A stretch of DNA of 64,000 nt, from assembly GCA_951406725.2 (NCBI GenBank), contig OX597818.1, positions 132,122,001-132,186,000 of the forward strand, written 5' to 3'. How positions within the stretch are numbered: position 1 is the first letter of the stretch; each line of letters opens with the position of its first letter. Positions 1 through 64,000 of the stretch are shown here, in pieces. Position numbers and translations under genes: made by a program. The notes under the pieces were generated by a model that saw only the letters and a program-made list of their open reading frames with translations, was not told where the DNA came from and did not search any database. Source of the DNA: Octopus vulgaris. Its lineage: Eukaryota.

Positions 1-170
1 CCAAACAAGAAAACACAGAAAAAAACACAGCAACGCGAGGACGTGGAACAATTAAAGTATTATTTGACGCTCAGGAAAGAAGGGAAGGAGGGTTTAACGT
101 TTCGAGCGGAGCTCTTCGTCGGAAACAAGGAGAAGGAAAGATCCCAAGAAGGGAAGACAGAGGAAAAAAA
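1..170 (-). mobile_element. Penelope-like element terminal (pLTR-like) fragment, cut by window edge
   Basis: Contains a minimal hammerhead motif of the type known from Penelope-like element LTRs; CpG-rich relative to surroundings; related fragment at ~63595-63630. Boundaries approximate. Confidence 0.55.
92..126 (-). ncRNA. Minimal type I hammerhead ribozyme-like motif (variant core)
   Basis: Minus strand: GUUU-CCGACGA-A-GAGC-UCC-GCUC-GAA-ACGU-U-AAAC. Stem I GUUU/AAAC, stem II GAGC/GCUC, palindromic stem III ACGU; core has U4C and an extra A. Confidence 0.55.
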
Positions 171-602
171 TATTTTTGCTGGTGGTGCTCAAGAGATCAC
201 ATGTTGAAAGACATATATATATATATATATATATATAGGATTCATGTGTGTGTTTGTGCCTATGTACATGTGGGTGTGTGTGTGCATGCATGTGTGTACA
301 AGCATGATGTGAATTATACGTGCATATTTGTGGGTTGCCTCTCCAGGAGTGTAGTAACAATGAATAAGAACTGATACAGGCCAGAGGGAACTCTTCAGTC
401 CAGCTGCAAATAGTCTCTTTCGTGATAATAGTTTGACAAAATGCACCCAGTTCACCCAATATAACATATACTGCAACAAAGTTGGTTGATGTTCCCTGTA
501 GCTGTTTGTGCCATACATCACAGGCAATGATGAGCGGCAATACATTTTTATATCAATACAGTCAATGCAAACATGGACAAATAAGCACAGAATTGTGATG
601 AA

Positions 603-767
603 ATGTCTGTGTGGTAAGTAGCTTGCTCACCAACGACATGGTTCTGGGTTCAGTCCCACTGCGTGGCACCTTGGGCAAGTGTCTTCTACTATACCCTCAC
701 GCTGACCAAAGCCTTGTGAGTGGATCTGGTTGACAGAAGCTGAAAGAAGCTGATCATGTATATATAG

Positions 768-820
<53 letters not shown>

Positions 821-1025
821 TATTTGTGTGTGTTTCTGCGTTTGTTCCCCCATCATCGCTTGACAACAGATGTAGGTGTATTTACATTCCGGCAAAAGAA
901 ACTGATAGAATAAGTACTAGACTTACAAAGAATAAGTAGTCCTGGGGGTCGATTTGTTTGACTAAAGGCAGTACTCCAGCATGGCTACAGTGAAATAACT
1001 GAAACAAATAAAAGAATAAAAGAAT
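603..1025 (+). mobile_element. tRNA-derived SINE, family A (internal (TA)(TG) microsatellite, AAAAGAAT tail)
   Basis: Head tgtgtggtaagtagc...gggttcagtcccac (A/B-box-like); body shared with copies at 8712, 35640, 48740, 58345 and 61284. Confidence 0.85.
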
Positions 1026-1359
1026 ATATAGTAATAATTTATTTCACCTTCTTTCAAGCTGCGAACAAGGCCATTTGTCAGTTGTCTTTTGAAAAAGAAA
1101 ATTTAGAAATAAATTTGGTCACAACTATTTCAGTTGTTCAGTTTATATGGCAGGGTTGAAGTTAAGTAATGTTTTACTTAGATGAGGGAAATGTAGGGAG
1201 TATAAGTAGCTTTTTTTGAAGTGTGAAAGAAATGATGAAGTAGATATGGTATTGAACTATCCAATTATGTTATTGAATTCTAGTCAATTTAGGGGTTTTG
1301 TTTTGCATTTTGGTACTATTACTGTCCCTTATTCCATACGCCTTGTTAGTGGCACTCCA

Positions 1360-1670
1360 TCAATTACAACGACAAGTGTTCTAGTTGATGCAATCACCAG
1401 AAAAGCCTGCTCATCAAATTTATGTGCAAGTAGCTAAGCACTTTACAGTCGTGCTATACCTTTCACATAGTTCTCAGGGAGATTCAATGTGACACAGAAG
1501 ATGATAAGGCTGGCTGTTTTGATTACTTGTGCAACTCATTTTTGTCAGCTGAGTGGACTGGGGCAATGTGAAATAAAGTGTATTTGCTCAAGGAAAAGAC
1601 ATGCTGCAGAGAATCAAAATCACAACCTTACAGGCATGAGCCAAATATCTTAACTACTAAGCCATGTACC
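1360..1670 (-). mobile_element. Degraded SINE combining the family C middle with the family D tail
   Basis: gagtggactggggcaatgtgaaataaagtg..ttgctcaagga is the reverse complement of the family C middle (6575-6630); gcctgctcat..ttctcagggagattca..gtgacacag matches the reverse complement of the 51410-51520 tail. Confidence 0.6.
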
Positions 1671-2967
1671 TTCACAATTCTATACACTAGAGTTCGCCTA
1701 TTTCTAAAAATATGTGTGCTAGGATTCTTTGAGAATTATCTACATACACTAGCATCTTATTCAGAGATAAAGGTACTTAGAGAAATAGGTATCATACCAC
1801 CATAAATGGATTTGATGGGTGTACAACACAATATACTATGATTTGTATTATTTCTTTTTGTCTGCTTAGAATTATAGAACAAGCTTTTAATATTCATGAA
1901 CTAAAAACTAATCCTTTGTGTTAAGAAGATCTTTGCAATTTTAGAGATATTACAATTTATATCAGTTCATTATATTGTTTGGTCATATGGTCTGCAATGC
2001 AAACCAAGTTATTCTCCTGCTGTTTACTTTAATAAACAGCATTTTTATATGCTACCTACTTACAATTAAATATGTTGAATGTTTGGGTTTAGGAGAATAT
2101 ACAGAAAATGTAAGTTTCAATTGCTTTCTTCAGTCCCATGACAGAATTTGAAGAAAGTGCTGTAAACTAATTTAACATATATCAATTATACAATACCCCT
2201 GCTTTTTATTGCAGTGAAGTGCACCATTAAACATTGCTTATTTACATAGGTCATTTAACTACCATCGGGCAAATGAAACAGGACATAATGCTAGATCCAG
2301 ATATGGACTGTAAAGCCTCTTGTTAGTAAACTGGTCAATTACAGTTTTCTTCACAGTATTGAATATTATGCAATTTTAGGGTAATGAGTAATAGAAATAG
2401 GACAGCATTGGATTGAATGCATTTTCCAGAATCTAAGTTAAATTCTTTTACATTTTAGTTCAAAAGTCTATGTAAATGGCTTTGCTTTACATCTATCTTG
2501 GGTTTGATAAACAAAAGTACCAGTAAAGTATTGGTATAATTTCTACGAATTTATGTTCTTGTACCAATGTTAGAAATCAATGTTGCTCAAGTACTTTATT
2601 ATCATAATGATAGGTTTTGATTATTGCTCAAGTTCATTCCTCTATTATTTTACTCTTGCAACTGAATGGGTATGAATTCTACGATAAATCTAAGAATGTT
2701 TGCCACAAATATTTAAAAGTAAAATATCAACATGAACAAAATAAAATGACAGTAGAATAGAAGATAAAGCAAAGCTTCAGGTAGGAAATAATGAATAAGA
2801 TTTTTATTCTGCTTCTGCCAAAGAAAAAGTATATCTCATTGAATTACTGTGTTTGATAAGTTGATATTGTTATCAACTATCACTATCTTCATCATTATAG
2901 TCGTTATTTTCATTAACATCATCATAAAGTGGACATTATTGTCAACACAGTAATCATTTTGTCATTA

Positions 2968-3290
2968 TTCATCATCATCATCATCATCATCGTTTAGCGT
3001 CCGTTTTCCATGCTAGCATGGGTTGGACGGGTCAACTGGGGTCTGTGAAGCTGGAAGGCTTCGTCAGGCCCAGTCAGATCTGGCAGTGTTTCTACGGCTG
3101 GATGCCCTTCCTAACGCCAACCACTCCGCGTGTGTAGTGGGTGTTTTTTACGTGCCACCTGCACAGGTGCCAGACAGAGCTGGCGAACGGCCACGAACGG
3201 ATGGTGCTTTTACGTGTCACCGGCACGGGGCCAGGCGATGCTGGCAACGGACACGAACGGATGGTGCTTTTACGTGCCACCGACATGGGG
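2968..3290 (-). mobile_element. SINE-like element, family E, with RTE-type 3' tail (catgctagcatgg...gacgctaaacgatgatg)
   Basis: Close similarity to 9312-9452 and 17162-17320; (CAT)n tail; internal direct repeat acgaacggatggtgcttttacgtg. Confidence 0.85.
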
Positions 3291-3720
3291 CATCATTAAC
3301 TGATTGTCACCATCATATAACTCTCTTTGTTTTTGCTTTTGTAGCATCAATGGATGTAGTTGGTGTGTAACACAGCATTCTACCACTTGTATTATTTTAT
3401 TGTCATTTTCTATTTAGATTCCAATGTCCCCAGATCTGAGCTAACCACATGCTTTCTTAGATTCATAGATTATATGACCATCAGAGATTTAGTAAAAATA
3501 ATAATATATACAATATATGTGTGTGTGTGCATTCCAGCTGCTAATAAGATTGAATATTACTTTAGAGTTTCTCCAACAACCAGTTCATTCATTGTGTGGA
3601 TTAAACTGTATTTTATGAAATAACTGGATGTTAAGAAGAATCCAGAATAAAAATCAATTGTATCAGTAGAAATAGATACACATGAGTGTGTACGTTTATC
3701 TTTATGTGTATAAATGTATG

Positions 3721-3767
3721 TATGTACATATATATACACACACACTCATCATCATCGTTTAGCGTCC

Positions 3768-3802
<35 letters not shown>

Positions 3803-3827
3803 GGGTGTGTGTATATATATGTACATA
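3721..3827. repeat. Inverted duplication centred on a micro-fragment of the family E 3' tail
   Basis: tatgtacatatatatacacacacactcatcatcatcg | tttagcgtc | cgatgat...gagggtgtgtgtatatatatgtacata. Confidence 0.8.
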
Positions 3828-3894
3828 TATACACTATATATATTTATATATATATATATACATATACATTGCATACACATTCACACACACACAC

Positions 3895-3943
3895 ACATTT
3901 TGGGACCCATCGTCTGGTGTCCAGACGATGGGATCCAAAATGT
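3895..3943. repeat. 23-bp-stem hairpin
   Basis: acattttgggacccatcgtctgg-tgt-ccagacgatgggatccaaaatgt, two mismatches. Confidence 0.85.
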
Positions 3944-4204
3944 TTTACATTATATAATTCTTCAAACAGTTAATCCTGGATTCATTAAAGAATTAAGTCT
4001 TGCCAATCAATAGCTTCTGGTAATTTTGTGACACATCTACTACACGTAACTATCCTTACTGAAAATCTTGTTACTGATGGCTGAAACACACATACTAGAG
4101 AAATAGCAAAAGGCCTCTAATGGTCTATGTCAATTTTTTTATTGCTTCAATTTCATAGGTATTATTGTTACTCCAATATGGAAAACTCATTGCTGCTGCT
4201 GCTG

Positions 4205-4207
<3 letters not shown>

Positions 4208-4267
<60 letters not shown>

Positions 4268-4268
4268 G

Positions 4269-4316
<48 letters not shown>

Positions 4317-4324
4317 GTTGTTGA

Positions 4325-4373
<49 letters not shown>

Positions 4374-4408
4374 GTTGTTGATACTACTACTACTACTACT
4401 ACTACTAC
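4208..4408. repeat. (TAC)n compound microsatellite
   Basis: Direct reading; explains the poly-Y and poly-L ORFs. Confidence 0.95.
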
Positions 4409-5067
4409 TGATTCCTTATATTTGAGAGAAATTCACAGATCTGTAGTGGAGGAGCAGAGTTAAGTTAATCTGAAGCCACCAGGACATGTTTGACACTTAT
4501 TCTGTTGTGTTTGAGAGGATAAGAAAAATAGATACTTGCAGGATCTTAAATCAAATAGTAAAGGAGGTCTAACCCAGACTATCTCTTCTGCCATTCCACC
4601 TCCTTATACACAAACAAAAGCATGAAAGACACAAACAAGTCAATGATGAAGTTGCTGAACTTAAAAAAGAAATAACAACCACAATACCTTCAAAACACAT
4701 TCCATAATATGTGACTTGAACAAAGACATATGGGTTAATACATAAAATATATGTATATGAAAAAAAGAGCAAAGTAAAGATATAGCAGTCCATTAGTGAA
4801 TTCATCTCACTTCATACCTAAAATAAATTTTGGCTGTACCAATGACTTTTTACACACACACACACATACACACGTGCTATATATAATGTATTCATATGTG
4901 TATGTATATATATATATATATATATATATACACAACTATGAGAGAGAATCCACTATGTGGACGCTCTTACGCTAGATATAGATCCGCAAAGGGACTCAAC
5001 CACGCTAGGCCACTGGTGTTTAAATTGATGTTATTAAATTAATATCCAATTTTTTCACCCTCTTTTT

Positions 5068-5125
<58 letters not shown>

Positions 5126-5463
5126 ATGTGTGTCTGTTTATAAATATATATGTATGCATGCATGAATATATATATATATTTATATTTACATGTTCTTATG
5201 TGTGCATGTGTGTGTGTGTGTATGCATGCAAAAATATATATATACACATATATATATACATGTTCATATATCTAATATGTATGTAGTGTATGACTGTGAG
5301 TGTATAGTTGCTAAAAGAAGCTGGATTTAAAATTTCCGTAAGCATTGAAGCACTATCTCTTCCCCTCTTTCACAGTTTTTTTTTTTTTTTTGTGTATGTG
5401 TGTTATTTATTTTGTTGTTCTTGGAGGGAGGTTATGTGTAGGCTGCAGGGAAGATGTAAAGGG

Positions 5464-5503
<40 letters not shown>

Positions 5504-6490
5504 AAGGTGATGGAGAGCAGGATTGTTTTTTGTTTTTGCATATTTTTTTTTTTTTAATATATCTAAAAAATCACAACAGATTTTGTTTTTCTCTTCATTG
5601 TTAAAATTACTTCCTGTGAAGGTGTTGCAATTTTAACTTAATCAAGGTACTTAGAAAATAAACATGAACACAAGAAGAAAAAAGAAACACTGCTGCTATT
5701 GATTTCAAGCAAATTGTTTATATACCTACTTCCATTGATCTCTCAGTATCATTTGCAATGCTCCAATGGCTCTTCAATGGTGTCGGTCAATGCTAGATCT
5801 TTATATATTTATTATAGCATTGGTTTATACCATTCCATCTACTTAAATAGGAACAAAGAGCATTAAACAATATTGATTAATATCCTACATATCTTCTACT
5901 GATTTATTATTATTATTATTATCATTGTTGTTGTTGTTGTTGTTGTTATTATTAGCAATGTAATAGTGGTGGTGGTAGTTGTGATACAAAACCAGAATTT
6001 TCTTTGTCTGATCATATGCTGTTACTTAACTTGATTTTGGAATTCATATAATTTTAGCTGCTTGCTTATTTTATCCATTTCCTGTGAACTCAAGATTTTA
6101 AAATGAAATTACACATTGTATGTCTGTATACATGTATGTGTGTTTGAGACTGTTGCATTGTATATATATGTTCAAAACATTGACATGTGAACATGAAGAT
6201 AAAAGAAATCTATTAAAATGGAAAGTTTAACTCCATTTGTTCTCAGGTATGTGCATATTAGTACTGGTATCTTTGTGTATATACACATAGTGATGAATAT
6301 AGTAGGTGTGAGAGCAATAACTGTATAAGTCAATACTTAACTAATTCAGGTTGAGTAGCACTAACCAGATGAATTATATCTAGTGTAGATAGAAGGATAA
6401 GTCTAAAGTAGGTATCATGCCAAGAAGTTTCGGCAACTAGCCACTACATGTGGATTGGTGAATATAAGTTTATACTGTTGTTACTGTTTA

Positions 6491-6828
6491 AGGTGCATGG
6501 CTCAGTGGTTAGAGCATCGAGCTTACGATCGTGAGGTTGTGAGCTCGAATCCCGGACCGGGCTGTGTGTTGTGTTCTTGAGCAAAGCACTTTATTTCACA
6601 TTGCTCCAGTTCACTCATCTGGCAAAAATGAGTTGCGACGTCACTGGTGCCAAGCTGTATCGACCTTTGTCTTTCCTTTGGATAACACTGGTGGCGTGAA
6701 GAGGGGAGGCTGGTATGCATGGACGACTGCTGGTCTTCCATAAACAACCTTGCCTGGACTTGTGTATAGGAGGGTAACTTTCTAGGTGCAATCCCATGGT
6801 CATTCATGACCGAAGGGGGTCTTTACCC
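6491..6828 (+). mobile_element. tRNA-derived SINE, family C, full length with TSD
   Basis: A box tggctcagtggt, B-box-like gagctcgaatccc; 10-bp TSD ttactgttta at 6481-6490 and 6829-6838. Confidence 0.9.
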
Positions 6829-8451
6829 TTACTGTTTAGCTTCAAGCTATTTCTGACTGAGTAGATGCATGGTCAAAAGCTTTCTGACCTTGATCAGCTT
6901 GTTTGAATTTCAAGAATAGTGTATCCAGAACTACAATATCCAATCTGTCCTTCTTGTTTTTTTTTTTTTGGGGGGGGGTTGTATTTTAAGATGATAGTGT
7001 TCGAGCTAAGAGAGATTTGGCTAGTATTTCTAGGAAGTTAAATGGCCAGGTAAAGTCTCTCTGGATGTTTTTTAAAAAAATTTTTTATGAAGTGTCTATG
7101 TAGAGGGTACAACAAATAGTTAAAAGATTTGACACTAAAGAGTATAGTTAATTTGACTGACTTGACTTTGGTATATGACTGGCACTTACATAACTGAAAT
7201 TCTTCTATGCATACAAAGGCAAGGTTGGCTCTGCAAAAGTAGGGGACATAATTTGATACCTATTTCTTTACTGGCCACAAGGGGCTACACACAGAGGGGA
7301 CAAAATTTGATACCACTGAACATTTTACCATTTCAAATTACAATGTTTTCTGTAGGCCCTTCTTGTATGCTTCCTTCCCCCAGATTGAGACGTGGTTCAT
7401 TGGCTTGTAGTTCTGAGCTCATTTCTTCCAGCAAAGAAAGATTGTTTTTCACCAGTATAATGCTACAAAAGTTGTGGATCTTTTGCAATATGGAAAAAGA
7501 AAGATTTAGGATTTAGCACTCTAATGATTGTGATAGAAATCTTTTCTGAATACTTTCATCATGTTGCCTTTAGTCAGATTAATTTCATTAAAAATTTGTC
7601 AACAACCTTAAACTGGTTGTTTTCAACCTTCTTACTCGTAGCATATGTAAAAATATTTTGATACACATTGTGTGTAAACTAAAATGTATTGAGAAATTAT
7701 AGCCTACTTTTTTATTATTTTTAACTGGCAAAAAACTTACAGGGGCTGAGAGTTTCATGCTTGACACTTCTCAAATTAGCTTCAGCTCTGAAAGCTTGTT
7801 TTTTATATAGTGTGAATTGCATTTCTTTCTGGAATGTTTGATTAAAAGTTAACATGTATGTGGGTTTATTGATGGTCACACGAAAATTGCTTAGGTTTTA
7901 AAATAATTTTCCCATTAAACAGAAAGTAATCTTGAGAGGAGCTTATAAATATAATAATTAAAAGTATAGAAATTATCAAGTGCTATCTTCTATATTCAAT
8001 AGATGAAGCATAATTATCAAGAATTTAAATTTAGAATTTTGGATATTTTTTACATATTATTTAAAAATATACAATACATGTAATGGACGTTAAATGATGA
8101 AGGTGATGATGATGATGATGATAGTGTTTATGTGTACCTGAGTGATGATGATGATGTGAGTGCATATATGTACATGCATGTGTGTGAATGCCATAGTACA
8201 CTGTTTGCCTTAGAACATTGCTTATACTACTATTTCAATTTTTAGCTTGTCATATTGATGTGGCATTATAAAATATAACACTGCACCCAGATTAGTATCA
8301 GAAAATAGTATTATAAATTTAATTGAATATTTAAACATCTTTTATGAACAGACGTTATTAATAAAACATTGTAATAATATATCTTAAGCCTCTTCTGTGT
8401 GCACAAGTGTGTGTACATACATATATAAGTATATATGTATAACTACATAAT

Positions 8452-8505
<54 letters not shown>

Positions 8506-8711
8506 TTATGTAAAATAAACAAAAATGAGCTAAGTGGAATAATCAAGAGTAGCCAATGGTACACGTATTTGAACAACATAGACAAATAATTGTAGTGCAC
8601 CTGAGCACTGTACACAATTATTATTATTATTATTTTTATTATAATGCAGTTATTAGACTCTGTTTTGTTTACACTGTGGCTAATCTTGTTCAATATATTC
8701 TGAAATACATC

Positions 8712-9085
8712 TACCAGTCATCAGGCTGTGGCCATGTTGGAGCACTGCCTTGAAGAATTTAAGTCAAACAAATCAAACTCTAGAACTTATTTTTTTTAAA
8801 GTCTAATACTTATTCTATTAGTGACTTTTGCCAAACTGCTAAGTTATGGGGAAGTAAATACACCAACACCAATTGTCAAACAGTGAGGAGGTACAAACAC
8901 AGACACAAATACACACACACACACACACACACACACAGATATGATGGGCTTCTTTCGGTTTCTCTCTATCAAACCCATTCACAAACCTTTGGAAGGCACT
9001 TACCCAAGGTGCCATGGAGGAGGACTGAACCTGGAACCATGTGGTTGGGAAGCAAACTTCCTACCACACAATCATGCCTGCAGGT
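8712..9085 (-). mobile_element. SINE family A
   Basis: Reverse complement of 603-1025 body including (CA)n and the head ttgggaagcaaacttcctaccacaca. Confidence 0.85.
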
Positions 9086-9311
9086 ATATCTATATGTGCA
9101 AACACATTCACACAGTTTTTACATATATCCTTTATTTGTTCATATTTTTTCATTGAAAATGTGTGTTTCATCATGCATATTCAAGTGGGCTTGATGTACA
9201 TATGTTGATACCAATTGTTGTTGACTCCTTAGTTAACCTTGATTAAGCAAGACTTATAATTAAAGGCTTTCCAGTCATGGCTCATTCAAAACTACATTTT
9301 ATCATGTATAT

Positions 9312-9452
9312 AGGTGTTAGGAAGGGCATCCAGCTGTAGAAACACTGCCAGATCAGACTGGGCCTGATGCAGCCTTCTGGCTTCACAGACCCCAGTTGAA
9401 CCGTCCAACCCATGCTAGCATGGAAAACGGACGCTAAATGATGATGATGATG
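9312..9452 (+). mobile_element. Family E 3' fragment
   Basis: aggaagggcatccagctgtagaaacactgccagatcagactgggcc...catgctagcatggaaaacggacgctaaatgatgatg. Confidence 0.85.
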
Positions 9453-11348
9453 ATATCTTATCATTATATATAACACTGAGGTTTGATTTAAGGAAGAATT
9501 GGTTGCTATTTTTAGCAGGTCCATGATATATACATGTGCATGCATGTAATAACTTTACAAACTCATGTGAAAAAAGTTTCTTGTCTCTATGATACCTTGA
9601 GGTATGGGTTTTGTAACTCCAGTAGCTATACACACACTTTTTGGCTATTTTTACATTTCCTAAAATTGGACCTTGAAATTTTATTTTCATTTATCTACTA
9701 TTATAAAACATCTTTTATTAAGCTAGGGCATCTCCATTTTGTTAACCCCTTTTTTCCCCTTGTGTCTGTTTTACATGTGTGTGTGTGTGTGTATGTGTGT
9801 GTGTTCATATTTCTCAGCCTTGCTTAACAAGCTTCGCCTATCTTAAGTTTCCTTTCATCTTTTAAAAATGTACTGGTTTTCCACTGAACCTGCTGTCTAA
9901 AACTTGCCATCTCTTCAATATGCCTTGTTGTAAGCTAAAAATAAATTAATAGGTTGACTATTGGATTTCTCTCTCCCTCTCTCTTTCTTTCTTTCTTTCC
10001 TTCAGTCCCACCTGCACTCCCTCTCTTTTTCTCACTCATTCTTGCTCACCTTATGTCTCTCTCCCTCTATTTCTCTTTTTCTTTCATATGATCCAAGAAC
10101 TTAATTCTTCCGTTTTAATATGCTAGTAGTATTAGGACAGGTGAAATGCTGCATTCTTTCCTTTTTTTTTTAGACATTTATTTTATTTTTTATTTTTTAA
10201 TTTTATTCTCTATGGCAATAAAGATATAGGATTATTTCATAATGCAACAATCCTAGAAATAGTTATTTTTTGGTCTTTGACAGTTTCATTCTCAGAATTT
10301 AGGATTAAGATTTTGATTTCTGAAGACAAGATCAAGCTGATTGAAAACTGTCTTTACTTTATTGTTGAATGTATAACGCACAAACAGATAATCATAAAAT
10401 TCATCAGAGATGTGCCACTTTTCTATATCAAGTCTCCCTATTCTGTTACATTCTTATTGCTTACCTAGATTATTTATAAAAATTGAGTTTGCTATGCTGG
10501 TTTTGGACTATCTTCACCTAAGTCAAGAGTTTGAATTTACTACTTGTAATTTGTTACCTTTATGGGCAGAACACATTATTCTACACTGCTTTAGTTCTCA
10601 TAATCATCAGATACAGGTAGCCACAAACTGACATCTGCTAAATAATTTGGTCTGTTTTGTTACTGAATCCAAAATTCTGTTCAAAACTACAATCTGCAAA
10701 GTATAGCAAGAGAACAACATACCATTTCATACTAAACTCAACACACATACAAAGCAGTCACCAATTTAGGCAACTATTAAACCTGTATACTACTCTTGGG
10801 TGGTACTTAATTAGTCTTTGTTATACTGTAGCCATTTTAATGCTGTGTGTGTGCATGCATATGTGTGCATGTCTGTATGTATCTGTGAATTATAGACATA
10901 TGCATTTGTTTATGAATATGGTTTGTGTATGTATTTTGTGACATTTTACTTTATCTTTTCTGCACATTTGCATTTGGAATGTATATATAAATATGTCCTT
11001 TTTACTGTTTGACTCTACGGATATGCTTATATGTATCTAAGTGCGTGTCTATGTATGAGTGTTTATATTTCTCCTGTTACTCTTCTGTGTACATGTGTGT
11101 ATCAGTGTATGTATTTGTGCATGTGCGTGAGTGTAGAAGACAGCTGTATGTGGATTTGTGGGATTAGGTTGGTGAATGTATATATATATATATATATCTT
11201 TTGTCTGCATGTGTACCTTTGTATACCTGTTTTAAATGTAATTCAAAGCTTGAAATAAAATTAATATTTGTACCAGCTGCATTATTACACTCATGTCATA
11301 TATTGTGTAAGCATTTCATAAAATGTTCATAGTGCACATGGCATAATA

Positions 11349-11422
<74 letters not shown>

Positions 11423-11655
11423 TACACACACACACACACATGAGTGTAATGTGAGTGTATGTGCATATATATATATCTGTGTGTTCATATATGAGTACGC
11501 ATGTGTGTGTGTGTGTGTGTGTGTTTGAGTCCATTTGTTGTATTATCTCTTTTCTTCCAAAAAGTCCATTTGCCTTACAAACAAAGACATTGGAACAAAG
11601 AATGGCCAGTTAGTTTTCCCATGGGCTATTTTGTATAACTCAAATAATAATAACG

Positions 11656-11699
<44 letters not shown>

Positions 11700-12315
11700 T
11701 ATAATAATAATAGCAGCAACAGCAATATTAATGAGGATGATGATGATGATGGTGGTAATAAATAAATAAATAAATCAATAGATAAATAAGTGTATCATTT
11801 TAGTGTAACTTTAAAATGCAAAATTATATCTATTAATTTCCATCCGTTCCTCTGTAAATTGCTTGATGTTTTTGAGTATATTATTAATGCAAAAATTAAA
11901 ATTATGCATATATTACAAGCAGCATTTATCTAGTTTTGTTTGTTCATGTGTGTAGAGTGTTGGTGGGGGCATGCGTATATGTATGTTCAGCCCTATCTCT
12001 TTTTCTTTCTCATATAATTTGTCTTCCCTTCTTTCTATTTCATTGCATCCCATTTATATAAAATCTTACTTAAATTTTCTTAGGACTTTAAGTGGGAAGA
12101 AAGTGGGTACGTCAGTTCATTGTTGTTCTTGTTTGAGTGAACATGTCTGGATGTTTGCATGCATGTGTGTGTTACGTGTACTTCCATCTCTTCATCATCT
12201 CTTTCTATTTTTACTGCTCCATTCTTTCTTTCATTCTCAGTTCTGTCTCTTTCATTATAATATATCTTGTTCCAGTATTGTTGAGTCGTTTGCATGGACA
12301 TTGATACTTGTGTGA

Positions 12316-12363
<48 letters not shown>

Positions 12364-13409
12364 TTCCTTCTCTTAATTTCTTTCTTTACACCCAATTTCT
12401 CGCCCACCTCTTCCCTCCTTATGTTTATATATATTGTTTCAATGCTGTTGTTGTTGTTCAAGTTTACTCATTTGTATGCACCACAGTAAAAATCAACTCC
12501 ATTGATGACATAGATTAAGGAATCACAATGAATCACAGTTCCACATATTGTTTCATTCCTTCTATATGCTTAATTCAAGTATGGTAGGATTGCATATATA
12601 TAATATAGTGACTTAAATATCCATCAATGAACTGTAATTATTCATAAAATTAGTTGACAAAAATTCTTTCTAAGGATATTTTAAATCTAAAAATAACAAG
12701 CAAGGGAGATAACTCTAGTAAGACTGGCTAATTGAAATTTTTGCTAAGTATGGGCAATGTGTATGGAGTGGATCTTGTCTCTAAAGCTAACCAGTAAAAG
12801 CATTTCAATCTTATTAGATCTCCACAGGGAAGCATAATGTTCACAGTTTGTGAGATTAAGGCAGATATATATGTAAAGAAATGGCAGAGTGTAGTGATGC
12901 TGATATTTAGTAGTTTTCTATTAATGCCTAGATGTATCCATACACTCATTCATTTAATTTAACTATCTACTATATTTTTATATTCTTCCTCTGATTGGTC
13001 TTTTGGTTTCTTTTCATGTTTGTTTCTATCTTACATGTATTTGTTGAATATTATTGTTCCCTTAATTCATTACCTTTTGGCCAGGCTATTTGTTTGTTCC
13101 ATTTGAAAAATTTCTATTTTGTCTATAGCTTTTATTTTTACAACCACCTCCACAATCATCATGCTCATTGTCATCTTACATTATTTGTTTATGAAAAGGT
13201 TTGCTTCTCCTCGAGGATAAACTTTCCATTTCTTTGTAAACATTCAGATTTCATATCTTCATTTATTATTCTATTCATTGTAAACTATTAAACACAGTAC
13301 ACACACACACACACACACACAAACACACAGTATTTATATATGTTTGTATATGTGTATGTATATATGTTTATATATAGAAATGTACTTATGTGTATATTTA
13401 TGTATTAGT

Positions 13410-13503
<94 letters not shown>

Positions 13504-13878
13504 AGTAGTAGTAGTTGTGAATATGAGAGGGAAAGTTACCTTTAATTAAATTTGATTTGTTATGTAAAATATCACTGCCCACTTATGTCAGTATGGTTGT
13601 ATAATTGTACTTAGTGATTTGACAGGGAAATCATATTGATTTTATAATCTACCTATTTGTGTTAAGATCACACAGGCCTGCCTTGCAGTTATAGTACAGT
13701 AGTTGTATTTCAAGGCAACATACAAGATATAAGGCAGCAATTAACTGCCTAAATGTCTCACTAAACAGTACATCTTGTCATAATCAGCTGCCAGTTAATG
13801 CAAGCAGGCATGGAATATTGTGTTTTATTATCATTATTGTTGTTGTCATTAAAATGACTTGTGTGTAGTAGTAGTAGT

Positions 13879-13910
<32 letters not shown>

Positions 13911-13911
13911 C

Positions 13912-13952
<41 letters not shown>

Positions 13953-14282
13953 AAGATCTTTTTTAATTATATATCTTCATATTCTGCCCTATTCAATCTT
14001 ACTTTAGACCCCACCAGGGTCAATAAATTATGTACCAGTAAAGTACTAAAGTTGATTAAATTGACATCCCTTCTTGGAATTTTGTGGCCATATGATTGCG
14101 TTAGAAACTATCATGAAGTGCTACCCTCCACTGAATTTGCTTAAAGGTTGGTGAGAGTGGTGATAACAGACTGCATGAATGGATTCTCAGTACATGCCTG
14201 TGGGCTGAAGAAAACAGCTTGGACATAGCACATACTCTTGACAAAGGGGGCAAAATTGGATCTTTTTTTTTTTGCTCTAGAC

Positions 14283-14482
14283 CAGGGGTGGGCAAACTAC
14301 GGCCCGCCATAGGTTTTCATGCAGCCTGCCGAGAGCTTTTATGAATCCCAACTTCTATGCAGATACTTTGTAACTGTTTCAGTTGTACAGTAATTCACAA
14401 TATTTTCACTTGATTTTTATAAATGAGGCCCGCCAAGGTTCCAAAGATGCACTGTGTGGCCCACGATCAAAAAAGTTTGCCC
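14283..14482. mobile_element. hAT (Charlie/Buster-type) MITE, right end clipped
   Basis: Left end CAGGGGTGGGCAAACT, subterminal ggcccg motifs, right end AGTTTGCCC; preceded by ctctagac, matching the NTCTAGAN target preference of Charlie-type hATs. Confidence 0.75.
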
Positions 14483-15008
14483 GAGTACCAGTTGAGTACT
14501 GGGGTCAGCATGATTGGCTAGCCCCTTCCATCAAACATTTTAGGCTTTGTACCTATAGTAGTAAGGATTCTTAAGGTATGGAATGAGTGTTGATTAAATA
14601 TCTTTAGTTTAGTTTCTCTTTAATTTCAGTTCAAATTCTGCAATTTGTTGCCATGTAAGGGGAAGTTGTATGAAATCTTGTGTATTGCACATAGGAATGT
14701 GCCTATGTGCAGTATTCAAAACAACCTGTTTTGAATATTATTGTGTTTTGTAGTGATTTATGAACAAATTGTAGATCAACAGGTAGGTAGATAGATAAAG
14801 TGAGAGAGAGAGAGAGAGAGAGAGAGATACATACAGACAGATAGATAGAGAGTGTGTGTGTGTATCTGTAATAGATAGACCAGGACAGTCTCAAATTTTT
14901 GTTAAAAATTACTTAAAATTATTATTTCTGTTTGTCATAATTTACAAATCTGAACTATCCTATAAAAATTTTGTCTCTCTTATCAAAGTTAGAGAAACTA
15001 AAATATAC

Positions 15009-15034
15009 TTTTTTTATTTTCTTGTATGTTTCAG
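15009..15034 (+). other. 3' splice acceptor (polypyrimidine tract + AG)
   Basis: ttttttttattttcttgtatgtttcAG directly precedes the switch to coding-like composition. Confidence 0.8.
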
Positions 15035-16516
15035 AACCATGCCCAGTGCCTAGTATCAAAAGGAAAGTTATCAGAATGATGGACATAGAGTCTCCCACTT
15101 ATATGCGAAACCCTACACCCCTCCAAAGCCAACAAACACCTAGAACAATGGTTATAGAAGCACAGTCTCCTACTCTTCCAACCCGACCTTTGACCATAGA
15201 GCCTCCCCGAACCCTCTCTATGGATTCTCCCAATAGTAGACAGCTGACAGTTGATCCACCACTTACTCCACAATCTCTAACTCCTTCTGCACGGCCAGTC
15301 ACTCTTGAATCTCAGACACAGCCGATTCTCATGAGACCAATGCCACTAGCACAAACACCATCACCCCCTGCCCCCACCGGATCTCCTGTTGTAGAGCCCC
15401 TCAATCTACATGACCCCAGACCCATCACTCCAGAAGCATCACCTCCAGATAATTCATCTAGTCAATGTGTACCTGATGACATAACTATGGATTCTCCACT
15501 TGATTTGCCCCAGCAACTGCAGCAGCAATCACTATTAGGTGAGAACAATGGCCATAATGGAAGTTTAACCACACCACCTGTACTTGAAATGCCATCTTCA
15601 GATGTACTTTCTGATCACCACCCCATAGAGAATGGTTCGTCTTCATTGTCTGTTCCAAGTCCAATCTCTGCTGAAGATGACATTGAAATGAAGAACAGTC
15701 CCAGCGCTCTTGGCCAATCCTCTGATAAACATAAATCTCGACGAAAGCGATCTTTGGAGGACATCATTAGTAAGATTAGAGACAGTAGTTACACTGGTAA
15801 AGAGAATGAAGACATTTTGCACCATGTCAAAGAAGGGCGCTTTTTCCTTGATGAAGGAGATGACCTGATGCAGCATATCAAGGAAAACAGTAGCCTGTGC
15901 AGTGAAGAAAGCGAAGAAGAACATGTAAGCGATTCATTAACGTCTGACAAAAAAATTGTTGAGGAAGAAGACAACAAATCACTGGCTGATGACAGCAGAC
16001 AGATGATTCCTATGTCCACATCTTTCCCAGAGAAGAAAGACCTTGACCTACATGCCCCATTGAACATTCCAGAACACAAAAAATTCACTCACAATGCACT
16101 TGATCTCTTGGCTTCCAACAGTGGTGATACTGCTTTTCCACACCCTGCTTTGATGACTTCCAAGTTGAATGGGTGGCTTCACTCCCCTTTCAATGGTCTT
16201 GGTCCACTTCCTTTCCCAACCCATCCCGTAGACCATACCTTGGCAGCTCGATACCTCCCAGTCTTTGCTAACAAATTCACTAGTCCGCCTGAAGGAGGAG
16301 AAAAGGACTATCTTAAATGTCAGTATTGTGAAAGAACATTCCGTCGACAAAAAAACTTGGAGAACCACGTTGAAAACACGCATCATGGAAAGGGACCGAA
16401 CAACAAGCGTAAATCTGGAGACTCTGTGCAAGGGGATATGTACTTTAAATGCACACATTGTCCTTACACAACCAAACATCAGAGCAACCTTTATGTCCAT
16501 CTGCGGATTCACACGG
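15035..16516 (+). CDS. Internal coding exon of a C2H2 zinc-finger transcription factor (Pro/Ser-rich region, acidic region, two C2H2 fingers; partial gene)
   Basis: Lies in the 531-aa ORF. Pyrimidine tract plus acceptor tttcAG at 15033-34; donor G|GTAGGT after 16516 splits the H-T-G linker (phase 1). Fingers CQYCERTFRRQKNLENHVENTH (~16318-16383) and CTHCPYTTKHQSNLYVHLRIH (~16450-16512). Length 1482 = 494 codons. Confidence 0.92.
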
Positions 16517-16522
16517 GTAGGT
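16517..16522 (+). other. 5' splice donor GTAGGT
   Basis: Falls inside the Gly codon of the zinc-finger TGE(K/R)P linker, a common intron position; T-rich sequence follows immediately. Confidence 0.85.
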
Positions 16523-17161
16523 TTTTCTTTCTTATCTTATATTTATCTAATTTCCATACATTTTAAATTTAATTTAGTTGATATATTTTGTTTTTATGAT
16601 TTCTTTTTAAAATGCACTTTCTGTGTTTGTTTACTATATGTGTACATTCACTTGTCTTTGCACCATATTCATATTGCTATTAATGGAAGAATTCTCTTTT
16701 GTTGAAGTAAAAAAAAATATAAATAAAGGTAGTGTTTTGAAACTGATTATCATCATGATTGTCATCTTCCTCGTCATTGTCGTCATCATCATCATCAATA
16801 TTATTATTATTATTATTATTATTATTGTCATCCTCATAATCCTTATTATCATCAACACCAGTAGCATAGTTAACCTTACCAAATTAATAGAATAGGGCCT
16901 AATTCTCAGCAAGATGATCCCGCAGACTGGTTCTAGTTTCTTGTCAAAAACAGTTCTCTTATGAGAAATCAAATCAAATCAACATAATTTCAGTCTACCC
17001 TTTATTTCAGTTGGGGTACAAGTAAAAAAAAAAGAAACAATCTTATCATTACTATTATTATTTAGAAAGGTGAAAAGGCCTGACGGAAGAAGAATAAGAT
17101 TACTAACTTTGTGAGTAGGAAAACATATCTTCCTGCAGTAAATTTATTATATTGAAATAAT

Positions 17162-17320
17162 AAAAGCACCCACTACACTCACAGAGTGGTTGGCATTAGG
17201 AAGGGCATCCAGCTGTAGAAACACTGCCAGATCAGACTGGGCCTGGTGCAGCCTCCTGGCTTCCCAGACCCCGGTCAAATCATCCAACCCGTGCTAGCAT
17301 GGAAAACCGACGTTAAATGA
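17162..17320 (+). mobile_element. Family E 3' fragment
   Basis: aaaagcacccactacactc...ggaagggcatccagctgtagaaacactgccag...gctagcatggaaaaccgacgttaaatga. Confidence 0.85.
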
Positions 17321-19072
17321 AATCTTTAGGCCTGCTATATACTTTTGCACTTGGTGGTAAACTTCCGATTATGAATAAAACATAAGCTCTCGAGTTTTTC
17401 AGTGAACAGGAATCATCTGCTTAGTTTTGATTCTTACTGGCAATGATTTTGCTCACCAAACTAATTCCATTGGATAGTGTTTAAATGTAACAAATTTCCC
17501 ATATATTCTTTGATAATAGAGAGGATGTGCCCTATGCTTTATTGAGAAAGTATCGTTAGAACTATATTTTTTAAAGGCGTGTATGTTACACAAGTTCTTT
17601 TTTCCTCTCCATCTGTTGGAACAAATTATTTGGTAGAATAGTAGACTACCAGCTTGTTGATCTGGAGTTTATTTCTTATAGTGTTTACTGGACAGTACAT
17701 GTAATTCTACTGTTCCTCACTTTATATAGCCATTGAAAACAGATATCTAGGGACATGTGAGAGAGTGGCCTCTTATTTTCAGAGATAAGCTTCCTGCCTT
17801 GAAAGCAAGTAGCAGTCCTTCATGAATTAATCATATCCCACAAAGCATTAATTTTCATATTGAATAGATTTGAAGTGTTATGCTCATGTAAGAAACCATG
17901 ATTGATCAACTCAGAGGAAACCATATCTGAAGTTTGCTACCTCTCTGTTCAGTTTTCTTTTCATCCAAGCCTCATCTTTGTTTGGTAAGGTAACAATCTA
18001 AATTATAGTCATGTTTGATTTGCCATTCATTCTTCTGAAGGTGATAAAATAAATACCAATCAGGCAATGTATTCAGTCAAAGAAACCACTCTCCTTCAAA
18101 AATATGTTGTTTCTGAAAGGACCCTATGGAGGAAGTACCTGAGGGCTTTGTCCCCATGACCTGCCCAAGAACAGTGGGCAGAGAAAATGAATGAATTATA
18201 ATTATTATGTTAGTATTTTAAGGTGATAAGTTGGCAGGATCACAAGAGCTTAAGAAAAATTACCGTGTGCTATTAACTCTTACCTTTTACATTGTTAGTT
18301 CAAATTCCCCAAGGACCAGCCTTGCCTTTCATCCATCGAGGGTCAGTAAAATCAAGTACTGGTGCAACTACTAAGATCAATGGAATTTACTCGCTTTCCA
18401 CTCAAAATTGTTGGCCTTATACCTAAATAACAAACCACCACCATCTTCATCATCATAATCATCATCATCACAATTAGCATCATTGTTTTGATATTAGAAG
18501 CTTCAGTCACAAAAAGATATTACTAGACATTAATTAAGTAAAAATAATAGTCACTGTTTTGAAATATCCCTACTTCTTAATACAATGAAATTATACAAAG
18601 AGTAATTTAAATTATTGCTTTTATGCCATTTCATAGATAAACTCTTTTAAAACACTCCTTATATGTATGTTGGTGAATTGAATGCTGTGTTATGTGTATT
18701 CATATTGTGTACTCCAACTTTCAGAAATCAAGCTAATGCATATGTTTGAAAGGTGTTTCAAACATAGAATATATATTGTATATGTTGATGGTGTAATTTT
18801 GGGGTATATTATTCTTCATGTTTCTTTTTGACATCTTTAATCTAGTCATATAATTAACCATTTTAATAACTAATATAAAATGAAAACATTTATCTATCAT
18901 TGTTTAACAATATTTTTCAAGTTTTATTTTAGGATTTCACTAACTGTGTATTCATGTAAATCTAAGTAGTTCATTTTTTTTTTGATATTATTATTTTTGT
19001 CTTCCTTTTTGTAATAAAGAGCACTGTATAATACAGATTGTTTACAAGTATCTTATAATTTAACAAATTTAA

Positions 19073-19292
19073 CCCTTTAGTGTTTAAACTGGCCATATCT
19101 GGCCCAAATATTCTAAATGTTTTATATTCAAACTGGTGATATCTAGCCTCTCACACCTAACCTACAATGTCATGCTAAAAATAAACAATCACATCACTGA
19201 AACCTCAAAGCTATAAGATAATGCATGATTAATTCAAAACAATTTGAGTGAAAAAGTATTATATTTAATAGAGTAATCTGAACACTAAAGGG
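19073..19292. mobile_element. piggyBac-type MITE (220 bp)
   Basis: TTAA at 19069-72 and 19293-96; perfect 12-bp TIR ccctttagtgtt / aacactaaaggg. Confidence 0.85.
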
Positions 19293-20710
19293 TTAATGCA
19301 TAAATCATACTTTAGGATTGTCTTATAACTTTAAAAATGTTTCATAATTCAAGTTCTCACCTCACTCCTGTCAGTTTGCCTGATATTACAGAGATAGCCA
19401 TCATCAGCATATGATCAGAAACATTGATAAAGTCAGTGCACTCAGCTATTCTTCTGATCACTCTGTCAATAGTAGATCATCAACACAGCATTGCAAACTC
19501 AGGAAATACCTGTGTTACAGAGATACAACTGCCTGATACTTCCAAAGTTTACACTGTGGTATCTGTTTTCATTTGGAATGTTGTGTTTTGCTCATGAACA
19601 CGATGTAGTGACATTATGATGCTTTATTCTAAATAATTTAAAACACGTCTATTTTGGCTTGAGTTTTTTTCTTTTTTTTTTTCTGTTTCTGTCTAATCAA
19701 GAAAAAAGTTATTTAGTATAAAGAACATATTGGTTGTGTGAATGAGATGTGAGACCAGTGACCACATTATATAATGCTATATGATTTTTGCAAGGCATGT
19801 AACACTTCTTATCTTAGCATTAGCTAAGGGCAGCAGTTACTTATTCCATCATATATATATACTCAGTATACAAATATTCAAATCTGTAAAAAAAGAATAA
19901 TAAATAAATAAATAAACTATCCCGTCTATGTATTAGCAAAAAATATAAGAATTTCAGCAGCTGTGCTCACTATTCAAAACTGATTTGGATCAATGTCATT
20001 TTATATATCGGTCATTTTAAAAAAAATATTCACTTTCTCTCATAGATACACACAGACTTGTATGTAAATAAAATTGTGCAGTATAAGTTGTTCATAGACT
20101 AATCTAATTTTTTTACCCTCTTTGCTTCCCTTAGGTCATTCCTGAAATCTTAATTGTTACCACACACAAGCTAATAAAAAAGTAAGAAAGAATAGAAAAC
20201 ATTTGTCAGTTTTATAGGGCCCTTCCTAATCATACTTTTCTCAAATGTCAGCTGCATATTTCTACAGAGTATTGTTTTTACAACAAGGGTATGATTGAAC
20301 CATTGAGTGTTAAATCTCTTTGTAGCAATGCTGCAACCAACCAAATTATTGACAGATTATGAAATGTCAATTCTATTCGTTCATTAGTTTTATATTCATA
20401 TGAATTCCTACTAATATGACCAGTTATGTCATTTAATATACTTTGTTAATGTTTTTTTAGTTAATTTTTAAAATAATAAGTAATTTGGAAGGACTCAGTA
20501 AAGTAACTAACCATACCGTTGTTAAGATGTTTAGTAATTATCTTAACAGAAAATTTTTACATAATGATATTCTGGAATGTTTTAATTTAAATATGAATAC
20601 TTAGAAATAAGATGTAGTCTCATGAGGATTGTTCATCAAAGAGGTAAACAAATCTTGAATTTCTAATGATTCATTATAAGTTAAAGTAATTTCAATAAAA
20701 TCATGTATGC

Positions 20711-20845
<135 letters not shown>

Positions 20846-21326
20846 CATACATGCATACAGACATATATATGAATATCTGGACGTAGGCATAGCTGAGTAG
20901 TTATGGTCATTTTTCAGTCATGAAAGCCCATGTTTGATTACACCACATGGTATCTCAGGCCAGTGTTTTTTCCCCCCACATCCTCTGGTTGATCCATTGA
21001 CTTGTAAGTGTAATAGTGCTGAGAGAAAAACTATGTGGATGGACTGTACACTTAATCCAAAGAGCAACATTAATTACACACTGAGTGGTGATTTAACATG
21101 AGGATTACATTAAAGATAGAAGTGCCTGTGAAATACTCACCGACTTATACTATAATTTCATGAATAGCTAGTTCATTTGATTAAATGATGAGAGTATTCA
21201 TCATCATAACTGGTGGAGATCTATTTACTTTTGACTCTGTGTGCATATGTGCACCTATGCATATATGCATATATGCATATATATATATATAGTATTGTGT
21301 GTGTGTATGTATATATATATATATAT

Positions 21327-21390
<64 letters not shown>

Positions 21391-22159
21391 GTAGATAGGT
21401 AGATAGATAGACAGATATAAATTTAAGATGCATTGTATACATTGTAGTTTCTAATATAATCTTATCTTCATATATCTACAATAAACTTGCCAAAATTAAA
21501 ATTTAGTTATTATAAACTTAAATATTGAATTCACTTACAAACACTTTTTTGGCTAATTTTCATTATCTCTCAAATATTACTTAACTTATGCCTTAATGAT
21601 GATTATAATTATACATGCGTTTGTGTATGTGTGTGATGTGTGTGTATGCGTGTGCATATGTATGTGTGTATCTGTGTTTGTGTGTATGTATATGTATGTG
21701 TGTGTGCATGTGAAAAATACAATGTTTCTATATGTATACATAAAATTTAAATTATAGTTTAAAGAACCTTATGAAAAATTGTGAAATAGAAACTACAAGT
21801 ATCATTTTACATTAGATTATATAGCCTTGTAACGACTTCCGATTATTCAAACTTGCCTTGTCTTAGTATCTCATTACAATGATGAGTCATCAGGAATTAA
21901 TCTGCTGAGTGGTGGCAATTAGATTTTGGCACATCTTCACAAATATTCATTAACTATTACATCCACTTACTTGTACAATTTGTTGAGACATATGAGTATG
22001 GTTTATAGTTTGTTTCTTTACTTTGTTCATATTCATGATATTAAGGGAGTGTGAGAGAAAAAGAGAGGAGAAAGAGAGAGAGAGAGCAAGGTACACACAG
22101 AAACAAATATACAAAGATACAGATACTCACATATATAGATATTTTTTTTTATCTTATAA

Positions 22160-22304
22160 TGGTTTCAGTCATTGCACTGTGGCCACGCTGGGGTACTTAC
22201 TACCTTACAAAGTTTTGACTGACTCCAACACATTTTCTGTCAAGTATTTGCTTTATCATCACAGTTTGAGTCACAAAGTTATGTGACATTAAGTGATACA
22301 AATA

Positions 22305-22349
<45 letters not shown>

Positions 22350-22560
22350 CATAGATATTCACTCATGCAAGTACTCACACAAAACATACACATGCTTTCA
22401 GAGAACTTCCGTATAGTTTATGTCTAGTAAATTCTACTTGCCAGATATTGGTCAACTTAAGGCTAAAGCAGAAGACATGTTCATGGTATGATGCTGCAGG
22501 ATTGAACCTAGAACAATAGGGTTCCAAAATGAACTTCTAACCACACGATCATGCTTATTC
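22160..22560 (-). mobile_element. Degraded SINE family A
   Basis: tttcagtcattgcactgtggccacgctgggg tail, (CA)n middle, gattgaaccta...aacttctaaccacacg head. Confidence 0.65.
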
Positions 22561-22640
22561 CTATGTCATTCTTACCATCTTTGTTACTGGTTTAGCATCT
22601 GTTTTCCCAAACAGTATAGGTTGATCAGGTTTACAGTATC

Positions 22641-22788
22641 TCCCAGTGCGTAACTGGTACTTAATTTATCGACCCCGAAAGGATGAAACAAAGTCGACCT
22701 CGGCGGAATTTGAACTCAGAATGCAACGACAGACACAATACCGCTAAGCATTTCGCCCGGTGTGCTAACGATTCTGCCAGCTCACCGC
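22641..22788 (-). mobile_element. SINE family B lacking its 3' tail, with 15-bp TSD
   Basis: Matches the 5' part of 27311-27535; TSD caggtttacagtatc at 22626-22640 and 22789-22803. Confidence 0.9.
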
Positions 22789-23117
22789 CAGGTTTACAGT
22801 ATCACAGATTTCTACTCCTCTTGTTAATGCAGTAAATTTTTGATCTGTAAAATCGAACAATCTGTAATCCCATTACTATCTCTGATGTTATCTTACAATA
22901 CGTTTTCACTTTGCAACAATCATCTATTTATGTCAGATGTTTGTACAAGTATAGCACTGCTGTGTCCAGTACATGCATCGATTATGGCCCTACTCAGCTC
23001 AAACTCATTTGCCTTTCAAGCGAGCTGGTTTTGCTTGTCTTTCCAAATAAAAAAGTTCCTGGTTTATTCATTTCCATCAAAACTACACAGTTTCTCTGTC
23101 TGTCTGTCTCTCTTTCT

Positions 23118-23153
<36 letters not shown>

Positions 23154-23440
23154 ATCAGCTTGCTTGAAAGGCAAAGTGAGTGTGAGCTGAGAAGGGTCAT
23201 AATCAATGCATATACTGGACACAGCAGTGCCATACTTCTATAAACATCTGACATAAATAGATGATTCTTGCAATATATACATACACGCCCCCAAACATAC
23301 ACATACAGAAACATATTAAACACTGTTTAGGACAAAAGGAGAGGCCCTTATAATAGATGTATACAAAGATGGCTACACAGTAGATAGGAATGAGGGGCAT
23401 GAGTATATATGTGTATGCATGTGTATTTGATTTTATGAGA

Positions 23441-23490
<50 letters not shown>

Positions 23491-24803
23491 TGCATTTATT
23501 TAAACTATTACTAAGAATATTTTTTTTAAATATTCAAATAGTAGGTTTATTTCTGTTGTATGTTGATAGTTTTAGATGCCACAAATATTTTTACAAACTG
23601 CTTTAGAAACTTTGTCTTTGATTAATCATGGCATAATAACTGGAGCCAACAATATTCTGTTGATGCGCTATTAAATAAGATCGCTGCCAAATGATCGACT
23701 GTATTAGTTCATAAACTTTTATCTAATTTAGTTCAAAAACCCTTACTAACTCAGATCAAAACGTTTTCAAGATATGTTGTTTTGTTTCTGTGTAGAAAGC
23801 AATTTTCTATTGTCTTAATCATTGCCAATCTGAACTGATACTAAATAGGTATTATGATTTCCTGGGAGACTTACCTGTGGTAAGTCAGCTTGTCAAAGAG
23901 GATATGATTTTCTCTTTCTTATCTACAGTGTACTATGGGATCCAGAGTTCAGTATATATTGTTCTCTAGATTAAGAGAAGGGAGTGGCACACGAGAGAGA
24001 GAAAGAGAGAGAAAATGCATATTTTTAAGATTTATTTTTTGAAAAATTTCCTTTCATAAATTTAAACAGTTAAAAGAAATTTCCAAAGATTATTCTTAGA
24101 GTATTGGACAAAATACTTTGCAATGTTTAGTCATGTCCCTTTATATTTGTAGTCCAAATACTAGTGTTTACATTGCTATTTATGCATCTGGTTTAAAGTA
24201 TTAGTAACATCAAGAGTCAATTCAGTCTACATATATATGCGATCACTATTAATTATTTTGAGCATCCTGTTCATATGATAAATCTTTATTTTTAACATTA
24301 ATTAAATTTCAAAATATATTGATTCTGATTTAGAATAATTTTTGATTAATATATTTAAGACAAAAATTAATCAACAAAGTAATGATTAAACCAAGTAAAT
24401 TTATAAAAAAAGATAAATTATGAAGGACAGACAATATTTCCAACAAAGCTATTTAATATAGATATTGTTTATTTGATCTGACTAAGCTAAAATCTTTTGT
24501 CATCAATTTACAACATAGTTAATTTGAACATGTGGTGTTTATTAGAATTTTTTTAATATTTACCTTTGGACTTTTCTTTTGAATTGTTGAAGAGTAAATT
24601 ATTTTCTATTTTCATTACCTATACACACCTACACACACACACACACACACACATCAGCATGAAACATAGAAGTTAAATGATAACGATGATCTCGAAACTT
24701 GAAAAGTAATTTACCCTCCATCAAAGAAGGTATAAAAAAAGCATACATGTTATAGATGAATAAATTAGCTACTCATACATATATAGAGATAGATATACAC
24801 ATG

Positions 24804-24846
<43 letters not shown>

Positions 24847-24932
24847 GCAAAATGTATGTATATTGTGTATATTTCTGTGTGGATATATATATATATATAT
24901 ATATATATATTACACATATATCATATATAATT

Positions 24933-24975
<43 letters not shown>

Positions 24976-25560
24976 GAGAGGGAGAGGGAGAGGGAGCTGT
25001 TGTGTTTTCAGAATTTTCATTATACAATGTATATACACAACAAGAACATGTTCTAAATTATGGTAACCAGTTATACACTGCTTATTGATTTAAAAAACAA
25101 TATACTCCTTGCCTTTATGCCTTGTCTAAAAATAATCATCATCATTGTTGTCATAAGGAATCCTTTCATAATAATGATCTCAGTCTCGCATCATTAATCT
25201 AGTCAAATGGATTTTGGATGTCTTCTATAGTTGCAGGAGGTGATGGGTGTAACAGAGATACATATGGTTGAAGGGTGGAGAAAATGGTTGGGATCATTGC
25301 AGGGAAGGGAAAGGAAACCTCCAAAATGATAATCTGAACACATTTTGTAGATAAATAGGTATGTAGGTGTGTGTGGATACGGAAAGATAAGGTAGATAGA
25401 GGGTTGGTGGTTAGGAAACAGAGCAAGAAGCTACATAGAACAAAGCTTGATCTGTGTTGCATCGTTATTGTGAAGTCTTTGTTGGCTTTTTATTTAGGTA
25501 CTGCTTGTTTTATTATGCTTGTTGTTGTTGTTGTTGTTTAGTTTCCTAGAAAGAGACAAT

Positions 25561-25598
<38 letters not shown>

Positions 25599-26007
25599 GA
25601 TAAAGAAGAAAGACAAGAGAGAGAGGAACTCAACTTTTGACAGTAATAGGAAAGTCCTGACACAGCTATTTCAGTACAGTCTTTTGTATTGACAGAGCCA
25701 TTGAAATTCAGTGTCTTTCCAACATCTGTCACCTTCTTCCAATACTACCCAACTACTTGCCCTGTTTTTTTTTTTTTTTCCAACTAAGTCTCCCCCACAT
25801 CTTTCTCCAGCTTTGTTCTCTTATTTTCTCTCTTGTTCCATTCCAACCAACCCATCTTTGTATCTATCCATCTGTCATGTAATAATCTGTCATACACTTT
25901 ATCTATTGATATTTAACTGTCAGTCTATCTCTCAGGTTATCTGTCTATCTACATCTCTCTCTCTCTCTCTCACCTTGTTTATATACATACATTCACACAT
26001 GCACACA

Positions 26008-26068
<61 letters not shown>

Positions 26069-26098
26069 AAACATCCAGGTGTGTATATCTAATTGTCT

Positions 26099-26186
<88 letters not shown>

Positions 26187-26442
26187 GTAATTGGGGTAAA
26201 GAAAAACAACATTTGAGTAATGCAGGTGAGGAATTAGGCAAATTGTCAATGAAAGAAAATGAAGAAAAATATTAGTATCACTTTGTTATAGTTGTTTGAT
26301 GATCCTGTAATATCTGAGGAACAATTCATCTTATCAACACACTAGAATGATACACCTTTGATAAAAGGTTCCTTAGAATTCTTTGATTATTCTCTTTTTA
26401 TTTGAAAAGGGACTTTTTTTCAAAATATTGTGAGATCATTAA

Positions 26443-26662
26443 CCCTTCTGTTACCAACCCGGCTGAAACCGGCTTTGGCTCTGAGTACAAACCTCTTGTT
26501 TTCATAAGTTTTGAATTAAAATCTTCCACCAAACCTTAGTCGCAATTTAAGTTCCTAACACTAGCTGAATGATAACTAAGTTATTTTAATAAATTCTTTG
26601 TTATATTTAAAGTAATTGAGAGAAACACAGAGCATCTCAGAATAAATACAGTAATGAAAGGG
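26443..26662. mobile_element. piggyBac-type MITE (220 bp), second family
   Basis: TTAA at 26439-42 and 26663-66; ends cccttctgttac / gtaatgaaaggg. Confidence 0.85.
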
Positions 26663-26892
26663 TTAAACAACCTATGTAAGGTAATACAATATCTTTACAT
26701 TCATTGGCATACAGAAAAAAAAATGTCCAACATTATAGATGTATTACCTTTCTTGGAAAGTGATGATGCTTAGAAAAAGAAAGGGCATCAGGCCATGGAA
26801 AAATCTGCCTCAATAAATTCCAACCTTTGCAAGCACAGAAAAGTGCACGGTAAAACTAAAATGATGATGATGATGATGTGTGTATGTGTGTG

Positions 26893-26978
26893 TGTGGCAC
26901 CTTGGACAAGTGTGTTCTATGATAGTCACAGGCTAACCAAAGACTTATGAGTGGATTTCATTGACAGAAATTGAAACA

Positions 26979-27023
<45 letters not shown>

Positions 27024-27245
27024 TTGTGCTTGCATCTCGTTGTGTCCTGACATGTGATGGTTGTAAGCAAGTCATACAGGTTATGTAATTTTGTTTCAGT
27101 CTTCTGTGAAACATAACTGGTCAAAGGGGAATATTACCTGTCTTGGGAGCACATAAGAGCTGCAGAAAATCAGCCTCAACAAATTTTGTCTTGCTGATGA
27201 AAGCATAGAAAAGTGGATGTTAAACAAGCACTAAATTGATGATAC
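26893..27245 (+). mobile_element. Degraded SINE with family A middle and RTE-type tail (family F tail)
   Basis: gtggcaccttggacaagtg...(TG)n...atattacc...gaaaatcagcctcaacaaatt...aagcatagaaaagtggatgttaaa; related pieces at 26740-26878, 38820-39010 (-) and 61895-62098. Confidence 0.65.
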
Positions 27246-27310
27246 ACACACACACACACATATATATATATGTATGTATGTGTGTGTAATATATATATAT
27301 ATATATATAT

Positions 27311-27531
27311 AAAGGCGGCGAGCTGGCAGAAACGTTAGCACGCTGGGCGAAATGCGTAGCTGTATTTTGACTGCCATTACGTTCTGAGTTCAAATTCCGC
27401 CGAGGTCGACTTTGGCTTTCATCCTTTCGGGGTCGATAAATTAAGTACCAGTTACGCACTGGGGTCGACGTAATCTGTTTGTCTGTCCTTATTTTGTCCC
27501 CTCTGTGTGTAGCCCCTTGTGGGTAGTAAAG

Positions 27532-27535
<4 letters not shown>
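27311..27535 (+). mobile_element. tRNA-derived SINE family B, full length, inside (TA)n
   Basis: ggcggcgagctggcagaaacg..gagttcaaattcc head; central tttcatcctttcggggtcgataaattaagtacc (resembles a conserved SINE central domain); tail gccccttgtgggtagtaaagaaat. Confidence 0.9.
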
Positions 27536-27569
<34 letters not shown>

Positions 27570-28074
27570 CATAGAGAGAGAGAAGGAAGTGAGATATCAA
27601 TATAAATATAGTTTTTATATTACATTATCAGTTTACAACATATATATATATATATATATATATTAAATGTTTGTTTTCTATGTTCAATTATGATAAAAAC
27701 AGTTCTACATTTATCTGATAGGTTACTCTAGAGTGACTCAATACTTTTGTAGGTTCAAATTTATTATTCTTAAATAAGAATATTATTGATAGTGACTTCA
27801 AAGTATTGGCCAGCTAAGCCATGATTGGACTGCGATGCATTGAAGTTAATCTTGGCTTTATATATCACCTCTCTAACACAACTAACCCTACAACCTAATC
27901 ACCATTCCACTCAAACTCACATACCCAAAGAAGATTTTAACTCAACAGAGAGGCTGAAACTTCAAAGTCATATTTCTTAAGAATAATAAATAAATGTGTG
28001 TGTGTGTGTGTGTGTGTATGGATACATATGTTTATACACGTATATACATATGTGTGAGTGTGTGTTTGTATGCT

Positions 28075-28690
28075 TATGCATACATACATACATGCATACA
28101 TACATACATGCATGCATACATACATGCATGCATGCATGCATATGTACATACATACATACATACAGACAGACAGGCAGACATACATACATACATACATACA
28201 TACATACAGACAGACAGACAGACAGACAGACAGGCATACATACATACATACATACATACATATACATACATACGTACATACATACATACATACATCATAC
28301 ATACATACATACATACATACACGCATACATGCATACATACATACATACATGCATACATGCATACATACATCATAAATACATACATACATCATACATACAT
28401 ACATCATACATCATACATACATACATACATACAATACATACATCATACATACATACATACATACATACATACACACACCCATACATACATACATACATAC
28501 ATACATACATACATACATACATACACACATACATACATACATACACCATACATACATACATACATACATACATGCATACATGCACACACACCCATACATA
28601 CATGCATACATACATACACACACACATACATACATACATACATACACACATACATACATACATACATACTTACATACATACATACACACA
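28075..28690. repeat. (ATAC)n/(AGAC)n compound satellite, ~600 bp
   Basis: Direct reading; explains the HTYI and MYVC ORFs. Confidence 0.95.
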
Positions 28691-28918
28691 AACCATCTGT
28701 CTTTTATGCTTTTGTTTTCCCTATATGTATATCCATAAACAGTCTATTCTTCTGCGATTGTCTTTTTTATTTTAGTTTACTTGTGTAATTTATTTATTCC
28801 TCTGTCATTTTACTCTTTTTCTCTCCTTTCTTTGTCAGCACTCCTTTTTTTTTTTTTTTGCCTCTCATTTCATTTATCCAAGTCATTATTTATCTATTTC
28901 TCCCTCTCACTGTCATAG

Positions 28919-28953
<35 letters not shown>

Positions 28954-29423
28954 ACTGCATATATATCTCTGTTTATCTCTTGTTCCCCATCTTTCTCATT
29001 TGTTCTTATCATCTCTCTTTTCACTCTCACTTCCCCCCCCGATTCTCTATTTCTCCATCCAGCCATTACCTCCATGCTATTTTCTTTTCTTTTTTTTAAA
29101 TGAACAGAAACAAAAAAAAAATTATCACTTTTATCCCACTGCTTAAATTTATTTATTCACACACACACACACACACACATACACACAGAGCTTTTTTTTT
29201 GTTTTTTTTTTTTTTTTGGTGTAATTGTCTATATTCATGTATTTTTGTGTATGTGTGCATTAGTTACTCTATGTATGCTTTTATGTTGCAGATGCATGCA
29301 CATTTTGAAAGTGAATAAAATTTGAACATTTAACAAATTTTATTTTTAATGTGTTTTTCACTATATGTGCATTTGTGTGTGTGTGTGTGTGTGTGTGGAG
29401 GGGGGGTTGTGTGTATGTGTATG

Positions 29424-29522
29424 AATGGATGGATGGATGGATGGATGGATGGATGGATGGATGGATGGATGGATGGATGGATGGATGGATGGATGGATGG
29501 ATGGATGGATGGATGGATGGAT
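29424..29522. repeat. (GGAT)n microsatellite
   Basis: Direct reading. Confidence 0.95.
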
Positions 29523-32303
29523 GTACCATTGTGTTACTGGGAGTATATATGTATGTATCTATTTGTTTAAAAGTAAGAATGGATTGAAATAAAAAAAAAA
29601 ATTAGATTTTTCTAAAATCTGCGTTTGGGTTAGTATTAATGTGTATGTGTGTAATCATGTATTGCAGAGTACCTCTTTGTGTGTATCTGTTTTGTTGAGT
29701 ATCCATGTACATTTGAGACTGTGCTTTGCATATTTGTGCATGTGTATTTGCGCATGTGTAAGTGGAACAAAAAGAATTAAATTTTTCAAATTGCAAATGC
29801 TTTTTCAGTGTATGCATGCATATATGTAATTGTGCATGGATGTGTGCACATGTATGTTTGTACTTCTGTATGTCGAAGGATGAAATTGGAATGAAAAAAT
29901 TAAATTTTTCCTAAAAATCTATGTTTTGGATGTGTGTGTATGTTCATATGGGTGTATATATTTGTGTATGTGTAAAAAAGACAACAAAATTTGTAAAATA
30001 AAAATGAAAAATAAAATTTTTAGTTTTTTGTGCTGTCATCATTTTTTTTATATTTTACTTGTATATATTTCTGAATTTTGTTTTAAATCTAAAATTGTGT
30101 GTTTGTGTGTATGTGTGTGTATTACCCACACCTTCATCCTTTCACATCACCTTATCATTCTTCACCCCTTACCCTTGCTCTCAAGCTGTACAATTCCTTT
30201 CTCCATCCCTCTCAATCTCTCTCTCTCTCTCTCTCTCCCTCAATATTCTTTCACCCTTTCTCTCTCTAACATACTTTCTGTCTTTCTAATGCCTCCAACA
30301 ACATAGTAATAAGTTACCAAGCTGTCCCTTTTCTCTGTATATTTGTCTCATACACAAATCCTTGGTCTCCTGCCAACACTCTGTACTCCTTTGACTCCTT
30401 CCTTCCTGCTCCCTCCACTCTGTACAGCTTCTCACTTCTTTACTCCCTTTTTCTTTATTCTTTCATATATCTCCTTTTTCTCCTTTTGTTTGTCCTACTC
30501 ACCATCCATCTCATTCTCTCTCTCTCTCTCTCTCGCTTCATCCCCCTCTCCCCTTCTCTGTCTCCTTCAAACTCTCTATCTCTCACTCTTCTTTCCTCTC
30601 AGTAACATGTTACCTAGCTGTCTCTTACACACACCCTCATGCCATTCATCACACCCTTCCCATCCAGTGCCTTCCTTCTATTTCTCTCACACACATACAT
30701 CTCGACATTGCTTCTTTCTTTCTCTTTGTATACATACATACACGCATACATACATACATACATTCATGCACACATGCGCACGCACACACACACACACACA
30801 CACACACAATGTATATGTGTATGTTTGTATATTTCTCTCTTTTTCTTTCTCCAACATAGTTACTGGGCTATCCCTTTCTCTGTAAACACTTTCTTACTCC
30901 AATGCCCACCTTCTAAAGTTCTCCCCTGACTGAGTCTCATATCACAGGCTTTCTTACTCTCCATCTCTCCCGCTCTGTCCTTGTATAACTTTTTCTCTCC
31001 CTATCTCTACTACTATTACTATCTATCTCTCCAATGTAATAATAAGTTACCAAGCTGTCCCCCTCTATATTTTTGAATATTGTCCTGTGTAAAATATGCT
31101 TTTTGTCCCATACCCAACCTGTCACACCATTCCCCAACCATAATCTTACTCTCCACCACAAGCCCCTCTCAAACCACTTCCACTCTGTTCATTTTTTTTT
31201 TCAATTCAGCTCCCCACCCCGAACACAATATCTTCCTGTCTATCCCCTCTTTCTGTCTATATATTTATCTTCCCACTTCTGTCTTCTTTCTTTTCTTTCT
31301 TTCATTCTTTCTTTCTTCCTTTCTTTTACTCTCTCTCTCCCTCTCTCACTTTCTCCCTCACTCTCTCCATCACTCTCTCTCTCTCTGCCTGGCTGCCTGC
31401 ATGTCTGTCTGTGTGTCCAATTGTCTGTCTCTAGAGAAAATAGGTTTCACCAACTTACTGTTATTCTCCCACATGCATTGAATTTTAATTTGAAATTTGA
31501 ACTGGAAATTTTCTTCTCTTGAAATGAAGATGACATAATCCTTCCTAATCAATAAACACAGACAGAAGAAAGCAGCAACTCTTTGTAAAAGGAACCCTGG
31601 AAGTAGTGGTGGTAGTGGTAGTAGTGATGGTAGTGGTGGTAGTGGTGACAGTAGGGATGATGGTGGTGGTTGAGGTAGATAGTGGGTTGTTATGGTGGTA
31701 GTGGTGTTGGTAAGAGTAAATATAGTAGAGATGGTAGTGGGGTAGCAGTAATTGTGGTTGGTAATAGTAAATGAAGCCTAGTGGGTTGTGAAGGTGGTTG
31801 GCATTAGTAAATGTAGTATAGATAGTGGTAGTAAGAGTGGTTGTGATTGGTAATTGTAAGTTTATGGAAGATGGTGTTAGTGGTGCCTAACAGTGGTAGT
31901 GTGTGGTAGTTGATGTAGAGATGGTGATAGTAGTAACATAAACAATAGAGATGGTAGTGCTGATGGAGGATTACAGTACTTATGGATGTTAGATGTTATG
32001 TGTGATGTTTTTATGGTGGTGGTGGTGGTGGTGGTGGTGGTGGTGGTGGTAGTAGTAGCAGCAGCAGCAGCAGCAGTAGTTGCATCGGTTGCTGTTAAAC
32101 AGATGAGGCGACTCAAACTAGATTCTGTTGGGATTTAGGTGACCTGGATCAGGTTCAGAATAAGAGTTAAGATAGTGAAGAGGATGGCCCATATCCAATT
32201 GCTGTTGGTTGGAGTTTGTGTGAGATTAGATTAGCCCCAAGTTTGAGCTGAATTGAATTGGGTTGAGTTAAGCTGTGCCTTATTATGTCGGTTCTATCTA
32301 GTA

Positions 32304-32535
32304 TTAAACCTTTTGTTACAAAATTTCTATTGAAATGCATTGCCATTGTCTCAATTCATTTTGAAAATAATGAAGAATTTAGTAAAATGATTTTATCATT
32401 ATTTTATTGGTGCTTGGAATATAAATTAACATGAGGTTTTGATGGCAGGTTTTAATTTAAATCACTTTAAAACAGGAAGTTTATATCATAGGGCCATGGG
32501 GTAGTCTTAGGTGGGTTGGTATTAAAAGGCTTTAA
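32304..32535. mobile_element. Degraded inverted copy of the 26443 piggyBac-type MITE
   Basis: gaagaatttagtaaaat, aggttttgatggcaggttttaattt and gggttggt match the reverse complement of 26443-26662; TTAA at both ends. Confidence 0.7.
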
Positions 32536-34105
32536 GAGAAATATTGTTTGGTTGGCTGAGGCCTAGGCAAAGTATTCTTGGTAAATATAGCTGCTTATTT
32601 TATGAAATCTTTGTTATCATTAGGAATAAAATATTAAAAAAAAAACTCTATTTTCATAATTATTTGTAAATTATAAAGACAGGTGATAGAAATAGCCATG
32701 TGTCAAACTAAATGCCTTGCAATATTCAGTTGTTACAAAGGTTGACTTCGCCTTTCATTCTTCTGATAGCAGTAAGTGGCTGTCAAATACTGGTGTAGGT
32801 TTGATTCAGTCACTGATCCCCCAGAGTGTTAGTTTTGTGCTAGTCACTATTATTATTATTTTTAATAAAGGAAGGACTGGGGTAGTTTCATAAGGAATAG
32901 AGTGTCTAAGTAAATGCCTTGTGATATTTACTGATATCCTTTTTATGTTCTAAGTTTAAACCTTGCTGAAGATGAACTTTGTTCATCTCCCCAGGATCAC
33001 TCAAATAATTACCTTCCATGTACTAGAACCTGTTTGATTTAATTGACCATATCCTCTCCCCTAACAAAGATGTGATCTTGTGTGCTAAAGTTAGAAATCA
33101 TTTTGTTTTAGTTTTGCTAGAATCATCAGAATCATTTCTTTAGATTTACATGTGCTTACATACATTACCAGCAATTAATGCTTGTTACCTTAAACTTCTT
33201 TCAACGGCCCTCTATAGAGTTAAATGAAAGATAAAGTTATTCTTTTTTAAATGCCCGATTACGAAGGAAGATATTGCAAATGAGAGGTGATAATCATCTT
33301 AATCAACCAGTTAGCTGTGTTATGCTATACATAATAAATACACAAATATACTCTAGTTTGTTATTCTATGATAGGTGGCATTAAACTGAGAATTTTATTG
33401 CCTGTCAAAGTATCAAAGTATGTCCTCCTTAGTGGATGGATTGATGGATATATGGATATGCGGATGGATATATGGATATGCGGATGGATATATAGATTGA
33501 TGCCAGCTGCTTTTGAATATTTGCAAAAACATTTTTCATGTATTCGCTTTTTAAAAAAAAATTGTTGTTTCATTTTAATTATTTTATAATTTTTGTTAAT
33601 ATGTTATATCTTTTTAAAAATAATTTTTCCTCGTGTTATCATATTCATCATCATTATTATTTAATTATTTAATGTCCCATTTTTTTAGTCCTACATTGGC
33701 ATGGGTTGCATGGGTTTGCTGTACAGCAATATCACTACTCCTTTTGGTCCTTTGTTATCTCGTCCTGAGATCCGGTATCCTGAGATCTGAAGGCCCTTTC
33801 CCCTTTTATTTTACTTATACTTTTGTGTTTCATCATTTGTCTTTCATTTTCTATTTGCTATTTTACTTCATTTATAACTCATTTGCTGGTGTGTTTGTGC
33901 GTTTGCTTGTGCATGTGAGAGTATACTTATATAAGGGAGTGTGTGTGTGTGTGTGCACACATGCATGTGTGCATGTGTATATACGTACAGATTTACTCTG
34001 CATGTGGTCTGTGTGTATCTGTGTCTTTTGCTATCTTGTCTCTCTCACAGTTTCTTTCTGTTTGTCTCTCCCTCACTCCATACACACACACATATACACA
34101 TTTGG

Positions 34106-34134
<29 letters not shown>

Positions 34135-34156
<22 letters not shown>

Positions 34157-34295
34157 CACACACACACACACACTCGTGTACATATCATCATCATCATCAT
34201 TATCATCGTTTAAAGCGAACGTTAAACAATGATGATGATGATGATGATATGTACAAGAGTGTGTGTGTGTGTATAAATATATATATATATATATA
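34135..34295. repeat. Inverted duplication centred on a micro-fragment of the family E/RTE 3' tail
   Basis: ...cacactcgtgtacatatcatcat..catcgtttaa | agcgaacg | ttaaacaatgat..gatatgtacaagagtgtgtg... Confidence 0.85.
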
Positions 34296-34695
34296 CATTG
34301 AATGTATTCATGGATATGATGTGTGTATATGTATGTATTATGTATGTACCTATTACACATGCTTTTGTGTGTTTCTTACATATATACATATATATTGCAT
34401 ATATCTTACATGTGTGTATGGAGTATGGTATATATATTCATGCATGTGTGTGTGTGTGTGTGTGTGTGTAATGTGCTGGATTTTACAGTTGGAGAAACTG
34501 GTGTGTGTGTGTGTATGTTACATTTGCTGCTATTCTGCACTAAGCATTGATCAAAGACACAAATATACACCAATCTCAGGCTTTGCATCTCTCGCTCTGC
34601 ATGAATGTATCTATATGTTTCTATATTGGTCTACAAGTGTTTATGTGAGTGCACACACGTGCACATGCGTGCGCATACACACACACACATGTGTG

Positions 34696-34729
<34 letters not shown>

Positions 34730-34932
34730 ATATATATCTGCTTGCATATTTGTTTGTGAAACTTGAAACTGAGTAGCTTAAGCTTTGCTCATTGAAGAGC
34801 AAGTAGTCCTGCTTAGACAGTGCTTTAGTGGTGGTGGTGGTGGTGGTAGTTGTTAGTTGGTGTGGGGTGATGTTGCTAGTGGGTAATTGTAGTACAGGAT
34901 GAAGTAGTGATAGCAGTAGCAGCAGCAGCAGT

Positions 34933-34987
<55 letters not shown>

Positions 34988-35085
34988 TAGTTTATTCTTT
35001 CTTGTGAAGGTGGGTGTTTTTCATTGGTTGAAAAGAGGGGTATGCATGTGTGCATTTATATATGTGTGCGTATATATATATATAA

Positions 35086-35130
<45 letters not shown>

Positions 35131-35639
35131 AGTATGTATGAATGGATGTTGAGAAAGGGATGGTATGAGGGAGTAGAAATAGTGGGAGGTAAGCAAGTAA
35201 TGCAAGGCAGTGTTTTGGGAGAAACATGAATATTGATATTATTTTATTTACATTTTTAAAATTTATTTTACTTCAAATCTTTTGGTGCTTCTACTACTAC
35301 TACACTACTACAGATAATAATAGATACTGCTGCTTCTACTACTAATACTATTACTACTACTTCTACTACTACTGCTGCTGCTGCTACAATTATTGCAGCT
35401 AATATTACTACAAGTTGTAGGGGTGGTCTTGGATAGTTCAAAGACTAACAGATACAACTGCATCTTAATTTAAATCAATAATGACCAGTTCTTTATTTGC
35501 CAGAAGATCAACAAACAGGAATATTACAATGCGACATATTTTTTATTTTACATTGGTACAGGGTAAAACACCACCACACTATTCGTGGGTTTTTTGTTGG
35601 TGTATATTTGTTTTATTCTTTATTTCGTTTACTTTTCTA

Positions 35640-36265
35640 CAAGTTTCAGTCATTGTAGTATGGCCATGTTGAGACAGGCTCTCCTTTATGCTTTAGTAGA
35701 TCAAATTGACCCAAGTGCTTACCTCAGTCTGTTTTTTGTTTTGACAATCCCTATTTATCAAATGGCCAGGTAACATTTTCGTTAAGCGATACGTCACCAG
35801 TTTACACCAGAGAACATAAACACAAACATGAACATGGAAACATATATATTTCTTTACTACCCACAAGGGGCTAAACATAGAGAGGACAAACAAGGACAGA
35901 CAAAGGGATTAAGTCGATTACATCGACTCCAGTGCGTAACTGGTACTTTATTTATCGACCCCGAAAGGATGAAAGGCAAAGTCGACCTCGGCGAAATTTG
36001 AACTCGGAACGTAACGACAGACGAGATACGGCTGCGCATTTCGCCCGGCGTGCTAACGTTTCTGCCAGCTCGACGCCCTAACATGGAAACATATAGGTGT
36101 GTGTGTGTGTATGTGTGCATACACACACATGCACAAGAGAGACAATCACACATTTTCCACCCACCAAATCCACTAACAAGTGTCGGTCAATGCAAAGTTA
36201 CAGTAGAAGGCACATGCTTAATGTTCCATGTAGCAGAATTGAAGACAAACCCATGTGGCCATGTC
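35640..36265 (-). mobile_element. Old SINE family A hosting a nested family B copy
   Basis: Tail gtttcagtcattgtagtatggccatg at 35643; middle and head resume after 36095. Confidence 0.65.
35847..36079 (-). mobile_element. SINE family B, full length, 16-bp TSD
   Basis: Reverse complement of 27311-27535; TSD aacatggaaacatata at 35831-35846 and 36080-36095. Confidence 0.92.
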
Positions 36266-37806
36266 TGCATCTATATATGTACAAAAATAATGATTATGAT
36301 AATAATTTCACACAAGATGATATATTTCAAAGAAAGGAGATTATATCGACCTAAGTACAGGACTGGCACTTATTTTAATGACCACTTGAGGATGAAAAGC
36401 AAATCGATTTCCGTGGGATTTGGTCTCAAAATATAATAGACATTAGCAAATACTGCAAGGAATTTTATCCATCATCTACCAAAACTAATGCTTGCTCACA
36501 CACACACACACACACACATTCACTCACTTATCTGTACACATATATATATATATTGCATACAGATACATACACACACATACACATAACATACATATACACA
36601 TGTATGTAATTATATATGTGTGTGTATGTGTGTGTGTATGTGTGTGTGTGTGTGTGTGTGTGTTTGTGTGTGTGTGTATTTTATGTTTGAACTAAAGTAA
36701 GCTTTTTGTTTGTTATGATCATAAAGCATTGTACTAAGATGTCCATGTAATGGCAAAACAGGAAATGGCTACTGTTTCACCATCCTTTGTAGTTTATTCT
36801 CCCACATTATCTAGCTTTCATATTTATAATATTTTTTTAATTAATTAGCAATAATGGTAGTCTCTGATTTAGGCACAAGGTACATAGTTTTGAGAGTTGG
36901 GATAGAGGTCACGGTAGGGTTTATTTGATTATATTTCAGAACTACAATTGTGGAAGGATGAAAGCTAAAATTCCCTTTGGTGGGATTTGAACTCGGGACA
37001 AATGCTACTTGTTTTTTACTCAATGGAGGACCCCAACTGCACATATAAAAAGCAGGGCAAAGTTGCATTTTATATGCTGTAAAATATGGATATTAATATG
37101 TGTGTATATGTATGTATATGCATATATATATATATGTGTGTGTGTGTATATGTATGTATATATACACACACATACATGTACATATGCATAATTATGCACA
37201 CAATATATATCAATATCTATTTATATATAATACTTATCTCTCTCTCAATCAATCAATCTATTTATCTATCAATGCAGCCACACACACACACACACACACA
37301 CACAGAGGCACATATATAAAGACAGACAGACAAGCAGGCAGATGTGTGTGGTGTGTGTGTATACTGTGTATTGTATATGTATTTTGTGCATACAGATTAT
37401 TATTATTCCATAAATCTCTATGTACCATCAATAAGGAAACGTCTGATTTTCATTTTAGCTGTTTCAGATATATTTCCAGAAATTAAAAAAATTTTATTGA
37501 GATAATGTAATTCAAAAATGAGATTAATATATTCAACTGATATCCCTCCTCCTCCTCCTCTGCTACCACCACCACCACCACCACCACCACTACCACCACC
37601 ACCATCATCATCAACATCAACAACAATATGAAATACCATTTATCATTTGTACCGTATCAAATTTTTTAAAAGTATTTCATCATAATTTAATGTCTGATTA
37701 CATTTAAAGCTTATTACTTTTTGATAAAATATTTGCAAACTGGCAGTGAATTTAGAGACCTGGTTGTATCCTTTCTTTTACAACCCTAATTTCATCACAA
37801 AGGATT

Positions 37807-37842
<36 letters not shown>

Positions 37843-39849
37843 ATATATATATATATATATATATCGTGCATACACACAATGTATATGTAGGCATATAAAA
37901 CTATATAAAGAGTATCCAATACTAAGTGTTGAGCACTCTAATTTACTATAAGGTGAAACTTGATAAACCTTTACTTTTAGTTCCTTGATATCAGACTTTG
38001 GACATATATCAGTAATGAGAAACTTGGAATTATGATCTGTGAAATTTCAGTTGATATTAATCTATCTGTGTATCCATGTTATGAATGCAAACATTTATCT
38101 CTCTGTCTGTCTGTGTGTCCATCTATACATTTTCAAGGTTTTCTCATGCTGTCTCTCTTCATTTATGTTCTCCATTTTCTCATTTCAAGATTTTGAAATT
38201 ATAAATATATTTTACTGACTATGTCATTTATGAATTTGACTACATGATAAAGTCAGTTGAAGACCTAACATCACTCTTATAAGCTATCCCTACACTGTTT
38301 GTGTGGTTGCATATTTGTGTAGTTTGTCTCCAACTTTAAGGATTCATTTGTGCCATTGAAATTCCAGTTAACCATCTTTGTTTGGCTAATTGATTATGCA
38401 TGCCCAACAACCTACTGGCAACAAGTTGATTGAACAAAAGCAGTTTTTTTTCTTTCACAACAATACAAAGAAAATATTTTGAGTAAAATATATCAGCTGC
38501 CTTAAAAAAGCTAAAGTTTAAAATTTTTGAAATCATATTTCTTCTGGTAATTATGTAGCTAATACATTAAGTGATATTTTCAGTATCTGGTAAATGTCAG
38601 ACAGTTGAGATAGCCTTTTGGCAAGCTGATTTTGGAATTCAGCCTTGTCTCTTCTTTGTAGATATTTCATTTCAATTCTCCCCACTTTTTTCTGGCACTT
38701 ACAGCTTGATTATTTTATAATGAGAGTTAAAGTAGGTTTTTCCAGTAGATATTAACGAAGTTTTTCTCAGTAGAAATTCTACTCTCAAGGTTGATGTACC
38801 TAAAATAACTTTTCCAGCTTCTTTCAATGTCTTGTTTCCCATGCTTGAGTGGGGTCAGACAAGAATAAGTTGGGGGCCGAGTTTTTGCAGTCTGACACCC
38901 TTCTTGACACCAACCTTCACTTGTTTCCACCTGTTTACAAAGATCATGCAACATGTCAAGATATGTTAACTTGGACACACTTTTGCAGTAAACTGCATGA
39001 ATATTACACTGTCCACACAATGCACGAACAGTGAGGCCATAATTTACTATCAGCAAACACACAGGAAGATTAGGGTAAATATGAACTCACTCTCAAATGC
39101 ACACAGAAACATTTCGTTGGCATATGGTTGTCTTATGAACACAAGGAAATAAAACACTCCAAAAATGCCATTATATTTGCTTCTTGTGAATTGCTTGTGT
39201 CTTATAATATGTCTTAAAACTTTTTTCCCTTAATTATTAGTCAAATAGGCAAAAGCACTTGAAAGATGTGAGTTGCAGATGTAAACACATGCACACACAC
39301 ACACACACGCACTTGTTCACACATGCACCCCACACACACACATGTGCACACACACAAACACACATTATATGAAAGGCTTATTTTTCCTTGTAGTTTGAGT
39401 GGCAATGTAGACCCTCACTTTATATGGTAGGTGATATAATTCATAATTGTAACTCAGTGGGATTGTTTACAAATTCATTGACAGGAAGGGCCAAAGGGGA
39501 AAATCTATCTGTAATAGACCAATTCTCTTGAGCACTTAATACTATGAAGCATAGAAAAATAGAGTGGCTGGAATATTTCCTCTTGTTTTGCATTGTTTGA
39601 CCAGTATATACTTGAATGAGGACAGGTGTTTTAGAATATTTTATAGGATTTGAACACAGAAATAAGAGACATCAAGCATGAAGTGCCACAAATATCAGGA
39701 ACCAGTAATATAATGGTTTCTATTCAATCTTCTAACACACTTTCCTTCAAAAAAAGTTAACACATCTTCATAATTTTCTTTTCTTTTTATACAAATAGCA
39801 TCAGATTTCATGCTTGACTAAAGACTGCATTATTCTTTTATTGTACATA

Positions 39850-41115
39850 CAGGGGGTTGACAAAATAATGGAAACACCTTAAAATTTCAAACAAATTTAT
39901 TTTAATATGGAGTAGGACCGCCTTTGGCAGTAATTACAGCTTGAATTTTATGAGGTATGAACTCATACAAAGTTTGAATTGTTTCCAAAGGAATTTTTGT
40001 CCATTCTTCAGCTAAAACAGTCTCTAGTTCTTGTAGTGATGATGGTGGAGGATAGCTACTCCTTACTTCTTCTTCTAAAATGCACCATAAATGTTCAATA
40101 ATATTGAGATGTGGGGACTGTGGTGGCCAGATAAGATGTCCAACTTCACTAGAATGTTCCTCATGCCATTCACTAACAACTTTAGCTGTATGAATTGGTG
40201 CATTATCATTCTGAAAGATTTTGTTTCCTGCAAGGAACAGTTCTGCAACCATGCGATGAATTTGATCAGATAAAATGCTTAAATAATCTTGACTATTAAT
40301 TCTGCCATAAAGGGAAACCATTGGGCTGGCAGATTTCCAAGATACAGCCCCCCTTCCCAGATCATCACAGATCTTCCTACATGTTTAACAGTTGGAAGAA
40401 GGCAGTCTGGATCAAATGCTTCTTTTGGCTGTCTCCACACATATACTCAGCTAGTGATTGGAAATAAGGTAAAGGATGAGAAAATAACATTCTTCCTCTG
40501 CTCTAGGGACCAATTCTGTAGGATTCACTCCACTCAAAATGCTTTGCAACATTTGTTTTTGAAGGTAGTGGTTTTCTGATTGCAGCCCTCCCATGAAATC
40601 TGGCTTTGTGCAGTTCCCAGGGAACAGTTTTTGTGGAAACTAAATTCTCAAGGTGGTCATTAAGCTCTGCAATAATTTCAGGAGCTGTACTTTTGTGATC
40701 CTTTCGAACAATTCATGTAAGAGTCTGATGGTCCCTATTTGAAAGTTTAGGTTTTCTTCTGGAGTTATGTTTCGATGAGGAAGTTTTTCCATCTTTCTCA
40801 AAGGCTGTCATTACTTTCAAGACAAAACTTCTTGATACACCAAACATTTTGACTGTTTTTGTTATGCTAGCACCTGCCATACGAGCACCAACAATTTGAC
40901 TTGTTTAAAAGTCCAATAGATCTGTCACTTTAATGAATTTTAATTACCTTTTTCTGATGATATTTGGAAAGAAATAGCAATTTTAGCAAAACATATTAAG
41001 CAACACTAGTAATAAATCAAAAAACAAAAATAAAGAAGCTTTTGATGGTTTTATAGATATTTCAAAATTATGATGTCATGATGCTAGGTGTTTCCATTAT
41101 TTTGTCCAATCTTTG
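39850..41115 (-). mobile_element. Tc1/mariner DNA transposon, full length (1266 bp), DD36E type
   Basis: TA TSD at 39848-49 and 41116-17; ~30-bp TIRs cagggggttgacaaaataatggaaacacct / aggtgtttccattattttgtccaatctttg (inner 21 bp perfect); internal transposase relic. Confidence 0.93.
39902..40928 (-). pseudogene. Tc1-family transposase pseudogene
   Basis: Motifs QIVGARMAGAS, PTVKH, QNDNAPIH, WPPQSPHLNIIEHLW, AKGGPTPY. Start appears as GTG at 40926-28; DES of the first catalytic motif missing (VIFS-SFTL); in-frame TGA at 40447-49. Confidence 0.9.
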
Positions 41116-41569
41116 TATAAATATATTTTTTCTTAAGGGAAGAAACTTTTCATGTCTATAAAAAAATTTTTAGGTATATTTTAAACCCCATAATCAAAAA
41201 GGTTCTCAGAAAAATCTGACGAAAAAATAATATGTAAACCAAAAGCTCCTAGACACCTTTATGTAATCTCTTATTTTAAGTTTAGTCTTGTACTTTCTGT
41301 TCTCCCTCAGGGTTGCATTGAAAAAAAACAACAACAACAAAAACTAATATTTAATGTTTATTCTGATTATATTGAGAAATACTAAACACATAAAAGTATA
41401 TACTCAACATTTTGAAGATGACATTTTATATCTGTAGCAAATAGGTTTTATTTATTTGCTGCTGTCTCTTCTTTAGAGCCCCTAACTTAATTTTAATGAA
41501 GAATTAAATTCTCAAATAACTAAGAGATGGTTGTAAAATAACACCCATCAATTACAGGAAAAACTTACT

Positions 41570-41570
<1 letters not shown>

Positions 41571-41621
<51 letters not shown>

Positions 41622-41683
41622 GAAGAAGAAGAAGAAGAAGAAGAAGAAGAAGAAGAAGAAGAAGAAGAAGAAGAAGAAGAAGA
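41571..41683. repeat. (AAT)n(AAG)n compound microsatellite
   Basis: Direct reading. Confidence 0.95.
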
Positions 41684-44600
41684 ATAGCTATCTTTTTTAT
41701 AATGCCATAGATTTGTAAGGGAAGAGTATATTCAATGGAATTACTGGTACATATTTAACTATCTCTGGGGGAATGAAGAATAAACTGTCCTTGATAGAAT
41801 TTGAATTCAGAAATTAGGTTTTGGCATAATCAAGCACTGCAAGGCATTTAGTCCTGCATTCTTCCATTTCTGACACTCCACTTTCTTCATCATCATCACA
41901 ACAGCAGCAGTTGCAGTAGCACAAACAACAACATCAGCAAAAGGCATTAAATAGACTTCATTATTAAAAGTTAAAGCTCTAAAGTAATATTTTTGTTGTT
42001 TTATATTCTTAATTTTCTTCATGATTCTGTTTGTGATTTTTCTTGTCCAATTATAACTACTAGCATGGTGGAGGTAGATGAAAGTTATATGGAAAGCATT
42101 AAACCATATTAATTCTAACCATGATAGTCTTAATAGTTCTTTTTTGCCCCTCCTTACTCTCTTCTAAACTCACAGTTTGAATATTTTATAACAGAAGTTA
42201 AAGTTAACACCTCCTGTAAGTTTTTCTCATAAGAAATTCTACTCTTGAGGCTGGATGTACCTAAAACTCTTTGAAATATTCTGCCAACCTGAAGCCCAAA
42301 GCATGCTCAGCTAGAATAAAGTTTATATTGTTCCTAATTTAGCTTGTTAATTAAAAGCTAGATAGTCAAACTTGCTTTCTCTGCACCAGTATGATGTTGA
42401 ACTAATTAGGCCGTACTTTAAGTTTCTAATTAGAGGAAAAGATGAATAGTAACGTTTGACTTTCATAGTTCTTTAAATATGTTGTTCAAAAGCAAAGCAT
42501 TTCTTGTGTGTTCAAGTGGTTATCGGTCAATGTATGTGTTTTGATATTTATTTCCTTGTGATCAAATATTACAAATTTAGGATATAGGCGAAGATTGATG
42601 CCATTGCTTGATAAACTTTGTAATTTTAAGAGGCTTTTGATTGTCACATATACCAATGTCTGATCATGTGATGTTTGATTGGAATTTCATAATAGAGAAA
42701 CTAGAAATTAAATTGATTATCTGAGGGTTACCTAGATTTTATTTCTATATTATTTAATTCTTTTTTATTTGAGTAATATATACTTTGATTTACCATGTCT
42801 TTGGAGGTTTTATGTACACTATATTTCAACTGGTATATTTTCCAGTCATTTTTATGTGCCATGTTTTTAAATCATTTAAACACACACATGCATGTGTATG
42901 AATGCATCCTTGGGCTATTTGATAGAAACAATAATACATTGTATTAAATTTTAAAGGAACTAATTTCATTCTTCTATATTCTGAGTTCAAATCCTACTGG
43001 GGTTAACATCATTTTTATTGTATCCTTCCAGGATCAAACAGAATAATTACCTGTCATGTCCTTAGATTTATATCTGATTGGCTATATCTTTCCGCCATAG
43101 GTGTGTGACTATGCAATTATAAAATGATTATTTACAAATTTTAGAATTTGAATGCTTTTATCTTCTTGAAGTCAATCAGAAAATTTAGAGTTACTGAACA
43201 AAAGTTACGTAAAACAATCTACCAGAGAATGTTCTAATGTGATATCTTTGGAAAAATATCAAAAAACAGAAAAGGTGGTTGCAGATGGTGGTATCTGAAA
43301 TAAAAAGAATATGCTAAATGAACCTGATTTTCATTTTGGTTAAAGCAGTGCCTATGTTCCTGACTCTATAAGCAACTGTAAATAAAATCAAATAGGCGAC
43401 ATACAATACTTTTGCTACTACAACTGAAATATTTTAATTCTAACAGATATTCTTCTTTTGTGAATAGGTTTGATTTATAAAAAAAAAATTATAGTTACAG
43501 GAATCAAATATTTTGATTGAGAAAAAAATTGAGTTTAATATTTTTAAAATTTCACGTTTACATAAAATAGAAATAAGGAATTTTTATTATTTCTATAGAA
43601 GCCGAAGTGGATAATGCTCTGTTTGGAATCAAGGTTCTATCAAAAATTTTCTCACAAACCTAACAGAATATTCCCAGTACGGCTGAGGAGTACATACCTC
43701 AAGAGAGTGTTCTACAGATCAGATACAAGTATAGTAGGGCTGCATATATGCAATATAGTGAAGTGAAAAACTTTATTCAACAGAGATTATATAAAGAGTG
43801 TTTAAAATATAAAAATAAGCAAGAGAAATCCAGTAACATCACATTATTTGAAGTTTTGGAAGACAGAGACTCTACAGGATAGACTGGATTTTACTTTAGA
43901 CTAGCTAGCAAAATTAATGGGCATGTTTTGGTCTTATTAGACCTCTTCATTGAAGCATATTCTACTTAGTTGGAATATAGTCAATATATTTATATATATG
44001 TTTATCCAAATAGTTGGTTGCTTAAAACCTCTCTCTTAAGGTTCTTAGGATATGATAAGATCGGTTCATTGAAATTTAGGACAATACAAACAATGCAAAT
44101 TGGAGCAGAGGGTGATTTTAAAACCAGCTAGTGGTAGCAGTATTCATATTTTTCTCTTAGCAGAAAAATATTCTACTTGGCAAGTCTAAGAGTGATTAAA
44201 ATATGTATGGGAACATGAATATCAACAATATGGCTAGGAGAAAACACTTCAGAGGAGTGTTCTGCAATGCAAATACTGTAGGGTCTCACATATGTAATAT
44301 AGTGAGTTGAAAAACTTGTTTAGCAAATTACTAAATAAAGTAAGTTAATAATTAAAATAAAAATAAAAATACTAATAATATATATAAAAGAAATAGTTCA
44401 AGCTAATTGACTCTCAATTGCCATAATTGTTCTTCTATTGCCACATATTCCAAATAAGTAGGTAAATGAATTCACTTTCATCAGTATCAATTTTTACATC
44501 CATTTCCCATGCTGATTTTAGATGGGCCCGCTGTACAAGTTTTTCATTCACAATAATCTTATATCAATACTATCACTTTTACCTGTTGTATGACATACAG

Positions 44601-45164
44601 AAGTTTCATTGATACAGTTGGCTGTTACTTCAATTACATTATATCTCTTGAGGTCTTGGCTGAGGTTTCATTCAAATGGATGCTCTACCTGCAGCCAACC
44701 ACTGAGAGAGTCTAGTTTTGTCTAATGTGGCATCAAGATCAAAGCAGCTGTTTACATGCTTGCAAAACTGGAACTATCTCCTGTTCATATTAATTTCAGG
44801 TCATTTCTTATATCTATATTTTCCACTGGTTTTAAACAACAAAATTCAGCCTTTATATCTTTTAGAATTACCCTGGGATTAGTTATGAATAAATACACAT
44901 TTCAAATGATCAATCTTTATTTCTTAAGTGTTTTGAAGATGTGTTTCTTGAGGCTTTTAAATATACGACACCTATGCTGCCCTCAGAATGATCTACAGAC
45001 ACTGTAGAATACCTCTGGCCACAATGTTAATTCATGACAGATGCACTTGAGCTGAATAACTCACTCAGCCATTGTATCTTCTGTACAAAATTATCCATTT
45101 TTATTCAGATTATCATGTAAAGTCATTAATCTTACTCCCTGTCACTCTTTCTCTCATTCTCTTC

Positions 45165-45199
<35 letters not shown>

Positions 45200-45538
45200 C
45201 CTCTCTCCTGCTTTTTAGGTATATTCTATTTCTTTTAAGTGAATTTCAATATTACTCAATGCTATTTTTAATTATTTTCTCAATAAAAGCACAAAACGAA
45301 AATATTATATCTGTCTTTTCATATTTCTCAACATAAGGTTTAACATAAAGCTTTGTGCCTTTGTGGCCAAAATAACATTATCAGAACTGATTCATTAATT
45401 AAACTTTCTCCTCATTTCCTACACATGAACTTGTTTCACTCAAAATCATGTCTCAGTAACTTAGTTAAACCTTATACATTCTGTCATAATGTTTGTTTAT
45501 TTCATTCACTCATACATTTATTATTATCATTATTGTTA

Positions 45539-45603
<65 letters not shown>

Positions 45604-48238
45604 TAATTTATATATTTAATATTCTAAATAAATTTCATTTATTTATTTTTGCTTAACGCACTCAAGTAAGTTAGAATCGATTTTAATCCTTTATCATACA
45701 AGCAGTCAAATTTCCTCATTTCACATTCTGTTGATTTTGATGGATTTCTTTTTTAGTTTTTAAGTTTTCATATTTTTTAACTGCATTTAAAAAAATTCTT
45801 TTTTTATAGTGATTTATCTATTTTAGCATTTTATTTTATTTTTTTATGATTTTGGATCCAGTATGACTGCTTGTTAGAATCCAATATTGACATTTACTGG
45901 CAATGAATGGATGAATGAATGAGGATGAGGATGATGAGGATGATATTGATGATGATAATGATGATGATCTGATTATGATGATCAAAATTGGGATCATGAT
46001 TTTGATTGATAATGATAATAATGGTTATGGTAGTAGTAATGGAGATAGTAGTGGGGTGGGCCAATGTATTTCGGTAGATAAACATAGCATAATACTTAAA
46101 GAAAAAAGAAGGAAAGTTTTTATTCAGTTTCTGTAATTGCCATAAATGTTTCATGGCTAGCTATACATATGCATGTATGCATATCTAGGCATGTGTGTGT
46201 GGGGTATGTATCTGCATGTGTGCATGTGTGTGTGTGTGTGTGGTATTAAAATTGTATAAAACTGTATAAAAAATATAAAAGTGGCCACAGTGTAATAAAA
46301 TTAAAAGTATAATTTTTTTTCTTTTACGAAAATTGGTTTTCTTTAAAATCCATACTACCCTATATATAAGTTCGGGCCTTTTATCTAAATTGGCGAGTGC
46401 CATCGTCTTCTTGACTGCTTCTGTCCTGAGCTTCTATTTATGTACATGTGTGTATGTGATTTTCAACACTACCACCATTCACCACTTCTCTCTCTCTATC
46501 ATCTTCATTAATTTCTCTTTCTCTCATCTTCACTGCTGCTATTATTGTGTATGTATGTACCACTCTCTCTCTCTCTCTCTCTCACCTTTAACACTTTACT
46601 ATCTTTTTCATCTTCGACACTGCTACCTTTCTCTCTCATTTTCTTTTCAACACTGTCACTCACTGCATTTCTATGTGCATCTCTCTCCTACCTGTAATAC
46701 TGCCAACTCTCTCTCTCCATCTCTCTTGCTCTTTCTCCCTCTCATCTTTAACATTGCCAATAGTGTGTGTAGAGAGAGCATTTTTCTCCCACTTTTAAAC
46801 ACTACCAATACACTCCCTCTTTCCCCATCCCCCTCTCCTCTTCAACACTGCCAATATTCTCCCTTTTTTTCTCTTTAACACTGCTATTATTGTATTCATC
46901 TCTTCTTCAATGCTAACACTATTCCCCATGCCTCTGTCTCTCTCATATTCAACACTACTACTGTGATGCTCACCTATCCCCATTTCCTCCCATCAGCAAT
47001 ACTAACAGCCACTATTTTGTCATACTCTATAACTCTTTCTATTATTCTCTTTGTTTCTCCTCTTCTCCATCTATCTATACCTATCACTGTCTATTTCTCA
47101 CTCTCCCTTTCTCTCTCTCTCCTTTCTCCCTAGTCTTCAACAACACCACACTAACTCTCTATCCAGTTCTCACTTGCTCTTCCTTTCCCCCCTCTTATCT
47201 TCTACCTTAAAACTGACTGCCACTACACACTTACCCTCTTCCCCCCTTTCTCCTCCCTATATATCTATCTTCCTTTTCCCTACTGTTTCACTTATCCTCT
47301 TCCTTTTCTCTCCACCCCTCTCTCTATATTTCTCTGCCTGATTTCCCTTAAGTTGAAGCATTCAATTAAGTGTGCTGTGGTGGTGTATGGGATCAGTATT
47401 CAACTCAGTGTGCTGCACTTAACTTACATTTTAACTACCACTATCTACTTACAGTTCCTATTAAAGAATTCACCATGACTTTTCTCATTTTCTTCATTAG
47501 CAATACTGGAGTATTTTGTTATTTTGTTACTTTCTATTTAGTATTTGTTTTTGTAAGAAGGGTTTTGTTTATTTGTATAATTATATATTTATTCGTTTAT
47601 TTGATTTTTTTTTAAAAAACATCCCCTACACCTTTTTACTTAAATTTTACTTGATTCTGAATTCTCAAGTTTGTACCACACAACATCCACTCATTCTTTG
47701 CTTTTACATATTTTTGTTGCTGTTGTTGATTTTCTTTTTCTTCTTCTTCTTATCATCATCATCATCATTATCATCATCATCATTTAAAAATGACATTTTA
47801 AATATAATGCAAAAAAAAAAAAAAGAAAAAGAAAGAAATTCTAAGAACTCTGCTAAATAATAATGATAATTTCTAACATCATAAACTACAGCAGAACGAA
47901 CAATTTATAGCAAAGTCCAAAAATAAAAATCATTCAAATTCATTGAATAAAATAAAATCCTATCAGTATTAGTACTAATAGTAGTAATTGTGGTGGTGAT
48001 TGTTGTGATGAGTTGTTTTTTAACCAAGGTTTTTAACCCTACAACACAGTACAACTGTAGGATGTTTCTTAGGTATCTTATGTTGACATTCCTTTGTTTC
48101 ACTTTCATTTTTCTTTATGCTTCTAAAGTTTAATAATGCTCATTGTTAAACCACAGAAATAACAGCAAAAATACTAAATCATATACCCACAACTAGCTAC
48201 ATAAATACATATATCTGTGTATGTGTGTTTGTGTAAAG

Positions 48239-48300
<62 letters not shown>

Positions 48301-48650
48301 GTATGGCATTCAAAGCTTTATTAATAACAGATATGTGTGTGCGCGTGTGTGTGTATTTACATATATATTTACATATATGATGGAGGTGTGTTGGATTGTT
48401 GGTATGGCTGTTTTTGTAAATGTGGAATAGTATTATAACACATCCTTTTGATATATACATGTATATATACACACACATGCTCTAGAGTACACCTTCCAAT
48501 CATATGGTTTTAGTTTCTCTGTGTGTGTGTATTATTATGTATAGTTTCATGTATACATCATCACTATCTTCATCATCATCATTTAATGTCTATGTTCCAT
48601 GCTGGCATGGGTGAGATGGTGTATAATGAAGAACAAGTATTAAGTGGATG

Positions 48651-48714
<64 letters not shown>

Positions 48715-48739
48715 ATATTTCATCTTTATTTTTTGCCTC

Positions 48740-48934
48740 TTTCATTTATTAGACTGCAACCTTGCTGGGGTACCACTGTCAAGAATTTAGTCAAACAAAT
48801 CGACCTTAGTACTTATTTTGAAAATCTCATGATTACTCCATTGCTCTGTTTTAGCAAACTGCTAAGATACTGGGACATAAACAAATGAACACCAGTTGTT
48901 AAGTGGTTGTATTAGGATGTACACAAACACAAAG

Positions 48935-48990
<56 letters not shown>

Positions 48991-49142
48991 GCTTGGCTTC
49001 CACATAGTTTAATCTACTGAATTTACTCACAATGTATTGGTCAACCCAGGGCTATAGTAGATGTTTGTCCAAGGTACAGTGCAGTGGGACTGAACTTGAA
49101 ATCATATGGATGTAAAACAAGCTTCTTAACTACAAAACCATG
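48740..49142 (-). mobile_element. SINE family A, degraded
   Basis: tagtcaaacaaatcgacc..agtacttat, (CA)n(TA)n, gcagtgggactgaac head. Confidence 0.75.
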
Positions 49143-50317
49143 TCTCTATACATATATAAAGTAGGTATTATGAATGCAAAGTATCTATCTCTCCAGCAAA
49201 TTAAGTGGTGGACAGTTTTAATGCTGTTAGCTACTTAGAATTAGTAAAATCTTACACAAGCACAAACATATATAAACACATTCACATATATGTATGATAG
49301 GTACAGATGTGCGTGCGTGTGTGTGTGTGTATGCATATGCTTAAAAGTATATGTATCTGAGCAAATGTGTTTTATGGCTTAATGCCATAAAATACATTTA
49401 CACACAAACTCACTTGTGCAGCTAAGGCACTAATCGCTAAACTAGATAACAGCCAGAAACTTTATTAACTCTGCTGGGATGCATGACAAAATAACCAGTG
49501 TTGGCTACCAACCATCTGCGCCATCTCCCGAGCTATGGCTTGTATAATAAAAGAAGGTTTTTACTAGTGATTAAATCTTCCTGTTTTATCAAGGCGAGCA
49601 AGCTGAATAGCAACATTTTAAAGATAGCTGAATATTTCTTTTTTTGTTTTTTTTTTTTGTCACATTTTTTTTTTTAGTTTCATTCACTTGATATTGGTGG
49701 GGTGGATTTAAAAAAAAATAATGAAAGTAAGGTAAAAGTAGGATTTAGGACTTCGAAAATTATTATTTCAAATTCTAAAATGTTATCTCTAAATGTTCAA
49801 GTATATCCTGAAATGAAAGGTGGAGCTGGTGAAAGTGGTAGTGGTAGGAGTACTATTGGGCATAGCAGATAGGCTGCCATAAAATACAGTTTAGTCTTAC
49901 TTTAAGTTTTGTGTTTTTTTAACATTTTTTTTTTGGTTTTTCTGTAAATTAAATCTGTGATCTTTATATCAAATTTTATATTATTTGATATAATGGTTAT
50001 AAATTTTTCAGACCCTTTTCTTATTATCTTTCTATTCCCTTATTTTTTTCTTTTCTTATTATATGTTTCTGTTTTATTATCATCATCATCATCATTACCA
50101 CATCACCACACTTACTTTGATCAGAATGCAGGATACTGATTACTGATAGCAATCAGCATCTGTCATCTATGTTTCTACTACAGCATTGACTCCTGTAAGA
50201 ATCCCAACGCTTTCCTAACTCTTCATCATTTGCTTGTACCTAAGAATAAAGCCTGCAAGTGTCCATCACAGATTTCTGACCGCATGCCTTTTTTTATTTT
50301 ATCCATTTTCATTTACA

Positions 50318-50450
50318 TGTTTCAGTCATTTGACTGCAGCCATGCTGGAGCACCACCTTTAGTCGAACAAATTGACCCCAGGACTTATTCATTGTAAGCT
50401 TAGTACTTATTCGATTAGTCTCTTTTGCCGAACTGCTAAGTTATGGGGAT
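50318..50450 (-). mobile_element. SINE family A 3' fragment
   Basis: gtttcagtcatttgactgcagccatgctggagcaccacctttagtcgaac..., near-identical to 58358-58480. Confidence 0.8.
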
Positions 50451-50899
50451 TTAAGTGCTATATGTAAGTTATGAGAGATGTGAGTGCTACACAAGATGAC
50501 CAGAGTTGAAGAACATTATCTCTGAAGGAATTGCACACAAGAGAAGTGAGGATTCTGCAACTATTAGGAGAACAGTGTCTCTGAATGATTCTTCACCAAG
50601 AAAATACATGGCTTTGCAAACTAAGATGATGGCAACCCATCTAAAAGAACAGTAACTCAGAATAAAAAACTTCACAGAAGAGATGGCAGGTGACATGGTG
50701 AAATGGTACTGTAAATAGAACCAAAAAATTCAACAATAGACTAGAGAACATGGGAAGAATGTAGAAAATAATGTTAGTTAAATGTATGTAACCAAAAAGA
50801 AACTGAAAGAACGGTTCTGTGATATCAGGGACACAAGAAATAAAACAGAGTGTTCGTGTTAAATCAAGAAATAGCTGGGGGTATATGGAATGATAATGG

Positions 50900-51935
50900 T
50901 ACATGTGTTATGATGCAGAAACGAAAGGTGAACAGGAATCTTATTATGAGAGATTGTCAAATGAAGGGAATACCATTATGAAAAGATGCTGAAGGAGGAG
51001 AATGCATCAAGAAAACCAAACAGGGACCAGCTGCTATTGAAATTGACAACTATATGGTCATATTTATAATTAAGAATATAAGGGCAGGTAAAGCAACTGG
51101 ACACTCAGGAATAACCAGCAAGGTGCTGAAAATCACCAAGGTAGTGATCATAGATTAGTCACATAGTCTACCTGGTAATATAGGTAGGGAGGCGCAATGG
51201 CCCAGTGGTTAGGGCAGCAGACTCGCGGTCGTAGGATCGTGGTTTCGATTCCCAGACCGGGCATTGTGAGTGTTTATTGAGCGAAAACACCTAAAGCTCC
51301 ACGAGGCTCCAGCAGGGATGGTGGTGATCCCTGCTGTACTCTTTCACCACAACTTTCTCTCACTCTTACTTCCTGTTTCTGTTGTACCTTGTATTTCAAA
51401 GGGCCGGCCTTGTCACTCTCTGTGTCACGCTGAATATCCCCGAGAACTACGTTAAGGGTACACGTGTCTGTGGAGTGCTCAGCCACTTACACGTTAATTT
51501 CATGAGCAGGCTGTTCCGTTGATCGGATCAACCGGAACCCTCGTCGTCGTAACCGACGGAGTGCTTCCGTCCATCCAATATAGGTAGATGTGATACCAAA
51601 TGAGTATTATTGCAGTATCATCGACTACTGCTACAAGGCAAAGGGGACGCTCTACAGAAACACGGAATTGATGGATCAAGTTATGTAACAGGGGACATTA
51701 AATGTAGTATGCAAGAGAGCAGTTTACACTGGTACTGATATGGTATGCATATGAAAGATGACAGTTGCATCATGTAGAAGATGAAGACTAAGGAAGACAT
51801 GGGGAAAAAGTAATGAAAGCTAAGACTAAACTTCACGAAAGAGATATAAAAAAAAAAGATAAAACAACAGCAAATGCTAGAGAAAACATGGCCAGCTCAA
51901 GCAAACATGAACAAACAGATGTAAAATGATGATGA
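50900..51935 (+). pseudogene. Heavily decayed RTE-clade LINE relic
   Basis: Residual RT-like motifs KATGHSGIT (~51090), CYK.KGDAL (~51630), MDQVM, a GRPRKTW-like end (~51785) and a tail aagcaaacatgaacaaacagatgtaaaatgatgatg resembling the family E/F tail. 5' limit uncertain. Confidence 0.6.
51188..51576 (+). mobile_element. tRNA-derived SINE family D, full length, 11-bp TSD, nested in the LINE relic
   Basis: A box tggcccagtggt, B box ggtttcgattccc; TSD aatataggtag at 51177-87 and 51577-87. Confidence 0.92.
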
Positions 51936-52541
51936 CAATGAGATTTTCTATGTATTACATTCAGAGAAACATAAAGAGAAATTTGCGGCATTTTGTACCA
52001 TTAGATTACTTATTTATAGAGCAGGTTTCATGTCTATGTAAGAAACCATCATTACTCACCATTTTTCGTTTATGCTCTGTCCCTCTTCTTTCTCTGTCTC
52101 TCTGTATGTCTGTTTCTCTTTGTTGTTCTCTATTTATTTCTTTGTTTAACTGCAGTTATTCTCTCATCCATTAATGATTGAATAATGTTAAAATGTTAAA
52201 AGTTTGATAAAATGTCATTTTGCATGGTATAAAATATAAAAATTTTTTTTAAGAAAACAATAAAAATAACATTAAGTTAAAAAAAAACAACCCTGAAATA
52301 CATACAGTCCATCAAAACCATCAAACATCATCTTTAATAGATTTTGATTTCAAATTTCTCTTTTTAAAAAAAAAATATTCTGAAAATTCATGATAAATTC
52401 TAAAAAAAATATTGCATCGTTTCCCCTCCAAATAATAATTGTAAAAATACATTAAAAATTATACACGTGTGTTTGTGTGTTCAACATTCTTAAAAAGTAA
52501 AACTCATCTACATTGCTCAAGTAATAATAATGATGATGATG

Positions 52542-52574
<33 letters not shown>

Positions 52575-53408
52575 GATTAATAATCTCTCTCCTCACTTTT
52601 TCTTTCTTCAATGTGTTTGTGCATATTTATTTAACCATTTCCTCTTGCTTTTGTTTGTTCGAATTTTCTTTCTTTTGAAATAACAGTTTTCAAAAGAACA
52701 GCTGTTTAATTTCTAGACAGGTGTGCCTCTGGTGCTGATCTTGTCACCTATGTGTAGCTTTTACAATCTCTTTTCTGCCTTCAAGTCTTACAGCATTAAA
52801 AAGCCAGCTGTATCATAATCTGTAACATGTAATCTATGAAACATTGAACAAAAAGGCAATCTTGACTGACTGATTGACTAACCAAATACTACTCTCATAC
52901 TTCTTATACTATTGCTAACACTACTGCAACCCCAAAACTTACACACCACCACCACCACCATCCTGCTGCTAAATCTACTACTGTGCCTACTACTACTGTT
53001 ACTGCACTTAGCTGCTGTATTTGTGCATTGGCTTTGCTATATTATTTACAGCTGCTTGACCATTCTATAGTTCTCTCAGGCATACTTCACTGCTGATAAT
53101 GCAGTTTGGAACTCAGAATGACACAAGATCCAGCTTTGCTGGTTAATATGACCTGGAACACACTAAATAATATATAAACAATAAGCATCATCTTTTGCTG
53201 ATATTACTGCTCCCTTGTAATGAGCTTTTTATTTGAAAGCAATGTTTATTGTTCAGATACACCAGAAAGAAGAATAACAACAATAATGATAATAGGAATA
53301 ATCATAGATAATAATAATAATAATAATAATGATGATGATAATGATAATAATAGACAATGGTCTGTTTACCTTTGTGAGGAGATATGGCAATCCTTTTAAA
53401 ATATAATG

Positions 53409-53484
<76 letters not shown>

Positions 53485-53543
53485 TAATAATAATAATAAT
53501 AATAATAATTATGATAATATTAATAATAATAATAATAATTATC

Positions 53544-53880
53544 ATGAAAGAAAGAGAAAAAATTGATAAATATGGAGGCCTGAAAATTGAGATTGCCAAG
53601 ACATGGAAGCTACAAGAGTCAAGCATAAAGGTTGTCCCTGTTGTCATTGGAGCAGTGGGTTCAATACCACCCAACCTGAAAAAATATCTGGAAATGTTAG
53701 AAATACCCTACAGTTTAGGTGTATTGCAAAAACTGGCATTACTTGGAACTGCACACATATTGTGTAAAGTACTGTCAGTCAAAGGTCCTTGTAACTTGAC
53801 AGACAGTACAGACCCCCAGTAGATAGAATATCTTCAGTCAACAACATCACAATATTGCATACAGTGCAACATCTTAAATA
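53544..53880 (+). mobile_element. 5'-truncated RLE-type LINE (Dong/R4-like) 3' end within (TAA)n
   Basis: Frame reads KEREKIDKY..LKIEI..TW..IKVVPVVIGAVG..LQKLALLGTAHIL.KVL, the C-terminus of a restriction-like endonuclease ORF; flanked by (TAA)n on both sides. Confidence 0.8.
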
Positions 53881-54107
53881 AAAATAATAATAATAATGGT
53901 GATGAATGATGATTGCAATGGTAGTCATTTGCCTTGTTTAGGTATGAAGAAAATGCAACTTAATCAATTGATTACCTCATATGTAAACAAACATAAGTTT
54001 GTTTTTGAAGCATTAAAATGTATTGTTGAACAAGTAGAAAGATAAATTCTCATGGCTGGTTGCCGGCAAACTTTTCTGCTCTTAAAAGGATTTTATCCTT
54101 TATATAT

Positions 54108-54416
54108 CACCATAATCACTGTGACCAACCAGGTTATCAGATGTTGCAACACATCGCTGGTCACAATGCGCTTCACATTGTTTTAGCCTTTGAATGACGC
54201 CACCCCACTGGCTAAGCGAGCAGGCCAACAGAAGAAAGAGTAAGAGAAAGTTGTGGCGAAAGAGTACAGCAGGGATCGCCACCACCCCCTGCCGGAGCCT
54301 CGTGGAGCTTTAGGTGTTTTCGCTCAATAAACACTCACAACGCCCGGTCTGGGAATCAAAACCATGATCCTACGACCGCGAGTCCGCTGCCCTAACCACT
54401 GGGCCATTGCACCTCC
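54108..54416 (-). mobile_element. SINE with family D head and a different tail
   Basis: 54240-54416 is the reverse complement of 51188-51365; the tail is unrelated. TSD-like cctttatatat at 54097-54107 and 54417-54427. Confidence 0.88.
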
Positions 54417-54943
54417 CCTTTATATATATACTGTTCAGAATTGATCCCAATGTCTAACTTGTATTTATATTTGAACTCTCTCTCCAAAAGTTAAATGGAG
54501 AAACATTGTAGTCCTGTAATTCAATTGGTCAAAATGTTTGACACTTTTCAATAGAAATATTTTCTTTACATAGAATTTTTCTTTAAATGACAGAAATGCT
54601 TATGAGTATTTAATTTATACTTTTATGATATAGGCTCAAATCTTACAGAAGTTGATTATATATTTCATTCTTCCAAGATCAATAAAATAAGTGCCAGTCA
54701 TATACTGATATCAATGAAATCAACTATACACTTCACTACAAGTTTGAAGTGAGCTAGTACTAATACAAACAAATTATATTCCAAGTTCAAATTCTGAGGT
54801 CAATCTCGCCCCTCCTCCTTACAGGTTCAATTAAATAAACACCATTCAAATGCTGGATTCAATTTAATCAACTATATGCTTCCACCAATTTGGTGGCCTT
54901 GTGCCAGTGCAAGAAATTATTATTATTATTATTATTATTATCA

Positions 54944-55008
<65 letters not shown>

Positions 55009-56955
55009 TATTCATATAAAACCTCGTATTGTATGATATGGTATTAATTAATGGTACCTTCAAAGAATCTGTACCACAAATGACTCACAACTATCTATAA
55101 TCAGAATTACATGTGAAAGGGGAAAAATAATCAAGCAAGAACAAAAACAAAGTTGCAAAATTTTTAAAAAGTAGAAATAAGAATTAATAAAAACACATAG
55201 AAAATAAAAAGACGACTTACATGGCTTGGCCGCTTTCCAACAGCTCAAAGAATTGATTAAATCATCCAGAGCAAAACAGATAATAATGTCAGTCCTTTTA
55301 GGAATTCTTTCTAATTAGAGAAAGCATTACTTTATGCAGTAGATACTATTATTTCTCAGAGAATAGCCTTTTACTTTCTTTTATAGAGACCCTACTGATG
55401 TATTAATCTTCTGATGTGTTTTTCTTTTTTTAATTTATTTCATTTATTATTTTTTTTTATCAATAATCATTATAGAATTGAAGAGTAAATTACCTGTAAA
55501 TACTTAGCTAGTGTAAAGATAGTTTCTTTCTTTAACACTCCCAGAATTTTGAACATGTTAAAACACCATTATTAATTACATTCATAATAGCTTTACATCA
55601 TCTTAACCTTGGTTATCTTCGAATAAGAATTATATATTAGAACAGGATTATAATTTTGTATCTTAATTGAGACTCAAGAGATTTATGGTACATGTTGCAT
55701 TAACAGGAATAAAGCATTGTAGTATTATTTGCCTTATTTACATGGATTATATATTCTTATTTTTGAAATAGAAATGTTGATTTATCTTCTATTGTTAGGA
55801 GTAATATTTTAAGTAGTATTAACCTCCTATTAAATTCTTTGTGGTTTTTTCTGTATAGATCAGGATAATGAGCGAGAATTTAGCCTGTTAGGTTTTAAAA
55901 ATAGTTTCAGTGCAACTGGATCACTTAAATTTGTTATTTGAAGATTCTAATTTCTTGGCATGTTTAGTTTAGAAAAGAATCTATTGGGGCAAATTCTCAA
56001 CTGAGACAGTCTGAATTTTAGGTGCAACTAATTATAATTGTTTTGTACACTGTTGCCAAAATAGTTGTCATTTTAAAGACTTGTGACTTGTATGCATGAA
56101 TATCCATAGTTAAGCTTGTTAGATATTTGTAGTAAGTGGGTTGGGTATTTTTTTTAAAATCCTGAATGATATGCCTTTCAACATTTGTCTGTCCCATGGG
56201 TGTCAGATTAAAGAGACTTTATAATACATTCCTAATAATTTATGATTTTGAGTCATGAAAATTTGCATGTAATAATTTGATGGGCTTCACAGACAAGATG
56301 ACACAAGATTGAACAATATGGCAATATGGTGCTGCAGACTCACCCAAAATTTGTCAGTATGAACAAAACAAATGTTAATATTAAATTGCTAAGATTTCTT
56401 AAATACAAAATGTTCATTGTAAATTACGGTAATGAAAATTTCGTTTCTAAGATTGCTTGCAAGGAATTTATTTTCTTCAAAAATTTTATAAGCCATGATT
56501 TACCTATGAATTAACATCTTAGAATAAAATGAAAAGTGGTTGGAAGTAATTACTTTCTATTTTAAAAGTAATTTTGTTAAAACTTAAAATTTTGTTAAAA
56601 GTCCACTTATAGTCATTTTTTTCCCTTCTTTAGTTCATTCCTTTCTAAATTGCATAGATACTATTACAAAAGTTTTGGTTTCATCTGTATCTAAAATCTA
56701 AAAGGTGATAAAATATATGTAGGAACCAGAATGTTGTTAGTATCATTACATTTCTATAAAATAATATGAGGAGTGGGAGTTTTGCTCATAGAATCACAAG
56801 AGTGTCAGTATTTGTTCTTGTTTTTTACATTCTAAGTGTAAGGCCTAGTATGATCAAATACTTGGATAGATGGTATCTAATAACCACAATCCCCTCTATA
56901 TTACTGAACTTGTGTCTAAATCACAAACCATTATTATTATTATCATTATTATTGT

Positions 56956-57180
56956 TAAAGCAGTGAGTTGGCAAAATTGTAAGCATGCAAGGCAAAATTG
57001 TAAGCATGCAAGGCAAAATGCTTTGCAGTATTTTATCTGTCTTTATATATTGAGTTCTAATTCTGCTGAGGTCAACTTTGCTTTTGGAATTGATAAGTTT
57101 CACTTGAACTCTGGGGCTAGTATAATTGACTTACTCTCCCACTCCACAAAATTGTTGGCCATGTGCCAAAGTTTGAAATA
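56956..57180 (+). mobile_element. Old family B-related SINE with a 21-bp internal tandem duplication
   Basis: gcagtgagttggcaaaattgt head; ggcaaaattgtaagcatgcaa twice (56970-57011); gaggtcaactttgc. Confidence 0.6.
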
Positions 57181-58344
57181 ATTATTATTATTGTCATGAT
57201 TGTTTATTCTGGATGCATGCATTTTCCCTTAGATGATATTTTCTTCCAGGAATACAAAATAAAAAATATTTTTGCAAATATCAATTTTACTAAATTTATT
57301 TGTGATTCAATGTGGCCATCTCTAGGGTTACAGGAGTAGGGACTAGTCTCAAAGGTGGTAGAAGCAATTACCCTACCCAAGTTTTGAAAATTTTGAAAAC
57401 ACAAAAATGGGTTTAAAAAGAAAAAGATAAACAGGAAAATATTGGTGATAAAAGGAGCAAATTCCCCATAAACTCTATCAGTTACAATTTGATATGTATT
57501 ATGTATATGGGTCCTTGTAGTCAATAAAGAAGGGATTGCTAATTGCTGGTGTTATTGTTATGTTAGAATGAGCAATATGGTCTTCAACTAGCAGGAGGCA
57601 TGGTACATCTTGACCTATATGATTGAGGTTAGCTATGTAATAACAACAATGATGATGATGAGGATAATTTCTTACATAGACACAGCATGTTTGTGGGTAG
57701 AGAGTTAGTCAACCATATTGGCTCTAGTACTGGTATTTTATTTAATCGAACCCCAAGGAGATGAAATGCAAAGTTGGCCTTAACAAAATAGTGCAAAGCA
57801 TATTGTTCAATGCTAAACTGATTCTGCTAACCCACAATATTAATAATGATCTTTAAAAACCCATTAATTAGTATGTGACATATAATGAAAATCATAAACA
57901 TCTAATGAGTAATTTTTATTTTACTCTTTAAAGTGTTTATGAATACTTCTAATCTTCCACCTTAAAAAAAAATCACTATGTTTCAATTAGTTTGAAAATA
58001 CTTAAGAATTCATAGGGATCGATTAAAATGATTATCTTTTTTCCTTATTAAAATGCACCTTATGGAAAGGTTCTTTCATAAAATTATGAAAGAAGGGTCT
58101 TAATGTAAATATAAATAGCTTAAAATGGGGTATTATGTATGATGGGACTAAGTTTCAAGCAGGTTCATCATATCAAAACAACTATTATAATAAAGAACAA
58201 CAAAGGCAGAAATAAGTCCTCAAAGAGCATAAGAATAAAAGTGCCTCCATTAAGGTTTTGGTTGTGTGGCACATGCATTGAATAAACATGAAGTTAATAA
58301 GTGGTAACTCATGGAGCTAACTACATAGATAACAAATGTTCATT

Positions 58345-58662
58345 TATTCTTTTCATTGTTTCAGTCATTTGACTGCAGCCATGCTGGAGCACCACCTTTA
58401 GTTGAGCAGATCGACCCCATGACTTATTCTTGTAAGCCTAGTACTTATTCTAGTGGTCTCTTATGCCAAACTGCTAAGTTACAAGGATGTAAATCACACA
58501 AACATTGGTTTTCAAGCGATGGTTGGGGGACAAACACAGACACACAAACATTTATATATATATGGCAGACTTCTTTCAGTTTCTGTCTACCAAATCCACT
58601 CACAAGGTTTTGGTTGGCCTGAGGCTATAATAGAAGACACTTGCCTAAGGTGCCACGCATTG
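58345..58662 (-). mobile_element. SINE family A, head truncated
   Basis: Reverse complement of the 61340-61680 and 655-1020 body. Confidence 0.85.
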
Positions 58663-59474
58663 GGTACTATCAAAAGAGAAATTCTTTTCTCTACTCACCA
58701 CACTAACTTATTTACATTTTATGAACCGATTTTCACTGATGCAAACTACCACAAATCTCCTTTCATATTAAAAGTCTCTGATTTCAGAATTAAAGGATGA
58801 GTTCACTTCGTAAGAAAATATCCTTCTACATTACCAAGATCGTAATCCATAGATTTAAATTGCTTCTTCCATTTCTGTCCAAATTTATTTCAAGTATAAA
58901 ATTCATTAAAGTTATCATAAATGAAATTACTTTTATAACAAATTTTTTTTTCAAATTTAAAAAATTGATATAACAGTAGTAAACGAAAAGTAAAGAGTAA
59001 ATTATGCTCTCCATCCCCACCCTCAGAAAACAAAGTTCATATAATAACTTATTTATAACAGATGTGACATGAAATGTAATAGATAAGTTAATCCTCTAAC
59101 CTTTTTATCCATAATTACCAGGCTCAAAAGAATGCATAAAAAAGGGTTTATCTACAAATCTGAAGTATAACAGATTAGATTAGAGATTTTAAAAAAATGT
59201 ATTATAAGAAACATGACACAAAAGCCTGATTATTATTATGAAAAATTTTTTTCTTAATGGTATTCTAGCTATTAGTTGCTAATTGTGAATGAAAAATATA
59301 TCTGTGAAGTTAGTACAGTAAAGCTTTTTATCCAGATAATTTGGTGGGAGGATAAAGAATATCTATTTATTCTATGCAACTGTAGAGTGAATAGTATCAG
59401 TTACAGGCTTTCTCATTATGATACACACACACACACATATATATATATGTATGTATATTGGTATATCGATAGAC

Positions 59475-59511
<37 letters not shown>

Positions 59512-59609
59512 TATAGATGAATGTATGTATACACAGACATGCATATATAAGTGCGAATTATATATATATATATATACATATATAAAGTATATGTGTATGT
59601 ATGAAATAC

Positions 59610-60000
59610 TCATGGGGTGCACACAGAACAGTGAGAATCCAAACAATAATGTATCTATTCATCTGTAATGTGTTTTGGCAGATTCAAATGTGAATATCTG
59701 ATCACTGTTGTCTTTTTTTTTTGTCATTGGAAACACCTCTTCACTTTAGACAATGTATATTGTTAACATGTGATTCAAGGGACTTTGAGACACCTGGTGT
59801 TTCAACCTTAGTGTTTCAAACTCCTCAGTCAAAGTACCCACACCGGTGAATTTCATGTATTATGAACACATTGTCAAAGGGAGGTGTTCTCAAATAAAGC
59901 AACAACTATCATATATTCACATTTAAACCTGTCAGAACATAACAAAAATGAATAGATATATCTTTGTTTTAATTCTTACTGTTCTGTGTGCACCCTATGA
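59610..60000. mobile_element. Foldback element: ~170-180-bp imperfect inverted arms
   Basis: tcatggggtgcacacagaacagtgagaat... pairs with ...attcttactgttctgtgtgcaccctatga; complementarity continues in blocks (tatctattcat, aaatgtgaatat, aacacctc, gacaatgt, actttga) to the centre. Confidence 0.85.
59782..59835 (-). ncRNA. Type I hammerhead ribozyme-like motif at the hairpin apex
   Basis: Minus strand ACUUUGA-CUGAGGA-GUUUGAAACACUAAGGUU-GAAA-CAC-CAG-GUG-UC-UCAAAGU: perfect 7-bp stem I, intact CUGANGA/GAAA core, stem III, GUC site; stem II weak. Confidence 0.6.
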
Positions 60001-60587
60001 ACCATTATTTGTTTGGAAGAAATCATCACACATCAACAAATAATTTACTTGCTGATTTTTATATGCAAGAGTTCGTACAGAGCAGCTTTGACTATGAAGT
60101 TATGCAATAAGATTGAAACACCATGGTGTAACAAAGTTTTCTTACACTGCTATAGATGTCTGCAGTAATATATAGATTCACAGTTTGCATTTGTAAGCAA
60201 TACTTTGTTAGGCCATCTTTAACTATTAAGTGGTCTAAATGATAATAGCAAAAATAGTTGCAGCAAGGTTTTGGAATAATCAACTTGTAGTTATAAGCAG
60301 TGGTGCCACTATAGACTTGACTTATGCAGACGTGTTTAAACTGTGTTAGAATAGAGAAAAAAATATAGATTTTAATACAATAATAATAATAATAATTCTG
60401 ATCTTAGAATTGGAAAGTCGCAAACAGGAAGACAGAAAAATAATGAAGTTAGATTTATATGCCTCAACTTTAAAAGATTGATATAATTATTCATTCCTGA
60501 AATCAATAAAATAAATTGACAATTATAATTTTCCAAGTATAACAAATTAATTGCAACCTATTGCTAGATTGATGTTGCTACTTTACA

Positions 60588-60725
60588 TTCTTCTTCTTCT
60601 TCTTCTTCTTCTTCTTCTTCTTCTTCTTCTTCTTCTTCTTCTTCTTCTTCTTCTTCTTCTTCTTCTTCTTCTTCCTCCTCTTCTTCCTCCTCCTCCTCCT
60701 CCTCATCATCATCATTATTATTATA
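60588..60725. repeat. (TTC)n(CTC)n(ATC)n(ATT)n graded microsatellite
   Basis: Direct reading. Confidence 0.95.
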
Positions 60726-61283
60726 TAATACAAATATCAAGTGAAAGGCAAATTCAATAATTTGGTTCTTTTGACACCTAAATGTTAGCTTAGCATTCTC
60801 TTAGGTCTTCTAATTCTATTATATGAGTTTTCTCTTTTTAAAAGAATTCAAATAAATGATTGGCTGCTTTCTTAACTTCCCTCTCCACCCATTAGATTTA
60901 CAGCATTCCTCTTGTTCCAATCATTGAATTTTGCTTCCATACATTCACTCAATCAGTCAGTTAGCTAGCTTTGCCTGTGACAGTAGCAGGAGCAACAGAA
61001 TTTATGTAGATCTTTCAGTAAGTAGTCTGCTGCAGAAAGTTTTATTTACAAAACTCTAGATTTGCTTTCATGTTTACACACCCACATACACTCATATGTA
61101 TGTGTGAGTGTCTGTGTATGAACACACACACATATATCTTAATATGTGATTGTATATGTATGTGTGTGTGTGTGTATATATATATATTTATATACACACA
61201 CACACACATATATATATGAGTATATGATTGCATATGTGTGTGTGTGTATGTAAATATATATATATATATATATATTATAAATA

Positions 61284-61480
61284 GGTGCAGGCATGGCTGT
61301 GCAGTAAGTAGCTTGCTTACCAACCACATAGTTCCGGGTACAGTCCCACCGCATGGCACCTTAGGCCAGTGTCTTCTAATATAACCTCAGGCCGGCCAAA
61401 ACCTTGTCTGTGGATTTAGTAGATGGAAACTGAAAGAAGCCCATCATATATATTTATATGTATATATGTATACATATATA

Positions 61481-61525
<45 letters not shown>

Positions 61526-61682
61526 GCATGTGTGTATATATGTTTGTGTCTGTGTTTGTCCCCCTATCATTGCTTGACAACCGAAGTTGGTGTGTTTATA
61601 TCCCCATAACTTGTGGTTCATCAAAAGGGACCTATAGGATAAGTACTAGGCTCACAAAGAATAAGTCCTGGGGTAGATTTGT
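61284..61682 (+). mobile_element. SINE family A, tail truncated
   Basis: ggtgcaggcatggctgtgcagtaagtagcttgc head through gaataagtcctggggtagattt. Confidence 0.85.
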
Positions 61683-61803
61683 AGAGTATGCATCTATCAA
61701 ACTTCGAAGTCCCTGTCAATCTTTTTCTTAAAGCTTAAGAATAAATCAACAAATCAATATTTATATATGAACTTCTAAGGCATTTTTATCTCTCTCTCTC
61801 TCT

Positions 61804-61842
<39 letters not shown>

Positions 61843-62097
61843 GGTACACACACACACACACATGCATGCACACATATGTATACTTATGCATGTTCATGTG
61901 CCTGCTTGTCTTAACATTGCCTAATAGTTGCTGTGATGCAAGTGGTGTGATTCATTTCCAGTCTCCTGTGAAAATCTGTCTGAGCAAAGGAAATTTTACC
62001 TTACTTGGAAACACGTGAGGGCTAGCGACAAGAAGGACTGCTGGCCATAGAAAAACTGCCTCGAGGAATTCCGCCTTATCCATGTAAGCATGGGAAA

Positions 62098-62360
62098 ATA
62101 TAAACTTAGATAAACTTAGATATGTTTCGACCAAAGATTGGTCCAGGCCATGTCTAACTTAATAGCACCACCTGATAGGATTATTCGAATCCTGTTTAAG
62201 TCAAGTTTTGTTTAAGTCAAGTTTTGTTCAAGTAGTGAGTTCTTGTTAGGTGAGTTGTATCCAGTTTTGTTCAAGTAGTGAGTTCTTGTTGGGTGAGTTG
62301 TATCCAATTATGGGTGGCTTATCTGGTATTCTTCGAAGGAATCTATCCAGACTCCGTTTA
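62098..62360 (-). mobile_element. 3' end of a CR1/L2-group LINE
   Basis: Minus frame KRSLDRFLRRIPDKPPIIGYNSPNKNSLLE (ORF2 C-terminus-like), 3' stem-loop gaccaa-tct-ttggtc, tandem tail (tctaagttta)2. Confidence 0.65.
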
Positions 62361-63372
62361 ATGTAAGAAATATTTGAAAAGGAGAGCTCTTTAATGACTC
62401 AAGCATCAAAGTTTGGACTGAAACAATCTGGACATACAATATTATTTTTAATAAAATTAAAAAAAAAAACATTGTTTAATTGACATTAAACTGTGTGTTT
62501 AGTTGATGATCATCACTACAATTGGCAGGTTAGTGATGGTATTTGTCGTCATTAATTGAATCACAAATTAATAATATCAAAAGAGTTTTATGTTAGAGTA
62601 CATTTGTTTGGAGAAAAGAGATGTTAGATGCAGTAGAATACAGTAAGTAGTGATTGTGTAGAAGTCAGTTGTAACATCTTAAAACCAAAATCCCATTTTA
62701 TGTTTTATAAATACTGTGTATGTTGATAAGGTATAGTAATAATAATATAGTAAACATTTCACTTGAAATTTTATAAAGAAATTTTAAAATACTGTACCCT
62801 CATCTTGTGTGTCAGGCTCCAAGCACAAGCAACTATGGAAGTATCAGTACCCCTAGACCATATGTATCTCTAAGTATTTCATTATCTATTGATGAATAGA
62901 TTTAACTTCATATGTATGTAATTCATTTCTCATTCTGGATTTTAAGCTTGAAGAAGTCACACCTCTCACCCAAGAAGGCAATATATTCATTCAATGTTAA
63001 AATGATCATTTGAAGTCATCATCATAATAATCACCATCATTGTCATCATCATTTTAACATCTATTCTATGCTAGCAAAGCTTTCAATTGGTCTGAGATAC
63101 ATAATCTCTCAATGCCATTTTGATCATTAAGATCTCATTTGCTAAGTCCAAAGTTCTTAGATCTCACCTAAATGCTTCCTCACAAATCTTTTAGTTTAAA
63201 CCTCTAACAGATATGTTCCACCATTATCAAGTCATGATTCCTTTTCATTCTGTTTGTTCATTGTTGATTAGAGGTGGATTTTCATATGGTTATTATTATT
63301 GGATCTGTACTTGTGTAGTCATACACATGTGCACAATGTACATGCAGACACTCATGCACACATACACATACT

Positions 63373-63482
63373 TGTATGTATGTATGTAAGTATGTATGTA
63401 TGTATGTATGTATGTATGTATGTATGTATGTATGTATGTATGTATGTATGTATGTATGTATGCATATATGTATGTATGTATG
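63373..63482. repeat. (TATG)n microsatellite
   Basis: Direct reading. Confidence 0.95.
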
Positions 63483-64000
63483 TGGTGTCCTGTACTCATA
63501 TATATATATATATATGCATGTATATATACATATAGATGTAGGTACATACATATATGTATGTATGCATATATTTTATTTATTAAATTATTATATGACTGAG
63601 CGCCCTCGCGTTGTTTCGTTTCTTTTCTCCAAGTAAGTTTTTATATATATATATATATGGTTATATCTATATACATGCATTTATATGGCTATACTTTTAT
63701 GTATACATTCATGTTTGTATGTTTATACACACACACACACACACATATACAAACATAAATGCACATATTCCTACTCTCACTCTCTTCTTCTTTCTTTCCA
63801 ACACATGCATAATTGTAGTTGCACCTAGCTCATTACTCAATATATATCAAAGTAGATATCTGTTCGACATTGCCAGCTTTCTTCACACACACGCACACTA
63901 CTTCTATATCAAGGATTACTTCTAACACTGATTTCATTTTGGCTCTATGATTATATCTACTGATGTCTTTCAGTTTGGATCATTATGATAAACTTTGCAG

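Follow-up and report, generated by a model that had tools for sequence, protein, structure and literature searches.

Within the window, by which is meant the whole 64,000-nucleotide stretch of Octopus vulgaris DNA that was analysed, a palindrome at 34134-34298 combines a stub of an RTE-like LINE (its 3'-terminal 17 nt), the (GAT)n tail of that element, and a mirror image of the tail and of approximately 50 bp of flanking DNA. A repeat search of the window placed the inverted arms at 34134-34203 and 34229-34298 (70 nt each, 90 % complementary). Folding of the strand yields -61.7 kcal/mol, whereas shuffled sequences average -21.2 (z -14.4) and none of 200 of them did as well. These results bear out the claim of a preliminary description that a (TA)n-(CA)n flank is mirrored about a centre. 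The left side comprises, in order, (AT)22 at 34110-34153, (CA)n, ctcgtgtacatat ending at 34185, (CAT)5-TAT-CAT at 34186-34206 and CGTTTAA at 34207-34213; after the loop, the right side runs as TTAAACA, (ATG)6 at 34229-34246 and atatgtacaagag(TG)n-TATAAA-(TA)n, to approximately 34298. The sole remainder of the element is its 3'-terminal stub at 34212-34228 on the plus strand, which is, one G>A change aside, the last 17 nt of the fuller copies at 2985 (minus strand) and 9432 (plus strand) and also matches the tail downstream of a reverse transcriptase frame elsewhere in the genome (L093, below), so that the centre is indeed an element's 3' tail, as had been proposed. Next to it on the plus strand lie the (ATG)6AT insertion tail, the primed end, at 34229-34248 and, at 34249-34298, what would be the native primed-side flank and template of the mirror, as judged here from the polarity of the class (12 of 12 informative loci) and from the alleles of locus L008. 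The 8-nt hairpin loop, AGCGAACG, occupies 34214-34221 (plus strand) at the centre of the fold, and the AA at 34212-34213 (plus strand), common to the stub and its inverted copy, represents a 2-nt microhomology at the fold. On the minus strand, sequence comparison identifies, at 34186-34213, the terminal 7 nt of the element and its (GAT)n tail in inverted copy, followed at 34134-34185 by about 50 bp of the primed-side flank, likewise inverted; this flank copy is unique in the genome and stops within a (TA)n run. The (AT)22 run, to which no strand is assigned, is likely where the copy joins the other side of the target, the exact junction being blurred by the repeat.

Genome-wide, the focal junction between tail and flank is present solely in the two focal arms, which diverge by a few substitutions, one of them of the CpG type, and by microsatellite lengths; these differences suggest an event of some age and not a chimeric read. 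A second case of the same class lies in the window at 3727-3835 (minus strand), with its fold at CG, a 13-nt stub and approximately 32 bp of mirrored flank. Because the flanks of both cases are mostly repeats, both fall under the flank threshold introduced below, the largely microsatellite focal flank having a repeat-collapsed arm score of 14 against a 99 % null threshold of 17.5. The argument for the focal palindrome is carried by a 13-nt non-repeat core together with the genome-wide class to which, going by its sequence, it likely belongs.

The parent of the stub, which we take to be an RTE-like LINE from its C-terminal motifs and from the RTE LINEs known in octopus, has a short tandem repeat, (GAT)n, at its 3' end, as is the case for LINEs of the RTE clade. 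In L093, a random 10-kb stretch, the same tail lies 234 nt downstream of the end of a 932-codon stop-free frame (6849-9647), to which Pfam assigns RVT_1 (E 9.5e-30) plus a weak PHD match, the PHD-like finger standing immediately past the RT domain. The Pfam search of this ORF did not find an EN domain; the copy is interrupted on its 5' side by another tail and (TA)n. Look-alike clusters of the L093 protein combine RVT_1 with Exo_endo_phos and PHD, as well as DUF6451 in one of them. Recent activity of RTE LINEs with microsatellite 3' ends is reported for octopus in the text of PMC9115989 and PMC13282606. Within the window, the element's 3' UTR (3146-3291) contains 60-bp tandem repeats that vary among copies. 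Additionally, tandem arrays of the short tail unit are found at C2:187488633-187489182, with a 20-nt period, and at C4:141199703-141199919.

The exact tail occurs 41,318 times in the genome. The preliminary description had proposed counting such palindromes genome-wide against controls, and the counts exceed chance: one exact pattern of head-to-head tails at most 25 nt apart is found at 71 loci genome-wide and at 0 in the reversed control, and a wider pattern, with (CAT)3 no more than 30 nt from the tail core, gives 45 distinct loci on C1-C3, which extrapolate to approximately 200 inverted loci genome-wide, versus 24 distinct loci (63 rows, counted by hand) in the same-orientation control. Head-to-head tails also occur at wider spacing, at 15 loci with 26-55 nt and at 28 loci with 56-115 nt between them. 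Given some 200 loci among 41,318 tails, about 0.5 % of well-preserved tails are involved, as a lower bound. With two of its seven tails bearing the structure, the window is atypical, since the structure was seen at none of 25 tails in an unbiased, evenly spaced sample of 600 kb. The set of 78 cases analysed is made up of 48 from the exact pattern with a spacing of up to 25 nt, 28 from the wider pattern and two from the window; it leaves out L029, 16 duplicate loci of the wider pattern, 21 of the 71 exact-pattern places and five wider-pattern loci (end of C3, and C4), and the longer-spacer set leaves out 13 of the 28 loci at 56-115 nt. Among the 78 are 47 different central junctions, on unrelated flanks. 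The two commonest, at 11 loci and at nine (the focal one included), likewise stand on unrelated flanks and therefore represent repeated events, not a mobile palindrome. Fold-back is not the sole fate of ultra-short stubs, since plain ones joined directly to (TA)n exist as well (one variant accounts for 119+50 rows).

Arms were scored by x-drop with collapsed repeats, the null being the 99th percentile of 600 cross-locus pairs. By this measure 38 of the 78 cases have a significant mirrored flank, as do 30 among the 47 with flanks that do not begin in simple repeats; the significant mirrors range in length from 21 to 249 bp (median 74), with nine perfect mirrors of up to 172 bp. Most of the 40 cases under the threshold have (TA)n or short arms. 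Longer-spacer loci are divided between 14 of 30 with a significant mirror and 16 of 30 below threshold, and three of the 78 cases (L031, L049 and L147) have no mirrored flank at all. Runs of (TA)5 or longer stand at the end of the copy arm in eight of the 38 significant loci, versus two of the 38 native arms. Some structures differ in form. L154-L156 are perfectly symmetric folds around the element's own CCATGCTAGCATGG palindrome, without a mirrored flank, and L170 is a nested palindrome, i.e. a tail-centred fold within another. Tail-to-tail pairs, in which a second, opposite tail of the same family lies about 5-250 bp off, often across (TA)n, are seen at L009, L034, L039, L160, C1:1028369-1028460 and C1:1272158-1272278. 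Within the window, a 100-nt inverted repeat of non-repeat sequence (22911-23010 and 23174-23273; 90 % identity) has (TA)14 just inside its right arm and lacks a (GAT)n tail; it may have arisen as a host-side fold-back or represent a MITE.

The length of element before the fold is 12-40 nt, with a median of 17, across the 78 cases. Microhomology at the fold amounts to at least 2 nt in 41 of the 78 (35 in a stricter pass) and to at least 1 nt in 64, as compared with exact-match nulls of 3-14 % and 41-47 %, respectively, the parser being more permissive than those nulls; for class 1 loci, at least 2 nt are shared in 32 of 49, where 3-10 % would be expected. In seven cases, the read-validated L008 among them, the fold has no microhomology, and in seven there are extra bases at the fold. 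The TT:AA junction that had been described for the focal palindrome recurs at nine of the 78 loci, and in a form shorter by one base at 11 more, all on unrelated flanks. The dinucleotide directly after the tail is AT in 53 of the 78 cases and in 18 of 25 random tails, relative to a background of 11 %.

On the matter of which side is original, masked BLAST of 69 loci showed an older flank repeat continuing via the primed side in 12 and via the copy side in none (p 0.0005), the one match to the reverse model (L010) being the same SINE aligned with gaps. The fold-back model expects the native side to be the one that carries the longer piece of element. The duplicated flank is accordingly that of the primed side at all 12 informative loci, and again at L008 when compared with a real empty allele, in agreement with the original proposal that target flank had been copied. 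In-silico removal of the whole unit restored a contiguous older repeat in six of the 69 loci (L010, L024, L036, L045, L046 and L111); the restored sites of L046 and L111 join across (TA)n, and that of L036 matches another copy of the repeat at 91 % over 300 bp. In 45 loci, no 5' remainder of the element adjoins the copy (at four of the loci one lies 77-184 nt off), and, outside (TA)n, no suffix-prefix match of more than 4 nt indicates a direct TSD.

Locus L008, with perfect arms of 172 bp, is represented in four sequencing runs. Runs X19, X1 (organism A) and X2 (organism B) lack both element and mirror, position 1497 being joined to 1736 in each. X1 has, in addition, a contig over the exit junction of the copy (1702-1765) at a depth of 7.2 versus 9.0 for the empty joint, of which approximately 30 letters lie on the arm side, at or barely below the 31-letter rule; with both filled and empty junctions, X1 looks heterozygous. 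At its empty joint X19 carries 27 other letters, so 27 bp of target DNA were lost at L008. X4 breaks at both arm ends, like a filled allele, matches the reference without any difference and may itself be what the assembly was made from. Relative to the reference arm, the empty haplotypes carry five substitutions and one gap, whereas the two arms are identical to each other, and the copy was therefore made in cis, on its own chromosome. Inspection by eye shows four exit bases in agreement with a portion of the segment that was lost, which resembles an alternative end-joining patch. Empty and complete alleles are the only types found at this one locus in the four runs.

As a class, fold-back palindromes of this kind are real and have good support. 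Direct observations are the stub, the mirror image of tail and flank, the recurrence at unrelated sites, the identity of the native side and, for L008, the empty allele without the whole unit and the cis origin. The explanation that we regard as highly probable is that an RTE-like LINE inserted a very short piece, the first strand of which likely folded back, copied its own tail and the primed flank, and likely then joined the far side of the cut. According to this scheme, the element would nick an AT-rich or (TA)n site and prime on its (GAT)n tail, and roughly 12-40 nt of element (median 17) would be synthesized or survive. The free 3' end would then pair by 1-4 bases with its own strand, mostly TT on the AA of TTTAA, and a DNA-templated polymerase would extend it back via the tail into the flank for some 20-270 nt, the template having been bared by 5' resection or strand displacement. 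Once freed, the new strand would be end-joined to the far side; direct duplication would be slight or nil, a small deletion and a patch would at times arise, and second-strand fill-in would fix the palindrome. The preliminary description had reverse transcription aborting after about 20 nt; an abort and a longer cDNA that was trimmed back would leave the same sequence and cannot be told apart. Its further claim, of an inverted rather than a direct target duplication, stands insofar as the flank copy is inverted, but what is inverted is a templated copy of 20-270 bp and not a TSD turned round. Alternative end-joining employs a Pol theta-like polymerase, and a host enzyme of this type is mildly favoured over the element's own RT as the polymerase that would have extended the fold. 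A bolder version, which we consider doubtful, is that fold-back serves as a routine rescue of this LINE's ultra-short cDNAs, the element's own RT turning round and strand-displacing via the tail into host DNA; if that were true, hundreds of inherited scars would constitute an in vivo ruler of the primed end during TPRT's first 20-40 nt, and RTE activity would be a steady source of new locus-specific palindromes.

Besides an insertion that folded back during TPRT, the palindromes might have arisen through repair after insertion, i.e. a break in or beside an inserted element that was resected, folded back and end-joined without reverse transcription. Yeast breaks do yield short fold-back inverted duplications without a retroelement, as described in the text of PMC11724301, L008 did lose 27 bp of target, and the window does have one inverted repeat without a tail (22911-23273). 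However, no 5' remainder of the element lies beside the mirror copy in 45 loci (four of them having one at a distance of 77-184 nt); the near-exact rejoining of flanks in six loci, the restriction of L008 to empty and complete alleles in four runs, and the strict polarity of 12 to 0 also count against later repair, which we judge improbable. Even lower is the probability of twin or dual priming, whereby both cut ends prime RT on the RNA tail and thereby create head-to-head tails, a scenario that the text of PMC2837659 invokes for the 5' poly(T) of 39 primate L1s. It may account for the two-tail cases without a mirror (L031, L049, L147, L154-L156 and L173) and for L177 and L182, which have (TA)n between the arms. 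But its insert would be templated by RNA only, leaving the copied unique host flank of 38 of the 78 cases unexplained; it predicts direct TSDs of 7-20 bp, where 45 loci have no match beyond 4 nt outside (TA)n and L008 has its 27-bp target loss; and the L1 cases are described as lacking internal microhomology, for which the octopus folds are enriched. For loci with a mirrored flank, twin or dual priming is excluded by the copying of unique host flank.

Artefact or chance fares slightly worse again, and we hold it to be very unlikely that fold-back chimeric reads in the library or assembly, or the chance adjacency of complementary microsatellites, produced these structures. Such an origin would accommodate the abundance of TA, CA and GAT repeats in the genome, the largely microsatellite make-up of the focal flank and the perfect arms of nine loci. 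Nonetheless, the focal arms differ by substitutions that include a CpG-type change, the folds always lie 12-40 nt into the end of a single element, the two pattern controls gave 0 and 24, and L008, one of the loci with perfect arms, is filled in X1 with variants of its own and empty in other runs. That the palindrome is a MITE-like element moving as a unit has next to no probability. The same two central junctions do recur, 11 and nine times, as a mobile unit's would; the focal arms, however, are single-copy. A MITE-like element is refuted by the arms past the tail, which are particular to each locus and correspond to the flank there.

Precedents for a first strand that folds back are known from several systems, described here as they appear in the text of the cited sources. 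'Snap-back' 5' junctions are made by the R2 protein in PRINT (PMC11371274, PMC11331408). As there, reverse-complemented cDNA or nearby target is fused at the 5' end of the octopus element, and the cDNA's 3' end primes internally on the same strand, as indicated by the microhomology of at least 1 nt in 64 of 78 cases and by the cis copy at L008. The R2 events concern transgenes engineered into human cells, in many cases following full-length cDNA, whereas those of octopus are natural, inherited, RTE-like and 12-40 nt long; moreover, the octopus copy runs via the tail into the flank, unlike R2 snap-back as described. Nor is this the R2 protein acting at rDNA, the octopus sites being dispersed and the nearest clusters of the parent combining RVT_1 with Exo_endo_phos or PHD. 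By analogy, then, the octopus fold-backs appear to work as R2 snap-back junctions do and to be the same kind of event, though not R2.

L1 offers a second comparison. Foldback inverted duplication at the target is reported for three L1 cases (0.3 %; 52-220 bp) in PMC10191854, and further duplications of this sort appear in bioRxiv 10.1101/2024.12.14.628481 (Fig. 4D,E) and PMC11702581. The octopus class is akin to these in size, small hairpin, microhomology of about 2 bp and rarity (about 0.5 % of octopus tails). In the L1 events as described, it is the upstream (reciprocal) host end that folds, whereas in octopus the cDNA of the primed end folds and tail plus downstream flank are duplicated, so that by this comparison the octopus class presents itself as the mirror counterpart of the L1 upstream foldbacks. 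Templated L1 insertions (22 cases, under 250 bp and within 15 bp of the site; bioRxiv 10.1101/2024.08.27.596794) and the extra 5' nucleotides of ZfL2 that are templated from flanks (PMC4245944, PMC4760211) likewise have local host DNA copied into the 5' junction during insertion; as described, they differ from the octopus structure, in which a single self-primed mirror runs unbroken over stub, tail and flank. In the 5' poly(T) insertions of L1, as in octopus, a truncated element has an inverted tail at its 5' end, but PMC2837659 describes these insertions with TSDs of 7-20 bp and without internal microhomology, and its text reports no mirrored flank. The fold-backs at yeast double-strand breaks (PMC11724301) share the microhomology-primed fold-back, the synthesis and the end-joining capture, but involve no retroelement and are mostly 5-34 bp long, as against the octopus median of 74 bp.

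In the literature covered, mainly freely readable main text, the structure was not found described as a genome-wide class, in RTE elements or in octopus. The fold-back accident is of a known kind, and a primed-side RTE class, in unusual numbers in one genome, is likely new. The palindromes are a by-product, with no evident host function, and a natural record of early TPRT failure; the class also explains short palindromes that might be mistaken in annotation for MITEs or assembly errors. A natural, countable set of this kind, with measurable fold points, copy lengths and polymorphic empty alleles, bears on how stalled TPRT intermediates are resolved and permits direct tests of the timing of far-end release, the extent of primed-end exposure and the polymerase involved. 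Published snap-backs and foldbacks are few, come from cell lines or somatic clones and lie mostly on the unprimed side, whereas the octopus genome holds some hundreds, on the primed side and of natural origin.
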